Under the pieces are notes generated by a model. It had not been told where the DNA came from. It saw only the letters and a list, made by a program, of their open reading frames with translations, and ran no database searches. Position numbers and translations under genes: made by a program. Shown one piece after another: positions 1-64,000 of a stretch of DNA of 64,000 nucleotides. This DNA comes from Solirubrobacteraceae bacterium. GTDB lineage: Bacteria; Actinomycetota; Thermoleophilia; Solirubrobacterales; Solirubrobacteraceae. The DNA is taken from contig DATNBM010000093.1 of assembly GCA_035571915.1 (NCBI GenBank), positions 24,237-88,236 on the forward strand, read 5' to 3'. Each line of letters begins with the position of its first letter. The first letter of the stretch is position 1.

Positions 1-209
1 ACCGCCGACTCGACCGTCAGCGCCGAGATCGCGTCGTTCAGCTCGCTCGGCTCCTCGCCCTTCGCGAGGACCGCCTGTGCGAGTCCCGTTTCGTCGCGCA
101 GGATCACGAACTGGACGCGCTTCTGGTCGCGGATCGCGTTGACCCAGCCCCGCACCGTCACCTGCTCGCCCAGCTTCCCGGGCAGCTCGCCGATCATCGT
201 TCGCTCCAT
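1..209 (-). CDS. aspS: Aspartate--tRNA(Asp/Asn) ligase, archaeal/non-discriminating type, N-terminal OB fold (truncated at window edge)
   Basis: Hand translation MERTMIGELPGKLGEQVTVRGWVNAIRDQKRVQFVILRDETGLAQAV matches the class IIb anticodon-binding GW..RD..FxxLRD motif. TAGGGT lies 7 nt upstream (leaderless-like). AsnRS is not excluded. Confidence 0.75.
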   Translation of the reverse strand, partial: MERTMIGELPGKLGEQVTVRGWVNAIRDQKRVQFVILRDETGLAQAVLAKGEEPSELNDAISALTVESA

Positions 210-238
210 GGCGGGCACCCTATCCAAGTACGTCCGCG

Positions 239-2818
239 CTACTCCTCGGCGAACTCGACCTCGACGGCGAGCTCCTCGCCGGGCTCGGTCTGAAGGACCT
301 CGACCGCACCCGCCTGGCGGAGGTCCCCGGCGCCGAGCTCCAGAGCGGCGAGGCGCTCCTCGGTGTCGCGCACGATCAGGCGCGCGACGGCGGCCCGCAT
401 CGGCCGCTGAGCTTGGGACTTGGCCTTGCGGACCTCGGCGAGCGCCGCCGCGGTCACCTCCAGCGCGAGCTCCTCGCGATCGGGCTCTGCGCTGAGCGCC
501 TCCGCCGCCAGCTCGGCCGCCTCGGGCCAGCGGGCGCGGTGGACCGAGCCCTCCTGCCACCACGACCAGACCTCCTCGCAGACGAACGGGAGGAACGGGG
601 CGAGCAGCCGCTGGAAGACCGACAGCGAGACGCGCAGGGCGCGGCTGACGGGACCCGACACCTCGGGCGAGGGGTCGTAGCGGCGGCCCTTGACGAGCTC
701 GACGTAGTTGTCGCAGTACCACCAGAAGCTCTCCTCGGTGCGCTGCAGGGCGCGCGCGTAGTCGTAGCCCTCGAAGCTCGCCTCGGCCTCGGCGGCGAGC
801 GCGGCCAGGCGCGCGATCATCGCCCGGTCGAGCGGATGGGCGAGCTCCTCCGCCTGCGGCGGCAGATCCGCGAGCGCGAACTTCGATGCGTTCAGGAGCT
901 TGACGGCGAGCTTGCGGCCGACCTTCATCTGCTGGGCCTCGAAGGCGGTGTCGGTGCCGGGGCGGCCGCTCGCCGCCCAGTAGCGCACCGCGTCGGCGCC
1001 GTGCTCCTCGAGCAGGTGCATCGGCGTCACCACGTTGCCCTTCGACTTCGACATCTTCTTGCGGTCGGGGTCGAGCACCCACCCGGAGATCGCGGCGTTC
1101 CCCCACGGCAGCTCGCCCTCGTCGAGCTCCGAGCGCAGCACTGTCGTGAACAGCCAGGTGCGGATGATGTCGTGGGCCTGGGGGCGAACGTCCATCGGGA
1201 AGACCTTCGCGAACAGCTCCTCGTCGACGCCCGCCTGCCCGGCGATCTGCGGCGTCAGCGAGGAGGTCGCCCACGTGTCCATCACGTCGGGGTCCCCGGC
1301 GAAGCCTCCGGGCTGCCCGCGCTGCTCGGCGCCGTAGCCCTCGGGGACGTCTGTCGAGGGGTCGACCGGAAGCTGGGAGTCGCTCGCGACGATCGGCTCC
1401 GAGTGGATCACGTTGCCGTCCCCGTCGATCGGATACCAGACGGGGAACGGCACCCCGAAGAAGCGCTGGCGGCTCACGCACCAGTCGCCGTTCAGCCCGT
1501 TCACCCAGTCTTCGTAGCGGGCCCGCATGTAGGGCGGATGCCAACGCAGCTCGCGGCCGGCGTCCAGCAGCAGCTGCTGCTGGGAGATCGTGCGGATGAA
1601 CCACTGCCGGCTGGTGATGATCTCGACCGGCCGGTCACCCTTCTCGTAGAACTTGACGGCCCGGTTGACCGGCTCGGGCTCGCCGATCAGATCGCCCGAC
1701 TCCGCCAGCAGCTCGACGATCCGCCGGCGCGCCTGGTTGATCGAGCGGCCGGCCAGCTCCCCGTAGCTCGCCCTGGCCCGCTCGAGGTCCGCCGACTCCC
1801 AGCCGGCCGAGCCCCACGGAACCTCGGCGAGGCGCCCGTCGGGGGCCAGCACCGAGCGGACCGGGAGGCTCAGCTCGCGCCACCACGTCACGTCCGTAAG
1901 GTCGCCGAAGGTGCAGACCATCACGAGGCCCGTGCCCTTCTCCCGCTCGACCAGCGGGTGGCTGAGCACCGGCACGGTCGTGCCGAACAGCGGCGTGCGC
2001 GCCTCGCCGCCGACGAGCCCGGCGTGACGCTCGTCGTCGGGGTGGGCGAGCAGCGCGACGCAGGCGGGGATCAGCTCCGGCCGGGTCGTCTCGATCAGCG
2101 CCTCGCCGCCGTCCCGCGCGCTCGTGAAGCGGACCTTGTGCATCGCCCCGGGCCGCTCGCGGTCCTCGAGCTCGGCCTGGGCGACCGCGGTCTGGAAGTC
2201 CACGTCCCACAGCGTCGGCGCCTCCAGCTGGTAGGCCGCGCCCCGCGCCAGCAGGCCGAGGAAGGAGCGCTGGGAGATCTTCTGCGCGATCGGGCCGATC
2301 GTCGTGTAGGTCATCGACCAGTCGACCGACAGGCCGAGCGTCCGCCAGAGGTCTTCGAAGGCCCGCTCGTCGCTCTCGGTCAGGCGCAGGCAGAGCTCCA
2401 CGAAGTTGGGGCGCGAGATCGACACCGGCTCCTTCTCCGACGGCTGCTCCGGCGGCTCGAAGCTCGGGTCGAATGGGACCGAGGGATCGCAGCGGACGCC
2501 GTAGTGGTTCTGCACCCGGCGCTCGGTCGGCAGGCCGTTGTCGTCCCAGCCCATCGGGTAGAAGACCTCGCGGCCCTTCATGCGCATGTAGCGGGCGACC
2601 GCGTCGGTGTGCGTGTAGGAGAAGACGTGGCCGACGTGCAGGGAGCCGCTGACCGTCGGCGGGGGCGTGTCGATCGAGAAGATCCGCTCGCGCGGCGCCG
2701 AGCGGTCGAAGGAGTAAGTGCCGTCGCGCTCCCACGCCGCGCTCCACTTCTGCTCGAGCCCCTCGAGCGAGGGGCGCTCGGGGACGCCGTCGGGCCGGGG
2801 TGTGCTCGCGGAGGACAA
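239..2818 (-). CDS. valS: Valine--tRNA ligase
   Basis: DTPPPTVSGSLHVGH and KMSKS motifs. Start (TTG, 6 nt after TACGAT) is inferred. Confidence 0.95.
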   Translation of the reverse strand: MSSASTPRPDGVPERPSLEGLEQKWSAAWERDGTYSFDRSAPRERIFSIDTPPPTVSGSLHVGHVFSYTHTDAVARYMRMKGREVFYPMGWDDNGLPTERRVQNHYGVRCDPSVPFDPSFEPPEQPSEKEPVSISRPNFVELCLRLTESDERAFEDLWRTLGLSVDWSMTYTTIGPIAQKISQRSFLGLLARGAAYQLEAPTLWDVDFQTAVAQAELEDRERPGAMHKVRFTSARDGGEALIETTRPELIPACVALLAHPDDERHAGLVGGEARTPLFGTTVPVLSHPLVEREKGTGLVMVCTFGDLTDVTWWRELSLPVRSVLAPDGRLAEVPWGSAGWESADLERARASYGELAGRSINQARRRIVELLAESGDLIGEPEPVNRAVKFYEKGDRPVEIITSRQWFIRTISQQQLLLDAGRELRWHPPYMRARYEDWVNGLNGDWCVSRQRFFGVPFPVWYPIDGDGNVIHSEPIVASDSQLPVDPSTDVPEGYGAEQRGQPGGFAGDPDVMDTWATSSLTPQIAGQAGVDEELFAKVFPMDVRPQAHDIIRTWLFTTVLRSELDEGELPWGNAAISGWVLDPDRKKMSKSKGNVVTPMHLLEEHGADAVRYWAASGRPGTDTAFEAQQMKVGRKLAVKLLNASKFALADLPPQAEELAHPLDRAMIARLAALAAEAEASFEGYDYARALQRTEESFWWYCDNYVELVKGRRYDPSPEVSGPVSRALRVSLSVFQRLLAPFLPFVCEEVWSWWQEGSVHRARWPEAAELAAEALSAEPDREELALEVTAAALAEVRKAKSQAQRPMRAAVARLIVRDTEERLAALELGAGDLRQAGAVEVLQTEPGEELAVEVEFAEE

Positions 2819-2936
2819 GGCCGGATCGTATCCGCAGCGCCCGCGCGCGCCCGCTTCGCGCGGGCGCCGAGCGATCGGCCTGTGCACGCGCGTCCGGCCC
2901 GCCGACTCCGGAAAGGAGATTTTCTTCCCGAAGATG

Positions 2937-2966
2937 TTGCAATTGTCTCATTCGCGGATGTAGGAT
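2937..2966 (+). promoter_or_regulatory. Probable sigma-70 promoter of the oxidase operon
   Basis: TTGCAA-N18-TAGGAT upstream of a GGAGAGG RBS and GTG at 3027. Confidence 0.45.
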
Positions 2967-3026
2967 CGGCTCGTCTGGGAGGACACGACCTTGGAGGGGT
3001 CGGATGTGCGCAGGGAGAGGTTTGTC

Positions 3027-3710
3027 GTGAGCGCCACCGGCCGCAAGCTCGCGGCGGTGATCCTCGCCGTTGTCGCGCTCGGCGCGCTGATCGGCCTCTA
3101 CGTCTCCAGCTGGGCGACGGCGGTCCCGAAGACGATCCCCGGCACGCCGTCCGGCTCCTCGGCGGGCGCGCCGACTACGAGCCTGGTGCTGCAGACCGAC
3201 GCCGCGGTCGGCCCGCAGGAGAGCCCGACTCACCCCGATTGGGTCTCCTACCTCGTCAAGCAGAACGGCCGCTGGGTTCGGAGCACGATCTTCAAGGTCC
3301 CGGCGAACTCGGTCGTGCACGTCACCGTCTACCAGTTCGACGGCGACTCGGGCCTGCGCAACGCGTTCCTCTCGGCGGTGCAGGGGACCGGAGGCGGGGT
3401 CGAGACGGTCGACGGGAAGGCCGTCACCCACATCGACCCCGAAGAAGCCTCCCACACGTTCGTGGTCCCGCAGATGGGCGTGTTCGTGCCACTGCCCGGC
3501 GTCGAAGACGAAGCCAAGAACCAGTGCGAATACGGGCCGTGCGACCCGGCGACGATGGCGCACCGCACGATCGAATTCACCTTCCGTACCGGCAAGAAGG
3601 GTCGCTACCGCTGGCAGTGCTTCGTGCCGTGCGCGGCCGGCACCTACTTCGGCTTCGGCGGCCCGATGCAGACCCTCGGCTACATGGACGGGTACATCGA
3701 TGTCGTCTAG
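3027..3710 (+). CDS. Membrane-anchored cupredoxin-fold protein (oxidase-associated)
   Basis: N-terminal TM, VPANSVVHVTV strand, SHTF His, and C-terminal GRYRWQCFVPC...PM...YMDGYIDV resembling a cupredoxin ligand loop. Overlaps coxB start. Confidence 0.65.
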   Translation: MSATGRKLAAVILAVVALGALIGLYVSSWATAVPKTIPGTPSGSSAGAPTTSLVLQTDAAVGPQESPTHPDWVSYLVKQNGRWVRSTIFKVPANSVVHVTVYQFDGDSGLRNAFLSAVQGTGGGVETVDGKAVTHIDPEEASHTFVVPQMGVFVPLPGVEDEAKNQCEYGPCDPATMAHRTIEFTFRTGKKGRYRWQCFVPCAAGTYFGFGGPMQTLGYMDGYIDVV

Positions 3711-4578
3711 TGGCACACCGGCCGGCGGCGACGCCGTGCCCGGACCGAGCGGCGAGCCCAACCACCTGCGGCGCTTCCTGGCGATCTGGATCGGCTGCTC
3801 CGTGATCGCCACGCCGCTCGTGGCGATCCTGCTCGGCCCGCTGCTGCCGCCCGGGAACGGCAGCGACGCGGCCTCCGGGCAGGTCACCGACAACACGGTC
3901 CTGCTGTCGATGGCGACGCCGGTCCTGCTGCTCGTCGTCGTCTACCTGGTCTACGCGCTGCTCGCGTTCCGCCAGCCGCGGGGCGCGGCGCTCGAAGGGC
4001 CCGCCGTGAGAGGCCACCAGAGCCTGCAGACGCTGTGGATCGTCGTCTCGGGCGTGCTCGTGCTGACGCTCGCCGCCTACGGGACGGTGCGACTGGAGAC
4101 GGGCTACGGCGCGGGCTCGGGCAACGGGCCGAAACCGCTCACCGCGCCGAAGGGCGAAAAGCTCCCCGTTCAGGTGATCGCGCAGCAGTGGGCGTTCACC
4201 TACCGCTACCCGACCTACGGCGGCGTCGAGACGACCCACCTGGAGCTCCCCGTCGGCAAGACGGTCGAACTGCACGTCACCTCGCTCGACGTGATCCACT
4301 CCTTCTGGGCCTACCAGCTCGGCGTCAAGGCCGACGCCAACCCGGGCGTCGACAACGTCGCCTTCGTCAAACCGACGAAGATCGAGACGTTCGAAGTCCA
4401 CTGCGCCGAGCTGTGCGGGATCTGGCACGGCGGCATGTTCGACCACGGCCACGTGGTCAGCGACACGGACTTCGAAAGCTGGATCGCCGAACAGCAGGCA
4501 CGATTCGCCGCGACGACGAAGGCGCTTCCGAAGTACTCCACGACATACACCCCCGAACCGCTGGAGCGAGGCGAATGA
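3700..4578 (+). CDS. coxB: Cytochrome c oxidase subunit II (CuA)
   Basis: QQWAF, DVIHSFW and CAELCGIWHGGM CuA motif; three TM segments. Confidence 0.95.
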   Translation: MSSSGTPAGGDAVPGPSGEPNHLRRFLAIWIGCSVIATPLVAILLGPLLPPGNGSDAASGQVTDNTVLLSMATPVLLLVVVYLVYALLAFRQPRGAALEGPAVRGHQSLQTLWIVVSGVLVLTLAAYGTVRLETGYGAGSGNGPKPLTAPKGEKLPVQVIAQQWAFTYRYPTYGGVETTHLELPVGKTVELHVTSLDVIHSFWAYQLGVKADANPGVDNVAFVKPTKIETFEVHCAELCGIWHGGMFDHGHVVSDTDFESWIAEQQARFAATTKALPKYSTTYTPEPLERGE

Positions 4579-6488
4579 GCGCCACAACGGCAGACGCGGC
4601 GTCCCGTCCCGCCCAGGAGAAGCCCCTGTGGCGGCGGCTGATCGGATTCAACCTCCTGACCGCCGTGATCCTCGGCGTCGGGGGCTACTACCTCGGCTGG
4701 TGGATCGGCCACCTCGTGACCGAAGGGAAAAGCTTCGAATACACCGCCGCCACCGACGAGAACGACGTCGCCCTGCTGCTCGCCTACTTCTTCGGCGTGA
4801 TCGGATTCCTGATCGGGCTCGGCTTCGCGAACTACCCGATCTCGAGGCTGCTCGGCAAGCCCGCGTCGCTGCGCGAGAAAGAGGAGCACGGCATCGGCCG
4901 CTACTTCGGCCTCTGCACGGATCACAAGGTCGTAGGGATCCAATACCTCTGCGGGATCGGCCTGTTCTTCTTCATCGGCGGCCTCAACGCGATGCTGATT
5001 CGGACCGAGCTGCTGCACAGCCAGCCGACCTTCACCGGCCCCAACCAGTACCTCTCACTCGTCGGGATGCACGGCACGATGATGATGGGGATGATGACCT
5101 CGGGGATCCTGGGGCCGTTCGCGAACTACTTCGTCCCGATCATGATCGGCGCCCGGCGGATGGCGTTCCCGCGGATCGAGGCGCTGACGTTCTGGCTGCT
5201 GATGGCGGCCGGCTTCATCCTCACCTCGACGATCTTCTTCGGCGGCTTCCCGACCGGTTGGACGGGCTACGAGCCGCTCAACGACCAGGCGGTGATGGGG
5301 ATGGACTCCTACATCTGCTTCTTCGCCCTGGTCGGCATCTCGATGTGCCTGCTCGGCCTGAACATGATGGCGACGATCATCACGATGCGCGCGCCAGGCC
5401 TGACCTGGTCGCGCCTGCCGATCTTCGTCTGGTCGGTGTTCGCGACCTCCGTGCTGATGGTGCTGGCCGCGCCGATGCTCGTCGCGACGCTGCTGATGGC
5501 GGCCTTCGACCGCACGATCGACACCTCGTTCTTCCTGCCGGCCGGCGGCGGCAGCTCCTACCTGTTCGAGAACCTGTTCTGGTTCTTCGGCCACCCCGAG
5601 GTGTACATCCTCGCCCTGCCCGGCTTCGGCATCGTGCTCGAGCTGCTGCCCGTCTTCACCCGCAAGCCGCTGTGGGGCTACCGCCTCGCGATCTCGGGCA
5701 TGCTCGGGGTCAGCCTGCTGAGCTTCTTCGTCTGGCAGCACCACCTGTTCGTGAGCGGGATCAACGCCGACCTGCGGCCCTTCTACATGCTCTCGACGGA
5801 GATCATCTCGCTGCCGACCGGCTTCATCTTCCTGTGCGTGATGGGCACCCTCTGGAAGGCCCGAACGTCGTTCACCGTGCCGATGCTGTTCTGCATCGGC
5901 TGGGTCTTCAACTTCCTGATCGGCGGACTGTCGGGGGTGTTCCTCTCCGACACCCCGAGTGACACGACCACGCACGGCAGCTTCTTCGTGATGGCCCACT
6001 TCCACTACACGATCATGGGCGGGCTGATCTTCGCCTTCTTCGCCGCGATCTACTACTGGGTCCCGAAGATGCTCGGGGTGAACTTCAACGAGAAACTCGC
6101 CAAGGCTCACTTCTGGCTGATGTTCGTCGCCTTCAACTCGACCTTCATGCCGCTGTTCGTGCTCGGCATGGAGGGCCAGGCGAGGAGGGTTAACTTCTAC
6201 GAACCGAAGTTCCACACGCTGAACGTATGGGTCTCGATCTCGGCGTTCGTGCTCGGCTTCTCGATGCTGATCTTCCTCTACAACACCGTCTACTCGCTGA
6301 TCTTCAAGCGCGAGGTGGCGCTGCAGAACCCGTGGCGCTCGAAGTCGATGGAGTGGCAGGTGGCGACGCCGGTGCCGGTCAACAACTTCGAGCAGATACC
6401 GGTCTTCGACTCCGACCCCTACGACTACGGGACGCCGCTGGTGATCGGCGACACGCGTGTCGGCGGGGCACAGGTCCAGGGAGGCTGA
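4575..6488 (+). CDS. coxA: Heme-copper oxidase subunit I, A-family-like, with 2 extra N-terminal TMs
   Basis: GHPEVY, WQHH, AHFHY ligands; ATG overlaps coxB stop. Confidence 0.95.
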   Translation: MSATTADAASRPAQEKPLWRRLIGFNLLTAVILGVGGYYLGWWIGHLVTEGKSFEYTAATDENDVALLLAYFFGVIGFLIGLGFANYPISRLLGKPASLREKEEHGIGRYFGLCTDHKVVGIQYLCGIGLFFFIGGLNAMLIRTELLHSQPTFTGPNQYLSLVGMHGTMMMGMMTSGILGPFANYFVPIMIGARRMAFPRIEALTFWLLMAAGFILTSTIFFGGFPTGWTGYEPLNDQAVMGMDSYICFFALVGISMCLLGLNMMATIITMRAPGLTWSRLPIFVWSVFATSVLMVLAAPMLVATLLMAAFDRTIDTSFFLPAGGGSSYLFENLFWFFGHPEVYILALPGFGIVLELLPVFTRKPLWGYRLAISGMLGVSLLSFFVWQHHLFVSGINADLRPFYMLSTEIISLPTGFIFLCVMGTLWKARTSFTVPMLFCIGWVFNFLIGGLSGVFLSDTPSDTTTHGSFFVMAHFHYTIMGGLIFAFFAAIYYWVPKMLGVNFNEKLAKAHFWLMFVAFNSTFMPLFVLGMEGQARRVNFYEPKFHTLNVWVSISAFVLGFSMLIFLYNTVYSLIFKREVALQNPWRSKSMEWQVATPVPVNNFEQIPVFDSDPYDYGTPLVIGDTRVGGAQVQGG

Positions 6489-6491
6489 GCG

Positions 6492-7157
6492 ATGGCGCTG
6501 CCGCACGAAGAGAAGCCGCTCGGCCTGCAGATCCCGCCTGTCGCCCCCGGCGTCGAGATCCCGCCCGAGCCGCCAGACGTCGGGGCGCGGGCGCTGTCGG
6601 TCGCCTCGCGCCTGCTGGCCGGCGCGACGACGTTCTTCTTCCTCGCCTTCCTGTTCGCGTACTTCTACCTGCGCTCGATCAACGTTCACCACATGTGGAA
6701 ACCGGCCGGCGTGAAGCCCGACCAGGGCCTCGGCGCGGCGTTCGTGGTGTGCCTGATCCTGAGCGCGCTGCTCGCGGTGCTCGCCGGCCGCGGCATGAAG
6801 GCCCGGGCGGCGGGGTGGCTCAGGCCCGCGATCGCGAGCGTCGGCTTCGGGCTCGCGGCGGTCGCGTTGCAGTGCGTCGAGTACACGAGCCAGAAGTTCG
6901 GGCCCACGAACGGCGCCTACGCGAGCGTCTTCTGCACGTGGACGGCGATGTTCCTGATCGCGGCGCTGTGCGCGATCTACTGGCTCGAGACGCAGGCGGC
7001 GACGGAGCTGCGAGCGAGCCGGGCGCCGGCCGGGACGGAAGGCGACATCGCCGAACCTGACCGCCTGATCGCGCCGGGCCTGGACGCGGCGGTCTTCTAC
7101 TGGAGCTACCTCGCGGCGATCGGCGTGATCACCTACGTGGTGCTCTACCTGCTGTAG
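6492..7157 (+). CDS. coxC: Cytochrome c oxidase subunit III (short form)
   Basis: 5 TMs; FFF..F..YFYLR, GAYAS.F and FYW motifs; operon position. Confidence 0.8.
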   Translation: MALPHEEKPLGLQIPPVAPGVEIPPEPPDVGARALSVASRLLAGATTFFFLAFLFAYFYLRSINVHHMWKPAGVKPDQGLGAAFVVCLILSALLAVLAGRGMKARAAGWLRPAIASVGFGLAAVALQCVEYTSQKFGPTNGAYASVFCTWTAMFLIAALCAIYWLETQAATELRASRAPAGTEGDIAEPDRLIAPGLDAAVFYWSYLAAIGVITYVVLYLL

Positions 7158-8026
7158 TGCTCGCCGCCGCCACTCCCGGCTTCTGGGACTGGTCGCTGGA
7201 CCCGCCGCTGGTGCTCGCCGCGGACCTCGCGATCCTCTACTGGATCGGCGACCGGCGGACCGTCAGGCCACGCCGAACGGCGACGGCGCAGCGCTGGCGC
7301 GACGCCGCCTTCTACGCCTCGATGTTCACCCTGGCCGTCGCGCTGGCCTCGCCGATCGAGCCGCTCAGCGAGCAGCTGTTCTGGGTCCACATGGTCCAGC
7401 ACGTGCTGCTGATGCTCGTCGCGGCGCCGCTGCTGGTCGTCTCGCGGCCCTGGATCAGGCTGTGGCGCTCGCTGCCGCTGGGCGGGCGGCGGCGCCTCGC
7501 GCGGACGCTCGGCACCGACCCGCGCGCGGAGCCGCTGCGCGCCGCGACCCGCGTGCTCGGCTCGCCGGCCGTCTCGCTCGGGCTGTTCTCGGTCGCGCTG
7601 CTCGGCTGGCACGTTCCGGCGATGTTCGAGGCGACGCTCACCTCTGGGACCGTGCACGCGCTCGAGCACACGGCATTCTTCCTCGCCTCGGTCCTCCTGT
7701 TCAAGCAGGTGATCCCCTCGCCGCCGCTGCGGACGCGCCTCTCGGAGGTGCGACGGCTGCTCTACGTCGTCGCGGCGATGACGGTCAGCTGGATCCTCGC
7801 GGTCGTGCTCGCGCTCGCGCCGGAACCGCTCTACAGCCACTACGCAGAGCTCTCCTCACGGCCCTGGGGGATCTCAGCGCTCGGCGACCAGCAGCTCGCG
7901 GCGGGCGTGATGTGGGTTCCGGGATCCGTCACGTTCGTCGTCATCATCTTCGTGTACATCCACCGCTGGCTCGCCCCGCAGACGTCCGCCGCAACGCGGA
8001 CGGCACGGCTCGCGAGCGGGCACTAG
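7157..8026 (+). CDS. ctaG: Cytochrome c oxidase assembly factor CtaG (caa3 type)
   Basis: HMVQHVLL..AAPLL, WH.P, H..EH and DQQLAA..MW motifs. Confidence 0.9.
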   Translation: MLAAATPGFWDWSLDPPLVLAADLAILYWIGDRRTVRPRRTATAQRWRDAAFYASMFTLAVALASPIEPLSEQLFWVHMVQHVLLMLVAAPLLVVSRPWIRLWRSLPLGGRRRLARTLGTDPRAEPLRAATRVLGSPAVSLGLFSVALLGWHVPAMFEATLTSGTVHALEHTAFFLASVLLFKQVIPSPPLRTRLSEVRRLLYVVAAMTVSWILAVVLALAPEPLYSHYAELSSRPWGISALGDQQLAAGVMWVPGSVTFVVIIFVYIHRWLAPQTSAATRTARLASGH

Positions 8027-8036
8027 GAGGTCTCAC

Positions 8037-8174
8037 ATGCCAGAGCTCGCAACCGCGATAGCGTCGAGCTTCCTGACCGGCTCGATCCTGACGCTCGCGC
8101 TGCCGCTGGGCGTCCTGATCCTCGTCGTCATCTGGTACGCCGTGCTGTGGTCGCGCGGCATGGGCGAACGCTGA
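8037..8174 (+). CDS. 45-aa single-TM protein, possible small oxidase subunit (absent from ORF track)
   Basis: GGAGG RBS right after ctaG stop; MPELATAIASSFLTGSILTLALPLGVLILVVIWYAVLWSRGMGER; GC3-rich codons. Confidence 0.7.
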   Translation: MPELATAIASSFLTGSILTLALPLGVLILVVIWYAVLWSRGMGER

Positions 8175-8196
8175 ACCGCCCTCTTCGCCGGGTGGT

Positions 8197-8883
8197 TCAC
8201 CCCGCCGCGAGCTTGGGCGCGTCGTGGGCGATCTCCGAGGGCTGGAAGCTCGACGGGTAGACCGTCGTGAGCAGGCCCCTGCCGCTCACGCCGTAGACGA
8301 GCGCGTCGTGTGAGACGAGCTGCGGCTGACCCGCGTCGCGTTTGGATCCGACCTTCCACGCCGACCACGTGCGGGCCAGTTCGGAGGCGCTGCCGATCAG
8401 GTACTGCAGCCGTCCCGTCAGCCCGTGCTCGCGCACGAAGCGGGCGACCGCCGAGCGCGTGTCGCCGCGCGGGTCGACGGAGATCGCGATCAGCTGTGCG
8501 TCCTTCGCGCGGGACCCCATCATGTTCAACGCGGCGCGCAGGTTCGAGGCGATCAACGGGCAGACGTCGGGGCAGTTCGCGTAGAGGAACGTCACGAACA
8601 CCGCCTTGCCGCGGTACTGCGCGAGCGTGACGGGCCTGCCCAGGTAGTTGCGCAGGTCGATCGCGGGCGCCGCGGCGCGGGGCAGCGTGAGGGTCCCTTC
8701 GTAGCCGCGCCCGGATCCCGCTTCGCGCGCGCCCCCGGGGAGCGTCGAGGAGGACGATCCCGGGCCGATCAGCAGTGCGCTCACCGCCGCCGCGACACCG
8801 AGCAGCGCGAGCAGCGCCAGGGCGAGCGCCGGTCGGGAGACCGAGCGCGCGCCACCGACCTGGTTGCCGCCGTCCTCGCTCAT
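8197..8883 (-). CDS. sco: SCO1/SenC copper chaperone
   Basis: F.Y..CPDVCP, ISVDP..D and conserved His (VSHD); N-terminal anchor. Confidence 0.9.
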   Translation of the reverse strand: MSEDGGNQVGGARSVSRPALALALLALLGVAAAVSALLIGPGSSSSTLPGGAREAGSGRGYEGTLTLPRAAAPAIDLRNYLGRPVTLAQYRGKAVFVTFLYANCPDVCPLIASNLRAALNMMGSRAKDAQLIAISVDPRGDTRSAVARFVREHGLTGRLQYLIGSASELARTWSAWKVGSKRDAGQPQLVSHDALVYGVSGRGLLTTVYPSSFQPSEIAHDAPKLAAG

Positions 8884-8923
8884 AGCTCGCCCCCCGCCGG
8901 CGAGTCTACGCCCATCCGCCGCC

Positions 8924-9661
8924 TCAGCTCATGCTTACGTAGCCGGTCGCTTCGCCGGCGCTGCGGACGTTCGCCGAGACCTTGTTCTCGTAGTTGCCCT
9001 CGATCGTCGCGATGCGCCCGTCGGGCAGCACGCCGCGGACGATTCCCACGTGCTCGCCTCCGAAGACGATCAGGTCGCCCGGCTTCGGCACGACGCCCGG
9101 TCCGTTCGCGACGGCGCGCCCGGCGCCCTGCGCCCAGGACCAGATCGCCGAGACCGAGCCGAGGCCTTCGCCCGCTGCGCCGATCGGCTCGCCCGCCTGG
9201 CGCGCCGCCCAAGAGGCGAAGTACGCGCACCAGGGCTCTCCCGGCGCGGCGCCGGCCGTCGCTTCGCGGTAGGCGGCGATCGCGGGGCCTTCGTTCGAGC
9301 CCGGCGGCTGCTCGGACTGGCCGATCTGGCTTTCGGCCGCCGCGACGATGCCGCCGCCCGTGCCGCCGGGCGCGCCCTGCAGGCCTTGCATGCCCGACGT
9401 GCCGTAGAGGCCGGCGCCCTGCTGCGCCCCGAGCGGCTCGAGCGCCGTGCTCGAGGGGTAGCCGCTCGTCGCTCCGTAACCGGCCTGCGCCTGGGCGAGG
9501 GCGGCCTCGAAGGGAGCGGCCGCAGCCGTCGCGCTCGTCGTCGTGGCCGTCCCGGTCGCGGCCGGCGCTTCGACGCCGCCGGTCGAGCCGAGAAGCGCCG
9601 AGGGGTCGCTCAGAGCCTGGCGGATCGTGGTGATGCGGGAGATCGTCGTTTCGATCGACAT
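8924..9661 (-). CDS. CHAP-domain peptidoglycan amidase/peptidase, sigma-28 controlled
   Basis: E.PPGSN, PWCAYFASW, PGDLIVF, HVGIV, TIEGN; no Sec signal peptide. Confidence 0.85.
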   Translation of the reverse strand: MSIETTISRITTIRQALSDPSALLGSTGGVEAPAATGTATTTSATAAAAPFEAALAQAQAGYGATSGYPSSTALEPLGAQQGAGLYGTSGMQGLQGAPGGTGGGIVAAAESQIGQSEQPPGSNEGPAIAAYREATAGAAPGEPWCAYFASWAARQAGEPIGAAGEGLGSVSAIWSWAQGAGRAVANGPGVVPKPGDLIVFGGEHVGIVRGVLPDGRIATIEGNYENKVSANVRSAGEATGYVSMS

Positions 9662-9670
9662 CACCCCCGG

Positions 9671-9697
9671 TGATCGGCAGCGGGAGGGGAGGTTTGA
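9671..9697 (-). promoter_or_regulatory. Sigma-28 promoter (CHAP gene)
   Basis: TCAA-N15-GCCGATCA, 9 nt before ATG. Confidence 0.8.
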
Positions 9698-9704
9698 GGG
9701 CCTT

Positions 9705-9736
9705 AAATGAAGACGCCCGGCCGTCGCCGGGCGCCC
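9705..9736 (-). terminator. Probable intrinsic terminator of the fliC transcript
   Basis: GGCGCCCGGC-GACG-GCCGGGCGTC followed by TTCATTT on the minus strand. Confidence 0.6.
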
Positions 9737-9870
9737 TCGACCACCGTTCCCTCGATGAATCGGCGGTATGTAGCTTCCAGCGGGCCACTCGCGTGACCGC
9801 CCGAAGCGTTGTATGACCCCGAGGCAAGACGTCCGGCGCAGGCCGAACCCTGCCCACGGGGGCTTCACAG
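9737..9870 (-). ncRNA. Candidate structured RNA / long 3' UTR downstream of flagellin
   Basis: Consecutive stems with UUCG-containing and GCGA loops, separated by two single-stranded CAUAC linkers. Confidence 0.4.
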
Positions 9871-9901
9871 CAGCGGTGGCGTCACGAGGACGCCACCGCT
9901 G
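9871..9901. repeat. Perfect 13-bp inverted repeat just after the fliC stop
   Basis: cagcggtggcgtc-acgag-gacgccaccgctg; no U tract. Confidence 0.85.
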
Positions 9902-9914
9902 AGGAAGTTGGTGA

Positions 9915-10700
9915 CTACTGCAGCAGCTTCAGGACAGCGTCCGGAAGGTGGTTCGCCTGGGCGAGAATCGCCACGCCGGCCTGCTGAAGGACCTGGTCCT
10001 TGGTGAACTGGGTCATTTCGGAGGCCATGTTGACGTCGACGATCTGGCTGACAGCCGAAGAGAGGTTCTGGCTGTAGACTTCCAGGTTGGTCGCGGTGTA
10101 CTGGATGCGGTTCTGCACCGCACCGTATTCACCGGCGGCCTTCGTCACTTTGTCGAGCGCTTCGTCGATCGTTTTGACTTCGGTGACCGACGCTTTTTCG
10201 ACGGCGCCTTTGAGTTCGATCGTTTTGACGGCAACGGTTTCTTTTTCGTTGGCGCCGACCTGGAACTTGATTTCTTCGCCACCTTCGAGGAGTTTCACGC
10301 CGTTGAAGGTCGTCGTTTCACCGACGCGCGTGATCTCTTCTTTGAGCTGTTCGGTCTCCTGTTCGATGGCTTCCTTGTCGGTTTCCGACGTGGTGCCGTT
10401 GGCGTACTGCACCCCGAGCTCGCGGACGCGCTGGAGCATCCCGACGACATCGTTGAGCGCGCCCTGAGCGGTCTGGGCGAGCGAGACGGCGTCCGAGATG
10501 TTCTGCGTCGCCTGGTTCAGGCCGCTGACCTGGCCCTTCAGGCGCTCGGAGATCGCGTAGCCGGCGACGTCGTCGGCGGCCGAGTTGATGCGCAGACCCG
10601 AAGACAGGCGCTGCATCGCGGTACCGAGCATGTTCTCGGTGTTGTTCAGGTTCCTCGCGGCATCCATCGCCTCGAGGTTTGTGTTCACTGTCAGGCCCAT
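9915..10700 (-). CDS. fliC: Flagellin (minimal, 261 aa)
   Basis: MQRLSSGLRINSAADD, FNG.KLL, FQVGAN, GAVQNR, ASEM and LAQAN; AAGGAG RBS. Confidence 0.98.
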   Translation of the reverse strand: MGLTVNTNLEAMDAARNLNNTENMLGTAMQRLSSGLRINSAADDVAGYAISERLKGQVSGLNQATQNISDAVSLAQTAQGALNDVVGMLQRVRELGVQYANGTTSETDKEAIEQETEQLKEEITRVGETTTFNGVKLLEGGEEIKFQVGANEKETVAVKTIELKGAVEKASVTEVKTIDEALDKVTKAAGEYGAVQNRIQYTATNLEVYSQNLSSAVSQIVDVNMASEMTQFTKDQVLQQAGVAILAQANHLPDAVLKLLQ

Positions 10701-10704
10701 TCGT

Positions 10705-10758
10705 TCATCTCCTTGATGACGGTGGTTATGTGGTCCCGTGACCGACTCCATGTCGGTC
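10705..10758 (-). promoter_or_regulatory. Two CsrA-binding hairpins in the fliC leader
   Basis: GACCGAC-ATGGA-GTCGGTC and TCATC-AAGGA-GATGA, the second on the SD. Confidence 0.8.
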
Positions 10759-10767
10759 CACGCCGAT

Positions 10768-10794
10768 GTATCGACGGTTGGCCGGGAAACTTGA
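10768..10794 (-). promoter_or_regulatory. Sigma-28 promoter (fliC)
   Basis: TCAA-N15-GTCGATAC. Confidence 0.85.
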
Positions 10795-10870
10795 GGACAG
10801 AGTCCTCGCTGTGGGCCTATTCACCTCCCGGAGCCGATCTCCTGCGCCGGGGCGCGATCCTGCAATGCGC

Positions 10871-11068
10871 CTAGACGCGGATGTCGATGTGGCCCTCGTC
10901 GTCCCGGCCGCCCTCCTCCTCGGGCGCTTCGCGGCCCTCGCGGCGCTCCGATGGTTCGCGGCGGGGCTTGTCCCCCTCGCGCGTCACACGCCGCAGCCGG
11001 TCGACCGGCGGGACGCGCCGCGAGGGCATCGACGGCCCGGTCGGACCGATCGGGTTGAGGGGATCCAT
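10871..11068 (-). CDS. Small charged flagellar-operon protein (65 aa)
   Basis: Starts 3 nt after upstream stop; ends GHIDIRV. Confidence 0.65.
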   Translation of the reverse strand: MDPLNPIGPTGPSMPSRRVPPVDRLRRVTREGDKPRREPSERREGREAPEEEGGRDDEGHIDIRV

Positions 11069-11071
11069 CGG

Positions 11072-11539
11072 CTAGCGCCCCCCTGCCCCCTGAGCCCCCT
11101 CGGCGGCCGCCCGGCGGGCCTGCGCTGCGCGCGCGGCCGCGACGAGCTCCTGCTCGCGGGCCTTGATCTCGACCATCACCATGCGCCGCCAGAAGAACAC
11201 CGAGCCGGCCCAGGCGGCGAGGAACAGCGCGATCCCCGCGACGAGCGCGCGCAACATCGTCGTCGCGAACGTGTGCGTCGGCAGCGACTCGTAGAAGCCG
11301 GCCCCGAAGCCGACGAGCGCGCCCCACGCCTTGGCCCGTTCGACCGCCCGCGCGGCTCGCGGATGGCCGGCGACGCTCGGACCGTCGATCTCGACGATCG
11401 CCGCCTTCCCCTTCTTCCCCTTCTTCTCGTCCTTCTTCTTCTCCTTGGCCGGCTTCGCGGCCTTGGCGGGCGCGGGCGCCTCGACGACGTCCTCCTGAAC
11501 CTCCGGGGGCGCCTCGAGCGTCTCCTGGGCGTCAGCCAC
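11072..11539 (-). CDS. Hypothetical 2-TM membrane protein in the flagellar operon
   Basis: Overlaps PilZ gene stop; Lys-rich N-terminus and two hydrophobic helices. Confidence 0.75.
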   Translation of the reverse strand: MADAQETLEAPPEVQEDVVEAPAPAKAAKPAKEKKKDEKKGKKGKAAIVEIDGPSVAGHPRAARAVERAKAWGALVGFGAGFYESLPTHTFATTMLRALVAGIALFLAAWAGSVFFWRRMVMVEIKAREQELVAAARAAQARRAAAEGAQGAGGR

Positions 11540-12194
11540 GTCCGCCGTCCCCGTCCAGGCCGCGACGGCGTTCCTCGCGCTGGCACTCGAAGATGAAGCG
11601 CACGAGCCGGCGCCGGTCGAGGTCGCTGATCGAGATGAACTCGACGGCGCGCCGGCCCTGGCCGTCGACGCGCACGACCCGTCCCGACCCCGTGACGGGC
11701 GTCACTCCCTGCGTCAGGGTCAGCCGGAAGGTCAGCTCGTCGCCGACCCGCAGCGTGTCGGGGCCCGTCAGCAGCAGCCCGCCGCCGCTGACGTCGACCG
11801 TGAAGCTCTGCACGCTCCCGGTCTCGCCTGAGCACAGCACGAGCACGGGGCGGGCGGAGCGGATCCGCACGTACTCGCGTTCCTGCATCACCTCGACCGA
11901 GCGCGGCGCGGTCAGCCGCACGACCTCAGGGTCGGCGGGGTCCTGGCTGGCGAGGCTTCCGGTCAGCCGGACGCGGCCCCGGGCGCTGACGTATTCGACC
12001 CGCAGGCTCCCGAGCTGGTCCTCGCTCATCGGCCGCGTCGGCACGGTGATCGCCACGACGAGCATGTCGGGGCCGCGCTCGATCACCCGCGCGGGGATCC
12101 GCCCCGAGCCGACGGCGAGCACGACCGAGTCCGACACCTCCGGCAGCTCGACGGGCGCCGCGGCGGACTGGCGCTTGGAACGGGCGAGCCTCAC
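11532..12194 (-). CDS. PilZ-domain c-di-GMP-binding flagellar brake (YcgR/MotI-like)
   Basis: QEREYVR (RxxxR) and DVSGGG (DxSxxG); follows flhF. Confidence 0.85.
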   Translation of the reverse strand: MRLARSKRQSAAAPVELPEVSDSVVLAVGSGRIPARVIERGPDMLVVAITVPTRPMSEDQLGSLRVEYVSARGRVRLTGSLASQDPADPEVVRLTAPRSVEVMQEREYVRIRSARPVLVLCSGETGSVQSFTVDVSGGGLLLTGPDTLRVGDELTFRLTLTQGVTPVTGSGRVVRVDGQGRRAVEFISISDLDRRRLVRFIFECQREERRRGLDGDGGRG

Positions 12195-13789
12195 GGCAGC
12201 ACCATCCCGGCGAGGCCCGCGGGGTCGAGCCGGCGCAGCCGCCAGCCCCCCGCGCGAGCGTGGGAGAGCATGAATTCGGGCGCCAGCTCGAAGCGGCAGG
12301 CGGCCTCGACGGCGACGCCGATCTGGTCGGTCTCATCCGCGTGGGTGACGACCAGCGCGTGCGCCCGAAGCGGCGCGAGCGCCTCCAGCAGCTGGGCTGC
12401 GGCGGCGCTGCCGAGGGTGGCGGGGAGCGTCAGCAGGATCCGGTCGGGGTCGAGCTCCGAGAGCAGCCGGCCGAGCCGGCGGATGCTTTTTCGATCGGAC
12501 GGCGAGAGCCGCGGCGTGTCGAGCACCGCCAGCCCCTCCGCGCGCGCGCGCCGCAGCGCCCGCATCGCGCGCGGGCTCTCGATCGGCGCGGGCTTCAGAA
12601 GCTGCGGGGCCATCAGCAGGTGCAGCTCGCCGTTCTCTTCGCCCGCGATCGTCGCGAACGTGGCCGAGAGGGTGCTGCCCGAGCGGTAGGCGCTCAGCAA
12701 CGCCGCGCAGCAGGTCGTCTTGCCCGAGCCGCCCGCGCCGACGAGCACGACCGAGGCCCCCCGCGCGGACAGCGGCGGCGCGACGGGGATCCGCTGGGCG
12801 AGCGTGCTTCGCACCGCCGCGGCGAGCCCCAGGCGCGGAGCGAGCGGCAGGGCGTGGGCGAGCGCCATGTCGATCAGCTCCCCCGCCAGCTGCTCTCCGA
12901 TCCCGTAGCGGGCGAGGCTCTTCTCGACCCCCGCCCGCGCGCGAGCGTGCGAGCCGGGTTGGACGGTGCGTCGCTCGGCCGGGGCCCGCGCCGTCCAGTC
13001 GGCCTGCGGCGGCGGCGCGATCGGCGCGGCCGGCCGGCGGGTCTGCTGGGGGATCAGCTCATGGAAGTCGACCGGCTCGTCGGAGAGCGGCCTGCCTCGC
13101 GGCGGTCCGGCCACGAACGGGGTCGGCGGGGGCTGCTCGGGCACGAGCGGCGGCGGGACCGTCCGCTCGGCGCGCGCCAGCGCCGCGAGGTGGGCGGTCA
13201 CGTACGCGCTGCCCTGCGCGAAGACCGGCTCGGGCGGGGCGATCGGCGGCGCGGGCGCCTGCGGCACGGGATCGGGGACGAAGCTGGGTGGCGGCGAGCC
13301 CGGCTGCGCGTACGGCAATCCGGGGGGCCCGGGCTGGACGCCAGCGGGCTGGACACCACCGGCCTGACCGGCGCCGGGGGCCTGGCCGGTGAACTGCCCG
13401 GCCGGCGGCGCAGGCGCAGGCGGTGGCACCGCTGCGCTCGCGTAGGCGCTTGCGCCATGCGGCACGGGTCCGGGCACGGACGGCGCGGGCTCCTCGCCAA
13501 GCGGCGGCTCGACGCTCTCGACCTCGTCGTACACGTCGACGCCGGCCGTCCCGGGGATCGCCTCAATCTCGACCCATGGATGCTGGAAGAACCCCAGCAC
13601 CCCGCCGGTCAGCCCCTCCCGCCGCCTCACGACGATCGCGTCCGCCCCGAGATCGCGCTCGATCCGCGGGATCAGCTCCTCGACGCTGCGCCCCCTGAAG
13701 ACCCGCGGCGTAGTCGCATCGCGCCCCCCCGCCAACCGCGCCCTGGCCTCGCGCCCGAGCGCGTTCAAGATGTCCCCTGGAGTACTCAT
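12191..13789 (-). CDS. flhF: FlhF-like SRP-family GTPase, divergent
   Basis: N-terminal F.G.S...I..DLG.DAIVV, GAGGSGKTT, DTPR and THADET; follows flhA. Confidence 0.8.
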   Translation of the reverse strand: MSTPGDILNALGREARARLAGGRDATTPRVFRGRSVEELIPRIERDLGADAIVVRRREGLTGGVLGFFQHPWVEIEAIPGTAGVDVYDEVESVEPPLGEEPAPSVPGPVPHGASAYASAAVPPPAPAPPAGQFTGQAPGAGQAGGVQPAGVQPGPPGLPYAQPGSPPPSFVPDPVPQAPAPPIAPPEPVFAQGSAYVTAHLAALARAERTVPPPLVPEQPPPTPFVAGPPRGRPLSDEPVDFHELIPQQTRRPAAPIAPPPQADWTARAPAERRTVQPGSHARARAGVEKSLARYGIGEQLAGELIDMALAHALPLAPRLGLAAAVRSTLAQRIPVAPPLSARGASVVLVGAGGSGKTTCCAALLSAYRSGSTLSATFATIAGEENGELHLLMAPQLLKPAPIESPRAMRALRRARAEGLAVLDTPRLSPSDRKSIRRLGRLLSELDPDRILLTLPATLGSAAAAQLLEALAPLRAHALVVTHADETDQIGVAVEAACRFELAPEFMLSHARAGGWRLRRLDPAGLAGMVLP

Positions 13790-15837
13790 GCGTGGATCAC
13801 CCCGATCGTTTCGACGTTCACGCCGGGGGCGATCTCGTTGTAGGAGCAGACCGCGAGGTGCGGCTGGGCCTGGGCGATCAGGCGCCGCAGGTGCCTGCGG
13901 ATCCGCGCAGAGCAGAGCACGACGGGCCGCGCGCCGAGGGCGCTCGCGTGCTCGACCTGGGCGCGCAGCGCCGTGACGATCGCCTGAGCGCGGCTCGGCT
14001 CCATGGCGAGGTACTCGCCGTCGGTCGTTTGGGTGATCGAAGTGGAGACCTCCTGCTCGATCGCCGGGTCGAGGGTTATCGCTTGCAGGCGCAACTGCTC
14101 ATCCAGATGGGGAGCCGTGATCGCCCGGCCCAGCGCCTGGCGAGCGTACTCCGAGAGAAGACTCGTGTCTCGTGTTGTTCGAGCCTTGTCGCCGATCGCC
14201 TCCACGATCGTCCCGAGGTCGCGGATCGCGACGCCCTCGCCGAGCAGCGACTGCAGCACCCGCTGGATCTCCCCGAGCGAGAGCGCGTCGGGCACGACCT
14301 CCTCGACGACGGCCGCGTTCGTCTCCTTGAGGCGGTCGAGCAGCGTCCGCACGTCCTGGCGGGTGAGCAGCTCGGCCGCGTGCGAGCGGATCGTCTCGGT
14401 GAGGTGGGTGACGATGACCGACTCGGGGTCGACGACGGTGTAGCCGAGCGACTCCGCCTCGGCGCGGCTCGACTCGTGCACCCAGACCGCCTCCAGGCCG
14501 AACGCCGGCTCGCGCGTCGGGATCCCGTTGAGCGTGCCGAGCGCGTCGCCCGGGTTCATCGCGAGCAGGTGGCCGGGCATGATCCGCCCCCGCGCGACCT
14601 CCGAGCCGCGGATCTTGATCACGTACTCGTGGGATTCCATGCCGAGCTCGTCGTGGATCCGCACGCGCGGGATCACGATCCCGAGTTCGCCCGCGATCTG
14701 TCGGCGCACCATGCTGACCCGCCGCAACAGCGCGCTGCCGGTGCCGCCGCCCTCGACGAGCGGCACGAGGCCGAAGCCGATCGCGAGCTCGAGCGCGTCG
14801 ACGCCGACTTCGGAGATCGGCTCCCCGCCGGCCGCGGGCAGCGCGTCGGGCTTCTCCTTGGCGGCCTTCTTCTCGTCGGGCATCCCGTTGCGCACGCCCC
14901 ACGCGATCGCTCCGAAGATCGCCGCGATGAACAGGAACGGGAGCTTCGGCAGGCCCGGGATCAGGGCGAAGCCGCCGATCGCGCCCGCCGCGACGAGCGG
15001 CGCTTTGCGCTGGCCGAGGATCTGACCCGCGATGTCCGAGCCGAGGTCGCGGTCGGAGGCGGCGCGGGTGACGATGATGCCCGTCGCGACCGAGATCAGG
15101 AGCGCGGGGATCTGAGCGGCGAGGCCGTCGCCGACCGTCAGCAGCGAGAACTGGTGGGTCGCCGCTTCGAAGCTCAGACCGTGCTGGAGCATCCCGACGA
15201 TGATCCCCCCGATCAGGTTGATCAGGGTGATGATCACGGCCGCCATCGCGTCGCCTTTGACGAACTTCGAGGCGCCGTCCATCGCCCCGTAGAAGTCGGC
15301 CTCGCGGGCGATCTCCGAGCGGCGCTCGCGGGCGACGTCGTCGGTGATCAGCCCGGCGTTGAGGTCGGCGTCGATCGCCATCTGCTTGCCCGGCATCGCG
15401 TCGAGCGTGAAGCGCGCCCCGACCTCGGCGACCCGGCCCGCGCCGTTGGTGACGACGACGAACTGGATCACGATCAGGATCAGGAAGATCACGAGGCCGA
15501 CGATCACGTTGCCGCCGACGACGAACTCCCCGAACGACTTGACGACGCTGCCCGCGTCCCCGGTCGTGAGGATCAGCCGCGTCACCGACACGTTGATCGC
15601 CAGGCGGAACATCGTCGTCAGCAGCAGCAGGCTCGGGAACGACGAGAAGTCGAGCGCCCGGCCCAGGTACATCGTCGCGACCACGATCATCAAGGCCGCC
15701 GAGATGTTGAGCGTGATCAGCAGGTCGAGCACGGCCGCGGGCAGCGGCACGACGAGCATCGTCACGACCATCACGACGGCGGCCGCGGCGAGCAGGTCGG
15801 TGTGGCGGAGCAGCCGCCTGATGCCGGCTTCGTTCAC
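13786..15837 (-). CDS. flhA: Flagellar export gate FlhA
   Basis: RVAEVGARFTLDAMPGKQMAIDADL and FYGAMDGASKFVKGDA. Confidence 0.97.
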   Translation of the reverse strand: MNEAGIRRLLRHTDLLAAAAVVMVVTMLVVPLPAAVLDLLITLNISAALMIVVATMYLGRALDFSSFPSLLLLTTMFRLAINVSVTRLILTTGDAGSVVKSFGEFVVGGNVIVGLVIFLILIVIQFVVVTNGAGRVAEVGARFTLDAMPGKQMAIDADLNAGLITDDVARERRSEIAREADFYGAMDGASKFVKGDAMAAVIITLINLIGGIIVGMLQHGLSFEAATHQFSLLTVGDGLAAQIPALLISVATGIIVTRAASDRDLGSDIAGQILGQRKAPLVAAGAIGGFALIPGLPKLPFLFIAAIFGAIAWGVRNGMPDEKKAAKEKPDALPAAGGEPISEVGVDALELAIGFGLVPLVEGGGTGSALLRRVSMVRRQIAGELGIVIPRVRIHDELGMESHEYVIKIRGSEVARGRIMPGHLLAMNPGDALGTLNGIPTREPAFGLEAVWVHESSRAEAESLGYTVVDPESVIVTHLTETIRSHAAELLTRQDVRTLLDRLKETNAAVVEEVVPDALSLGEIQRVLQSLLGEGVAIRDLGTIVEAIGDKARTTRDTSLLSEYARQALGRAITAPHLDEQLRLQAITLDPAIEQEVSTSITQTTDGEYLAMEPSRAQAIVTALRAQVEHASALGARPVVLCSARIRRHLRRLIAQAQPHLAVCSYNEIAPGVNVETIGVIHA

Positions 15838-16988
15838 GGCGCAAGCCCTCCGGCGGCGAGCGGCGCGCCGGGCGCGAGACGGCGCGAGCCGGGCGCAGCG
15901 ACCCCGGCGCCGGCGCCGCGGGCCGCCGCGGGCGTACGCCCGGCCATCCGGTAGACGAACGCGAGCACGCGGGCGACGGCCACGTAGAGCTCGGCCGGGA
16001 TCACCTGGCCGACCTCGGTCGAGCTGTGCAGAGCCCGCGCGAGCGGCGGGTCGCTGACGACCGCGACGCCGTTCTCCTTGGCGATCCGGCGGATCTGGGC
16101 GGCGATCAGGTCCTGGCCCTTGGCGACGACCTCGGGGGCCGACTTGGAGCCGTCGTAGCGCAGCGCGACGGCGAAGTGCGTTGGGTTGGTCACGACCACG
16201 TCGGCGCTCGGCACGGCGGCCATCATGCGGGCCCGGGCGAGCTGCATCTGACGGCGGCGCAGGGCCGCTTTGACCTCCGATGAGACGCCGTACTGGCGGA
16301 CCTCGTCCTTGACCTGCTGCTTGGTCATCCGCAGCTGTCGCTCGTGGCGGAAGCGTCGCCAGGCGTAGTCGATCAGCCCGATCGCGATGTAGGCGAAGGC
16401 CGCGTGCTGGGCCACGCCGAGCGCGCGATGGCCGGCGATCGAGGCGAGCGCCCCCGGGGGGACGCCGACGAGTCCCCCGAGGTCTTTGGCCCCGGGCACG
16501 ATCGTGAGCGTCGCGACGGCGCCGACGACGGCGACCTTCGCGATCGCCTTCAGCGCCTCGAAGATGAGGTTCGGGCCGAACAGGTTGCGCGCCCCGCTGA
16601 CCGGGTTGATGCGGCGGAAGTCCGGTTTCAGCGCCTGCAACGTGGGCCGGCCGCCGACCTGCGCGGCGCCGGCCGCGAGCGCCGCCGCCAGGCACGCGCC
16701 GGCGATCGGGCCGACTGTGATCTCGATCGTCGTCAGGGCCGTGTGCATCAGGTCGGTCAGGCCGGCCGCGCTCGTCGCCCGGCCGGGGTGGGCGATGTCC
16801 CCGAGGATCGTCCGAAAGCTCGCCGCGCCCGCCTGCGCGATCGCGGGCGCCGTGATCGAGACGACGAGCAGCCCGGCGACGAGCACGATCGAGCCGCTGA
16901 GGTCGGGGCTGCGGGCGACCTGGCCCTTCTCACGCGCGCGTTTGCGGTGTTTGGGGGTTGCCTTCTCTGTGCGGTCCTCGCGTGCCAT
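15834..16988 (-). CDS. flhB: Flagellar export switch FlhB
   Basis: TEKATP...AREKGQV and NPTH autocleavage motif. Confidence 0.97.
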   Translation of the reverse strand: MAREDRTEKATPKHRKRAREKGQVARSPDLSGSIVLVAGLLVVSITAPAIAQAGAASFRTILGDIAHPGRATSAAGLTDLMHTALTTIEITVGPIAGACLAAALAAGAAQVGGRPTLQALKPDFRRINPVSGARNLFGPNLIFEALKAIAKVAVVGAVATLTIVPGAKDLGGLVGVPPGALASIAGHRALGVAQHAAFAYIAIGLIDYAWRRFRHERQLRMTKQQVKDEVRQYGVSSEVKAALRRRQMQLARARMMAAVPSADVVVTNPTHFAVALRYDGSKSAPEVVAKGQDLIAAQIRRIAKENGVAVVSDPPLARALHSSTEVGQVIPAELYVAVARVLAFVYRMAGRTPAAARGAGAGVAAPGSRRLAPGAPLAAGGLAP

Positions 16989-17767
16989 CAGCCGACGTGG
17001 AGCGCCCCCAGCGCTTCGCCGACGCTGCCCGAGAGCTGACCGTCGATCCAGTTGCCCACGAACGGCAGCGACGCCGCCACGACGAGCATCGCCACCGCCA
17101 CCTTCGTCGGGAAGCCGACGGCGAAGATGTTCAGCTGCGGGACGACCCGCGAGACGACGCCGAACGCCACGTCGGTGATCAGCAGCGCCGCGAGCACCGG
17201 CGCGCCGATCTCCAGGGCCGAGGTGAAGATCGTCGAGAAGACCTGCTCGGCGCCCCCGACCAGCGAGGACAGCCGCGGGGCCGAGGTCAGCGGGACTAGT
17301 TCGAACGTCCGCCCGAGACCCCGCAGCGTCCACGCGTCGCCGTCGATGACCAGGAAGATCATCGTCCCGACGAGCGAGTAGAAGCGCGAGAGCACCGCGC
17401 TGTTTTCACCGGACAGCGGGTTGATCAGCGATCCGTAGGAGAAGCCCGAGACGACGTCCATCAGCGTCCCGGCGGACTCGATCGCCGCCATCAGCATCGC
17501 CAGCGCGAACGCGAACGCGAACCCGACGAGCATCCCCTGCAGCACGAGCTCGGCGACGACCATCGGGTCGCTCGGTATGTGCTGCCCCACCATCGCGATC
17601 GGCGTCAACCCGATCGAGATCCCGACCGCGACCAACCCCTTCACCCGCGCCGGCACCAGCGACGAGGAGAACAGCGGCGCGAGGACGAACAGCGGCGTGA
17701 CCCGAGCCAGCACGAGGATGAACCCCCCGAGCTGATTCCCGGCCAGCTGCTTCAAGACCGCGTTCAT
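16988..17767 (-). CDS. fliR: Flagellar export protein FliR
   Basis: Hydrophobic; R.VPQLNIFAVGFP.K. Confidence 0.95.
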   Translation of the reverse strand: MNAVLKQLAGNQLGGFILVLARVTPLFVLAPLFSSSLVPARVKGLVAVGISIGLTPIAMVGQHIPSDPMVVAELVLQGMLVGFAFAFALAMLMAAIESAGTLMDVVSGFSYGSLINPLSGENSAVLSRFYSLVGTMIFLVIDGDAWTLRGLGRTFELVPLTSAPRLSSLVGGAEQVFSTIFTSALEIGAPVLAALLITDVAFGVVSRVVPQLNIFAVGFPTKVAVAMLVVAASLPFVGNWIDGQLSGSVGEALGALHVG

Positions 17768-17819
17768 CGGATCGACCCCTCCGGCCTGACCGGATGACGC
17801 GAACGGCTCCCGAGCCTCA

Positions 17820-18092
17820 TCAGCTGCCCACCATCGACGGGATCGCCGTGTACAGCGAGGTCGTGTACGCGACCAGCTGCCCGAGCATCCACGGCCCCAG
17901 CACGACGACCACGACCGCCACGCCGACGATCTTCGGAATCAGGCTGAGGCTCTGCTCCTGAATCTGGGTGACGGCCTGGAAGACGCTGACGATCAGGCCG
18001 ATCACGAGCGCCACGAGCAGCAGCGGGCCGGCGATCTTCAGAGCCAGGCTCATGCCCTGCGAGGCGAGGTTGACGACGGTGTCCTGGTTCAT
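17820..18092 (-). CDS. fliQ: Flagellar export protein FliQ
   Basis: FQAVTQIQEQSLS.IPK. Confidence 0.96.
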   Translation of the reverse strand: MNQDTVVNLASQGMSLALKIAGPLLLVALVIGLIVSVFQAVTQIQEQSLSLIPKIVGVAVVVVVLGPWMLGQLVAYTTSLYTAIPSMVGS

Positions 18093-18120
18093 GGGTGGTT
18101 GGGGGAGGGTGGGCGGGGAC

Positions 18121-18780
18121 CTAGTGGAAGCTCTGCACGAGCGCCTTGATGACGAGGTCCCAGCCGTCGACGAGCACGAACAGCAGCACCTTGAAGGGGA
18201 GGGATATGAACGTCGGCGGGAGCATGATCATCCCCATGCTCATCAGCGTCGAGGAGACGATCAGGTCGATGATCAGGAACGGCAGGAAGATCAGGAAGCC
18301 GATCTGGAAGGCCGTCTTGAGCTCGGAGATGATGAACGCCGGGATCAGCACCTCGGTGGGGACTTCCGAGCGCTTGGAGCCCTTGTTGTGGGCCATCGTC
18401 ATGAACAGGCTGATGTCCTGGCCCCGGGTCTGGCGGAACATGAATTCGCGCAGCGGCTCCTCGGCGTCTTTGAGGGCGGTCGTCGTCGAGATGTGGTGAT
18501 GGGTCAGCGGTTCGATCGCGTCGCGCTTGATCGCCCCGATCGTCGGCGACATCACGAAGATCGTCAGGAACAGGGCGATCCCGACGAGCACCTGGTTGGG
18601 CGGCGCGTTGGAGGTGCCGACGGCGGTGCGGATGAAGCCGAGGACGATCAGGATGCGGCTGAAGCCGGTGACGGTGAAGAGCACCGCCGGGACGAGCGTC
18701 AGCCCGCCGATCAGCAGCAGGATCTGAACCGCGTTGCTCGAGTCCAGGTTCAGCCCGGAGGAGGCGGCGATCGCGCTCAA
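18121..18780 (-). CDS. fliP: Flagellar export protein FliP (no signal peptide, TTG start)
   Basis: PPNQVL.G, PAF.ISELKTAF and SLPFK.LLFVLVDGW. Confidence 0.95.
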   Translation of the reverse strand: MSAIAASSGLNLDSSNAVQILLLIGGLTLVPAVLFTVTGFSRILIVLGFIRTAVGTSNAPPNQVLVGIALFLTIFVMSPTIGAIKRDAIEPLTHHHISTTTALKDAEEPLREFMFRQTRGQDISLFMTMAHNKGSKRSEVPTEVLIPAFIISELKTAFQIGFLIFLPFLIIDLIVSSTLMSMGMIMLPPTFISLPFKVLLFVLVDGWDLVIKALVQSFH

Positions 18781-19427
18781 CGCCGCACCGTCAGTTCGCG
18801 CAGGCGATCGACGAGGCTCGTGCCCGGCCCCGGGGAGGGCATCCGCATCGGGTCGTGCCCGCCGTGGCGGATCGCGCCCGAGCGCTGCTGAACGGGCCGC
18901 GGGGGCTCCTCGCCGGGCGCCCGCAACAGCGCCCGCCGCGGCTTCGGCGCCTCGATCACGTCCATCAGCCCGGCTTCCCGGGCCTCTTCCTCGGTGTAGC
19001 GGTGGATCGGGACGACGCCCTGCTCGGCGCTGCCGAGCAGCAGGTAGTCGTTGCCGGCCCGCACCAGATGGACCGAGCGGCCGGTCGACAGGGTCAGCGC
19101 GGCCAGGCTCGTCAGCCCCGCGCTGGGGGCGCTCGGATCGCGCCCGGCCTTGACCTGCCGCAGGATCCACGACAGGCCCCAGATCACGGCGATCACGATC
19201 GCGAGGCCCACGATCGTGCGCACGATGCTGCCGCTCGAGCCCCCGACGTGGGCGGTGGTGGTCGTGCTCGTGCCCCCGATCGGCTGTTCCTCGAAGGCCG
19301 ATTTGGCCGGGTCCGCGGCTTTTGCCTTGGCGGCGAGCGCGTCCGGGCAGGCGAACGCGAGCGCGCAGGCGCCGGCAGCCGCGGCCGCCGTCGCGGCCGC
19401 ACGGGAAAGCGTGTTCGGCTTCGTCAT
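18777..19427 (-). CDS. fliO: Flagellar protein FliO/FliZ
   Basis: TM followed by L...RSVHLVRAG..YLLLGS; upstream of fliP. Confidence 0.85.
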   Translation of the reverse strand: MTKPNTLSRAAATAAAAAGACALAFACPDALAAKAKAADPAKSAFEEQPIGGTSTTTTAHVGGSSGSIVRTIVGLAIVIAVIWGLSWILRQVKAGRDPSAPSAGLTSLAALTLSTGRSVHLVRAGNDYLLLGSAEQGVVPIHRYTEEEAREAGLMDVIEAPKPRRALLRAPGEEPPRPVQQRSGAIRHGGHDPMRMPSPGPGTSLVDRLRELTVRR

Positions 19428-19459
19428 CGAGGGTCGACTCCGAGGAAGAGTCGCCCGGG

Positions 19460-19486
19460 TTATCGGCCCGCCGCTTCGAGTCTTGA
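19460..19486 (-). promoter_or_regulatory. Sigma-28 promoter (fliO-flhF operon)
   Basis: TCAA-N15-GCCGATAA. Confidence 0.85.
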
Positions 19487-19487
19487 G

Positions 19488-20711
19488 CTACATAAGGTGC
19501 TCGACCGACACGCCCCAGCCGCCGTCGCCGGTCACGACGAGGCGCCCGCGCGCGAAGCACAGGCCGTTGGCGAACAGCTCGATCGGCGCCTCCGCGGACT
19601 GGTCCAGCTCGACGACCGCTCCCGGCGTCAGGCGCAGAGCCTCGCCGAGGGCGATGTGGGTCCGTCCGAGCTCGGCCCACACGCGCACGAAGATGCTGCG
19701 CAGGATCGAGGGCGAGCGCGGCCGCTCGGGCTCGTGTTCGGCGTGGGCGCGGGCCCGTTCGAGCTCTGCGCGGCCGAGCTTGGCGTAGGTGGCGGCGCGC
19801 ACGGGGTGCTCGTCGGCCTCCTGCAGCTTGATCGCCTTGCGCGTGCCGCTGCGCCCCGGCCGGCCCCGCCCGACCGACACCTCCTCGGCGAACAGCCTCA
19901 CGCCGTCCTCCGAGCGCTCCCCGAGCTCGACGATCGTGCCGGGCTCGATCGAGAGCATCTGCTCGATCGGCATCTGCACGGAGCCGACCTCGGCCCGCAG
20001 CAGCACCTGGGCGACCGCGAGGCCCTCTCGCAGACCGGACGCGGCGGGTCCCGAGGAGGCGTGCTCGCCGGCGCCGGCGCCGCCGCTCGCGAGCGGGGCC
20101 ACGGCGGGCCAGGGGAGCAGCAGCCACATCGCCGAGGAGCAGCCGTCGATCGTCGTCTTCAGCTCGGCCGCGAGCGTCGGCTCGGCCGGCGCGACGTTGA
20201 CGCCGGCGTCGCCCTCCATGTCGAGCTCGCCGCGCTGCAGCGCCGTCCCGCCCAGCTCGCCCCAGACGGCGGAGAGCTCGGCGACGGTCGCGTCGAGGAT
20301 GCCCTTGGCGAGCGCCCAGTCGATCTCAGACAGATGACGCTCGGCCGGCGCCTGGGCGGCGCGGCCGCCGAGCATGCATTCGAGCGCCTGCAGGACGACC
20401 GCCCGCTCGACGCTCAGCAGCATCGCGTGGGCCGGCCGGTCGGACTCGATCCCCACGGCGACGGCGTCGGCGGCCAGGCCGGCGCGGACCGCGGCCCACG
20501 TGTTCTGGGTGACCTCGCCGAGCTCTAGGACGACCTCGGTCTTCAGCTGGCCCGTGAGCGCCGCCGAGATCGACTCGCAGGCTTCCTCGAGCGCGCCCGA
20601 GATCATCCGCCGCAGGTCGGGCGTGAACTTGGTCGGCTGGGAGAAGTCGAGCGGCTGAACGTCGGCCGGCGCGGGAGCGGCTGCCGCTCCGCCGCCCTGT
20701 GCGCCCGCCAT
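19488..20711 (-). CDS. fliM: Motor switch FliM with two C-terminal SPOA domains
   Basis: DF..P.KF, LGG and R.LSEID motifs; two FliN-like repeats. Confidence 0.85.
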   Translation of the reverse strand: MAGAQGGGAAAAPAPADVQPLDFSQPTKFTPDLRRMISGALEEACESISAALTGQLKTEVVLELGEVTQNTWAAVRAGLAADAVAVGIESDRPAHAMLLSVERAVVLQALECMLGGRAAQAPAERHLSEIDWALAKGILDATVAELSAVWGELGGTALQRGELDMEGDAGVNVAPAEPTLAAELKTTIDGCSSAMWLLLPWPAVAPLASGGAGAGEHASSGPAASGLREGLAVAQVLLRAEVGSVQMPIEQMLSIEPGTIVELGERSEDGVRLFAEEVSVGRGRPGRSGTRKAIKLQEADEHPVRAATYAKLGRAELERARAHAEHEPERPRSPSILRSIFVRVWAELGRTHIALGEALRLTPGAVVELDQSAEAPIELFANGLCFARGRLVVTGDGGWGVSVEHLM

Positions 20712-20717
20712 CGGCGC

Positions 20718-21107
20718 TCAGCCCTCGCTGCCCGCGGCGGCCGGCTCCTCGCCGCCGGGCGCGGCGGCGGGCTCGGAGGCCGGCGTCTCGTCGGCCTCGG
20801 CGGCGTCGCGGTCGTCGAGGATCTCGGTGATGCGCAGACCGTACTGCTCGTCCACGACGACGACCTCTCCGCGGGCGATCGGCGAGCCGTTGACCAGGAG
20901 GTCGGCGGGCTCGCCGGAGCGGCGCTCCAGCGCGACGACGGCGCCGACGCGCAGCTCGAGCGTCTCGCCGACCGTCATGTGCGTCCGGCCGATCTCGACG
21001 CTCAGCTCCATCGGGATCTCGCTGAGGCGGCTGAGGTCGGAGGGGCCCGCGGCGGCGCCGTTCTCGCTGCCGGCCTCGAGCTCCTCGTACTCGATCGTCT
21101 CCGCCAC
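20718..21107 (-). CDS. fliN: Motor switch FliN
   Basis: IPMELSVEIGRT and ARGEVVVVDEQYGLRITEI. Confidence 0.95.
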   Translation of the reverse strand: MAETIEYEELEAGSENGAAAGPSDLSRLSEIPMELSVEIGRTHMTVGETLELRVGAVVALERRSGEPADLLVNGSPIARGEVVVVDEQYGLRITEILDDRDAAEADETPASEPAAAPGGEEPAAAGSEG

Positions 21108-21115
21108 CGTCCCTC

Positions 21116-21556
21116 CTACTGCACCGTCAGGTCGGGGATCAGGACCGATTCGAGTTTCACGTCGGTCTGCGCGCGGATCGCAGATGCGATCTTGCGCTGC
21201 AGGTCGTGCCGGCCGGTCGTCGTGATCAGCGTTTCGCCCGACTGGTTGGTGATCAGGTTGGTGATGATTTCGCGCACCAGCGGTTCCTCGGGCAGCGTGC
21301 CCTGGGCCGCTTCGCCGTTGCCCGAGCCGCCCGAGTCCGCTGTCGCGCCGTCGCTCTGGCCGGGCGCGAGGTCGAGCGCGATCGAGGCCTTCACGTAACG
21401 GCCGTCCTTCAGGTTGAGCAGGAATTCCTTCGGCATCACGTAGATCGTGCCCTTGATCTTCTCCTTCACGATCGGCTTGTGCTTCGTCATCGTGTAAGCG
21501 CCGAACAGCAGTATCGGGAGAGCCAGGGCGAGCATGATCTTCTTGTTCTTCAGCAT
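21116..21556 (-). CDS. fliL: Basal body-associated FliL
   Basis: N-terminal TM, EFLLNL.D.RYVK, C-terminal ..D..VQ. Confidence 0.88.
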   Translation of the reverse strand: MLKNKKIMLALALPILLFGAYTMTKHKPIVKEKIKGTIYVMPKEFLLNLKDGRYVKASIALDLAPGQSDGATADSGGSGNGEAAQGTLPEEPLVREIITNLITNQSGETLITTTGRHDLQRKIASAIRAQTDVKLESVLIPDLTVQ

Positions 21557-21581
21557 GGAGGTAGCACCGGTCGTCTTCTTG

Positions 21582-22454
21582 TCAGGGTTCTTCGCCTTCG
21601 CCTGTATCGACCCTCTTCAGGACGATCTCGACCCTTCTGTTGCGGGCGCGCCCGGCGGCGGTCGCGTCGCTGGCGACGGGACGCTGGTCGGCGAAGCCCG
21701 CGGCCGTCATCCGCGCCGCCCCGACGCCGTGTTCGGCGAGGAACCGCACGACGGTGCTCGCGCGGGCCGTCGAGAGCTCCCAGTTGCTCGGGTAGGCGCC
21801 AGAGTGGATCGGCACGTTGTCGGTATTGCCCTCGACCTCGATCGGGTGTTCGCCCGCGAGGTTCAAGAGACGCCCGATTTCGCTCAGCAGCGAGTTCGAT
21901 CGCGTGTTCAAGGAGGCCTCCCCGGAGGCGAACAGGAGGTCGTCCGTCAGCACCTTGATGACCAGCCCGCGCGGGGTGATCGAGGTCTGGACTTTCGAGC
22001 CGAAGCCGTGGATGCGGGCGTATTCGTCGAGCTCGTGCTTGATCTGGGTGAACAGCCGCGCCTGGTTCTGGGCGCCGATCGCTGCCTGCGCCTGCGCGAC
22101 CTGGCCGGCGGCGGTGTGCGCGGGGGACTGCAGCGTCTGCGAGGTCGAGGGCGCCGTCACGGGGACGATCGCCTGGACGTCGATCGAGCTCGGGGCGTGG
22201 CTCGTGTTGGCGCTCGCTCCGGGTTTCGCGATCGCTTTGCCGCCCGGCAGGATGTCGCCCGAGAAAGCCGCGCGAAGGGACTTCTGGAGCACCTGGACCT
22301 TGGAGATGTTGACCGAGGAGATCGAGAACAGCACCATGAACAGCGCCATCAGCAGCGTGATCATGTCGGCGTAGGTCAGCAGCCAGCGCTCGTCGCTCGC
22401 CTCCTCCTTGTGGCCGCCGCCTCGGCGACGCCCGCCTCCGTGCCCCCTCGGCAC
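21582..22454 (-). CDS. motB: Stator MotB
   Basis: WLLTYADMITLL; OmpA-like NWELS.ARA...NRRVEI. Confidence 0.96.
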   Translation of the reverse strand: MPRGHGGGRRRGGGHKEEASDERWLLTYADMITLLMALFMVLFSISSVNISKVQVLQKSLRAAFSGDILPGGKAIAKPGASANTSHAPSSIDVQAIVPVTAPSTSQTLQSPAHTAAGQVAQAQAAIGAQNQARLFTQIKHELDEYARIHGFGSKVQTSITPRGLVIKVLTDDLLFASGEASLNTRSNSLLSEIGRLLNLAGEHPIEVEGNTDNVPIHSGAYPSNWELSTARASTVVRFLAEHGVGAARMTAAGFADQRPVASDATAAGRARNRRVEIVLKRVDTGEGEEP

Positions 22455-22455
22455 G

Positions 22456-23262
22456 TCAGGCCGCCTTGGCCTCGGATTCGACGCTCGAGAGCGCCGGTCC
22501 CTCCTCGGAGTCGCGCTCCGCGGGCGGCACGTAGGACATCAGCTTTTCGGACACCAGGCGGGGGTTGTCGCCGGCCTGGATCGAGAGGATCCCCTCGAGC
22601 GTCATCATCCTCAGCTCGACCTCTTCGGCCGAGATCGCCTTCAGGCGGTTGGCGATCGGCAGGAAGATCACGTTCGCGGCGCCGACGCCCATCAGCGTGG
22701 CGATGAAGGCCGAGGAGATCGAGGGGCCGAGCGTCGAGGGCGCGGCGAGGTTCTCGAGCACGTGGACGAGGCCGAGGACGGTGCCGATGATGCCCATCGT
22801 CGGCGCGAACCCGCCGGCCTTCTCGAACGGCGCCGCGCCGGCCTCGTGGCGCGCCTCCATGCCGCCGATCTCGGCCTCGAGGATCGTGTGGACCATCTCC
22901 GGGTCGGTGCCGTCGACGACGAGCTGCAGGGCGTTGCGGGTGAAGGGGTCCTCGATGTCGCCGAGCTGGGCGTCGAGCGCGAGCAGGCCCTCACGACGGG
23001 CCTTGTCGGCGAGCGCGACGAGCCGCTCGAGCTGGCCGCGCAGGTCGGGCGGTTCGGCCGAGATCACGAGCTTGTAGAGGCTCGGCACCTTCTTCATCGA
23101 CGCCATGCCGACGCTGGCGAGCGTCACGCCCGCCGTGCCGCCGAGGATGATCAGCAGCGCGGGGATGTTGATGAACCCGGCGGGACTCGTCCCGTCCATC
23201 AGCGAGCTCATCAGCAGCGACCCGAAGGCCAAGCCGATTCCGATGGCTGTTGCAGCCTTCAT
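22456..23262 (-). CDS. motA: Stator MotA
   Basis: ARREGLLAL, APTMGIIGTVLGL and IQAGDNPR. Confidence 0.96.
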   Translation of the reverse strand: MKAATAIGIGLAFGSLLMSSLMDGTSPAGFINIPALLIILGGTAGVTLASVGMASMKKVPSLYKLVISAEPPDLRGQLERLVALADKARREGLLALDAQLGDIEDPFTRNALQLVVDGTDPEMVHTILEAEIGGMEARHEAGAAPFEKAGGFAPTMGIIGTVLGLVHVLENLAAPSTLGPSISSAFIATLMGVGAANVIFLPIANRLKAISAEEVELRMMTLEGILSIQAGDNPRLVSEKLMSYVPPAERDSEEGPALSSVESEAKAA

Positions 23263-23270
23263 TGCAACCC

Positions 23271-23297
23271 ACATCGGCGGATCGCGGCATCTCTTGA
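23271..23297 (-). promoter_or_regulatory. Sigma-28 promoter (motA operon)
   Basis: TCAA-N15-GCCGATGT, 8 nt before ATG. Confidence 0.8.
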
Positions 23298-23381
23298 AGT
23301 CCGGTGGGCGCCGCTGCAACGAAGCGGCGCCGAATGCAAGCAAAGTTGCAGCCGCAGACGGAGCGCCGCGGCCGCTGGAAC

Positions 23382-23666
23382 CTAGCTCGGCTGGTCCTCG
23401 ACGGCCGTCAGGTGCGGCGGGTCGCGGTGCGGCTGGGGCGGGCCGCCGGGACGCTCGGGGCGGCGGCGGCGGAGCGCCTCGCCCAGCACGTCGGCCCTGT
23501 ACTCGCGGACCGCGCCGGCGACCTCCTCGGGCGTCTCCGCGACGACGACCTTGGCGCCGGTCGCGAGCGAGATGACGGTGTCCGGAGTGGACTCGACCGT
23601 CACGATCATGTCGGGATTCAGTTGGAACGGCTCGTCGCTGTGGCCGAGCCGGCGCAGCGTGATCAT
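23382..23666 (-). CDS. flbD: Flagellar FlbD/SwrD family protein
   Basis: MI.L.RL...LNPD.I..VE.TPDTVI.L..G.K.VV.E. Confidence 0.92.
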   Translation of the reverse strand: MITLRRLGHSDEPFQLNPDMIVTVESTPDTVISLATGAKVVVAETPEEVAGAVREYRADVLGEALRRRRPERPGGPPQPHRDPPHLTAVEDQPS

Positions 23667-23802
23667 CTTCTGCCTCCCTGCGGTCAGTGTAGACCCGGCG
23701 CGGGACGGCGAGCGCTTGCCGCCGTCCCGCTCCGAGCTCCTCGGAGTTGCCTCTTTGCGCGTACCCCCTTTGCGTCGCGCCCGGCGCGCCGGGCGCGCGG
23801 CG

Positions 23803-24699
23803 CTAGTGCATCGACACCAGCGTTTCGAGCATCGTGTCGGCCGTGGTGATCACACGGGAGTTGGCCTGGTAGCCGCGCTCGGCGGTGATCATCTTGGTCA
23901 TCTCGCTGGCGAGGTCGACGTTCGACATCTCGAGCTCGCCGCCGACGGTCGCGCCGAAGCCCGACGTGGAGGGCGTGCCGACTTTCGGGACCCCCGAGTT
24001 CGACGTGCTCGCCCACAGCGATCCGCCGGCCCGTTCGAGGCCCGATTCGTTGGCGAACGTCGCCAGCGACACGTAGCCCGCCGTGACCCGCTGCCCGAAC
24101 GTTTTCGATTCGGGGTTGTTGTCGGTGTAGCCGACGCCTCCGTCCATCCCGATCGAGACGTTGGTCGAGCCGGGCGGGATCCGCAGGTAGGTGTCTTCGG
24201 TCCCGACCGAGTAGGTCGTTTCCGTTTCGCCTTCTTTCGGCACCGCGTTGCGCCCGACCACGTACAGCCCCGACGGGGTCGTCAGGAAGCCGAGCGCGTT
24301 CGCCGAGAGATCCCCCGCGCGCGTGTACATCACGCGAGCGGGAGTCCCGCTCGTGAACGGTTCTTTGGCCGGCGGTTCGCCTTCTCCGACGCGCAGGAAC
24401 CCGGGGCCCTCGATCGCGATGTCGAGCGGGTTGCCCGTCGTCTGGAAGGCCCCCTCGGTCATTTCGTTGCGGGTCGCGTCGACCATCACCCCAAGACCGA
24501 TCTGCACGGGGTTCGAGCCCCCGGTGCTGGAGGTCGGAGCGGAGGCGCCCCTGATCACCTGCGTGAGCGAGTCCGCGAACGTGATCGAGGAGGCCTTGTA
24601 GCCGACCGTGTTCACGTTCGCGAGGTTTCCGGCGGTGTCGTTGAGCATCGCCTGGTTGGCATCGAGGCCGCTGATCGCGGCGTACATACCCTCCATCAT
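23803..24699 (-). CDS. flgE: Flagellar hook protein FlgE (short form)
   Basis: NLANVNTVGYK, NP.QIGLG, YTRAG and LEMSNVDL; follows flgD. Confidence 0.9.
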   Translation of the reverse strand: MMEGMYAAISGLDANQAMLNDTAGNLANVNTVGYKASSITFADSLTQVIRGASAPTSSTGGSNPVQIGLGVMVDATRNEMTEGAFQTTGNPLDIAIEGPGFLRVGEGEPPAKEPFTSGTPARVMYTRAGDLSANALGFLTTPSGLYVVGRNAVPKEGETETTYSVGTEDTYLRIPPGSTNVSIGMDGGVGYTDNNPESKTFGQRVTAGYVSLATFANESGLERAGGSLWASTSNSGVPKVGTPSTSGFGATVGGELEMSNVDLASEMTKMITAERGYQANSRVITTADTMLETLVSMH

Positions 24700-24766
24700 C
24701 GTTCTGCCCTTCCTTTCCCGGGCTTCCTCGATGAGGTCCAGCCACGGTGGTCCGGCGCCGCGATCG

Positions 24767-25162
24767 TCATGCGATCACGGCGCTGTCGATGTTGGTGAAC
24801 ACGTTTTCCTTCATGTGTTCGGAACCCACAGCCGTGATCACGGTGTGGTTGCTGACGGACACCACGAAAGCGGTCCCGTCGACAAGTACGAGGGAGTCCC
24901 GCGAGCCCTTGCCCGCGGCCCGGCTCACGCCCTCGTGGAGTCTTTGCAGCGTCGCGCCGTCGAGCTCGATCCCGCGCCGCTGGACGCGATCCAGGGCGTG
25001 CTTTGAGAACTGCAGCGGCGTCTCGGCCTGCTTCAGCGCGTCGGCGAAGGACGGGCCCGCGGCTGCGGGGCTCTGAGACCGCGCGGGCGCGCCCGCGGGC
25101 GTCACCGGCGCGGCGGCGCCGGGCGGGATCAGGGCGGGGTTGTTCTCGATCGGCGAGCTCAT
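24767..25162 (-). CDS. Flagellar operon protein (TIGR02530-like)
   Basis: FSKHA..R...RGI, KGSRDSLV, TVITA and NVFTNIDSAVI. Confidence 0.9.
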   Translation of the reverse strand: MSSPIENNPALIPPGAAAPVTPAGAPARSQSPAAAGPSFADALKQAETPLQFSKHALDRVQRRGIELDGATLQRLHEGVSRAAGKGSRDSLVLVDGTAFVVSVSNHTVITAVGSEHMKENVFTNIDSAVIA

Positions 25163-25554
25163 TGCACCTGCGTGATCGCGGTCAGCGCGATGCCGGAGAC
25201 GCCTTCGATCGTGAGCGTCGTCCCTTCGGCGGTGGACTGCACGCTCGTGACCTTGCCGGTGCCGGTGCCGCCGGTCGGGCTCGCGTAGTCGACGGTGTGG
25301 CCGATCAGCTGCACGCCCGCCGAGAGCTGGCTCGCGCTGGCGAGGTTGGTCGTCTGCTCGACCTGGGTGAACTGGGCGAGCTCGGAGATGTATTCGTTCG
25401 TGTTGCCCGGCGAGAGCGGGTCCTGGGCCTGCAGCTGGGCGATCATCAGTTTCAGGAAGTCGTTCTGCCCGAGCCCCCCGGCGGAGCCGGCGCGCGAGGA
25501 GGAGGAAGCGGGCGCTGCGGCTGCGGCGTGGGCGGTGGCCTCTGTCGTTGTCAT
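25159..25554 (-). CDS. flgD: Hook cap FlgD
   Basis: DFLKL.IAQL..QDPL.P....ELAQF. Confidence 0.93.
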   Translation of the reverse strand: MTTTEATAHAAAAAPASSSSRAGSAGGLGQNDFLKLMIAQLQAQDPLSPGNTNEYISELAQFTQVEQTTNLASASQLSAGVQLIGHTVDYASPTGGTGTGKVTSVQSTAEGTTLTIEGVSGIALTAITQVQ

Positions 25555-25576
25555 TCCTCGCGTCCTTTCTCTGGTC

Positions 25577-27229
25577 TCAGGCGAGCACGTCGACGAGCTC
25601 GCCGCGCGGGCCGGTCGATGTGCTCGCCGTTACGGACTTGGCGGTTTCGTCGTTCTCGATGCTCGCGTCCCCCCCGGTCGCCGCTCGCGACGAAGAGGAG
25701 GAGCTCTGAGCGTCGCCGGCGCCGCGTTCGCGGCCCTGGCTCGGCTGGTTGAAGGATCCGATCTCCAGCCGCAGCAGCGAGGTTCCGATCGTGCTGAGCG
25801 AGTGGTGCAGCTCCGAGCGGCCCGACGCCAGCGCCTGGGCGGCCGCCTCGGTGCCGGCGGTGACGCGCGCGATCAGCCCGTCCGCCCCCTGGCTCAGGTG
25901 CACGCGGATCTCGCCCAACTCGGCCGGCTGCAGCGCGATCCGCGCCTGGCTGATGCCCTGGCGCACGGCGAGGCCGATCGTCGCCCGGACCGAGTCGATC
26001 ATCTCCTGCATGCCGACGCCGGCCGCCAGGACCGGCGCCTGAACGGCGCTCGTGGGCGCCGGCGCGGCGGCGGGCACGGGGGAGGCGGGCGGCGCGAGCT
26101 GCACGCTGGAGCCGGGAGCGGCGGAGCCCGCGCTCGTCACCGGGAGTTCGGACACGGGGACGGCGCGGCGGGGGTCCACGCTCGGCTCCGACTGCGCGGG
26201 CGCCGATGAGACTTCGACAGCGGGGGCTTCGGCCGCGGGCGCAGCGTTGGCGTTCGTCACGGCGTCGGGGCTCGCTCCTGTCCCGGAGAGGCCGTCGAGC
26301 GGAAGCTTGAGGACCGCGCCGGGGACGGTAATGCCGAGTTCCGCCGAGCCTCCGCCCTGCGCAGAGGGCTCGTGCGCCACGGCGATGCCCGGCGTCGCGG
26401 ACGCGGCGGGTTCGCCCGCCTGGCGGGCGGCTACGACTTCCTCGCCGTGAGGCCCTGCGGGCCGGGCGACCTCGATGCCCGGCCGAGCCTGGTTCGGCGG
26501 CGACTGCGCGATCGCGATGCCCTTCCCCGCGCCTTCGCCGGATTCCTCGCCGTCGCCCCGACCGACTGCAGGGCTCGAGGGCTTCAGCTGCGTCCCGACG
26601 GTCGCGAGCGGCAGGGTCGCGGCCCCACCGGGGGCGTCCGGCGCGAGCGGGAGCGGGGGATCGCCGAGGCCGCCGGCCGGGGACGATCCGACGGTCGAGA
26701 GGTCCGGGGCGCCCGGAGCGTCGGCGCCCGCCGAGCCGCCGGACGGACCGGCGGGAGGCGCAGCGGCAGCGGTGGCAGAAGTGGCAGCGGTGGCGACGGC
26801 AGCAGCGGCAGCCGCGAGAGAGCCCGCCGCGCCGAGCGAGGAGGCGGGCGAAGACTCCAGGCCGGGCGTGCCGTCGGAGCCCGGGGCGAGCTGGCCGCTC
26901 ACGGGCGCGGCGATGGAAGCAGCACGGTCGGTTGCGGCCTGGGCGCCGGCCGCCTGCATGGAGGACGCCTGGGCTGCGGCGGCCTGTGCGGCGTCCTGCG
27001 AGCCTTCGCGGTCCGCTTGGCGGCGCGCGCCGTCGGGGCGCTGCTGCGCCGGGACCCGTTCCGGGCCCTCCTGGTTCTGGCCTTCCGCAGGTGCGGTCCG
27101 GGCCAATTCGCCTTCGAGCGCGCGATGGAAGCTCGCCGCCGCGCCCGGCGGCGCCCCGGGTGGGGCGCCGGACGGGAAGGCTCCCGGCGGCTGCGCGGGG
27201 GTCAGCTCGATCGCGGAGACGGCGCTCAT
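25577..27229 (-). CDS. fliK: Hook-length control protein FliK
   Basis: Long Ala/Pro/Gly/Ser disordered region plus ARI.LQPAELGEI.V C-terminal domain. Confidence 0.9.
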   Translation of the reverse strand: MSAVSAIELTPAQPPGAFPSGAPPGAPPGAAASFHRALEGELARTAPAEGQNQEGPERVPAQQRPDGARRQADREGSQDAAQAAAAQASSMQAAGAQAATDRAASIAAPVSGQLAPGSDGTPGLESSPASSLGAAGSLAAAAAAVATAATSATAAAAPPAGPSGGSAGADAPGAPDLSTVGSSPAGGLGDPPLPLAPDAPGGAATLPLATVGTQLKPSSPAVGRGDGEESGEGAGKGIAIAQSPPNQARPGIEVARPAGPHGEEVVAARQAGEPAASATPGIAVAHEPSAQGGGSAELGITVPGAVLKLPLDGLSGTGASPDAVTNANAAPAAEAPAVEVSSAPAQSEPSVDPRRAVPVSELPVTSAGSAAPGSSVQLAPPASPVPAAAPAPTSAVQAPVLAAGVGMQEMIDSVRATIGLAVRQGISQARIALQPAELGEIRVHLSQGADGLIARVTAGTEAAAQALASGRSELHHSLSTIGTSLLRLEIGSFNQPSQGRERGAGDAQSSSSSSRAATGGDASIENDETAKSVTASTSTGPRGELVDVLA

Positions 27230-27894
27230 GCGACGCTCCCGAGGCTCGTGGTCGCGGGGTGCTGGAGGCGGTAGCTTTCGGCGTAGCCCATGACTTTCTG
27301 CACGTAGCTCTGGGTTTCCGCGTAGGGAGGGACGCCGCCGTACTGCGCGACCGCTCCGGGGCCCGCGTTGTAGGCGGCCAGCGCGTCGGCCGTGTTGCCG
27401 CCGAAACGGGACATCATCTCGGCGAGGTAGCGCGCGCCGCCTTCGATCGATTCGGCCGGGTCGAGCGGGTTCGAGACGCCGAGCGAGGACGCCGTGCCCG
27501 GCATCAGCTGGGTCAGGCCCTCGGCCCCGGCGGAGCTCCGGGAGTTCGGGTCGAAGCCCGACTCCTGCTGGATTAGGCCGTGCAGCAGGGCCGGATCGAG
27601 GTTGTTGCGGGCGGCGGCCGCTTCGATCAGGGAGTCGTATTGACTGGATCCCGTTTCGCCTGAGGCCTGCGGCTGGAAGGAGGCGTAGGCCGTCGAGGGC
27701 GCCGAGGCGGCCTGGAGCGCGGAGGCGAACGTCCCTTCGCCCGCGGAGCTGCCGCCGGTCGCGGCGTAGGTCGAGCCCGTCGCGGCCGCGCGGGTCTTCT
27801 CGATCAGCTCCTGCAGCTGCTTGACGCGTGCCAGCGCCGCGGGCTCGCCCGCGGTGAGCGGTTCTGCCGCCGCGCCGAGCGCGAGCGTGCTCAT
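27226..27894 (-). CDS. Lytic transglycosylase (SLT, CwlQ-like)
   Basis: QESGF.P..S.AGA.GL.QLMP and ALAAYNAG; no Sec signal. Confidence 0.92.
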   Translation of the reverse strand: MSTLALGAAAEPLTAGEPAALARVKQLQELIEKTRAAATGSTYAATGGSSAGEGTFASALQAASAPSTAYASFQPQASGETGSSQYDSLIEAAAARNNLDPALLHGLIQQESGFDPNSRSSAGAEGLTQLMPGTASSLGVSNPLDPAESIEGGARYLAEMMSRFGGNTADALAAYNAGPGAVAQYGGVPPYAETQSYVQKVMGYAESYRLQHPATTSLGSVA

Positions 27895-28349
27895 GCGACG
27901 CTCCGCCGCGAGCGTGAGGAGGCCATCTCGTCGAGGATCTTGCTCTCCCGCCGCGCGGACTCGCGCTCGTGCTCGCTGCGCCGCCGCGCGCGCAGCCGCT
28001 TGAGCATCTCGTGCTCGCCCGCTGCGACGACGAGCTCGGCGTTGCGGTCGGCGACGTCCGCCTCGACCCGCGTCACGTCGCGGGCGCGCTCGCCGGCGAG
28101 CTGCTCGACGCGCTCGAGGAAGGCCTGGCGCGATTGGAGCTCCGCCGCGCCCATCGTCGAGCGCCCGGAGGCCGCGTCGCGCTGCTCGGCGCGGGCGCGC
28201 TCGAGCTCCTGCTCGGCGTCGCGCAGCCGCTCGCGCGTATCGCCTAGCCGCGATATCGATCTTGCCAGCTCCTGCTGGGCGAGCGTCTCCTTGCGCTCGC
28301 GCACAGCGCGGACGCGCTCCAGCCGGAAGCGAAACGAGGGACCGGTCAC
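27891..28349 (-). CDS. fliJ: Flagellar export protein FliJ
   Basis: FRFRLERV..VRE, coiled coil, E.K.LDE. Confidence 0.9.
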   Translation of the reverse strand: MTGPSFRFRLERVRAVRERKETLAQQELARSISRLGDTRERLRDAEQELERARAEQRDAASGRSTMGAAELQSRQAFLERVEQLAGERARDVTRVEADVADRNAELVVAAGEHEMLKRLRARRRSEHERESARRESKILDEMASSRSRRSVA

Positions 28350-28356
28350 GGCCTGT

Positions 28357-28383
28357 TCATCGACCGCTCGCGGCGGTTCTTTA
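28357..28383 (-). promoter_or_regulatory. Sigma-28 promoter (fliJ-flbD)
   Basis: TAAA-N15-GTCGATGA, 7 nt before GTG. Confidence 0.8.
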
Positions 28384-28422
28384 GCTGACAACAGGGCGTG
28401 GGCGGATCCGCCCAGACGGAGC

Positions 28423-29898
28423 TCATATGCTCAGCCCCAGCGCGGGGATCGCGGGCACCTCGCCGCCCGCCACGGACGGGCGCTCCTGCCCGGGCGGCAC
28501 CTCCTCGGCGTCGGCGACGTCGGCCTCGTCGAGGTCCAGCATCCGCCCGAGCGAGCTCGCGAGCTGGAGCAGCGCGGCGTCCGCCTGCGCCGGGTCGCTG
28601 CGTTCGGTGACGTGCTGGCGCAGGAAGCCCTCGATCGCGCTGCGGTGCGCGAGGGCCGCGTCGAGCATCCGGTCGGTGCCGGGCTGGTAGGCGCCGATCG
28701 CGACCAGGTCCTCCTTCTCGGCCAGCACCGCGAGCGCGCCGCGCAGCCGCTGCCCCGCCTCGACGACCTCGGGGGTCACGATCTCGCCGAGCAGCCGCGA
28801 GACGCTCTGCAGCAGGTCGATCGCCGGGTAGTGCCCGGCCTGCGCGAGCGAGCGGGTCAGGACGACGTGCCCATCGAGGATCGAGCGGGCCGCGTCGGCG
28901 ATCGGCTCGTTCATGTCGTCGCCGTCGACGAGCACGGTGTAGAGGGCGGTGATCGAGCCGTCGGTGCTGTTGCCGGCGCGCTCGAGCAGCCGCGGCAGCA
29001 GCGCGAACACGCTGGGGGTGTAGCCGCGCGTCGCGGGCGGCTCGCCGATCGCCAGGCCGACCTCGCGCTGGGCCATCGCGAAGCGGGTCACCGAGTCCAT
29101 CATCAGCATCACGTCGTGGCCCTGGTCGCGGAAGTGCTCGGCGATCGTCGTGGCGGTGAAGGCGGCCTTGATGCGCACCAGCGCGGGCTGGTCGGAGGTC
29201 GCGACGACGACGACTGAGCGCTCGAGCGCGTCGCCGAGGTCGCGCTCGACGAACTCGCGGACCTCCCGGCCTCGCTCGCCGACGAGCGCGATCACGTTGA
29301 CCTCGGCGGAGGTCGAGCGGGCGATCATGCCGAGCAGCGAGGACTTGCCGACGCCGGAGCCGGCGAAGATCCCGAGCCGCTGGCCCCGCCCGCACGGCAC
29401 GAGCGCGTCGAGCGCCCGCACGCCGAGCCCGACCCGCTCGCTGATCCGCGGCCGCGAGAGCGCCGTGGGCGGCGCCGCGCTGGTCGAGCGCGGCACGCCC
29501 GCCGCGACCGGCCGCCCGTCGTCGGGCCGGCCGAGGCCGTCGAGGATCCGTCCGAGCAGCTCGTCGCCGACCGCGACGCGGAAGGGGGCGCCCGTAGCGA
29601 GCACCCGCGTGCCGGGGCCGATCCCGTGCAGCTCGCCGAGCGGCATCAGCAGCGTTCGGCCCTCGCGGAAGCCGACGACCTCCGCGGGCACCGGCTCGGC
29701 GCGCGTGGAGCCGGTCCGGTCCATCCCTACCAGGCAGACCTCGCCGATCTCGGCGTTCAGCCCGGTGACCTCGATGATCAGGCCGATCAGGTTCGTGACG
29801 AAGCCGTGCCGGCGGGCCAGGTCGGCCTCGCGGATCGCGGCGCCGGCCCTGCTCAGAGGCCGCTCGGCCTCGGCCTCGGCCTCGACGACGCGGCTCAC
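28423..29898 (-). CDS. fliI: Flagellar export ATPase FliI
   Basis: GIFAGSGVGKS, GERGREV and DSVTRFAMAQRE. Confidence 0.97.
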   Translation of the reverse strand: MSRVVEAEAEAERPLSRAGAAIREADLARRHGFVTNLIGLIIEVTGLNAEIGEVCLVGMDRTGSTRAEPVPAEVVGFREGRTLLMPLGELHGIGPGTRVLATGAPFRVAVGDELLGRILDGLGRPDDGRPVAAGVPRSTSAAPPTALSRPRISERVGLGVRALDALVPCGRGQRLGIFAGSGVGKSSLLGMIARSTSAEVNVIALVGERGREVREFVERDLGDALERSVVVVATSDQPALVRIKAAFTATTIAEHFRDQGHDVMLMMDSVTRFAMAQREVGLAIGEPPATRGYTPSVFALLPRLLERAGNSTDGSITALYTVLVDGDDMNEPIADAARSILDGHVVLTRSLAQAGHYPAIDLLQSVSRLLGEIVTPEVVEAGQRLRGALAVLAEKEDLVAIGAYQPGTDRMLDAALAHRSAIEGFLRQHVTERSDPAQADAALLQLASSLGRMLDLDEADVADAEEVPPGQERPSVAGGEVPAIPALGLSI

Positions 29899-30524
29899 GG
29901 CTCGCGCTCGCCCCTGCGGGGGCCGATCTCGGCCTCGACGACCTCGCGGGCCCGCTCCAGCTGCGTCTGGATGCGCGCGTCGACCTCGCTCTGGTCGGTG
30001 CGCACGAGCGCGCCCCCCGCGGGGACCCGCTGGTCGGCCTGCAGATCCCAAAGCTCTGCGCCGGTGGCCTGGGCTTGCAGCTCGCCGAGCGCTCCCCGCA
30101 CGATCTCGAGGTCGGCGGGGTTCACGACGATCGCGATCGTGCGCTCTCCGCTGACGCGCCGCAGCGCTCCCTGCAGCACTTCCACGACCAGCTCGGGGCG
30201 GATCTGGAGCGTCGCCACGACGATCTTCCCCGCTAGCGCGAGCGCCAGCTCGACGGCCTCGCGCTCGACCTCCTCGGCGATGTCCGCACGCATCTGCTGG
30301 ACCTCCGCGAGCGCCGCGCCGAGCGCGCCGGCGCCGTTTGCGAGCTCCTCGGCGGCGGCGGCGAGTCCGGCCGCGCGTCCCTCCTCGTAGCCCCGCAGGC
30401 GGGCCTGCTCGGCGAGCGTCCCCGCTTCGGCTTCGGCTTCGGCGATCAGCCGCGCCGCGGCGTCGCGGGGCGGCTCGGAGGGCTCGAGCTGCTCGAGGTC
30501 GAAGCTGACGGCCGCCTCAGACAA
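29895..30524 (-). CDS. fliH: Flagellar assembly protein FliH
   Basis: GYEEG repeats, VNPAD and GG....DARI; between fliG and fliI. Confidence 0.92.
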   Translation of the reverse strand: MSEAAVSFDLEQLEPSEPPRDAAARLIAEAEAEAGTLAEQARLRGYEEGRAAGLAAAAEELANGAGALGAALAEVQQMRADIAEEVEREAVELALALAGKIVVATLQIRPELVVEVLQGALRRVSGERTIAIVVNPADLEIVRGALGELQAQATGAELWDLQADQRVPAGGALVRTDQSEVDARIQTQLERAREVVEAEIGPRRGEREP

Positions 30525-31587
30525 CCGCCTCGCTCTCCTCCCCCTCCTCGCCGGCGATCACGATCGTGCCGGCTTCCTCCAGGCGCCGCACGACCGCCAC
30601 GATGCGGCTCTGGGCCTCGTCGACGTCGCGTTTGCGCTGCGGCTGGGAGATCTCCATCTCCTCCTTGAGCATCGCCGCGCCGCGCTCGGACATGTTCGAC
30701 ATCACGACCTCCTTGACGTCGTCGTCGGCGCCGCGCAGCGCGAGCACGAGGTCCTTCTGGTCGACCTCGCGCAGCACCTGCTGGACGGCGCGCTCTTCGA
30801 GCTTGACGAGGTCCTCGAAGACGAACAGCATGCCCCGCACCTCCTCGGCCAGCTCGGTGTCGGAGGAAGCGAGGTTCTCGAGCACGTTGCGCTCCAGCGC
30901 GCGGTCGGCGTGGTTGAGGATCCCGGCCAGGGCGCGGGCGCCGCCGGCGTGGGCGTACTCGCGCTCGGTGGGCCCGCCGAGCCGCTCGCGGATCGCCTTC
31001 TCGAGCTGCTCGATCACGGGCGCCGCGGTCTCGCCCATGCGGGCGATGCGCAGCGCGATGTCCGGCTGGGCCTGCTCGGGGAGCTTGCCGAGGATCGCCG
31101 AGGCCTGGCCCGTCGGCAGGTTCGCGAGCACGAGCGCGACGATCTGCGGCGACTCGCCGCGCAGCAGCGACGCGGTCCGGTCGACGGGGACGCGCTTGAG
31201 GAACTCGAACGGCCGCGCCTCCGGCGGCGCGGCGATCCGCCCCAGCAGCTCGGCCGCCCGCTCGGGCCCGAGCGCCCGCTCGATTACCTCGCGGGCGAAG
31301 TCGACGCCCCCGCTCGCGCCGGGGTCGGCGTTGCCCGCGGCTGCCATCTCGCTGAACACCGAGATCGTCGTCTCGGCACCGACGGACTCGAGCCTCGCCA
31401 TCTCCATCGAGACGTTCTCGACCTCCTCCTCGCGGAGGTGCTGCAGGATGTTCGCGGCCCGCTCGGAGCCGAGCGCCGCCATCAGCACCGCCGCCTTGCG
31501 GGCGCCGGAGACCCGCAGCGCGGGGATCTCTTCGGTCGCGCCTTCGGGCAGCGCGGGCGCGACCTGCCGCGTCGAGACGGAGGCCAT
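30517..31587 (-). CDS. fliG: Motor switch FliG
   Basis: KAAVL, GG..FA, PFEFL, MFVFEDL-like motif and NMSER. Confidence 0.96.
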   Translation of the reverse strand: MASVSTRQVAPALPEGATEEIPALRVSGARKAAVLMAALGSERAANILQHLREEEVENVSMEMARLESVGAETTISVFSEMAAAGNADPGASGGVDFAREVIERALGPERAAELLGRIAAPPEARPFEFLKRVPVDRTASLLRGESPQIVALVLANLPTGQASAILGKLPEQAQPDIALRIARMGETAAPVIEQLEKAIRERLGGPTEREYAHAGGARALAGILNHADRALERNVLENLASSDTELAEEVRGMLFVFEDLVKLEERAVQQVLREVDQKDLVLALRGADDDVKEVVMSNMSERGAAMLKEEMEISQPQRKRDVDEAQSRIVAVVRRLEEAGTIVIAGEEGEESEAVV

Positions 31588-31590
31588 CGC

Positions 31591-33141
31591 CTAGCCCTCC
31601 TGCATCCAGCTGCGCAGCTGCTGGGCGACCCGGTCGGGGTCGCTGTCCGCCAGCGCCTCGACCTGGCGGCGGATGTCCTCGCCGGAGCCCGCCCGCTGCC
31701 CGTTGCCGTTTCCGTTGCCGTTTCCGTTGCCGTTCGCGCCCGGTCCGTGCGTGATCTCCATCGGCCGCGTCGCGGCTTCCCGTTCGAGCTCGGCGAGCCG
31801 CATCGGCGCGTCGAGCTCGCGCAGCCACTTCGGCTCCTCGAGCGCCTCCTGCTCGCGACGGCGCAGCGATTTCGTCGTCAGGAAGAGGAAGATCGCGGCC
31901 GCGATCCCGAGCAGCGCGTACTTCGCGTAGCCGAGCGGGCTCGACGCGGCCGCGCCGCCGGCGGCCGCGCTCTTCGCGAACGCGATCTGGCCGATCGAGA
32001 TCGTGTCGCCGCGCTTGGCCTGGATGCCCGCGGCGTTCGTGACCGCTTCCTTGATCGCGGGCACGGCGGAAGCCGGCACCGAATGATCGAGCAGGACCGA
32101 GACGTGCTGGTTTTCGACCGTGCCGGGCGCGAGCGTGGAGTGCGTGACGGTCTTGTTGACGCCGAGCGAGGAGTCAGTCGTTTCGCGCTTGTAGTTCGAC
32201 TTGCCGCCGTTCTGCGCCGCCGCGGGGAGATTGGCCGTGCCGGTCGCGGCCGCGCCGCTTCCGTTGCCGGCCAGTGTCTCGAGCGACTTGCTCTGCTGCA
32301 GCGGAACTCCCTGTTTCCCGTATTCGAGCGATTCCTTCGTCGTCTGATCGACGTTCATGTTCGCGTAGACGAGCACCTGGGCCTTGCCCTGGCCGAGCGT
32401 CTGGGCGAGCATCGCGTCGAGGCTCGCGGCGGTCGCCGAGTCATAGGACTGCTCGGCGTTCTGCAGGCTCGTGCCGGCGCCGCCCGCGCCGCCCGAGCTG
32501 TTCGGCCACAGCAGCTGGCCCGAGCCGTCGGTGATCGTGACTTTGCTCAGCTGAAGGCCGGGGACGCTCGAGGCGACGAGCTGGGCGATCCCGCGCACCG
32601 AGCCGGGGTCGACCGCGGTCGTCCCCGACAGCAGCACGGCGGCCGAGGCCGCACTCTGGCCTTCGCCGAAGATCTGGTTCTGGGAGCTCGGCAGCACGAG
32701 CGTGACCTGCGCGCCGGAGACTCCCTGGACGCTGTCGATCGTCTGTTCGAGCTGGCCCTGCAGCGCCCGCTGGTAGGTCACCTGCTGCTGGAAGTTGCTT
32801 TCGCCGAGGCTCTGTTTGTTGAAGAGCTCGAAGCCCGGCTGGCTGTTGCCGAGCAGGTTCGCGCCGGCCAGCACGACACGCGCTTCGGAGACCTTGTTCG
32901 ACTGCACGGCCAGCGCCGTGCCGTTGTTCTGCAGCTGGTAGCCGATCCCATGGGCGGACAGCGTCGAGGTCATCTTGCCCGTCTGCGACGGGTCGATCCC
33001 GCTCTCGAGCGTCGAGTAGCCGGGCTTGGAGACCATGCTCATGAAGATGTAGACGAACAGGATCGCGCCGATCAGGCCGCCGCCGAGCACGAGCCACCCG
33101 CGCGGGGTCAGCCTCGATGCGAGCTGGGCGACGGGAGGCAC
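31591..33141 (-). CDS. fliF: MS-ring protein FliF
   Basis: GFELF, YQRALQG.L..TI and RGD.I; two TMs. Confidence 0.95.
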   Translation of the reverse strand: MPPVAQLASRLTPRGWLVLGGGLIGAILFVYIFMSMVSKPGYSTLESGIDPSQTGKMTSTLSAHGIGYQLQNNGTALAVQSNKVSEARVVLAGANLLGNSQPGFELFNKQSLGESNFQQQVTYQRALQGQLEQTIDSVQGVSGAQVTLVLPSSQNQIFGEGQSAASAAVLLSGTTAVDPGSVRGIAQLVASSVPGLQLSKVTITDGSGQLLWPNSSGGAGGAGTSLQNAEQSYDSATAASLDAMLAQTLGQGKAQVLVYANMNVDQTTKESLEYGKQGVPLQQSKSLETLAGNGSGAAATGTANLPAAAQNGGKSNYKRETTDSSLGVNKTVTHSTLAPGTVENQHVSVLLDHSVPASAVPAIKEAVTNAAGIQAKRGDTISIGQIAFAKSAAAGGAAASSPLGYAKYALLGIAAAIFLFLTTKSLRRREQEALEEPKWLRELDAPMRLAELEREAATRPMEITHGPGANGNGNGNGNGNGQRAGSGEDIRRQVEALADSDPDRVAQQLRSWMQEG

Positions 33142-33144
33142 CGA

Positions 33145-33531
33145 TCAGACCTGCGTCTGGAAGATCGTCTGGACGGCTTCGGTCGCCTTGGTACGGATCT
33201 GAGCCGCGAGCTGCATCTCCAGGGCGGCGTCCTCGACGGTCGTGACCGCCGCCTCGGGGTCTGAGACCTTGCCCGTCGCGAGCGCCTGAGAGGCGGACGC
33301 GGCGCTCTGCTGGCCCTGCTCCAGGGAGGAGATCGCGTCGGTCAGGGCGCCGCCGAAGCTCGGCGTGCCGCCGCCTTCGACGCCCGGAGTCCCGCCTGCC
33401 TGCCCGAGCCCGCCGCCGGCTCCGGCCGCGCCGCCGATGCCTTCCGTGAGCGCCCCGGGGGACCCGGTTGCGACGTTGCCGGCGGCGTTGCCGAGACCGC
33501 TCGCCAGCCCTCCGATCGCCGGGACGATCAC
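33145..33531 (-). CDS. fliE: Hook-basal body protein FliE
   Basis: F...L..AI and IR.K..EA...I..TQV. Confidence 0.9.
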   Translation of the reverse strand: MIVPAIGGLASGLGNAAGNVATGSPGALTEGIGGAAGAGGGLGQAGGTPGVEGGGTPSFGGALTDAISSLEQGQQSAASASQALATGKVSDPEAAVTTVEDAALEMQLAAQIRTKATEAVQTIFQTQV

Positions 33532-33980
33532 TTCAGGATCCCGAGCGTCGAGGTGAACATCGACTTGGCCGTCTGCATCGCGGTCACGTCGGACTGGTAG
33601 GACTGCTGCTCGGAGATCAGGTCCGTCATTTCCGTGACCGTCGAGACGTTCGGCATCGTCACGTAGCCCTTCGCGTCGGCTTCGGGGTTGGACGGGTCGT
33701 AGACCTTCCGACCCGGCGTCGCGTCGGCGACGATCCCGGTCACGGTCACGCCGCCCGCCGGGGCGGTGGCGCCCGATTCGGCCAGCGCACCCGACAGCGC
33801 GCCGCTGAAGCCCGCGGACGTGCCGACCTGCGCGAGCTGGACCTCCTGGCGCTGGTAGGGCTGCCCGTTGGCGGCCTTCGTCGTGTCGGCGTTGGCGAGG
33901 TTCTCGGCCGTGACGTCCATGCGGATGCGCTGGGCGGTCAGGCCCGAGCCGGCGATCCCGATCGCGTCGAACAGCCCCAT
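33528..33980 (-). CDS. flgC: Rod protein FlgC
   Basis: SGLTAQR.RMD..AENLANA.TT and YDP.NP.AD.KGYV.MPNV. Confidence 0.95.
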   Translation of the reverse strand: MGLFDAIGIAGSGLTAQRIRMDVTAENLANADTTKAANGQPYQRQEVQLAQVGTSAGFSGALSGALAESGATAPAGGVTVTGIVADATPGRKVYDPSNPEADAKGYVTMPNVSTVTEMTDLISEQQSYQSDVTAMQTAKSMFTSTLGILK

Positions 33981-34330
33981 CAGAGGATCCCGATCGCCGA
34001 GCGAACGATGCCGTTGCGCGTGCTCACGACGTCCGTCAGCGCCTGGTAGTCGAGGCCGTTTTCGCTGAGGCGGGCGGATTCCTGATCGATCGAGACGCCG
34101 GCGCCGTTGGGACCCGTTTCCGACGGGACGGCGTGCGCTGCGAATTCGACTTCGGGCAGCGACTGGCCGCTGTCGAGCGCCGTCTGGAGGGTCGACTCGA
34201 AGTCGACTTCCTGGCGCTGGTAGTTGGGCGTGTCGGCGTTGGCGATGTTGTTCGTCAGCGCCGTCTGCCGCAGCCACGAGCCGCGCATCGCGGCCTCGAG
34301 GAGCTGCTGGGTGGGGTCGACCAGCGACAT
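33980..34330 (-). CDS. flgB: Rod protein FlgB
   Basis: NNIANADTPNY and V.IDQE...L.EN...YQ. Confidence 0.93.
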   Translation of the reverse strand: MSLVDPTQQLLEAAMRGSWLRQTALTNNIANADTPNYQRQEVDFESTLQTALDSGQSLPEVEFAAHAVPSETGPNGAGVSIDQESARLSENGLDYQALTDVVSTRNGIVRSAIGIL

Positions 34331-34338
34331 CGGCCCCG

Positions 34339-34365
34339 TGATCGACCGCGACCCCCTGATCTTTA
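34339..34365 (-). promoter_or_regulatory. Sigma-28 promoter (flgB basal-body operon)
   Basis: TAAA-N15-GTCGATCA, 8 nt before ATG, no SD. Confidence 0.85.
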
Positions 34366-34393
34366 GGGAACTCGCGATCCTGGGCGCGTTCTT

Positions 34394-34732
34394 TCAGGCG
34401 CTGCGGTCGACGCGGGGGCTCGCGGAGCCCTCGCCGCCGTAGCCGGCGGCCGTCCGCTTCGCCTGCGAGGCGAGCGCCGCGTCGCTCAACAGCGAGTCGC
34501 GCAGCCGCATCAGCTCGACGCGGGTCCGCTCGTGGAGCAGCCTGGCCCGTTCGAGGATCGAGGCCGCTGCGGCCGGAGGCCGCGCGGGCAGCTCCGCGAC
34601 GAGCGCGTCCCAGCGTCCGTCCAGCGCCGCGAGCCCCTCGATCTCGCCGCGCCCGGCGAGCTCCAGCTCGAGCTCCGCGTGGACGACGAGCGCCTCGTAG
34701 CCGTCGAGCTGAGCGGGCGCCGCGGCGCTCAT
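34394..34732 (-). CDS. FliT-like chaperone (putative)
   Basis: Helical 112-aa protein after fliD-fliS, with a C-terminal Tyr (AAGYGG). Confidence 0.6.
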   Translation of the reverse strand: MSAAAPAQLDGYEALVVHAELELELAGRGEIEGLAALDGRWDALVAELPARPPAAAASILERARLLHERTRVELMRLRDSLLSDAALASQAKRTAAGYGGEGSASPRVDRSA

Positions 34733-35112
34733 CCCGCGTCGTCCCCCGCCGCGACCTGCGCCCAGGCCTCGCGGAGCTCGGCGAGCAGATCGGAGATCTC
34801 CTCGAGCTTGGCGGGATCCTGGTCGAAGCGCGACTCCATCAGGCGCCGCAGGCAGAACGCGTAGATCGCATGCAGGCGGTCGGCGAGCTCGCCCTGGTCG
34901 TGGTCGAGCGTGCCGTCGAGGTGCGCGATGATCATCTCGGCGCGGCGCAGCGTGTTGTGGGCGCGCTCGACCTCGCCCTCGGCCATCGCCGCTGCGGCCT
35001 GGCGCAGGAACCGCCGGGCTCCGTCGTAGAGCATCACGACGAGCTCGCCTCGGGATGCGGCCATCACGGCGGTGCGTCGGTAGGCCTGGGGCGATGCGGC
35101 GAGGTTGCTCAT
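34729..35112 (-). CDS. fliS: Flagellin chaperone FliS
   Basis: AY...VM.AS..ELVVMLYDGA and L.EAW. Confidence 0.95.
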   Translation of the reverse strand: MSNLAASPQAYRRTAVMAASRGELVVMLYDGARRFLRQAAAAMAEGEVERAHNTLRRAEMIIAHLDGTLDHDQGELADRLHAIYAFCLRRLMESRFDQDPAKLEEISDLLAELREAWAQVAAGDDAG

Positions 35113-35123
35113 CGACGCTTCAT

Positions 35124-35150
35124 TGATCGGCCCGCGGCGGCCAAAGTTTA
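35124..35150 (-). promoter_or_regulatory. Sigma-28 promoter (fliS)
   Basis: TAAA-N15-GCCGATCA. Confidence 0.85.
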
Positions 35151-35160
35151 GGCGTGACGA

Positions 35161-36552
35161 TCAGAGCCCGGATTTTTCGAGCTGGCCGGTCTGACTGGTG
35201 AGCCAGCTCGACTGCGCGCTGTTGCGCGACATCACCGCTTCGAGCTGCGCGTAGGTCTGTTCGAGCGCCCGCTGGCGGACCGCGATCATGTCGTTCATCG
35301 TCGTGATGCGGATCTTCATCTCCCGCACCTGTTCGCTGTCGCCTTCGATCCGCGAGGACAGCGCGCCGCCGGGGCCCGAGACCGCTTCGACCGTCTTTTT
35401 GAAGCCCGTGGCCCACTTCTGCATCATCGTCTTGGCGGCTTCGGGGTTTTCCTGTATCGCCTTCGCGAGCTTCGCAGGGTCGAGCTTCAGCACGCCCTGA
35501 AGCGCCGCCTGCGAGGTCTTGCCGCCGGTCGCGGCGCCGGTGCTGATGCCGATCGACAGGGGACTCGACATTTCTTCGGGCAGCCCTTCGATCGATTGGT
35601 ACATGCTCGTGCGCATAGCGGCGAGGAGGTTACGCAGGGTGCTGTCGCCGTAGAGCGACCCGACGGCTCGTTCTTCTGCGCTTTCCGGTTTTCCGAGCGG
35701 CTTGGTCGTGAGCTGGGTCTCGATTTCTTCGACCGTCGTGTTGTAGAGCGCGACGAAGGATTCGACCTGCTTTTCGATCGTCGCCACGTTCGTCTGCGGC
35801 GGCTGCACCGCGATCGTCACCGCCCCGGCGGAGGTCAGCGCGCCGAGCGTGAGGGTGACGCCGGGGATCGCTTCGGTGAGCGTGTTCGTGGTCGACGTGC
35901 CGGCGACGCCGTCGACCTTGTATTCGGCGTTGCGGCCTTCTTTGGCGCTGCCTTCCTTTTCGACGAGCGTTTCGCCTTCGTCGGTCACTTTGATGTATTC
36001 GCCCCCGGTCACGCCGGTCGTGCGGCTCGAGAGCACGATCGTGCCTTCCCCCTGCACGGCCGCGAACACGGTCCCTTTGCCGTCGGAGTTGATCTTCGCC
36101 GCGACTTCCTTGGCGGTGGCTCCCGCCTTGAAGGTGTATTCGCGACCGTCGATCGTGATCGTGTCTTCGGCCGTCGGCGAGGTGAACGCGAAGCTGCGCT
36201 GGGCGGAGTTGGCGAGCTGGGTGACTTCGACCTGGTAGCCGCCGACGCCGGCCCCGGAGGTGATCGTGGCGGTCACCCGCGACGGTTCGCTGGAGGTGAC
36301 GCTCTGGTGGCCTTCGAACAGCGAGGGGAGCTCGAATTCGAACGCCGAGAAGGTCAGCTGCTGCAGTTTGGACTGCAACGTCGAGAGGATGCCCTGCTGG
36401 CCGACCAGCTTTTCCTGCTGGTTGGTGAGGCGGGTGACGGGCACCTTTTCGGCGGCCAGCAGCGCTTCGATGATCGAGTGCGTGTCCAGACCCGAGGCGA
36501 GCCCCGAGAACTGGATCGCGCTGCCGCTGCTGGAGATGCTGCTCGTCGACAT
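35161..36552 (-). CDS. fliD: Filament cap FliD
   Basis: FSGLASGLDT..II, V.QLA, IPGVTL.L and FV..YN. Confidence 0.95.
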   Translation of the reverse strand: MSTSSISSSGSAIQFSGLASGLDTHSIIEALLAAEKVPVTRLTNQQEKLVGQQGILSTLQSKLQQLTFSAFEFELPSLFEGHQSVTSSEPSRVTATITSGAGVGGYQVEVTQLANSAQRSFAFTSPTAEDTITIDGREYTFKAGATAKEVAAKINSDGKGTVFAAVQGEGTIVLSSRTTGVTGGEYIKVTDEGETLVEKEGSAKEGRNAEYKVDGVAGTSTTNTLTEAIPGVTLTLGALTSAGAVTIAVQPPQTNVATIEKQVESFVALYNTTVEEIETQLTTKPLGKPESAEERAVGSLYGDSTLRNLLAAMRTSMYQSIEGLPEEMSSPLSIGISTGAATGGKTSQAALQGVLKLDPAKLAKAIQENPEAAKTMMQKWATGFKKTVEAVSGPGGALSSRIEGDSEQVREMKIRITTMNDMIAVRQRALEQTYAQLEAVMSRNSAQSSWLTSQTGQLEKSGL

Positions 36553-36564
36553 GGCCCCGCTCCT

Positions 36565-36849
36565 CTACAGACCGGCGCCGGCGGCCAGCTCGACCGCCTC
36601 GGCCGCCGACAGGATGCGCAGCAGGTGACCGTCGGTGTCGCGCAGCTCGATCTGCAGCGAGCAGCCGTCGTCGCTCAACGCGAAGGAGATCTGCCGCCCT
36701 TCGGCGCACAGGCGCGCGTTGATCGCGTCGGCGTTCGCCATCTGGTCGAGCACCGCGGGCGGCGGGATCGTCTCGAGCAGGTCGATCGAGGGCGCGCCGG
36801 CGAAGCCGGCGACGGGCGCGTCTTGGGTTGGTGCGTACGGCGAGCTCAC
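36565..36849 (-). CDS. flaG: FlaG-like protein
   Basis: Upstream of fliD; ISF......LQIELRD..G..LR pattern; GTG after AGGGAG. Confidence 0.65.
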   Translation of the reverse strand: MSSPYAPTQDAPVAGFAGAPSIDLLETIPPPAVLDQMANADAINARLCAEGRQISFALSDDGCSLQIELRDTDGHLLRILSAAEAVELAAGAGL

Positions 36850-36853
36850 AATG

Positions 36854-36894
36854 CGTTTTCTCCCTGAAAACGGTTTTCGCGGTCCAGTCCCTGG
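36854..36894 (-). promoter_or_regulatory. Two GGA-loop hairpins (CsrA sites) in the flaG-fliD leader
   Basis: CCAG-GGA-CTGG and CGTTTTC-AGGGA-GAAAACG (the second covers the SD). Confidence 0.7.
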
Positions 36895-36922
36895 GCCGCC
36901 TCGCGCTTGCGTTCTGCCCGTG

Positions 36923-36949
36923 TGATCGACGCGCCTGGCCAAAACTTTA
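36923..36949 (-). promoter_or_regulatory. Sigma-28 promoter (flaG-fliD)
   Basis: TAAA-N15-GTCGATCA. Confidence 0.85.
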
Positions 36950-37127
36950 AGCCCAACCTCTCCTGATAGCTCGATTGCGCACGGCGTAATTCGAGGCCTG
37001 TGCGCGCCGTTCACGGCGGAGATGCCACCCGCTGGGTTACCCCGATTCGCCCGCTCTATTCGCCTGGGCGAGAGCTTGCAGCGCCGGCTTCTCCGCATCG
37101 CGACCGGCCGATGCGCTTCGTCCTGGT

Positions 37128-37154
37128 TAATCGGCACGACCCCTCGGATCGTGA
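37128..37154 (-). promoter_or_regulatory. Second, weaker sigma-28-like promoter in the flaG-fliA intergenic region
   Basis: TCAC-N15-GCCGATTA. Confidence 0.5.
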
Positions 37155-37339
37155 GCGCCCGGCTGGCAGGTTCCCGGGCGCACGCGCACGGGATGCTTAC
37201 GGCCGGGAAGGGAATGCGCGCGGCGAGGCGAAATAAGCCGCCGCAGGACGCCGCCTCGGCGTTCCCGGACGCGGGGACCGAGGCTGCGGCAGGAGGGGCC
37301 GGATCCCCTGGTCGTTTTCCCTCGAAACCAGGTAGGAGA

Positions 37340-38152
37340 ATGCAGACAACGGAGAACTCGCAGGCGCGGATCCCCGCTCAGCAGGTGCTGGCGATCTGGC
37401 GGGAGTACCGGCGCAGCGACGACCGCGCCGTGCGCGACCGGCTGATCTTCATGTTCATGCCGATGGTCCGCTACATCGTCTACCGCAAGGTCCGCGAGGT
37501 CCCCGCGCAGTGCGACGTCGAGGACTTCCTCTCCTGCGGGCTGGAGGCGCTGATCCGCTCGATCGAGCGCTTCGACCCCGAGAAGGGGGCGACGCTCGAG
37601 CAGTTCGCCTGGACCCGCATCCACGGGGCGGTGCTCGACGAGCTGCGCCGCCACGACTGGGCGCCTCGCTCGCTGCGCCGCGACGAGCGCGCGATCAACG
37701 GCGCCCGCGAGACGTTCGTGGCGCTGCACGAACGCGAGCCGGACCGCGACGAGCTCGCGGCGCGGGTCGGCATGAGCCCCGCCGAGCTGAGAGGCCGCCT
37801 CGACCAGGTCGCGCTCGCCGAGGTCGGCTCGCTGAACCGGGTCGTGCGCTCGGACGAGAGCGCGACGATCGAGCGCATCGACACCGTCGAGAGCCCCGAC
37901 TCCGACTGCGACCCGATCCTCAGCGCCGAGCGCCGGGAAGCCAAGGAGCGCTTCCGCGCCGCCTTCGCGCGCCTCAGCCGCACGGAGCGCGAGGTGGCGG
38001 TGCTGCTCTACGTCGAGGACCGGACGCTGCGCGAGATCGGCGAGCGGCTCGGCGTCTCGGAGAGCCGCGTCTCCCAGATCCACACCCAGCTGCGCCGCCG
38101 GCTCTACGAGCAGCTGGCCTCCGAGGCGCCGCTGTTCAGCGCCGTCGGCTGA
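37340..38152 (+). CDS. fliA: FliA/WhiG family sigma factor (sigma-28)
   Basis: RI.GA.LDELR..DWAPRS and LREIG..LGVSESRVSQIH; AGGAG RBS. Confidence 0.95.
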   Translation: MQTTENSQARIPAQQVLAIWREYRRSDDRAVRDRLIFMFMPMVRYIVYRKVREVPAQCDVEDFLSCGLEALIRSIERFDPEKGATLEQFAWTRIHGAVLDELRRHDWAPRSLRRDERAINGARETFVALHEREPDRDELAARVGMSPAELRGRLDQVALAEVGSLNRVVRSDESATIERIDTVESPDSDCDPILSAERREAKERFRAAFARLSRTEREVAVLLYVEDRTLREIGERLGVSESRVSQIHTQLRRRLYEQLASEAPLFSAVG

Positions 38153-38190
38153 GCGCCTCCCGGGCGCGCGCTGTCACGGCGCGCCGCGGC

Positions 38191-38217
38191 TAAAGAATCC
38201 CCGCTCGACGCCGACGA
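38191..38217 (+). promoter_or_regulatory. Sigma-28 promoter (flgF)
   Basis: TAAA-N15-GCCGACGA, 8 nt before ATG. Confidence 0.75.
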
Positions 38218-38225
38218 CCAGGGAG

Positions 38226-38921
38226 ATGGACCTCGGGCTCTTCATCGCCGCCTCGGGCATGGTCGCTGAGCAGACGCGTCAGGACCAGCTCTCCAACGAC
38301 CTCGCGAACGCCTCGACGCCCGGCTACAAGCCCGACGCCTCGCCCCAGCACAACTTCGGCTCGGTGCTGCTCGCGAACACCTCGGGAGGCGCCTCGATCG
38401 GATCGGTCGACGAAGGCGTGGCGCTCGGCGCGACGTACACCGACATGACCCCCGCGGCGCTGCAGGAAACCGGCGAACCGCTCGACTTCGCGGTGCAGGG
38501 CAAGGGCTTCTTCGCGGTCAAGACCGAACAGGGCGTGCGCTACACCCGCAACGGCCGCTTCACCTCGAGCGCGGCCGGGGTCCTGACCGACCAGTACGGC
38601 AACCCCGTGCTCAGCCAGAGCGGGGCGCAGATCAAGGTCCCCGCGACCGGCACCCTGTCGGGGAGCGCGCTCGGCGTGTTCGAACTCTCGGCGGCCGAAA
38701 AGCAGGGCGAAAACCTCTTCGCGGGCAAGGCCGCCGGCGAAGCCACGGGCAGCGTCCGGCAGGGCATGCTCGAGGCCTCGGGCGTAGACGCCGCGAAGGT
38801 GATGATCGAGATGATCGGCTCGCTGCGCAGCTTCCAGTCGGGCCAGCAGGCGATCCAGGCGATCGGGCAGACGATGCAGTCCGCCTCCACGCAGGTCGGG
38901 TCGCTCGGCGCCGGCGCGTAG
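38226..38921 (+). CDS. flgF: Rod protein FlgF/FlhO
   Basis: NDLANASTPGYK, TG.PLD.A, YTRNG.F and LEAS.VD. Confidence 0.85.
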   Translation: MDLGLFIAASGMVAEQTRQDQLSNDLANASTPGYKPDASPQHNFGSVLLANTSGGASIGSVDEGVALGATYTDMTPAALQETGEPLDFAVQGKGFFAVKTEQGVRYTRNGRFTSSAAGVLTDQYGNPVLSQSGAQIKVPATGTLSGSALGVFELSAAEKQGENLFAGKAAGEATGSVRQGMLEASGVDAAKVMIEMIGSLRSFQSGQQAIQAIGQTMQSASTQVGSLGAGA

Positions 38922-38976
38922 CGCGCGGCACAGCCGGCACCAGCGCGTAGCGCCCCTGCAGGGCCGGCACCAGCGC

Positions 38977-39003
38977 TCAAGCTCCCCGTTCGTCTGCCGA
39001 TCA
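38977..39003 (+). promoter_or_regulatory. Sigma-28 promoter (flgG-fliW operon)
   Basis: TCAA-N15-GCCGATCA. Confidence 0.85.
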
Positions 39004-39084
39004 CCCGAGGGCAAGGCATGGATCGCCGGGTGCGCATCCGTGCCCGGTCCTACGTTCCCTCGACGATCAGGACGTGACGGGCGA

Positions 39085-39813
39085 ATGCTCGAAGGTCTCT
39101 ATTCAGCAGCGGCAGGCATGGCGGCGCAGCAGACGCAGCTCGACGCCGTCTCGAACGACCTCGCGAACCTCTCGACGGAGGGCTACAAGTCCGAGCGCGT
39201 CGCCTTCGGGGACCTGCTCTACAACAAGGTCGACGTCGCCGGCACCGAAACGGGGGCGGGCGCCGGAGCCGCGGCGCGGATCGTCGGCCACAGCTCCACG
39301 CAGGGCGCGCTGAAGGAAACCGGCGACCCGCTCGACCTCGCGATCGAAGGCGAGGGCTACTTCAAGGTGACGCGCCCGGACGGCTCGCTGGCCCTGACGC
39401 GCAACGGCGCCTTCGGCGTCGACGCCTCCGGCCAGATCGTGACCGCCGAGGGCGACCGGCTCAGCCCGCCGATCAAGCTCCCGGCCGGCGTGGCCGCGGG
39501 GCAGGTGTCGATCGGCTCCGACGGAACCGTCACGGCCGAAGGCAAGAAGCTCGGCCGCATCGAGCTCGTCACGGTCACCTCCCCGGATCACCTGATCGCC
39601 GAAGGCTCCTCGCTGCTCGTCCCGAGCAAGGAAAGCGGCGAACCTCACCCGGCCACCGGGCACGTCCACCAGGGCGCGCTCGAGGACTCAAACGTCGACA
39701 TCGGCAAGGACATGGCGACGATGATGACCGCCGAGCGCGCGTTCCAGATGCAGAGCACGGCGATCCAGACGGAGAGCCAGATGATGGCGATCGCGAACCA
39801 GCTGCGCTCATGA
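39085..39813 (+). CDS. flgG: Distal rod protein FlgG/FlhP
   Basis: LY.AAAGM.AQQ..LD..SNDLAN, F.DLLY and LEDSNVD. Confidence 0.9.
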   Translation: MLEGLYSAAAGMAAQQTQLDAVSNDLANLSTEGYKSERVAFGDLLYNKVDVAGTETGAGAGAAARIVGHSSTQGALKETGDPLDLAIEGEGYFKVTRPDGSLALTRNGAFGVDASGQIVTAEGDRLSPPIKLPAGVAAGQVSIGSDGTVTAEGKKLGRIELVTVTSPDHLIAEGSSLLVPSKESGEPHPATGHVHQGALEDSNVDIGKDMATMMTAERAFQMQSTAIQTESQMMAIANQLRS

Positions 39814-40256
39814 GCCTCGAACCGACCGGACTCTCTGCGGCCCAGGCGGCGACCGGGATGGCGAACGCGCCCGCGTGGGTCCGCAACGGCTCGGCCGCCG
39901 TGCAGAAGGACTACGCGCTCGGGCTCCAGTTCGAACGGATGCTCGCCAACCAGCTCGCGAGCTCGATGACGGCGAGCGCGGGCCTCGGCGAACAGCAGGG
40001 CTCAGAAGAAGAAGGCTCGGCGGGCGGCCTCGGGGGCGGCGCCGGCGGACCGTTCTCGACGATGCTCTCGGGTGCGCTCGCCGAAGGCGTCGCGGGCGGC
40101 GGACTCGGCCTCGCCGCCGAGATCGCGCGCGACCTGCAGAGCCGCACGGGCACGACGCCGGCGGCCGGGCGCGACGGCGCGTCCGCCGGGTCCGCGCCGG
40201 CCACTCCCGTAGCGGGCGGGACGCAAGCTGAGACGACCGGAGGCACGAGCTCATGA
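39810..40256 (+). CDS. FlgJ-like rod-binding protein (no hydrolase domain)
   Basis: QFE.ML...L..SM and GGLGLA..I...L motifs. Confidence 0.75.
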   Translation: MSLEPTGLSAAQAATGMANAPAWVRNGSAAVQKDYALGLQFERMLANQLASSMTASAGLGEQQGSEEEGSAGGLGGGAGGPFSTMLSGALAEGVAGGGLGLAAEIARDLQSRTGTTPAAGRDGASAGSAPATPVAGGTQAETTGGTSS

Positions 40257-40798
40257 GCACGGCGCTGCAGAGCGCGGCGCCGGCGCGCGGCGGGGACCTG
40301 GGGGGCGACGTGATCGCCCACCTCGAAGCCCAGATCGCCTCGGCGCGCAGCCTGCTGGCGGTCGTGCTCGAGCAAGGCGCCGCGATCCGCGAGCGCGACG
40401 TCCAGGGCGTCGTGCGGCTCGCGGGGATGCTGCGCGGCGAGATGGGACGGCGCCAGCTGCTCGACGAGCAGCGCACGCGGCTGCTCGCCCGCTGCGGCGA
40501 GCAGCTCGGCACGCCTGCCGAGACGGTCACGTTGAGCGGCCTGCTGGAGCTGATGCGCCCCGATCAGGCGGACGCCGCGAGGACCCGGAGCGCCGAGCTG
40601 AAGGGGCTCCTGGCGGAGCTGCAGCGGGAGCACTCGTGCAACCGCGCGATCATGCAGATCGAGCTCGGCTTCCTCGATCACCTGATGAGCATGCTCCTCA
40701 TCGACGGGGTCAACGGCTACGACACACGCGGCTCCTCGACCGCGATCACGCGCGCCCGCCCGCACGGCGGCCTCCACGTCCTCGACCTGCGCGCCTAG
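40253..40798 (+). CDS. flgN: Chaperone FlgN
   Basis: Helical protein upstream of flgK; N...+ Tyr (NGYD) near C-terminus. Confidence 0.8.
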   Translation: MSTALQSAAPARGGDLGGDVIAHLEAQIASARSLLAVVLEQGAAIRERDVQGVVRLAGMLRGEMGRRQLLDEQRTRLLARCGEQLGTPAETVTLSGLLELMRPDQADAARTRSAELKGLLAELQREHSCNRAIMQIELGFLDHLMSMLLIDGVNGYDTRGSSTAITRARPHGGLHVLDLRA

Positions 40799-40800
40799 AG

Positions 40801-42114
40801 ATGTCGATCCCGACGCTGCAAGGACTCCAGACTGCGCTCAGCGGACTGCTCGCCGAGCAGCAGGCGATGGACGTCGCCGGGCACAACATCACCAACGCCA
40901 ACACCGAAGGCTACTCGCGCGAGCGGGTCGTGATGGAGACCGGGCCGGAGATCCCGATCCCGTCGCTGTCGGCCGTGACCGGCCAGGGCGCACAGCTCGG
41001 CACGGGCGTGACGATCGAGACCTACACGCGGATCCGCAACACCTACCTGGACTCGCAGTACCGCACGCAGAACAGCACCCTGAGCGGCGCCGCCACGCAA
41101 GCCGAAGAGCTCGAACAGGCCGAGAGCGCCTTCAACGAGCCCTCGAGCGCCGGCATCTCCAGTCAGCTCTCGAACTTCTGGTCGGCCTGGAACAGCCTCG
41201 CCGCCGCACCGACGAGCGAAGCGGCCAAAGAGGGCGTCGTCGCCGCCGGCCAGCGGCTCGCGACCGCCTTCAACCAGCTCAGCGCGCAGCTGCAGACGAT
41301 CTCGAGCCAAGCCACCCAGCAGTACGAAGCGCGCACGGGCCCGAGCGGCGAAGTCGCCGACTACGCCCGCCAGATCGCGCAGCTCAACGAACAGATAAAG
41401 CAGGCCGAACAGGCGCGCCAGCCGCCGAACGACATGCTCGACCGCCGCGACCTGCTGATCGACAAGCTCTCGTCGCTCGCCAACGTGACGGTCACCCAAC
41501 AGCCGGACGGGACCGACACGATCGCCTTCGGCGACGCCGCCAAACCGCTCGTCGAAGGCGCGACGGTCAACTGGCCGCAGACGCTGACCTCGGCCGCCGG
41601 CGGCCAGCTCGGCGCGCTGCTCTCGCTGACGGGCCCCGGTGGCGGCCTGACCGTGTTCGCCTCAGAACTCGATGCGGTCGCCGCTTCGGTGGCCGCCACC
41701 GTCAACGAACTCCACACCTCGACGCCGTTCTTCACCGGCACGACCGCGGCGACGCTCAAGGTCGCGGTCTCCTCACCGGAAGTGCAGGCGTCCTCGACCG
41801 CGGCGCCCGGCGGCAACGACGTCGCGCTGGCGATCGCGGGCCTGCGCGGAGGCACGGCCGAACAGGGCTACTCGGCGCTGGTCGGCCTGGTCGGCAGCAC
41901 GGTCGCGGGGGCCAAGGACGAACAGGCGAACCTGCAGACGACCCTCACCGCGATCGGCAACCAGCGGCAGGCGGTCTCGGGCGTCTCGCTCGATGAGGAA
42001 ATGACCAACCTGATCACCTTCCAGCGCGGCTACCAGGCCTCGGCACGGACGCTGACCGCGATGGACGAGATGCTCGAAACGCTGATCGAGCACACCGGAA
42101 GGGCGGGGCTGTAG
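40801..42114 (+). CDS. flgK: Hook-associated protein FlgK
   Basis: GHNITNANTEGYSR and SGVSLDEEM.NL..FQ..Y.ASAR. Confidence 0.96.
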   Translation: MSIPTLQGLQTALSGLLAEQQAMDVAGHNITNANTEGYSRERVVMETGPEIPIPSLSAVTGQGAQLGTGVTIETYTRIRNTYLDSQYRTQNSTLSGAATQAEELEQAESAFNEPSSAGISSQLSNFWSAWNSLAAAPTSEAAKEGVVAAGQRLATAFNQLSAQLQTISSQATQQYEARTGPSGEVADYARQIAQLNEQIKQAEQARQPPNDMLDRRDLLIDKLSSLANVTVTQQPDGTDTIAFGDAAKPLVEGATVNWPQTLTSAAGGQLGALLSLTGPGGGLTVFASELDAVAASVAATVNELHTSTPFFTGTTAATLKVAVSSPEVQASSTAAPGGNDVALAIAGLRGGTAEQGYSALVGLVGSTVAGAKDEQANLQTTLTAIGNQRQAVSGVSLDEEMTNLITFQRGYQASARTLTAMDEMLETLIEHTGRAGL

Positions 42115-42116
42115 GG

Positions 42117-43037
42117 ATGACCGGCCGGATCACCGACGCGATGCTGACGGCGGCGACGCTGAACGACCTGAACTCCTCGCTGGGCGCGCTCGAGCGCAGC
42201 TCGGCCGAACTGTCCTCGGGCAAGACGATCCTCCAGCCCTCCGACAACCCCTACGGCGCGAGCCACGCGATCGACCTCCAGAGCCAGCTCGACGGCCTGT
42301 CCTCCTATACGAAGAGCGTTCAGGACGGGATCTCGTGGACGCAGGCCGCGAGCGGGGCGATGTCGAACATCGCGACCGTCGGGCAGCGCGTCCGCGAACT
42401 CGTTCTGGAGGCGTCCAACGGCACGAACAACGCGACCGACCTGGCGAACATCGCCACCGAGGTCAAGCAGCTCACCGAAACGATCAAGCAGGACGCGAAC
42501 ACGCAGTTCGCGGGCCAGTACGTGTTCTCCGGCACGGCCACCTCGACGGCGCCCTACGCCCAGGGCGAAGGCGGGGCCGACGTCTACAAAGGCAACCACG
42601 AAACGATCGCGCGGCTGTACGGGCCGAACGCCACCGTCGTCGTCAACACGGACCTCTCGACGGTGCTCGGCAGCGGCAAGGAAGCCGAAGACGGCAAGCT
42701 GCTCGACGTGCTGCGCACGATCTCCCAGCACCTGACCGAAGCGACGCCCGCAAGCCGCGCGGCGCTCGGCAACACGGACCTCAAAGCGCTCGACACGAGC
42801 CTCGAAGGGCTGAGCCAGCTGCAGTCGAGCATCGGCAGCGCGACGAACCAGCTCCAGACCGCGATCTCGCGGATCGAAGCGCTGCAGGCGTCGATCGAAA
42901 AGGGGCTTTCGAGCACGATCGACACAGACGTGGCGAAGACCACGATCGAGTACGCCAACCAGCAGGCGGCCTACGAGGCCGCGCTGCGGGCGGGCGCGAA
43001 CATCGTTCAGGAATCGCTGCTCAACTTCCTCCACTAG
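42117..43037 (+). CDS. flgL: Hook-associated protein FlgL
   Basis: LSSGK.I.QPSDNP, G.YVFSG and Y.AAL......SLLNFL. Confidence 0.94.
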   Translation: MTGRITDAMLTAATLNDLNSSLGALERSSAELSSGKTILQPSDNPYGASHAIDLQSQLDGLSSYTKSVQDGISWTQAASGAMSNIATVGQRVRELVLEASNGTNNATDLANIATEVKQLTETIKQDANTQFAGQYVFSGTATSTAPYAQGEGGADVYKGNHETIARLYGPNATVVVNTDLSTVLGSGKEAEDGKLLDVLRTISQHLTEATPASRAALGNTDLKALDTSLEGLSQLQSSIGSATNQLQTAISRIEALQASIEKGLSSTIDTDVAKTTIEYANQQAAYEAALRAGANIVQESLLNFLH

Positions 43038-43055
43038 CAAGGAGCGCCACCCGCC

Positions 43056-43523
43056 ATGCCAGTCACATTCGAGAGCGTCCGCTTCGGCACCGTGGAGGTG
43101 GAGGACAGCGACGTGATCGAGTTCCCGCGCGGGCTGATCGGCCTCGGCGGCAACCGCTGGGCTTTGCTCGACCGCAACCCCGGGACGGAGTTCCGCTGGC
43201 TGCACAACCTCGAAGACGGGGCCCTGGCGCTGCCCGTGGTCCCGCCGGCGCCGTTCTTCTCCGACTTCGCCCTGGAGGTCGCCGCCGAGGACCTGGCCGG
43301 CGCCGGCATCGATGATCTCGGGGAGTGGGAGGTGTACGTGACGGTGCGGGCCGCGCCCGACCCGCTGGACATCACGGCGAACCTCAGGGCGCCGCTGGTG
43401 ATCCGCGCGGGACGCGGCTACCAGCTGCTCAACACCGTCGAGGGAGCGTCGCTGCAGGCGCCCCTGTTCGAGCTGGCGGCGAGCACCGAGCACGCCCCGG
43501 CTCGCTCCGCCGACGCCGCCTGA
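43056..43523 (+). CDS. fliW: Flagellar assembly factor FliW (CsrA antagonist)
   Basis: RFG, FP.GL.G, F.WL and TANLRAPLVI. Confidence 0.93.
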   Translation: MPVTFESVRFGTVEVEDSDVIEFPRGLIGLGGNRWALLDRNPGTEFRWLHNLEDGALALPVVPPAPFFSDFALEVAAEDLAGAGIDDLGEWEVYVTVRAAPDPLDITANLRAPLVIRAGRGYQLLNTVEGASLQAPLFELAASTEHAPARSADAA

Positions 43524-43599
43524 GAGACGCCCCTGTTCGAGCTGGCGGCGAGCACCGAGCACGCCCCGGCTCGTCTCTCCGCCGACGCCGCCCGAGAGA
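43459..43599 (+). repeat. Tandem duplication of the fliW 3' end (69 bp + 72 bp copies)
   Basis: 43459-43527 is repeated at 43528-43599 with a 3-nt insertion and TGA changed to CGA. Confidence 0.9.
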
Positions 43600-43692
43600 G
43601 CCGCCCCCGCACGCGGCCGCCGGCGCCGCCCGCGAGGCGACCCGACGCGCTTGCGGCGACCTCTCCCGGTGCTTGCTTCATACTCGTCTCGC

Positions 43693-43959
43693 ATGCTGAT
43701 CCTGACGCGACGCCCCGGAGAACGCGTCGTCATCGGGGACAACATCCTCGTGACGGTGATGGGCGTGAGCGGGCACACCGTGCGGCTCGGGATCGAAGCG
43801 CCCGAGGGCATCTCGATCTACCGCGAGGAGATCTGGCTCGCCGTCGAGGCCGAGAACCGCGCCGCGGCGGCCGCCGCAGCCGAGGACCTGCCCGCCTCGC
43901 CGCCGGCCCCGCGCGGCGCGCAGGAGCCGCCCGCCGAGGACGCGCCCGAGCAGCCCTGA
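43693..43959 (+). CDS. csrA: Carbon storage regulator CsrA
   Basis: MLILTRRPGE...IGDNI, VRLGIEAP and IYREEI. Confidence 0.96.
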   Translation: MLILTRRPGERVVIGDNILVTVMGVSGHTVRLGIEAPEGISIYREEIWLAVEAENRAAAAAAAEDLPASPPAPRGAQEPPAEDAPEQP

Positions 43960-43967
43960 CGCGCGGC

Positions 43968-43997
43968 TTGACCTTACGAACACGCGGCGGATAGACT
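43968..43997 (+). promoter_or_regulatory. Probable sigma-70 promoter
   Basis: TTGACC-N18-TAGACT upstream of the beta-helix gene. Confidence 0.55.
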
Positions 43998-44145
43998 GCC
44001 TCCTACGTCGCAGTCAAGCGGCGTCTGCGGCAGTGCGCCTCGAGGGCGAGGCGGAGTGGGCTCTGCATTGGAGAATGCGCCTGAGGAGCCCGTTCACCTC
44101 CCGGGATCGCCTACCGCGGTCCATCGAAGCGAGGAGGACTCGAGG

Positions 44146-45675
44146 ATGCCGTCCAGAGGGAGTATCAGCTCGCGTGGCGCGCTCGGCGCCGGTCGCGCGC
44201 GATACGTGATCGGCGCCGTGCTCGCGGTCGTCGCGTTCTGCGCGATGACCGCTACCGCGCTTGCCGCGAAAACGCCGCACGTCAACATCGTCAGCCAGTC
44301 CGGCCCGCCGGAAGGTCCGATCCCGCCGAACACGTCGTACTACACGACGATCCAGGCGGCGGTCAACGCGACGCGCCGCAACTACGGCGACTGGGTCCTG
44401 GTCGAGCCCGGCACCTACGACGAAGAAGTCCTCGTCACGAGCGCCCACAGCGGAATCCACATCCGCGGGATGGACCGCAACACCGTGATCCTCGACGGCA
44501 AAGGCGAAGCCGCCCCCGGCGGCAGCAACGGGATCGAGGTCCTGAAGACCAACAACGTCTCGATCGAAAACATGACTGCGCGCAACTACGACCGTCCGAG
44601 CCCCGACGGGCCGGAGGGCAACGCCTTCTACTGGGACGGCGGCGAGGGCTCCGAAAAGGAGGGCGCGCACGGATGGGTCGGCAAGTACCTGACCGCCTAC
44701 GACACGACGATGAACGGCGGCTACGGGATCTTCACCCAGAACGAGAAGGAAGGCGAATGGGAAAACATCTACGCCTCCGGCTACAACGACTCGGGCATCT
44801 ACCTGGGCGCGTGCTGGGAATGTAAAGCCCGTATCTCCAAAGCGACGATCGAATACAACGCGGTCGGCTACTCCGGGTCGAACTCCGGTGGGCGCCTCGT
44901 GATCGAAAAATCGACCTTCCGGCACAACTCCGCCGGGATCGTCCCGAACGGTGAAAACCCGGGCGACGGACCGCCGCCGCAGAACGGCATGTGCGACGCG
45001 CACAAACCGCACTCGCCGTACGTCAAGTTCACCTCCACGAACATCGCGCGCTGCACGATCTTCAAGGAAAACCTGATCACGGAAAACAACGACCTGGAAG
45101 TGCCCGCCAACCCGTCGACCGAAAAGGCGCCGTGGGGCGTCGGGGTCGAGCTTCCGGGCGACGCGGCCGACCTGATCGAAAACAACGTCATCTCCAAGAA
45201 CGTCAACAACGGCGTGCTCGGCTTCGAGTACCCCAACCCGTTCCCGCCCGAAGAAGGCTGCACGGCGGAACTGGAAGCCAAAGGCCTGTGCACGCGCACG
45301 ATCTTCTTCCAGCTGACGGGCAACAAGATCGCTGACAACACGTTCGAAGAAAACGGCACCAGCGGCGCCGAATTCGCGAGCGACATCACGCTGCAAGGCG
45401 GGATCTACCCCTACCACTCGCACACGTCGAACAACAACTGCGTGAGCGGCAACACGATCACCGGCGGCACGTTCCCGGCGAACATCGAAGGGACGTGGGG
45501 CTGCCAGAACACGACGACGCCGCCGCCGAACAACGGCCTCGCGGCGATCGGCTACCTGGTGATCCTCTCCGAAGAGTCGGCGCTGCGCAAAGCTGTCCCG
45601 CAGGCCGCGCCGCCGCCGCAGGAAACGATGCCCAAACCGTGCGAAGGCGTTCCGAGCAACCCGCTCTGCCCGTAA
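44146..45675 (+). CDS. Secreted right-handed parallel beta-helix repeat protein
   Basis: Signal peptide (ALA-A), TIQAAV...GD.VLV.PGTY.E, D.GIY.G, Asn-rich repeats and several Cys pairs. Confidence 0.8.
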   Translation: MPSRGSISSRGALGAGRARYVIGAVLAVVAFCAMTATALAAKTPHVNIVSQSGPPEGPIPPNTSYYTTIQAAVNATRRNYGDWVLVEPGTYDEEVLVTSAHSGIHIRGMDRNTVILDGKGEAAPGGSNGIEVLKTNNVSIENMTARNYDRPSPDGPEGNAFYWDGGEGSEKEGAHGWVGKYLTAYDTTMNGGYGIFTQNEKEGEWENIYASGYNDSGIYLGACWECKARISKATIEYNAVGYSGSNSGGRLVIEKSTFRHNSAGIVPNGENPGDGPPPQNGMCDAHKPHSPYVKFTSTNIARCTIFKENLITENNDLEVPANPSTEKAPWGVGVELPGDAADLIENNVISKNVNNGVLGFEYPNPFPPEEGCTAELEAKGLCTRTIFFQLTGNKIADNTFEENGTSGAEFASDITLQGGIYPYHSHTSNNNCVSGNTITGGTFPANIEGTWGCQNTTTPPPNNGLAAIGYLVILSEESALRKAVPQAAPPPQETMPKPCEGVPSNPLCP

Positions 45676-45700
45676 CGCTCTGAGCACCTGAGCAGCACTT

Positions 45701-45739
45701 CGCCGGCGCCGTCTCCCGACTCGGGGGGCGGCGCCGGCG
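45701..45739. terminator. GC-rich hairpin between convergent genes
   Basis: cgccggcgccgtctccc...ggggggcggcgccggcg. Confidence 0.6.
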
Positions 45740-45763
45740 TCGTTCAGGCGCTTGCGCCGCGGC

Positions 45764-47128
45764 CTACGTGTGGGGCCTCTCGCCGCGAGCGAGGGCGGCG
45801 AACCGCTCGCCGCGCTCCTCGAAGTCTCGGAAGCCGTCGTAGCTGGGGGCGGCGGGTGAGAGCAGCACGACCGCGCCTGAAGCGGCGAGGTCGCGGGCGC
45901 TCGCGACGGCCGCCTCGAGGCTCTCGGCGCGAACGGCCCGCTCGCCGGGCAGCCCCGCCCGCAGCGCCGCTTCGAGGAGCCTCGGCCCGGTGGTCCCGAT
46001 CGCGACGAGCGTCGCGTCTCGTCGCGCCAGGGCCGCGCCCAGCTCGCCGTAGTCCTGTCCGCGGTCCTGGCCCCCGCCGAGCAGCACGAGCGGCCGGTCG
46101 GGAAAGCTCGCGAGGGCCGCGAGCGCAGACTCGGGGGTCGTCGAGATCGAATCGTCGACCCAGGTCAGCCCGTCGCGCTCGGCGACGGTCTGCAGGCGAT
46201 GGGGGAGGGGGGTGAAGCCGGCGAGCGCCCCGGCGAGCGCCCCGGGCAGCTCGGGCAGGGCGAGGCCCGCCGCCTGCAGCGCGCACAGCGCCGCGCACAG
46301 GTTCATCGCGTTGTGCTCGCCCGGCAGCGGCAGCTCGGCGGCGCTCACGCGCGGCTCCCCCGCGAAGGCGACGCCTCCGTCGCGCACGTCCCACCCCTGC
46401 GGCTGCCCGAAGAGGTGGCGCGCCCCGCGCGCCGGCGCCGACGCAAGCTCCGGCGGGTGCGCCGGGAGCACCGCCTGCTCGACTCCCGGCAGGGTGAGCA
46501 GGCGGAGCTTCTCCTCGCGGTACACGCGCTCGGAGCCATGCCAGTCGGCGTGCTCGGCGAAGAGGTTCGTGACGACGGCCACCTGGGGACCGGCCGCGAG
46601 GTCGGCGACCTGGTAGCTGGAGAGCTCGACGATCACGGGGGCGTCGCCGGCGGCGTCGAGCAGGTCGAGAGCCGGGCGGCCGATGTTGCCGCCGAGCTCG
46701 GCGGGCGCGCCGGCGGCCCTGGCGAGGTGGTGGGCGAGCGCGGCGGTCGTCGACTTGCCCTTCGTGCCCGTGACGCCGATCACGCCGTCCCCGCCTCGCT
46801 CGGCGAGCCACAGCGAGGTCGCGGTCGTGACCGGCACGCCGCGCTCCTTCAGCTCGATGATCTCCGGCCGGTGGATCGAGACCCCGGGAGAGCGGACGAC
46901 GGCGTCGCACGTGGCAAGCGCCGCGACGGCCTCCTCGCCGGGACCCACGACGCGGACGCCGGGAGCGGCCAGCGCCGCCGCCACGTCGAAGGAGGGAGGC
47001 TCGTCGAAGACCGCGACCGCGATCGCCGCGGCGGGCAGGCGCTCGGCGAGCCGCGTCGCGAAGGAGACGATCTCCCGGCCGGCTCCCCACACGCCCACGC
47101 GGGTGCCGTCAAGCTGCGAGAACCGCAC
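45764..47128 (-). CDS. murD2: UDP-MurNAc-L-Ala--L-glutamate ligase (MurD2)
   Basis: GVTGTKGKSTT, ELSSYQ, HADWH, DDS.ST and LLSPAAPS; overlaps murL. Confidence 0.85.
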   Translation of the reverse strand: MRFSQLDGTRVGVWGAGREIVSFATRLAERLPAAAIAVAVFDEPPSFDVAAALAAPGVRVVGPGEEAVAALATCDAVVRSPGVSIHRPEIIELKERGVPVTTATSLWLAERGGDGVIGVTGTKGKSTTAALAHHLARAAGAPAELGGNIGRPALDLLDAAGDAPVIVELSSYQVADLAAGPQVAVVTNLFAEHADWHGSERVYREEKLRLLTLPGVEQAVLPAHPPELASAPARGARHLFGQPQGWDVRDGGVAFAGEPRVSAAELPLPGEHNAMNLCAALCALQAAGLALPELPGALAGALAGFTPLPHRLQTVAERDGLTWVDDSISTTPESALAALASFPDRPLVLLGGGQDRGQDYGELGAALARRDATLVAIGTTGPRLLEAALRAGLPGERAVRAESLEAAVASARDLAASGAVVLLSPAAPSYDGFRDFEERGERFAALARGERPHT

Positions 47129-48494
47129 GCACCCCGTCCATCAGGACCTCCGGCACGTCGTGCTCGTCGGACAGCGCGAGCACCCGCTGCGGGTCGCCCT
47201 CGGCGGCAGGACGAGAAGGCAGCACCTCCGCGGCGAGACGCCGCACGACCGCATGGTCGCGCCAGCGCTCATCGGCGGCGAGCAGGCGGATCGCCGCGAT
47301 CGACTCCTGCTCCTCGCCGACGCACTCGAACGGCTTGTGCCCGCCGCTGGCGGCGAGCAGCGCGAAGCCCTCGTACTGAGCCTCGTCGGCGAGCAGGTCG
47401 GCGCCGAAGATCTCGGCGAGGTGCGCGGGCTCGGTGAACGGCGCCATCGCGAGGTACACGAAGCGGCACTTGGGGCAGTCCCGGCACCACGAGGAGGCGC
47501 GCAGGGCGGGGTCGATGCGGAAGATCGCGTTGCAGCTCGTGAAGGCACGGTGGTACTGCGGCAGTGCGGCGAACGCGCGCGCGATCGCAAGCTCCGAGGC
47601 GGGGCGCAGGACCGAGAGCTGGCGCACCGGAGCACCCGCCTCGTCGACCGCCGCGCCGAGCAGCCGCTCCGCCGCGAGCCCCTTGCTGTACTGGTGGTTG
47701 ACCTCGACGCCGTCGAAGCGCAGGTTCCCGGCGGAGGCCGAGCGCTCGTTTGCCATCGCGACGGTGTCGAGCCCGTGGATCGCCGCGGTCAGCATCGCCA
47801 CGCAGGTCACGATCGCGGTCACCGGGACGTGCCCGTTGATCGCTCCGGCCGCGTTCAGCTCGAACAGCAGCGGATCGAGCTCGCGTCGGGCGATCAGGCG
47901 GGGCAGCCCGGCGACCTCGGCCGTCCGCGCGATCGGCGCCGCGTCGCCGATCGAGAACAGCACGGTCTCGAGGCCGCTGCGGCGCACCGCCTCGATCGCG
48001 ACGGCCGAGTCCTTGCCCCCGCCGACCGGGACGAGCACGCGGCGTGGGGGGACGGCGTCTCCGGCCGCCGCGACGGGCCTGCCCGCCGGCGCCTGCGTGC
48101 GGCCGAAGCGCGGCCGGGGCAGCTCGGGCAGGCGGTTGACGTACGCGAGCTCGCCGAGTCCCTCGGAGTAGAGCGCCTCGAGCAGCGCGACCGCCGCGGG
48201 GCCCGGTTCGGGACCCGGCCCGTAGCCGATCTCCGGCGGCAGCGCGGCCTTGTAGTAGCTGACCCCCGCGACCCAGTGCAGCAGCGAGAGCAGGCCATCG
48301 AGCGCGCCGCCGGGATCGCCGTCGAAGCCGGGCGGCACGGGGAGGACGATCCGCTCGGCGAACTCGAGATCCTCGCCTAGGGCGTAGCGCAACGTGACCG
48401 TGCCGCTCGGGTCGACGTCGCGCGAGAGGAACCGGAAGCTCCCGATCGCGGCGGGGTCGAAGGCGACCGTCGGCTGGCTTGCCGGCATCTGCAT
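47109..48494 (-). CDS. murL: UDP-MurNAc-L-Ala-L-Glu epimerase MurL
   Basis: GVSYYKA, GGGKDS, NGHVP.T, NE.SA, VNHQYSK, F.SCN, WC..CPKC and KPFECVGE. Confidence 0.88.
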   Translation of the reverse strand: MQMPASQPTVAFDPAAIGSFRFLSRDVDPSGTVTLRYALGEDLEFAERIVLPVPPGFDGDPGGALDGLLSLLHWVAGVSYYKAALPPEIGYGPGPEPGPAAVALLEALYSEGLGELAYVNRLPELPRPRFGRTQAPAGRPVAAAGDAVPPRRVLVPVGGGKDSAVAIEAVRRSGLETVLFSIGDAAPIARTAEVAGLPRLIARRELDPLLFELNAAGAINGHVPVTAIVTCVAMLTAAIHGLDTVAMANERSASAGNLRFDGVEVNHQYSKGLAAERLLGAAVDEAGAPVRQLSVLRPASELAIARAFAALPQYHRAFTSCNAIFRIDPALRASSWCRDCPKCRFVYLAMAPFTEPAHLAEIFGADLLADEAQYEGFALLAASGGHKPFECVGEEQESIAAIRLLAADERWRDHAVVRRLAAEVLPSRPAAEGDPQRVLALSDEHDVPEVLMDGVRAVLAA

Positions 48495-48587
48495 CCCGAT
48501 CAGCCTAGAAGCGACGCCGACGGACGACCGGCCGGCATAGAGCCCCGGCGGCGGGCGCTCGGCGGCCCGCGGCGCGGGCGCAGCGCC

Positions 48588-49889
48588 TCAGTCGTTCGCG
48601 GTGACGGTCTCGAGCAGCTCCGCGAAGCGCTCGCGGGAGCGCGCCCGGCGGGTCGGCAGGTGCTCGCTCGGCACGCCGTCGGCGGGCGCCTCGTAGCCCG
48701 CGAGGATGTGGCGCGCGACCGACTGACGGTGCACCTCGTCGGGGCCGTCGTAGATGCGCGCGGCGCGGGCGAAGCGGTACATCTGCTCGAGCGGCAGGTC
48801 GGTCGAGTAGCCGAGCGAGCCGTGCAGCTGGAGCGCCCTGTCGACGACGTCGTGCAGCACCTTCGCACCGAAGAACTTGATCAGCGCGACCTGCGTGCGG
48901 GCCGCGCTCGCTCCCTGCGTGTCCATCGTCCAGGCCGCGTGGAGGGTCATCAGCCGCGCCGCCTGCATCTCGGCGGCGCTGTCGGCGATCCAGTTCTGGA
49001 CGGTCTGCTTCTGGGCCAGCAGCGAGCCGTGCGCGTGACGGTAGGTCGCGCGCTCGCACATCATGTCGAAGGCGCGGCGGGCGACGCCGAGCCAGCGCAT
49101 GCAGTGGTGGATGCGCCCCGGGACGAGGCGGTGCTGGGCGAGGATGAAGCCCTCGCCGTCGCCGCCGAGCAGCGCCTCCGCGGGGACGCGCGCGCCCTCG
49201 TAGGCGATTTCGGCGTGGCCGCCGTAGGCGCCGAAGCTCTCCCACGGGTGCTCCATCGTGGGCACGTCGCGGAGGATCTCGACGCCGGGCGTGTCGACCG
49301 GGACGATGAACATCGAGGCGCGCTGCGAGGGCCGCGCCTCGGGGTTCGTCACCGCCATCACGATCAGGAAGTCCGCGATCGAGGCGTTCGAGGAGAACCA
49401 CTTGCGACCGCTGATGACCCACTCCTCGCCGTCGCGTTCGGCCCGCGTCGCGAGCTGCGTCGGGTCGGACCCGGGCGTGTGCGGCTCGGTCATGCTGAAG
49501 GCGCTGCGCAGGTCGCCCGCGAGCAGCGGGTGCAGCCAGCGGTCCTTCTGCTCCTCGGTGCCGGCGAGCGCGATCAGCTCGGAGTTGCCGGAGTCCGGCG
49601 CGGCGTTTCCGAAGGCGAGCGGCGCGATCGGCGAGGTGCCGAGGATCTCGTGCATGAGGCCGAGGCGGACCTGCCCCATCCCCTGACCGCCGAGCTCCGG
49701 CGGCAGGTGCGTCGCCCACAACCCGCGCTCCTTGACGCGCTCCTGCAGCGGCGCAAGCGCCCGGGTCAGGCCGTCCAGACCGAGCTCGTGCCAGATCGCC
49801 TCGAGCGGCCAGATCTCCTCGCGCACCAGCTCGTCCATCCAGTCGAGCTGCTCCTGAAACTCGGGCTCGGTCTGAAAGTCCCAGCTCAT
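48588..49889 (-). CDS. Acyl-CoA dehydrogenase
   Basis: FSMTEP...GSD, GRKWFSS and ARIYDGPDEVH. Confidence 0.93.
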   Translation of the reverse strand: MSWDFQTEPEFQEQLDWMDELVREEIWPLEAIWHELGLDGLTRALAPLQERVKERGLWATHLPPELGGQGMGQVRLGLMHEILGTSPIAPLAFGNAAPDSGNSELIALAGTEEQKDRWLHPLLAGDLRSAFSMTEPHTPGSDPTQLATRAERDGEEWVISGRKWFSSNASIADFLIVMAVTNPEARPSQRASMFIVPVDTPGVEILRDVPTMEHPWESFGAYGGHAEIAYEGARVPAEALLGGDGEGFILAQHRLVPGRIHHCMRWLGVARRAFDMMCERATYRHAHGSLLAQKQTVQNWIADSAAEMQAARLMTLHAAWTMDTQGASAARTQVALIKFFGAKVLHDVVDRALQLHGSLGYSTDLPLEQMYRFARAARIYDGPDEVHRQSVARHILAGYEAPADGVPSEHLPTRRARSRERFAELLETVTAND

Positions 49890-50004
49890 CGCTCGCTTCC
49901 TTTCCCTCGGGTCACTCCGGCGCGGAATCCGCACGACAGACTACGTGCTATCAACCAATTGCGCCCGGCCTGTGGCCCCGAACGAGGAGAGAGGACTCCA
50001 GACG

Positions 50005-50400
50005 ATGAACGACGATCCGAAACTTGTCGAGGGGGTCGACTTCGTGTCGCTCTCGACCCACGACCTGGAGGCCGCCGCGAAGTTCTACGGCGAGACGCTC
50101 GGCCTGCCTCGAACCGTGTTCATGCCCGAGCGCAACTACTCCGAGTTCGAGACCGGCAACCTCACGCTCAGCCTGATCGACGGCGAGAAGATGGGCATCG
50201 GGCACCGTGTCAGCGAGAACGCGATCGCGCTCCACGTCGCCGACGTGGCCCAGGCGCGGGAGACGCTCGAAGCGCGCGGCGTCGCCTTCCACGCGGACAC
50301 GCTCGACACCGGCGTCTGCCACATGGCGTTCTTCGCCGACCCCGACGGCAACCAGCTGATGCTCCATCACCGCTACGCGCCTCGTCAGACGGGAGGCTGA
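50005..50400 (+). CDS. VOC/glyoxalase family protein
   Basis: FYGETLGL, IALHV.DV and F.DPDGN. Confidence 0.9.
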   Translation: MNDDPKLVEGVDFVSLSTHDLEAAAKFYGETLGLPRTVFMPERNYSEFETGNLTLSLIDGEKMGIGHRVSENAIALHVADVAQARETLEARGVAFHADTLDTGVCHMAFFADPDGNQLMLHHRYAPRQTGG

Positions 50401-50403
50401 GCG

Positions 50404-51234
50404 GTGACGGGCGCGGCCGCACTGCGGACCGTCCTGCTGCCCGGCTCGCGCGCGCTGCTCGACTATCACGCGGCCGAGCTGCCGCAGCGCGACGATCTCT
50501 GCGGCGCGTTCTGCGGCGCGCTCGCGCTGAACGCCGCGGGGATCGCCGAGGCGCGCGGCGAACCGGCCGACCAGGACGCGGTCGCGCTCGCCGCCGGCTC
50601 GATCGTCTCGACCACGCGCGACCCGGCAACGCTCCCGGGCGGCAAAGGCGGCAGGAGGGACTACCGCCTGGCGATCCCCACGATCGACGATCCCGACGTC
50701 TCCGGCACGACCGCCGAGGGGGTCGCGCGGGCGATCGACGAGCTCGGGGGCGGGGCGGTCACGGCGATCCCCTACCACGGGCCGTGGACACCCGAGACGC
50801 TGGACGGGCTGTTCGACGCGGCGGCCGGGCTCTCGGAGCCGGTCACCCTCATCGCCAACCTCGCCACCCATCATCTGTGGGGCGCCGGGGCGACGCCGGC
50901 GCAGCTGCTGGCCCACCTCTGCGACGGCTCGCTCGACGGGCCGCCGCCGGACTGGGACGTCGGCCACTTCTCCTGCGTGGTGGCGTGCACCGAAGGTCCC
51001 GGCGGGCGGCTCTACGCCGTCGCCGACACCTACCCGGCGCTCGGCGACCACGGCGTCCACCTGCAACCCCGCGAGCGGCTCGCGGCGGCGATCGCCCGCG
51101 TCGACAAGCCGGCCGGCGGCGTCCTGGCGGTCGTCTCGCGCGGGGAGGCCGAGCGGCTGCGCGACGCGGCGCATGCGCTCGGTCTGGCGGAGGGGTTGTG
51201 GGACAACGGAACGGTGACGGAGCGGGCGGCATGA
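50404..51234 (+). CDS. Uncharacterised papain-like (C39/phytochelatin-synthase-like) Cys protein
   Basis: Q-x4-CG (PQRDDLCG), GHF and VADTY resemble a Gln/Cys-His-Asp set. Confidence 0.55.
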   Translation: MTGAAALRTVLLPGSRALLDYHAAELPQRDDLCGAFCGALALNAAGIAEARGEPADQDAVALAAGSIVSTTRDPATLPGGKGGRRDYRLAIPTIDDPDVSGTTAEGVARAIDELGGGAVTAIPYHGPWTPETLDGLFDAAAGLSEPVTLIANLATHHLWGAGATPAQLLAHLCDGSLDGPPPDWDVGHFSCVVACTEGPGGRLYAVADTYPALGDHGVHLQPRERLAAAIARVDKPAGGVLAVVSRGEAERLRDAAHALGLAEGLWDNGTVTERAA

Positions 51235-52544
51235 GCACGGCCGAGCTCGTCGCGCTCGTCGCGTGCGACCTCGGCGGGATCGTGCGCGGGCGGGCCGTCT
51301 TCGCGAGCGAGCTGCAGGAGCACTTCGGCGCGGGCATCGGGTGGGTCCCGGCGAACCTCGCGCTGACCCCGCTCGGCCCGCTGGCCGAACCGAACCCGTT
51401 CGGCTCGACGGGCGACTTGCGACTGCTCCCCGACGCGGAGACCCACGTGCGGGTCGGCGCCGAGCCGGGCGAGCTCCCGCTCGAGCTCGTGCTGTGCGAC
51501 ATCGTGCACACCGACGGGGCGCCGTGGAGCTGCTGCCCGCGGGACTTCCTCAGGCGCGCGCTGGCCGACCTGCGCGAGCGGGCGGGCGCGGTCCTCGCGG
51601 CGAGCTTCGAGCACGAGTTCCAGCTGATCCGCTCCGAGCGCTCGCCGGTGCCCTTCTCGCTGGCGGCGATGCGCGCGGCCGAGCCGTTCGCGACGGCGGT
51701 GATGGGCGCCCTCATGGAGGCGGGGGTCGAGCCGGAGCGCTTCTTCGCGGAGTTCGCCTCGCACCAGTTCGAGATCCCCGTCGCGCCCGCCGGCGGCGTC
51801 GCGGCGGCGGACCGCGCGGTCGTGCTGCGCGAGATCGTCCGCGAGATCGCCCGGCGCGGGGACATGCGGGCGACGTTCGTCCCGCTGCTCGACCCCGAGG
51901 AGGCCGGCAACGGCGTCCACGTCCACGTCAGCCTCGCCGCGACCGACGGTCGGCCGCTGCTGTACGACCCCGCACGGCCCGGCTGCCTGAGCGAGCTGGG
52001 CGGGAGCTTCGCGGCAGGCGTGCTCGCCCACGCGGGCGCGCTGAGCGCGATCTGCGCGCCGTCGCCGGTCTCGGGCGAGCGCCTGCGCCCGCACCACTGG
52101 AGCGCGGGCGCCGCCTGTCTCGGTGAGCGCAACAGGGAAGCCCTGCTGCGGATCCCGCCGCTGGTCGCCGCCGGCGGGGGCGAGCCGGCGGGGCAGATGC
52201 GTCTGGAGTACCGCGGCGCGGACGCCGCCGCGAACCCGTATCTCGTGCTGGGAGCGATCGTGCGAGCGGGCCTTGAGGGCATCGAGGCCGGACTGGCGGC
52301 CCCGCCGCTGCTCGAGCGCGACCCCGCGACGCTCGACCCCGGGGAGGCGGAGCGCTTCGGCGTGGGCGCGCTGCCGTCCTCCCTGTCGGAGGCACTGGAG
52401 GCGCTCGAGGCAGACGAGAGCGTTCGGGACTGGCTCGGCCCGGAGCTGCTCGGCGCCTACGTGAGCCTCAAGCGGGGGGAGCTGGAGGCGGCCGGGACGA
52501 TGGACCTCGCGGAAAGCTGCGCGCGTTATGCCGAGGCCTACTGA
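51231..52544 (+). CDS. Glutamine-synthetase-like gamma-glutamyl ligase
   Basis: GWVPAN..LTP, GDLRLLPD, FEHEF, GNGVHVHVS, NREA.LRI and EYR.ADA.ANPYL. Confidence 0.9.
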   Translation: MSTAELVALVACDLGGIVRGRAVFASELQEHFGAGIGWVPANLALTPLGPLAEPNPFGSTGDLRLLPDAETHVRVGAEPGELPLELVLCDIVHTDGAPWSCCPRDFLRRALADLRERAGAVLAASFEHEFQLIRSERSPVPFSLAAMRAAEPFATAVMGALMEAGVEPERFFAEFASHQFEIPVAPAGGVAAADRAVVLREIVREIARRGDMRATFVPLLDPEEAGNGVHVHVSLAATDGRPLLYDPARPGCLSELGGSFAAGVLAHAGALSAICAPSPVSGERLRPHHWSAGAACLGERNREALLRIPPLVAAGGGEPAGQMRLEYRGADAAANPYLVLGAIVRAGLEGIEAGLAAPPLLERDPATLDPGEAERFGVGALPSSLSEALEALEADESVRDWLGPELLGAYVSLKRGELEAAGTMDLAESCARYAEAY

Positions 52545-53715
52545 GGCGAGCCTCGCCGCCCTGCTCGCGGCCCTTGAGGGCGAGCTGGAGGCGGCGGGGG
52601 AGCTGCGCCGGCGACTGCACGCGGCGCCCGAGCTGGCCCACGAGGAGCACGCCACCGCCGCGGCGCTCGCGCGGGCGCTGCCGGTGGCGGCGCAGACGGC
52701 CGCGGGCACCGGGCTGCTCGCGCTCGTCGCGGGGCCCGACCCTTCGGCGGCGCCGGTGGCGGTCCGCGCCGAGCTCGACGGACTGCCGATCGAGGAGCGG
52801 ACGGGCGCGCCCTTCAGCGCCCGCGGCGCCGCGATGCACGCCTGCGGGCACGACGTCCACATGGCCGCGCTGGTGGCGCTGACGCGCGCGGCGGCGAGCC
52901 TCGGCGAGCAGCTCCCCGCGCCGCTGCTCGCGGTCTTCCAGCCGAGCGAGGAGGCCTACCCGTCGGGCGCCCGGATGCTCGCCGAGGAGGCGCCCGCCCT
53001 GCGGGGCTCCCGGGCGGTCGTCGCGGCGCACATCCACCCCGAGCTGCCGTGGGGCTCGCTGGCGCTCGAGGAGGGCTCGGTCAACGCCTCCTGCGACGCG
53101 TTCGAGATCGTGATCGAGGGCCGCTCCACGCACGGCGCCTACCCGCACCGCGGGCGCGACCCGGTGCTGGCGCTGAGCGAGGCGGTGCTCGCGCTACACG
53201 CCGCGGCGGGACGCCGGATCGACCCGCTGCACCCGGCCTCGCTGACCGTCGGGGTGCTGTCCGCGGGGAGCGCCGAGAACGTCATCCCCGACCGTGCGAC
53301 CGCGCGGGGAGCGCTGCGCGCGCACCGGCCCGAGGACCGCGAGCTGCTGCGCGGTCTGTGCGCCGAGGTCGTGTCCGGCGTAGCGGCCGCCCACGGGTGC
53401 AGCGGCGAGGTGAGGATCACGCCGGGCGAGCCGCCGCTTCACAACGACGCGGCGATCGTCGCCGCGGGGGGTGAGCTGCTCGCCGCGGGGGGCTTCGCCC
53501 GCGCTCCCGCCTGGCGCTCGTGCGGATCTGATGACTTCTCGTTCTTCGGCGCCCTCGCGCCGGTCGCGATGGCGTTCGTCGGGCTGGACGGCGCGCCGGG
53601 CTTCGTGCCGCGCCCGCTGCACCATCCCGAGCTGCTCGCGCCCGAAGAGGCCGTCGCCGCGGTGGCGCGCGCGCAGGCGCTCATGTACGTCGCGGCGACG
53701 CAGGCGAGTCGATGA
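52528..53715 (+). CDS. M20D family amidohydrolase
   Basis: H..PEL..EE, RAELDGLP, MHACGHD.H, FQPSEE, HGA.PH and SDDF. Confidence 0.9.
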   Translation: MPRPTEASLAALLAALEGELEAAGELRRRLHAAPELAHEEHATAAALARALPVAAQTAAGTGLLALVAGPDPSAAPVAVRAELDGLPIEERTGAPFSARGAAMHACGHDVHMAALVALTRAAASLGEQLPAPLLAVFQPSEEAYPSGARMLAEEAPALRGSRAVVAAHIHPELPWGSLALEEGSVNASCDAFEIVIEGRSTHGAYPHRGRDPVLALSEAVLALHAAAGRRIDPLHPASLTVGVLSAGSAENVIPDRATARGALRAHRPEDRELLRGLCAEVVSGVAAAHGCSGEVRITPGEPPLHNDAAIVAAGGELLAAGGFARAPAWRSCGSDDFSFFGALAPVAMAFVGLDGAPGFVPRPLHHPELLAPEEAVAAVARAQALMYVAATQASR

Positions 53716-54374
53716 CCCGTCGGGAGCCAGTCCAGAAACGAAGCAGGGAGCGGGTCGAGGCGATCCTCAGGGCGGCCCAGGAGCTGCTCGCCGAGCGCGG
53801 CGTCGAGGGGCTGACGACGCGAACGCTTGCGAGCTACTCGGGGATCCCCGTCGCGACGATCTACCGGTACTTCGAGGACCGCGACGCGATCATCGGCGCC
53901 TACCTCGACCATGAGCTGGCGTCGATCGACCGGGCCGTCGAAGAGGCGCTGATGTCGCTCGAGCGCGTCACCTTCCGCTCGATGGCGGAGGCCGTCGCGA
54001 TCGCCCACCTGCGCCACCACCAGGCCCACCCGGAGGGGATTCCCGTCTGGTTCGGGACGCGCCTGAACGCGGCCGTCCACGACAGCGTCCGCCAGCTGGA
54101 CGCGCGACTGGCCTCCTCGCTGCACGCCGCCACGCGCGGCGCGGGCTTCATCGAGGACGGCCCGCACTTCGGCGCGGGCCTGATCGTGCGGCTCTGGGAC
54201 CGGACGTTCGAGCACATCTTTCGGATCGAGCGCGGCGCCGCCGAACAGGAGGCGATCGCGCGCGACGTGATCGACATGATCGCCTCCTACATGGAGCGCT
54301 TCGCGACGCCCGCGGGCCTGGAGGGGATCTCCAGCGAGGAGTTCCTGCGCGTGTTCCGCCCGGCGCGGGTCTGA
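53712..54374 (+). CDS. TetR family regulator
   Basis: P.Q.RS..RV..IL and ATIYRYF HTH. Confidence 0.92.
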   Translation: MTRREPVQKRSRERVEAILRAAQELLAERGVEGLTTRTLASYSGIPVATIYRYFEDRDAIIGAYLDHELASIDRAVEEALMSLERVTFRSMAEAVAIAHLRHHQAHPEGIPVWFGTRLNAAVHDSVRQLDARLASSLHAATRGAGFIEDGPHFGAGLIVRLWDRTFEHIFRIERGAAEQEAIARDVIDMIASYMERFATPAGLEGISSEEFLRVFRPARV

Positions 54375-54410
54375 GCGGCGGGCGCGCGGGGAGCGGCGGG
54401 CGCGATCCGC

Positions 54411-54788
54411 TCAGGCGTAGCGGTGGTGGAGGATCAGTGGGTTCCCGTCGGGGTCGCTGAAGATCGCCTGGTGGCAGACGCCCGAGTCGAAGGCGGCGTG
54501 GAAGCTCACTCCCTTCGCTTCGAGCGCGGCCTGCGAGGCGGCGACGTCGTCGACCTGGAGGGCGATCGGGGCGCTGTTGGGGCGCGCCTCGGCCTGGCCG
54601 AAGCCGCTGGGGTCGAAGACGGCGATCGTCAGGTTGCCGGCCTGGAACTCGGTCGCGGGGCGGTCGCCCCAGCGCTTGCCCTGCTCGAGGCCCAGTGTCT
54701 CGGCGTAGAAGCTGACCGCCCGGTCGTGGTCGCCGGTCGGGATGCAGACGAAGTCGACGCCGGTGACCATCGTCTCGGTGGTGCTCAT
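54411..54788 (-). CDS. VOC/glyoxalase family protein (paralog of 50005-50400)
   Basis: GVDFV, FY.ETLGL, D.GVCH and DPDGN..LHHRYA shared with the first copy. Confidence 0.9.
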   Translation of the reverse strand: MSTTETMVTGVDFVCIPTGDHDRAVSFYAETLGLEQGKRWGDRPATEFQAGNLTIAVFDPSGFGQAEARPNSAPIALQVDDVAASQAALEAKGVSFHAAFDSGVCHQAIFSDPDGNPLILHHRYA

Positions 54789-54934
54789 CGCGGCTCCTTC
54801 GGTCGGGTGACGCCGCAGCGCGGCGAGGGTTCCGGGCCACGATACGCGCAGCCCGCGCGCGAGCGTGCCGATCGCGGGGGCGAGGGCGGGGTACGCTCGC
54901 TGCCGATCGGCGGGGGCGGGGTAGGATCTGCCAG

Positions 54935-55480
54935 ATGCCGGCGCGCCTCTACTTCACCAACTCCGACGAGGCCAACGAGCTGATCGCGAAGGACGCGATG
55001 GCGCTCCTGATCGGGTTCGCGCTGGACCAGCAGGTGACGGTCCCGAAGGCCTTCACGGGACCGCTCGCGATCAAGGAGCGCCTCGGCACGCTCGACCCCG
55101 CGAAGCTCGCCGCGGCCGACCTCGAGCCGGTCTTCCGCGAGAAACCCGCGATCCACCGCTTCCCGGCGAAAATGGCCGAACGAGTCCACGACCTCTCCGC
55201 GCACGTCCGCGACGAGTACGGGGGCGACGCCGCCCGCGTCTGGAAAGACGCGAAGAACGGCGATCAGCTGCGAGCGAACATCGAAGGCCTGCCGGGCTTC
55301 GGCGAGATGAAGGTCAAGTCGCTAGGCGCCGTGCTAGCCAAGCGCTACAAGCTCGCGAAGGCGAAGAGCCTGGTGCCGCCGCACCCTACACTCGGGGACG
55401 TCGACTCGCCCCAGGCGCTCGTCGACTACCAGGCCGCGAAGCGGGCGCACAAGGCCGAGTGGTCGAAGATGAAGAGCTGA
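54935..55480 (+). CDS. HhH-GPD-type base-excision repair family protein
   Basis: LL.G..LDQQV...AF.GP, PAIHRFP..MA and LPGFG..K. Confidence 0.85.
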   Translation: MPARLYFTNSDEANELIAKDAMALLIGFALDQQVTVPKAFTGPLAIKERLGTLDPAKLAAADLEPVFREKPAIHRFPAKMAERVHDLSAHVRDEYGGDAARVWKDAKNGDQLRANIEGLPGFGEMKVKSLGAVLAKRYKLAKAKSLVPPHPTLGDVDSPQALVDYQAAKRAHKAEWSKMKS

Positions 55481-55493
55481 GACGAGTCCGTAC

Positions 55494-56180
55494 ATGCCGG
55501 ACTTGGCTTGCCTCGCATTCCAGGGCCAGTGGCGGTTTGGCTGGACAGCGCTCGCAGCCATCGGCACACTCGTGCTCGCGGTCGTCACCGCACTACTCGC
55601 TTGGTCAACTCGAAAACTAGCCGACGCCAGCACCGCTGACCAACAGGCCCAGTGGCGTCCCGTGCTCTCAGTCAATCCTGACGGCAAAGTCGACTACGAC
55701 GAGCCCAACAACCTCCTCGCCTTCACGGTACGCAACGTGGGTCGCGGACCCGCGTTCGGCACGAATGCGCAGGTACGATCGGGGACCAGATCGCTCGGGT
55801 CGTCGATACCGGGGCTTGGCGCACCGGCCCTCGCGCCTGAAGAGGCGTTCTATCTCCAGTGCAACATCAACGACTCCCGTCAGCCCAAGAGAGGCATACG
55901 CGGGATCGTCGTGGATGTCGAAGTGACCTACTACGACGTGACTGAATACTGGCACAAGACCTTCGTCAGGATCGCGGGATTTCGTCCGCCACGCAGCATC
56001 GGCGACCTGTCTGTGCAACCAACTCTGCGGATCGCGAGCGTGTTCTTCGAGCAGACAGAGAACCGCCTTCTACCCGTGACTGGCTCGCCCCGAGCCCGAG
56101 AGCAAGCCCGCGCTGCTGAACAGTTCTGGTGGAAGCGGCAGTGGGCGCGGGTGTGGCGCCGCGTGCCCCGCGACGGCTGA
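55494..56180 (+). CDS. Hypothetical single-TM protein, lower GC
   Basis: TM at N-terminus, NVGRGPA motif; more A/T-ending codons. Start uncertain. Confidence 0.6.
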   Translation: MPDLACLAFQGQWRFGWTALAAIGTLVLAVVTALLAWSTRKLADASTADQQAQWRPVLSVNPDGKVDYDEPNNLLAFTVRNVGRGPAFGTNAQVRSGTRSLGSSIPGLGAPALAPEEAFYLQCNINDSRQPKRGIRGIVVDVEVTYYDVTEYWHKTFVRIAGFRPPRSIGDLSVQPTLRIASVFFEQTENRLLPVTGSPRAREQARAAEQFWWKRQWARVWRRVPRDG

Positions 56181-56452
56181 CGCGGCGCTGGCGCACACGA
56201 GCAGGGCGTGGCTCGTTGGTTGGACAGCGTGGTCTGTCTTCGTACGGCCTTTCGCGAGCCCGTACACAGCCGGCCGGATCGCGAAGCCTTCTTACAGGCC
56301 GTGGCCGCGCACCCCCGAGCTTGACAGCCGCAGCCGCGGCGTCCCAAGCGGACGGGTCGCAAGGAGCCTCGACGGGCGGCGTGTAAGACTTCCCACCGTG
56401 GCCGCCGCGACCGCAACCCCACCTGCCGGCCACGGATGAGAGCGTAAGCGCG

Positions 56453-57607
56453 ATGCGCCCGGGCCTCGCGGCCTCACTGGGCATCTTCTTCACCGCGCTG
56501 CTGTGCTTCATCTCGATCGGAGCGGCGCTCCCGACGCTGCCCACATTCGTGCGCGGCCCGCTGCACTCGGGCGACGTCGCCGTCGGGCTCGTCGTCGGCT
56601 CCTTCGCCCTCACCTCGGTCGTGTGCCGCCCGGTGGCCGGGCGTCAGTCCGACCGCCGCGGGCGGCGGGTCGTGATGGTCGCGGGCGCGCTCGCGATGGC
56701 GCTCGGCGGGGTGCTCTACCTGCTCGCCGACAACGTCGCGACGCTGATCCTCGCCCGCCTGGTGGTCGGCGCGGGCGAGGGCATCGTCTACACCGCCGGG
56801 GCGACGTGGGCCGTCGATCTCGCGCCCGAGGACAGGCGCGGCTTCGCGCTCGGCCTGTTCGGGCTCGCCGTCTGGGGCGGCCTCTCGCTCGGTCCGCTGG
56901 CGGGAGAGCTGCTCCGCTCCGGCGCCGGCTACGACGCCGTCTGGACGCTCGCCGCCGCCCTGCCCGCCGCCGCCGCGCTGCTCGCGCTGCGGCTGCCCGA
57001 GCCCGAGTTCCCCGCGCTGAGCCCGCAGGCGGAGCGCGAAGCGCTGCTGCCGAAGGCCGCGCACCGTCCCGGCCTCGCCCTCGCGCTCGCCAACGTCGGT
57101 TACGCGGCGCTCGCGGGGTTCGTGGTGCTCGCCCTGAAGGCCCGCGGGATCGAGGGCGGCGCGACCGTCTTCACCGCCTTCGCGGTCGCCGTCTTCGCGA
57201 GCCGTCTCGTGCTCAGCCGCGTCCCCGACCGCGCCGGGGCGCGGGCGACGGCGACGGCCGCCGGACTGCTCGAGGCGCTCGGCCTGGCCGTGATCGCGGC
57301 CGCCGGCTCGCTCGGCCTGGCGCTGGCGGGGGCGCTGATCGTCGGGGTCGGCTTCTCGATGTTGTTCCCGTCGCTCGCCCTGATGGTCGTCGGCGAGGTG
57401 ACCGACGACCGTCGCGGGACGGCTATGGGCGCCTTCACGGCCTTCTTCGACATCGGCGTCGGCCTCGGCGGCCCGATCGCGGGCGCGACGGCGGCGCTGT
57501 TCGGCTACCCCGCCGTCTTCTACCTCTCCGCGGTCGCGGCGCTCGGCACGGCCGTGCTCGCCGCCTCCCCCGAACGCACGGCCGCGACGGCGGGCGCGAG
57601 CGAGTAG
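56453..57607 (+). CDS. MFS transporter
   Basis: About 12 TMs; G..SDRRGRR motif A. Confidence 0.92.
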   Translation: MRPGLAASLGIFFTALLCFISIGAALPTLPTFVRGPLHSGDVAVGLVVGSFALTSVVCRPVAGRQSDRRGRRVVMVAGALAMALGGVLYLLADNVATLILARLVVGAGEGIVYTAGATWAVDLAPEDRRGFALGLFGLAVWGGLSLGPLAGELLRSGAGYDAVWTLAAALPAAAALLALRLPEPEFPALSPQAEREALLPKAAHRPGLALALANVGYAALAGFVVLALKARGIEGGATVFTAFAVAVFASRLVLSRVPDRAGARATATAAGLLEALGLAVIAAAGSLGLALAGALIVGVGFSMLFPSLALMVVGEVTDDRRGTAMGAFTAFFDIGVGLGGPIAGATAALFGYPAVFYLSAVAALGTAVLAASPERTAATAGASE

Positions 57608-57608
57608 C

Positions 57609-57878
57609 TCAAGACGTCCCGGCCTCCGTCTCCAGCCAGCGCCGGTAGACGCCGAGCAGCGCCGCGCGCATCGCGGGCGTGAGGTCGCGGACACGCAGGG
57701 TGCCGCTGAGCGCGATCGTCTCCCGAATCTGGTGCAGGTACTCGCTGCAGTGCTCGCAGCCCGAGAGGTGCGCGCGCAGCCGACGGCGCTCGCGCCGCGG
57801 CAGCGCGCCCTCGAGGTAGTCGGTGATCAGCTCGACCACTTCGCGGCAGGCGATCTCCTCTGCGCCCAGGAGCTTCAC
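57609..57878 (-). CDS. Zinc-finger (zf-HC2) anti-sigma factor
   Basis: C.EVVEL.TDYLEG and HLSGCEHC (HxxxCxxC). Confidence 0.9.
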   Translation of the reverse strand: MKLLGAEEIACREVVELITDYLEGALPRRERRRLRAHLSGCEHCSEYLHQIRETIALSGTLRVRDLTPAMRAALLGVYRRWLETEAGTS

Positions 57879-58573
57879 GGCGCCTCCCCGAGGCTCGCCT
57901 CTAGCGATTCGCGCATGCGGCTGCGCCCGCGGTGCAGGAGCACCCGCTGGTTGCCCTCGCTGATCTCGAGCGCCGCGCAGACCTCCTCGCTGGTCAGGCC
58001 CTCCACGTCGCGCAGCAGCACCACCTGGCGCTGGCGCGCGGGCAGCTCGCCGAGCGCCTCCCGCAACAGCCCCGAGACCGCCTCTGCGGAGAGCCGCTCG
58101 TGGCTCTCCTCGACCCAGTGACGGGGCGGCGAGGACCAGGCCCCGGCGCCGTCGAAGCGCGCGGCGTCCACCGCCGGGCCCGCGTCGCCGATCGCGACGC
58201 TGCGACTCTCGCTGACGCCCGTCGAGCGCGCCCGATTGACGAGGATGCTGAGCATCCACGTCTGCAGCGTCGAGCGCCCCGCGAAGCGGTCGATCCCACG
58301 CAGCACGCCGAGCCACGTGTCCTGAACGACCTCCTCCGCCACGGCGGGACTCGAGACGAACGTGCGGGCGAGACGCAGCATCCGGGGCTGGTGGCGGTCG
58401 ACGAGCTCCAGAAAGGCCTGCTCGTCGCCCGCGCGAAGGCGCTCGAGCAGCGCCGCGTCCTCGTCGCCGGGACGCGAGCGCGCGACGCGCCAGGCGACCG
58501 CGGCGACGCTCGCCGCCAGGTTCAGGCGCAGCGAGAGCGACGGGGCGATGCGGATGGCTGCCTGCAGGTCCAT
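57875..58573 (-). CDS. ECF RNA polymerase sigma factor
   Basis: AEEVVQDTW, F.GRS.L.TW and NQRVLLHR.R. Start uncertain. Confidence 0.92.
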   Translation of the reverse strand: MDLQAAIRIAPSLSLRLNLAASVAAVAWRVARSRPGDEDAALLERLRAGDEQAFLELVDRHQPRMLRLARTFVSSPAVAEEVVQDTWLGVLRGIDRFAGRSTLQTWMLSILVNRARSTGVSESRSVAIGDAGPAVDAARFDGAGAWSSPPRHWVEESHERLSAEAVSGLLREALGELPARQRQVVLLRDVEGLTSEEVCAALEISEGNQRVLLHRGRSRMRESLEASLGEAP

Positions 58574-58631
58574 GGGAAGGGGGTCCCGGGGGTGGGCCGG
58601 AAATACAGCGCGACCCACCCCCGGCAACCGG

Positions 58632-59768
58632 CTAGGGCGCCACGATACCCTCGCCGCCGACCGCGCCCGGAACGGTCACCGAACCGATCTCGGTGAGACC
58701 GGCGGGCGTGACCGCGTACTCGTCGACGAGCCCCTGGCCGCCCGCCTGCACGTAGAGGTTGCGTTCGTCGGAGGGCACGGCCGCGTCGACCGTCCCCGCG
58801 TCGGTCGCGGTCCGCGACACCGCCGACAGCGTCAGGGCGCCGGGGCCCTCCTGAAACCCCGTCAGCGAGGCACTGCCGGCGTTGGAGGTGTAGAAGCGCC
58901 CGCCGGCCGCGGCGATCCAGCAGGTCGCGGCCTGTTCGGTCGGCGCGGAGGCGAGCGCGACGATGTGCCCGTCGAAGCGCAGCGCGAAGGAGGCGAGCGA
59001 GTTCGCGCCGGCCTCGGTCACGAGCAGGTGCGCGTAGCGGTCGAAGTCGACCGCGAACGGAACCGCCCCCGGCAGCGGGTTGACGACAGGCGCGCCCGAC
59101 AGGCGACCGAGCGGCCCGACTCCGAACACGTCGACCGCGCTCCCGTTGGCCTTGGTCGTGACGATCAGCTGCCTCCCGTCGGGCGAGAAGGCGACCTGGC
59201 CCGGGGTGTTCACGAACTGCGGGACAGCGGAGGGGTCGAGGCTGAGCGGCCGGCCCGAGTTGGGGATCGGGAAGAGGCGACCGGCGAACAGGCGGAAGCC
59301 CTGGACCGAGCCGCCCTGCTCGGCGTTCAGCACGTAGACGAGGCCGTCGCGCTCGGCGAGCGAGACCGGGAAGGCGCCTCCCGAGGAGATCGTCTGGCGC
59401 AGGAGCAGACGGTCGCCGAAGACCGCGAAGACCGAGACCGTGCCGCTGCCCGCGTTGACCGCCAGCAGCAGCCCCTGCTCGCGATCGAGCAGCAGCGAGC
59501 CCTGCGAGGCGAGGTGATCTACGACCGAGCCTTCGAGCGCCCCGCCCAGGCCGCCGGTCGGGTAGAGGCCGGCCGGCGAGAGGATCCCCCCGGGCCCGCG
59601 GTCGTAGACCGCGATCTGGTTGCTCGCGAGGCCGTCGGTCTGCACGAACACGGGCGCGGCCTGGTGAGGCGGGTGGTGATCGCCGAGCGCGCCTGCGGGG
59701 GCCGCCGCGAGGGCGAGCGCCGCAAGGCCGCCGGCGAGCGCCACGGCGAGTCGCTTGGGTCCGTTCAT
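58632..59768 (-). CDS. Secreted lactonase-like beta-propeller protein
   Basis: Signal peptide, TGG.G, VNAGS..VSVF, FSPDG and ATCWI. Confidence 0.82.
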   Translation of the reverse strand: MNGPKRLAVALAGGLAALALAAAPAGALGDHHPPHQAAPVFVQTDGLASNQIAVYDRGPGGILSPAGLYPTGGLGGALEGSVVDHLASQGSLLLDREQGLLLAVNAGSGTVSVFAVFGDRLLLRQTISSGGAFPVSLAERDGLVYVLNAEQGGSVQGFRLFAGRLFPIPNSGRPLSLDPSAVPQFVNTPGQVAFSPDGRQLIVTTKANGSAVDVFGVGPLGRLSGAPVVNPLPGAVPFAVDFDRYAHLLVTEAGANSLASFALRFDGHIVALASAPTEQAATCWIAAAGGRFYTSNAGSASLTGFQEGPGALTLSAVSRTATDAGTVDAAVPSDERNLYVQAGGQGLVDEYAVTPAGLTEIGSVTVPGAVGGEGIVAP

Positions 59769-59833
59769 CTCGTCTTCTCCTGAAGTCGGTGGGGGTGAGC
59801 CTTCACCCCTCAGTCCGGCTCGCGGCCCGCGCG

Positions 59834-60742
59834 TTACGCGACAGGGGGCGGAGTGCCCTCGGCGCTCGCCGCGAGGGCGGGGTCCCAGTCGCAGACGGTG
59901 CAGGCGTGGCGGAACACCTCGTGGGCGAATCCGAGCGCGGTCGCGTGGGGGTCCTGCGCGCCGATCACGTCGTCCCAGTCGAGCACGTACTCGCCGAGCT
60001 CCTCCTGCCAGCGCCCTGCGGCCAGGGGCCGCCCGCCGAAACCATCCGGGGAGGGATGCGCGTATGCGTAGAAGGCGGCGCGTTCGTAGCGATCGTCGCC
60101 GGGCCACCAGCCGACGGCGACCTCCTGCGCGTCCATCGAGTTGCGCATGATGAAGTCCTTCGAGGGCGGCTCGGCGTCGCGGCCGGAGAACAGGCTCACG
60201 GCCAGGTCGAAGGAGCCCCACCAGGCGTTGACGGGAGTCGAGCGCCCGCGGAACGGCGCCCGGAAGTCGCCCAGCACGAGCCCCGCCCGGGTCGCCGCGG
60301 CGAACCAGCGGGCGGCCTGGTCGGGGTCGTAGACGCGGTGCTCCTCGTCCTCGTCGAGCGGCGCCGTCCAGGGGACCTCCTGCGGTCGCAGGTCGATCGC
60401 GAACTCCCCCACCATCTCGTGCGCCGCGACGAGCAGCTCGCGCGTCACCGCCCCGACGCTCGCGTCGAGCAGGGAGACGCGAGCGCTGCGGCCGTCGGAG
60501 TGCTCGAGCACCGCCTCGTGCACCTGCATGTCGAGCACCGCGCCGAGCGCCCCCGACCCGTCCGGGGCGGGCAGCGGGAGCGTCTGCCAGCCCCGCGTGC
60601 TCAGGTGCAGCGCCGCGTGCTGGAGCTGGGGCTCGGGCGGCGCGAGCGCGACGCAGAGCTTGCCGAGCAGCTGCGTGTGAGCGTGCAGCGTGTCGCAGGT
60701 CTCACGCCACTCCTCCAGAGGCAGGCTGGGCCACGCCGGCAT
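59834..60742 (-). CDS. DUF5996-like conserved protein
   Basis: WP.L...W..T..TLH...Q..GK, WGSFDLA...FSGR, G.WPGD and AFYAYA.P. Confidence 0.75.
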   Translation of the reverse strand: MPAWPSLPLEEWRETCDTLHAHTQLLGKLCVALAPPEPQLQHAALHLSTRGWQTLPLPAPDGSGALGAVLDMQVHEAVLEHSDGRSARVSLLDASVGAVTRELLVAAHEMVGEFAIDLRPQEVPWTAPLDEDEEHRVYDPDQAARWFAAATRAGLVLGDFRAPFRGRSTPVNAWWGSFDLAVSLFSGRDAEPPSKDFIMRNSMDAQEVAVGWWPGDDRYERAAFYAYAHPSPDGFGGRPLAAGRWQEELGEYVLDWDDVIGAQDPHATALGFAHEVFRHACTVCDWDPALAASAEGTPPPVA

Positions 60743-60854
60743 CGTGTGACCAATCTAGCGCCGAACCGGGTGGCCGCGTCGACGGTGACGCCCGAGAGAC
60801 GAAGCTGAACCAACCGGTTCACATTCGTCTCTCAGGCCGCCACCCCCCTCGCCT

Positions 60855-62999
60855 TCACGCCTCGCCGCGCGCCGGCAGCGACGGCTCGACGCGCAGCAGC
60901 CGCGCGGGCAGCGTCGGCAGCCACCAGTTCCAGCGCCCGAACAGCGACACCACGGCCGGCACGAGCAGCGCGCGGATCACTGTCGCGTCGAGGATGATCC
61001 CCGCCGCGAGGCCCGTCGCCAGCACTTTGACTTCGGTTTCCGGCCCGGAGGCGAGCGAGACGAACGCGAGGAACAGGATCAGGGCCGCGCTCGTGACGAG
61101 CCGCCCGGTACGGGCGATGCCACGCACGACGGCGCCGTCGGTCGAGCCCGTCGCGTCCCATTCCTCGCGCATGCGGGCGAGGATGAAGACCTCGTAGTCC
61201 ATCGAGAGGCCGAACAGGAACGCGAACACCATCAACGGGATCCAGGCGGTGATCGAGCCGGTCGCGGCGATCCCCCAGATCAGATTCGAGCCGTGGCCGC
61301 GCTGCCAGATCAGCTCGAGCACGCCCCAGGCCGCCCCGACGCTGATCACGTTCAGGATCACCGCCTTCAGCGGCAGCAGCAGCGAGCGGAACGCCCGCGC
61401 GAGCAGCACGAACGTGACGAGCGCGATCAGCGCGATCATCAGCGGGAAGTTGCCGTAGACGGCCTGGATGAAGTCGTGGTTCTGCGCCTGCAGCCCGCCG
61501 AGCCGGGCGCTCCCCCCGAGGCCGCGGACGGCCGTGCTGACGGCGGTCAGCAGGTTGCGCCCCGCGGCGGCCGAACCGTCGGGCTGGGGGAAGACGTCGA
61601 CCACGGCGAGACCCCCGCGGCGCCAGTCGGAGGTGTCGGGGGCGATCGCGCCGTGCACGCCGGGGATCCCCGCCAGGCGGGCCGCGACCGCCTGCGGCGA
61701 GAGGCGATCGGATTCGACCAGCACCTCGTGCGGGACGAGCGCGCCGGCGCCGATCCCGGTGCGCTCGATCGCCACGAGGCCCTGCTTGGCGTCGCCCTGC
61801 ATGGCGATCGTGTCGAGGTTGGAGAGCCCGAGCTGCAGGTTGCTCGCGGCCACGACCAGCGCCGCGAGCACGAGCGCCGCGCCGCCGGCGGCGATCCAGC
61901 GCCGTCGCACGATCAGGTTCGCCCACCGCGTCCACGAGCGGCTCGCGCGGTCGTCGTCGCGGCGGTGGGGCCAATCGAGTTTCGGACCGATCGAACGCAG
62001 CACGGCGGGGAGCAGGGTCATCGCCACGAGCACGCTGATCAGCGGGATCAGCATGCCCCCGTAGCCGACCGAGCGGAGGAACGGGAGCGGCAGCGCGACG
62101 AGCGCGAGCAGGCCGATCGCGACTGTCGTGCCGCTGAAGACGACCGCGCGCCCGGCCGTCGCCATCGCGCGTTCGATCGCCTCGTCGGGGCCGTACCCGT
62201 GGGCGCGCTCTTCGCGCCAGCGGACGACGACGAGCAGCGCGTAGTCGATCGAGACCCCGAGCCCGATCAGCGCGATCAGGAACTGGACGATCGGCGAGAC
62301 TTCGGTCACCGCCGTCAACCCCCACACGACCAGGAACGTCGTGAGGATCGCGGCGATCGCCATCATGATCGGCACGAGCGCGAGCAGCGAGCCGAACACG
62401 AAGGCCAGCACCAGCAGCGCGCCGAAGCCTCCGAACAGCGCCTCGAGCAGCACGCCCGGGCCTCCGCCGCCGCCGCTCTGGACCGACAGCGCGTCGTAGC
62501 CGGTGACGTGTACGTGCGCGCCGGCGACCGTCATCCCCGACAGCGCACGGGTCAGGTGTCGGGCGGCTTCGGGGTTGTTGCCGAACGATTCGTTCGGTTC
62601 CGGCGGCGGATAGGCGATCACGAAGGTCGTCCTGCGGTCCTTCGACAGGAACGCCGGATCGTGCGTGCCCGCCCAGCCGGCGACGCGCGCGCCCGGCACG
62701 GCGCGGCGCACGGTCGCTTCGACCGCCGCCAGTTCGGCGCCGACGCCCGGGGAGGAGATCGTCGCTCCGGCGGGGAGCGTGACGACCGGCAGCAGCGGCG
62801 AGGTGTTCCCGCCGGTGCCGCCGAAGTGGCGGTTGATCGCCTGGTTGGTGACCCAGCCTTCCTTGCCCGGAACGGAGAACTTCTGTTTGAGCGCTTTCGT
62901 CGCCGAGCCGGCCGAGGCGGCGCCGACGAGGGTCAGCACGACCCAGAAAGCGACCACGAGGCGTTTGTGGCCCAACACCCAGCGCGTCACCGATTTCAT
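60855..62999 (-). CDS. MMPL/RND family transporter
   Basis: GLGVSIDY, AGRAV.FSG.TV, FGLSMDYEVF and DAT.IR.LLVPA. Confidence 0.94.
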   Translation of the reverse strand: MKSVTRWVLGHKRLVVAFWVVLTLVGAASAGSATKALKQKFSVPGKEGWVTNQAINRHFGGTGGNTSPLLPVVTLPAGATISSPGVGAELAAVEATVRRAVPGARVAGWAGTHDPAFLSKDRRTTFVIAYPPPEPNESFGNNPEAARHLTRALSGMTVAGAHVHVTGYDALSVQSGGGGGPGVLLEALFGGFGALLVLAFVFGSLLALVPIMMAIAAILTTFLVVWGLTAVTEVSPIVQFLIALIGLGVSIDYALLVVVRWREERAHGYGPDEAIERAMATAGRAVVFSGTTVAIGLLALVALPLPFLRSVGYGGMLIPLISVLVAMTLLPAVLRSIGPKLDWPHRRDDDRASRSWTRWANLIVRRRWIAAGGAALVLAALVVAASNLQLGLSNLDTIAMQGDAKQGLVAIERTGIGAGALVPHEVLVESDRLSPQAVAARLAGIPGVHGAIAPDTSDWRRGGLAVVDVFPQPDGSAAAGRNLLTAVSTAVRGLGGSARLGGLQAQNHDFIQAVYGNFPLMIALIALVTFVLLARAFRSLLLPLKAVILNVISVGAAWGVLELIWQRGHGSNLIWGIAATGSITAWIPLMVFAFLFGLSMDYEVFILARMREEWDATGSTDGAVVRGIARTGRLVTSAALILFLAFVSLASGPETEVKVLATGLAAGIILDATVIRALLVPAVVSLFGRWNWWLPTLPARLLRVEPSLPARGEA

Positions 63000-63033
63000 C
63001 GCTTCTCCCTGGTTTCGTATCTGATCGGAATCA

Positions 63034-63046
63034 TTTGTATCACAAA
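63034..63046. promoter_or_regulatory. Palindromic putative MarR operator
   Basis: TTTGT-ATC-ACAAA in an AT-rich gap between divergent mmpL and marR. Confidence 0.6.
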
Positions 63047-63064
63047 CGATCCGTGCGGCTTAGA

Positions 63065-63514
63065 ATGCCGCCGGCGATGTGGGACAGGGGACCGATACCG
63101 GGCGAGCTCGCCCGCTTCCCGGGGTACCTCCTCGCGCGGCTCGGCGAGGCCTCGCGTAGGCGTTTCGCGGCGGCCCTGCGGGAGCACGGCCTGCACCCGC
63201 GGGACTTCGGCGTGATGACGCTGATCGCCTCACAGCCCGGGCTCACCCAGCAGCAGCTGCACGAGCAGACGGGGATCGACCCGAGCTCGATGGTCGCGGT
63301 GATCGACGAGCTCGAAGCGGTCGGCCTGGCCGAGCGCCGGCCCCATCCCGGGGACCGGCGCGCCCGCAGCATCCACCTGACCGAGCGCGGCGAGGCGACA
63401 CTAGAGCGGGTCAACGCAGTGGCGGCCGGCCTGCAGGAGGAGATGTTCGGCAGGCTCAGCAAGGACGAGCTGGCGACGCTGCACGAGCTGCTGCGCAAGC
63501 TCGCCGACGCCTGA
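63065..63514 (+). CDS. MarR family regulator
   Basis: ID.LE..GL.ER.PHP.DRRA....LT..G. Alternative start at 63077. Confidence 0.92.
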   Translation: MPPAMWDRGPIPGELARFPGYLLARLGEASRRRFAAALREHGLHPRDFGVMTLIASQPGLTQQQLHEQTGIDPSSMVAVIDELEAVGLAERRPHPGDRRARSIHLTERGEATLERVNAVAAGLQEEMFGRLSKDELATLHELLRKLADA

Positions 63515-63524
63515 TCGCCCGGCT

Positions 63525-64000
63525 TTAGAAGAGGCTTTTGATGCCGCCGACGGCGGCGCTGCCGAGCACGATCTCGAGCGTCACGCCGGACAGGCCCACG
63601 ATCACCGCGGCGATCACCACGAGCACGTCCTCCATCAGCACGCCGAGCGAGAGCAGGACGACGCCCAGCGAGGGAAGCGTGTCCAGGCCGGTGAAGGGCG
63701 GGGCAAGGAAGGCAGCCAGTGATCCTCCGATCACGAGCACGCCGAAGACGACGTTGCTGAGGCGGTGGTTGAAGAGGAACCGCAGCCGCGGCTTCGAGAC
63801 CCGCTCCAGCCGCCGGATCATCTTCAGCAGCCCGGCGAGGAAGCGCTCGCGGCCGGGGCCCGCGAGCTCGATCCGCCGCCAGCGCGCGGGCAGCCAGATG
63901 CAATGAGCGCCGAACACGAGCTGCAGGGCGAGCAGGATCGCGATGATCTCGAAGACGTGCGTGGCGCCTCCCGTCGGGAGCGGCAGCGCGGGGACGCCGA
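63525..64000 (-). CDS. exoD: ExoD family membrane protein (5' end outside window)
   Basis: PALPLP, LALQL.FG...WLP, RLER..KPRL, PP..TLP and D in the last loop. Confidence 0.8.
   Translation of the reverse strand, partial: GVPALPLPTGGATHVFEIIAILLALQLVFGAHCIWLPARWRRIELAGPGRERFLAGLLKMIRRLERVSKPRLRFLFNHRLSNVVFGVLVIGGSLAAFLAPPFTGLDTLPSLGVVLLSLGVLMEDVLVVIAAVIVGLSGVTLEIVLGSAAVGGIKSLF

Follow-up and report, generated by a model that had tools for sequence, protein, structure and literature searches.

Organization of the oxidase operon

The window analyzed here is a 64,000-nucleotide stretch of DNA from a soil actinobacterium (Solirubrobacteraceae) whose genome carries three A-family oxidases, one of which is encoded in the window by the operon cupX-cox2-cox1-cox3-ctaG (positions 2991-8026), with valS and sco1 as flanks. 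The first gene, cupX (2991..3710, + strand), encodes a membrane-anchored protein with a predicted cupredoxin fold and overlaps the start of cox2 (3700..4578, +), which encodes a subunit II of 292 aa (Pfam COX2, 3.8e-13; alignment to 2yev_B). Subunit I, with 637 aa (Pfam COX1, 1.7e-123 over residues 120-559), is encoded by cox1 (4575..6488, +), whose ATG overlaps the cox2 stop codon as ATGA. The subunit III gene, cox3 (6492..7157, +), lies just beyond the range of 3700-6488 covered by the preliminary description and encodes a short form of 221 aa comprising helices III-VII, with a weak Pfam COX3 match and an alignment to 7o37_c. Downstream are ctaG (7157..8026, +), encoding a Caa3_CtaG copper-insertion factor (Pfam, 4.2e-54), and a gene convergent with the operon that encodes a SCO1/SenC copper chaperone (8197..8883, - strand; Pfam, 6e-21). 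No cyc2, cyc1, or rusticyanin genes were found in the operon, and the c-type cytochrome domains of this genome are located on other contigs.

The gene order of the operon was identical in 80/80 related loci from species-level genomes, with cupX directly upstream of cox2 in every one; cox3 was found in 79 of these loci and ctaG in 69, and SCO1/SenC adjoined the operon in 36. The other two A-family oxidases of the genome, a canonical A1 paralogue (L001) and a lysine-bearing paralogue of the "2TM" type with two extra helices (L003), have canonical channels, and the window copy might accordingly be viewed as a decaying or neutrally drifting spare whose channel residues were simply lost. This is very improbable, given that the reading frames are intact, the operon order is the same in all 80 genomes, and both the metal ligands and the substituted residues are conserved, the latter with synonymous codon turnover. 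The operon is under purifying selection, with a median dN/dS of 0.21 for cox1 and of 0.35-0.43 for the remaining genes, and the pseudogene reading was rejected as contradicted by these conservation data. The window gene thus appears to encode an extra, well-conserved oxygen-reducing oxidase. The public sequencing runs listed were all of DNA, from soil, wetland, and groundwater, with no RNA run among them.

Catalytic center and subunits

Residues of cox1 were mapped by alignment with Mycobacterium smegmatis CtaD (6adq_F, E 1.9e-125), and channel residues are given in Rhodobacter sphaeroides numbering unless the window's own residues are named. Compared with solved aa3 oxidases, all six His ligands were retained (H166, H340, H389, H390, H475, and H477), and the A1 motif GHPEVY occupies cox1 residues 339-344 with Glu342 (equivalent to Glu286) and Tyr344, in the window as in 80/80 orthologues; it is the Tyr residue that is observed here, its cross-link being invisible at the sequence level. 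The CuA site of subunit II is also intact (H200, C235, E237, C239, H243, and M246), and its motif H-x34-C-x-E-x-C-x3-H-x2-M (cox2 residues 200-246) is present in 76/80 orthologues; cox2 is without a cytochrome c domain. The six His residues, the motif with Tyr and Glu286, and the CuA-bearing subunit II are those of the A family. The catalytic center is complete, and the enzyme is predicted to be a CuA-fed, oxygen-reducing A-family heme-copper oxidase.

Conserved proton channels are missing from cNOR and qNOR, and the K-channel region of some new NOR families contains a Glu at a shifted position (PMC11214002). Altered channels could accordingly also be the mark of a nitric oxide reductase, or of some other heme-copper enzyme, not an O2 reductase, whose proton channels were lost. 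The cross-linked Tyr, however, defines the O2 reductases and is missing from the NOR families (PMC11214002), and its conservation at Tyr344, together with the three CuB His ligands and the closest solved relatives being aa3 oxidases (E 1e-125), makes such an identity highly unlikely; it was rejected on the presence of the active-site Tyr.

Outside the catalytic center, the hydropathy profile of cox1 revealed two extra N-terminal hydrophobic segments (residues ~22-40 and 65-83), with the first canonical helix beginning near residue 119 and the PDB alignments at residue 113-114. Where Mg-site enzymes carry His-Asp (H411-D412), the window has His467-Gly468 (5973..5978, +; "thgsffvmahfhy" vs. "vtdsyfviahfhy"), and this HG was kept in 80/80 orthologous loci. 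In cox3, Thr46 aligns with Glu90 of mammalian subunit III, in agreement with the absence of the subunit III Glu reported in the preliminary description. All other residues listed there (the ligands, Tyr, and Glu, the changes at D132, N139, and K362, the cox2 Gln, the HG, and the extra transmembrane segments) were likewise recovered by alignment and hydropathy.

Helix VIII and the K channel

The residue alignment with M. smegmatis CtaD assigns D132 to R195, N139 to E202, M353 to E409, K362 to I418, and D412 to G468. The enzyme consequently departs from the canonical two-channel A1 type in both channels, with Arg195/Glu202 for Asp132/Asn139 and Ile418/Gln110 for Lys362 and the subunit II Glu. 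The helix VIII segment (5799..5828, +) reads E409-I-I-S412-L-P-T415-G-F-I418, where "steiislptgfif" of the window pairs with "tfliavptgikff" of CtaD; Glu409 (position 353) and Ser412 (position 356) are new, Thr359 is kept, and Ile418 replaces Lys362. This E..S..T..I/V pattern was kept in 80/80 orthologous loci. In subunit II, Gln110 (4027..4029, +) takes the place of the Glu at the K-channel entrance (R. sphaeroides E101, Paracoccus denitrificans E78), as "hqslqtlw" pairs with "gndrlevvw" of Thermus thermophilus caa3 subunit II; it also lies opposite the Glu of the genome's own canonical paralogue, and Gln was found in 75/81 alignment rows (the query and 80 orthologues). By alignment, the canonical K pathway is hydrophobic below Thr359 (I418, C421, and L355, together with Q110 of subunit II).

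Among 138 representatives of 50% clusters, Glu353 was found in 36, in none together with Lys362, and the Glu409/Ser412 pair always accompanied loss of the lysine. Two roles considered for Glu409 were rejected. Compensation for the lost Mg ligand Asp412 conflicts with the presence of Glu353 in sequences that retain Asp412 (P0470, P0489, and others), and a same-face stand-in for Lys362 conflicts with ideal-helix geometry, from which two residues nine positions apart would point ~180 degrees away from each other. Mouths of the D channel other than Asp/Asn were present in 26 of the representatives, every one a lysine-less enzyme, and this confinement suggests that the D and K channels are linked in evolution.

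Rebuilding of the D-channel mouth

In the D channel, Arg194-Arg195 (5154..5159, +) places Arg195 at the entry Asp (D132), and Glu202 (5178..5180, +) stands at the "neck" Asn (N139), with "igarrmafprieal" of the window pairing with "igapdvafprlnal" of M. smegmatis CtaD. From this pairing, we infer that the entry acid of the D channel has moved seven residues inward, through Asp to Arg and Asn to Glu. The RR..E pattern was kept in 79/80 orthologous Solirubrobacterales loci; Arg194 and Arg195 use five and four synonymous Arg codons, respectively, among the 80 orthologues, and the Glu202 codon is GAG in all 80 motif-bearing sequences (window and orthologues). Conservation was counted over these 80 loci from species-level genomes, across which the changes in subunits I, II, and III proved coordinated, as first proposed, and conserved, indicating that the residue changes are beyond chance. 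Close homologues thus keep the substitutions at the mouth, in helix VIII, and at the HG alike. Moreover, the D-channel interior (Y33, N121, S200, N207, and E286) was kept in the window and in all Arg/Glu lineages, except for N121 to His in P0470, and the aligned residues indicate that the mouth alone was rebuilt.

Among ~500 sequences examined, 197 + 77 had Asp/Asn, about 140 had Arg/Glu, and one had Gly/Glu; the half-way states Asp/Glu and Arg/Asn were found in none. The exact motif RRMAFPR[IV]E was detected in 4/401 genomes by a phylum-wide pattern scan. One of these four (G218) belongs to another family, and its 3-kb contig from an 88%-complete MAG fits both transfer and mis-binning. No earlier description of a natural Arg/Glu D-channel mouth was found in the literature searched, which covered few of the subscription journals.

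Phylogeny and repeated origin

The window gene fell in a 9-row clade (SH-aLRT 99) that takes in the Acidiferrobacter cluster P0143, and in a 28-row clade (support 99) that takes in Acidithiobacillus, Acidihalobacter, and Alicyclobacillus. A resemblance to CoxA of acidophilic iron oxidizers, noted in the preliminary description, is borne out by this strongly supported grouping. The nearest sisters, P0122 and P0123, have an Asp/Asn mouth, and distant Arg/Glu sequences were found in P0249, P0128, and P0470. Forcing all Arg/Glu sequences into a single clade cost 136.8 log-likelihood units (p-AU 8.6e-07), the AU test rejecting one origin for two of the three Arg/Glu lineages, and the minimum number of changes to Arg/Glu on the 63-row tree was three (Solirubrobacterales, P0470, and a Thermoplasmataceae archaeon). 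The Arg/Glu pair has thus originated independently at least three times. In a column-by-column comparison of two Arg/Glu lineages, no otherwise invariant column except 132 and 139 had changed to an identical residue in both lineages.

Proton input

Considering these data, the reading that we favor, at a probability of about 0.55, is that the window encodes a working, lysine-less A-family oxidase of the 2TM clade with the D-channel proton acceptor relocated to Glu202. The carboxylate that accepts protons would have left the surface loop, where Arg195 now fills position 132, for position 139 on helix III (Glu202). Glu342 would still receive its protons via the original D channel, in the manner of the engineered D132N/N139D enzyme. 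In R. sphaeroides aa3, D132N is nearly dead and N139D is active but uncoupled, while the double mutant D132N/N139D regains full pumping (PMC7196763). Since N139D on its own uncouples the enzyme, selection may act against carrying an acid at 132 and 139 together. The earlier proposal that the D-channel acid moved to position 139 therefore fits the kept interior, the repeated origin, the lack of half-way states, and the pumping of the double mutant. More speculatively, the Glu409/Ser412 pair on helix VIII may serve a route supplying the K-channel protons.

Alternatively, the mouth could be closed or irrelevant in this clade, with Arg195 and Glu202 forming a salt-bridge cap, pumping absent or less coupled, and protons arriving by another route, perhaps via Glu409/Ser412 or the extra helices. 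Arg differs from the Asn of the laboratory enzyme, and its positive charge could pair with Glu202 and shut the channel. Carboxylate-free mouths are common in the same clade, iron-oxidizer enzymes included (Acidithiobacillus N/L, Acidiferrobacter T/L, Acidihalobacter Q/M and S/G, Alicyclobacillus K/S, and further R/S and T/S mouths), suggesting that the mouth acid may be dispensable, and position 132 can be basic even when 139 carries no acid (K/S in Alicyclobacillus, R/S in P0481). That 26/26 non-Asp/Asn mouths among the representatives belong to lysine-less enzymes accords with relaxed constraint no less than with relocation, and Glu353 and Ser356 were gained wherever the lysine was lost. Furthermore, at low pH the oxidation of Fe(II) yields too little energy to drive pumping, and non-pumping relatives are thus plausible. 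Nevertheless, it is the exact Arg + Glu pair, rather than any neutral pair, that recurs three times; Glu139 never occurs with Asp132, as expected of a channel that works and is sensitive to charge; conservation extends to Glu342 and the interior of the D channel; and soil Solirubrobacteraceae are not known to be iron-oxidizing acidophiles. A closed mouth is thus possible but rather unlikely.

Beyond relocation of the acceptor, we tentatively consider a broader and more doubtful proposal, in which Arg132/Glu139 would be a recurrent, selected means of preserving D-channel pumping in the absence of the lysine channel and Glu353/Ser356 would be part of a substitute route, together forming a third proton-input architecture of the A family. 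If so, these enzymes would provide a natural test bed for the influence of mouth charge on Glu286 and on how pumping is coupled to chemistry. D132, N139, and K362 are central to coupling O2 chemistry with pumping and have been studied almost entirely in engineered mutants. In nature, the "recoupling" swap has taken place at least three times, with the uncoupling intermediate never found, and it is fixed in 80 or more species-level soil genomes from an abundant, poorly cultured actinobacterial family, which offers a natural enzyme for measuring H+/e- and the pKa of Glu286.

Comparison with known oxidases

The window gene belongs to the published lysine-less A-family COX1 clade with two extra helices ("2TM"), described by Degli Esposti et al. 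(bioRxiv 10.1101/2020.03.01.968255; PMC8239418), whose members include the rus-operon aa3 oxidases of Acidithiobacillus, Acidiferrobacter, and Acidihalobacter as well as enzymes from Actinobacteria and Chloroflexi MAGs. It combines, as they do, the PEVY motif with two additional N-terminal helices, and it shares with them a hydrophobic residue for Lys354/362 (Ile418; Ile or Val in the clade), Gln110 for the COX2 Glu78/101, Caa3_CtaG in the gene cluster (7157-8026), the helix VIII pattern T-E-x-x-S-x-P-T-G, and a strongly supported grouping with Acidiferrobacter thiooxydans WP_065972084. Four of these features have already been published for the clade, namely the missing lysine, the missing Glu of subunit II, the pair of added helices, and the linked Caa3_CtaG (bioRxiv 10.1101/2020.03.01.968255; PMC8239418), and they are not new here; the Arg/Glu mouth would be the new part of this oxidase. 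For the 2TM clade, no significant D-channel change was reported, and Solirubrobacterales appeared only for the different, lysine-bearing 2TM paralogue (bioRxiv 10.1101/2020.03.01.968255; PMC8239418). In contrast, the window has Arg/Glu, and the retrieved sequences of the named acidophiles also lack Asp132 and Asn139, with Asn, Thr, Gln, or Ser at 132 and Leu, Met, or Gly at 139, which corrects the 2020 preprint's statement of a canonical D channel in these enzymes. Unlike the rus-operon oxidases of iron oxidation, the window enzyme is without linked cyc2, cyc1, and rusticyanin.

Another parallel to the same clade is offered by AcoP, a membrane-associated green cupredoxin that partners the oxidase of Acidithiobacillus ferrooxidans and has the classical ligands H85, C159, H166, and M171 (PMC4059628). 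Like AcoP, CupX would be a cupredoxin-fold protein beside an oxidase of this clade. Its AlphaFold model (mean pLDDT 64) matched, at moderate confidence (E 5e-5 to 1e-3), the folds of ba3 and caa3 subunit II, rusticyanin, and the N2O-reductase CuA domain, and searches of Pfam and of PDB sequences and profiles gave zero matches. CupX differs from AcoP in its invariant residues (H155, C179, C184, C210, C214, M226, and M232), which provide His155, a C-x3-C pair, and two Met, the copper loop lacking a second His, and no sequence similarity between the two proteins was detected.

Compared with the canonical A1 aa3 oxidases (M. smegmatis CtaD 6adq_F as the best solved match, and the paralogue L001 of the same genome), to which identity is ~40% over 500 residues, the window enzyme has the same ligands, Tyr, Glu286, and D-channel interior, but carries other residues in place of Asp132, Asn139, Lys362, Ser299, and the subunit II Glu, and has two helices more. 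The closest functional parallel to its mouth is the R. sphaeroides D132N/N139D enzyme (also P. denitrificans N131D), in which the carboxylate was likewise taken off 132 and put onto 139 (PMC7196763). An acid at both positions, as in N139D alone, uncouples the mutant, and none of the ~500 natural sequences examined has both; in the window enzyme, by contrast, position 132 is Arg (Asn in the double mutant), position 139 is Glu (Asp in the double mutant), and the K-channel lysine is absent.

Operon organization and conservation

The five genes of the oxidase operon are tightly packed on the plus strand, with ends that overlap or almost touch, namely cupX (2991-3710, a membrane anchor and a beta-rich domain), cox2 (3700-4578), cox1 (4575-6488, its ATG overlapping the cox2 stop), cox3 (6492-7157), and ctaG (7157-8026; Pfam Caa3_CtaG, 4e-54). 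A SCO1/SenC gene (8197-8883, minus strand) is convergent with the operon, valS is encoded upstream of it, also in minus orientation, and a flagellin gene (9915-10751, minus strand) lies beyond the locus, where a first reading of the sequence alone placed a large flagellar cluster. The order valS, oxidase operon, sco1, CHAP-like ORF, and fliC recurs in many related MAGs. The window (70% G+C) is part of contig C93, which belongs to a genome assembly of 3.26 Mb and 82% completeness, and the nearest public relatives are MAGs from soil, all Solirubrobacteraceae or Solirubrobacterales.

A scan of species-representative genomes revealed 570 related stretches, of which the best 80 (79-91% identical), every one from Solirubrobacterales, were used for orthologue counts. 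Within these 80, cupX-cox2-cox1 was always present, with cupX heading the operon each time, and cox3 and ctaG were found in 79 and 69, respectively. The helix VIII pattern, the HG at the Mg site, and GHPEVY were retained in all 80 and the RR..E motif in 79, showing that close homologs do conserve the substitutions, while the cox2 Gln occurred in 75 of 81 rows. Across orthologues, R194 was encoded by five different codons and R195 by four. Median dN/dS was 0.21 for cox1 and 0.35-0.43 for the four other operon genes. In addition, the same genome harbors a canonical A1 oxidase (L001) that retains D, N, and K together with the subunit II Glu, and a partial A2-type (HPAVY) oxidase (L003) with two extra helices and D, N, and K intact. 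Conservation and dN/dS speak against a decaying copy; alongside these two further oxidases, the window enzyme is a specialized third oxidase of its genome. L001 and L003 share one contig (C103), and the L001 cox2 reads C-A-V-L-C, with Val replacing the Glu of the CuA/Mg motif. A near-identical Arg/Glu oxidase (L085), with Arg at the entry-Glu position of cox2, was also found on a 3-kb contig (C359) of a genome (G218) assigned to another family in the phylum, reflecting either transfer or mis-binning.

For electron input, the window cox2 has CuA but lacks a heme c domain, no cytochrome c gene is present in the oxidase operon, and four c-type cytochrome domains are encoded on other contigs of the genome. 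CupX had no Pfam match; its AlphaFold model (mean pLDDT 64) matched cupredoxin domains, namely rusticyanin, the CuA domain of N2O reductase, and those of ba3 and caa3 subunit II. Invariant in CupX are H155, two Cys pairs (C179/C184 and C210-x3-C214), M226, and M232, and since the loop His is absent from this set, CupX fits neither the classical type 1 nor the CuA kind of copper site; it also differs from AcoP (H85, C159, H166, M171). CupX may serve as an oxidase partner or electron entry point.

Residue changes and phylogenetic placement

Alignment to M. smegmatis CtaD (6adq_F, E 1.9e-125), together with a 152-sequence alignment, bore out every residue assignment of the preliminary description. 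In R. sphaeroides numbering, cox1 retains Y33, N121, S200, N207, E286, Y288, T352, and T359, as well as all six His ligands, and is altered at the D-channel mouth (D132 to R195, N139 to E202), in helix VIII (M353 to E409, A356 to S412, K362 to I418), at the Mg site (D412 to G468), and at S201 (M257), S299 (L355), and S365 (C421). Two hydrophobic segments precede canonical helix I, as had been described. In subunit II, whose CuA site is intact, the K-channel entry Glu is indeed Gln: Gln110 aligns with this Glu both in the caa3 subunit II of T. thermophilus and in the genome's own canonical cox2. The subunit III Glu is likewise absent, with cox3 Thr46 aligned to mammalian Glu90. The canonical K path is hydrophobic from Thr415 down (I418, C421, L355, and subunit II Q110).

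Elsewhere in cox1, residue 160 (window about 5052-5054) is on the outer face of helix II. All comparison sequences have an Asn here, six positions ahead of the His that binds heme a (Y-N-x-x-x-T-x-H-G); bacterial members of the Arg/Glu group have Leu or Ile instead, and archaeal ones Ser. Helix II of the Solirubrobacterales clade gains Thr-Ser at 175-176 (about 5097-5102) in place of the Val, Met, or Ile of canonical enzymes, and S201 becomes Met in this clade (residue 257, about 5343-5345); these changes may re-line the mid D channel.

Degli Esposti and co-workers described a group of A-family COX1 with two extra N-terminal helices and PEVY, in which Ile, Val, or a similar residue takes the place of the K-channel Lys, the entry Glu of COX2 is likewise exchanged, and Caa3_CtaG is linked (bioRxiv 10.1101/2020.03.01.968255; PMC8239418 and supplements). 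Its members are rus-operon oxidases of acidophilic iron oxidizers and MAGs of Actinobacteria, Chloroflexi, and others, and Solirubrobacterales appear there only for a lysine-bearing form with two extra helices (2TM). The window cox1 fell within the lysine-less group, in a 9-row clade (IQ-TREE, 46 rows, SH-aLRT 99) with the Asp/Asn sisters P0122 and P0123 (46-47% identical) and P0143, a cluster including Acidiferrobacter thiooxydans WP_065972084, an accession in the published table. A FastTree phylogeny (63 rows) recovered a 28-row clade (support 99) that also held Acidithiobacillus ferriphilus, two Acidihalobacter species, and Alicyclobacillus tolerans. The likeness to acidophile CoxA proposed in the preliminary description was therefore right, and the K-channel part of the finding is not new; the interpretation given there is supported in part. 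The window enzyme belongs to a known clade, little studied biochemically.

Glu353 and Ser356 (T-E-x-x-S-x-P-T-G) accompany lysine loss in bacterial and archaeal lysine-less groups, and Glu353, found in 36 representatives, co-occurs with Lys362 in none of them. A role for Glu409 as a simple stand-in for Lys362 is disfavored, since nine residues separate the two positions and would place them on opposite sides of an ideal helix; so is compensation at the Mg site, because Glu at this position is found both with and without the Mg ligand Asp412. For one archaeal lysine-less COX1 (P0257, 1035 residues), the precomputed Pfam annotation includes a sulfocyanin domain (SoxE, PF06525), so that a cupredoxin appears to be joined to subunit I.

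Distribution and origins of the Arg/Glu mouth

Arg132/Glu139 marks a subclade reaching down to about 52-55% identity (P0128, P0500, and P0502); the 55%-identical P0128 turns into Arg/Pro-rich nonsense past about residue 470, probably owing to a frameshift in the source assembly. The pair also occurs in P0470, adjoining Alicyclobacillus-type sequences, and in P0249 and P0271, representing a COX1-COX3 fusion of a Thermoplasmataceae archaeon; the fusion is 37% identical to the window's cox1 protein, and its own neighbors (roughly 40% identical) are all Asp/Asn. Constraining the Arg/Glu rows of Solirubrobacterales and of the archaeon to be monophyletic cost 136.8 log-likelihood units (p-AU 8.6e-07), and the 63-row FastTree, less reliable than IQ-TREE but with support of 96-100 on the relevant branches, required at least three changes. 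When the bacterial and archaeal lineages were each compared with their sisters, 132 and 139 alone, among columns that are otherwise invariant, had acquired identical residues in both. The mouth variant is convergent. Neither Asp132+Glu139 nor Arg132+Asn139 was found among roughly 500 sequences read, which included a single Gly132+Glu139 (P0150). No earlier description of a natural Arg/Glu mouth was found in the literature searched, within which the variant is undescribed.

Probable proton entry through the D channel

Mutagenesis has demonstrated that D132N almost abolishes turnover, that in N139D turnover is maintained or increased while pumping is lost, and that the D132N/N139D double mutant restores full pumping (PMC7196763). 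The natural pattern fits a D channel still in use and charge-sensitive at its mouth. The favored reading, given a probability of about 0.55, is that the proton acceptor has been relocated to Glu202, because an acid occurs at 139 only when that at 132 is gone, because the pair arose repeatedly with no intermediates, and because the channel interior and Glu286 are conserved. Its main rival, a closed or dispensable mouth in the clade, is held less likely and draws on named acidophile enzymes from which the mouth acid is wholly missing. Acidithiobacillus ferriphilus COX1 has N121 to Y, D132 to N, and N139 to L; Acidiferrobacter reads Y, T/N, and L at these positions, the Acidihalobacter mouths are Q/M or S/G, and those of other clade members K/S, R/S, T/S, or E/S. 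N121 to Y was seen in three of four genera-level examples of acidophile COX1 (P0431, P0143, P0426, P0438, and P0442).

Of the 138 representatives, 26 have a mouth other than Asp/Asn, every one of them lysine-less, and the 68 that bear the lysine and have filled mouth columns are uniformly Asp/Asn. Since relatives are not independent, these counts describe a pattern and do not amount to a statistical test. Either loss of the lysine route alters the demands on the D-channel mouth or the clade has another entry. The COX1 of named acidophilic iron oxidizers lack both D132 and N139, with N, T, Q, or S at 132 and L, M, or G at 139, whereas Degli Esposti and co-workers call the D channel essentially conserved (10.1101/2020.03.01.968255; PMC8239418), the 2020 preprint doing so for these enzymes.
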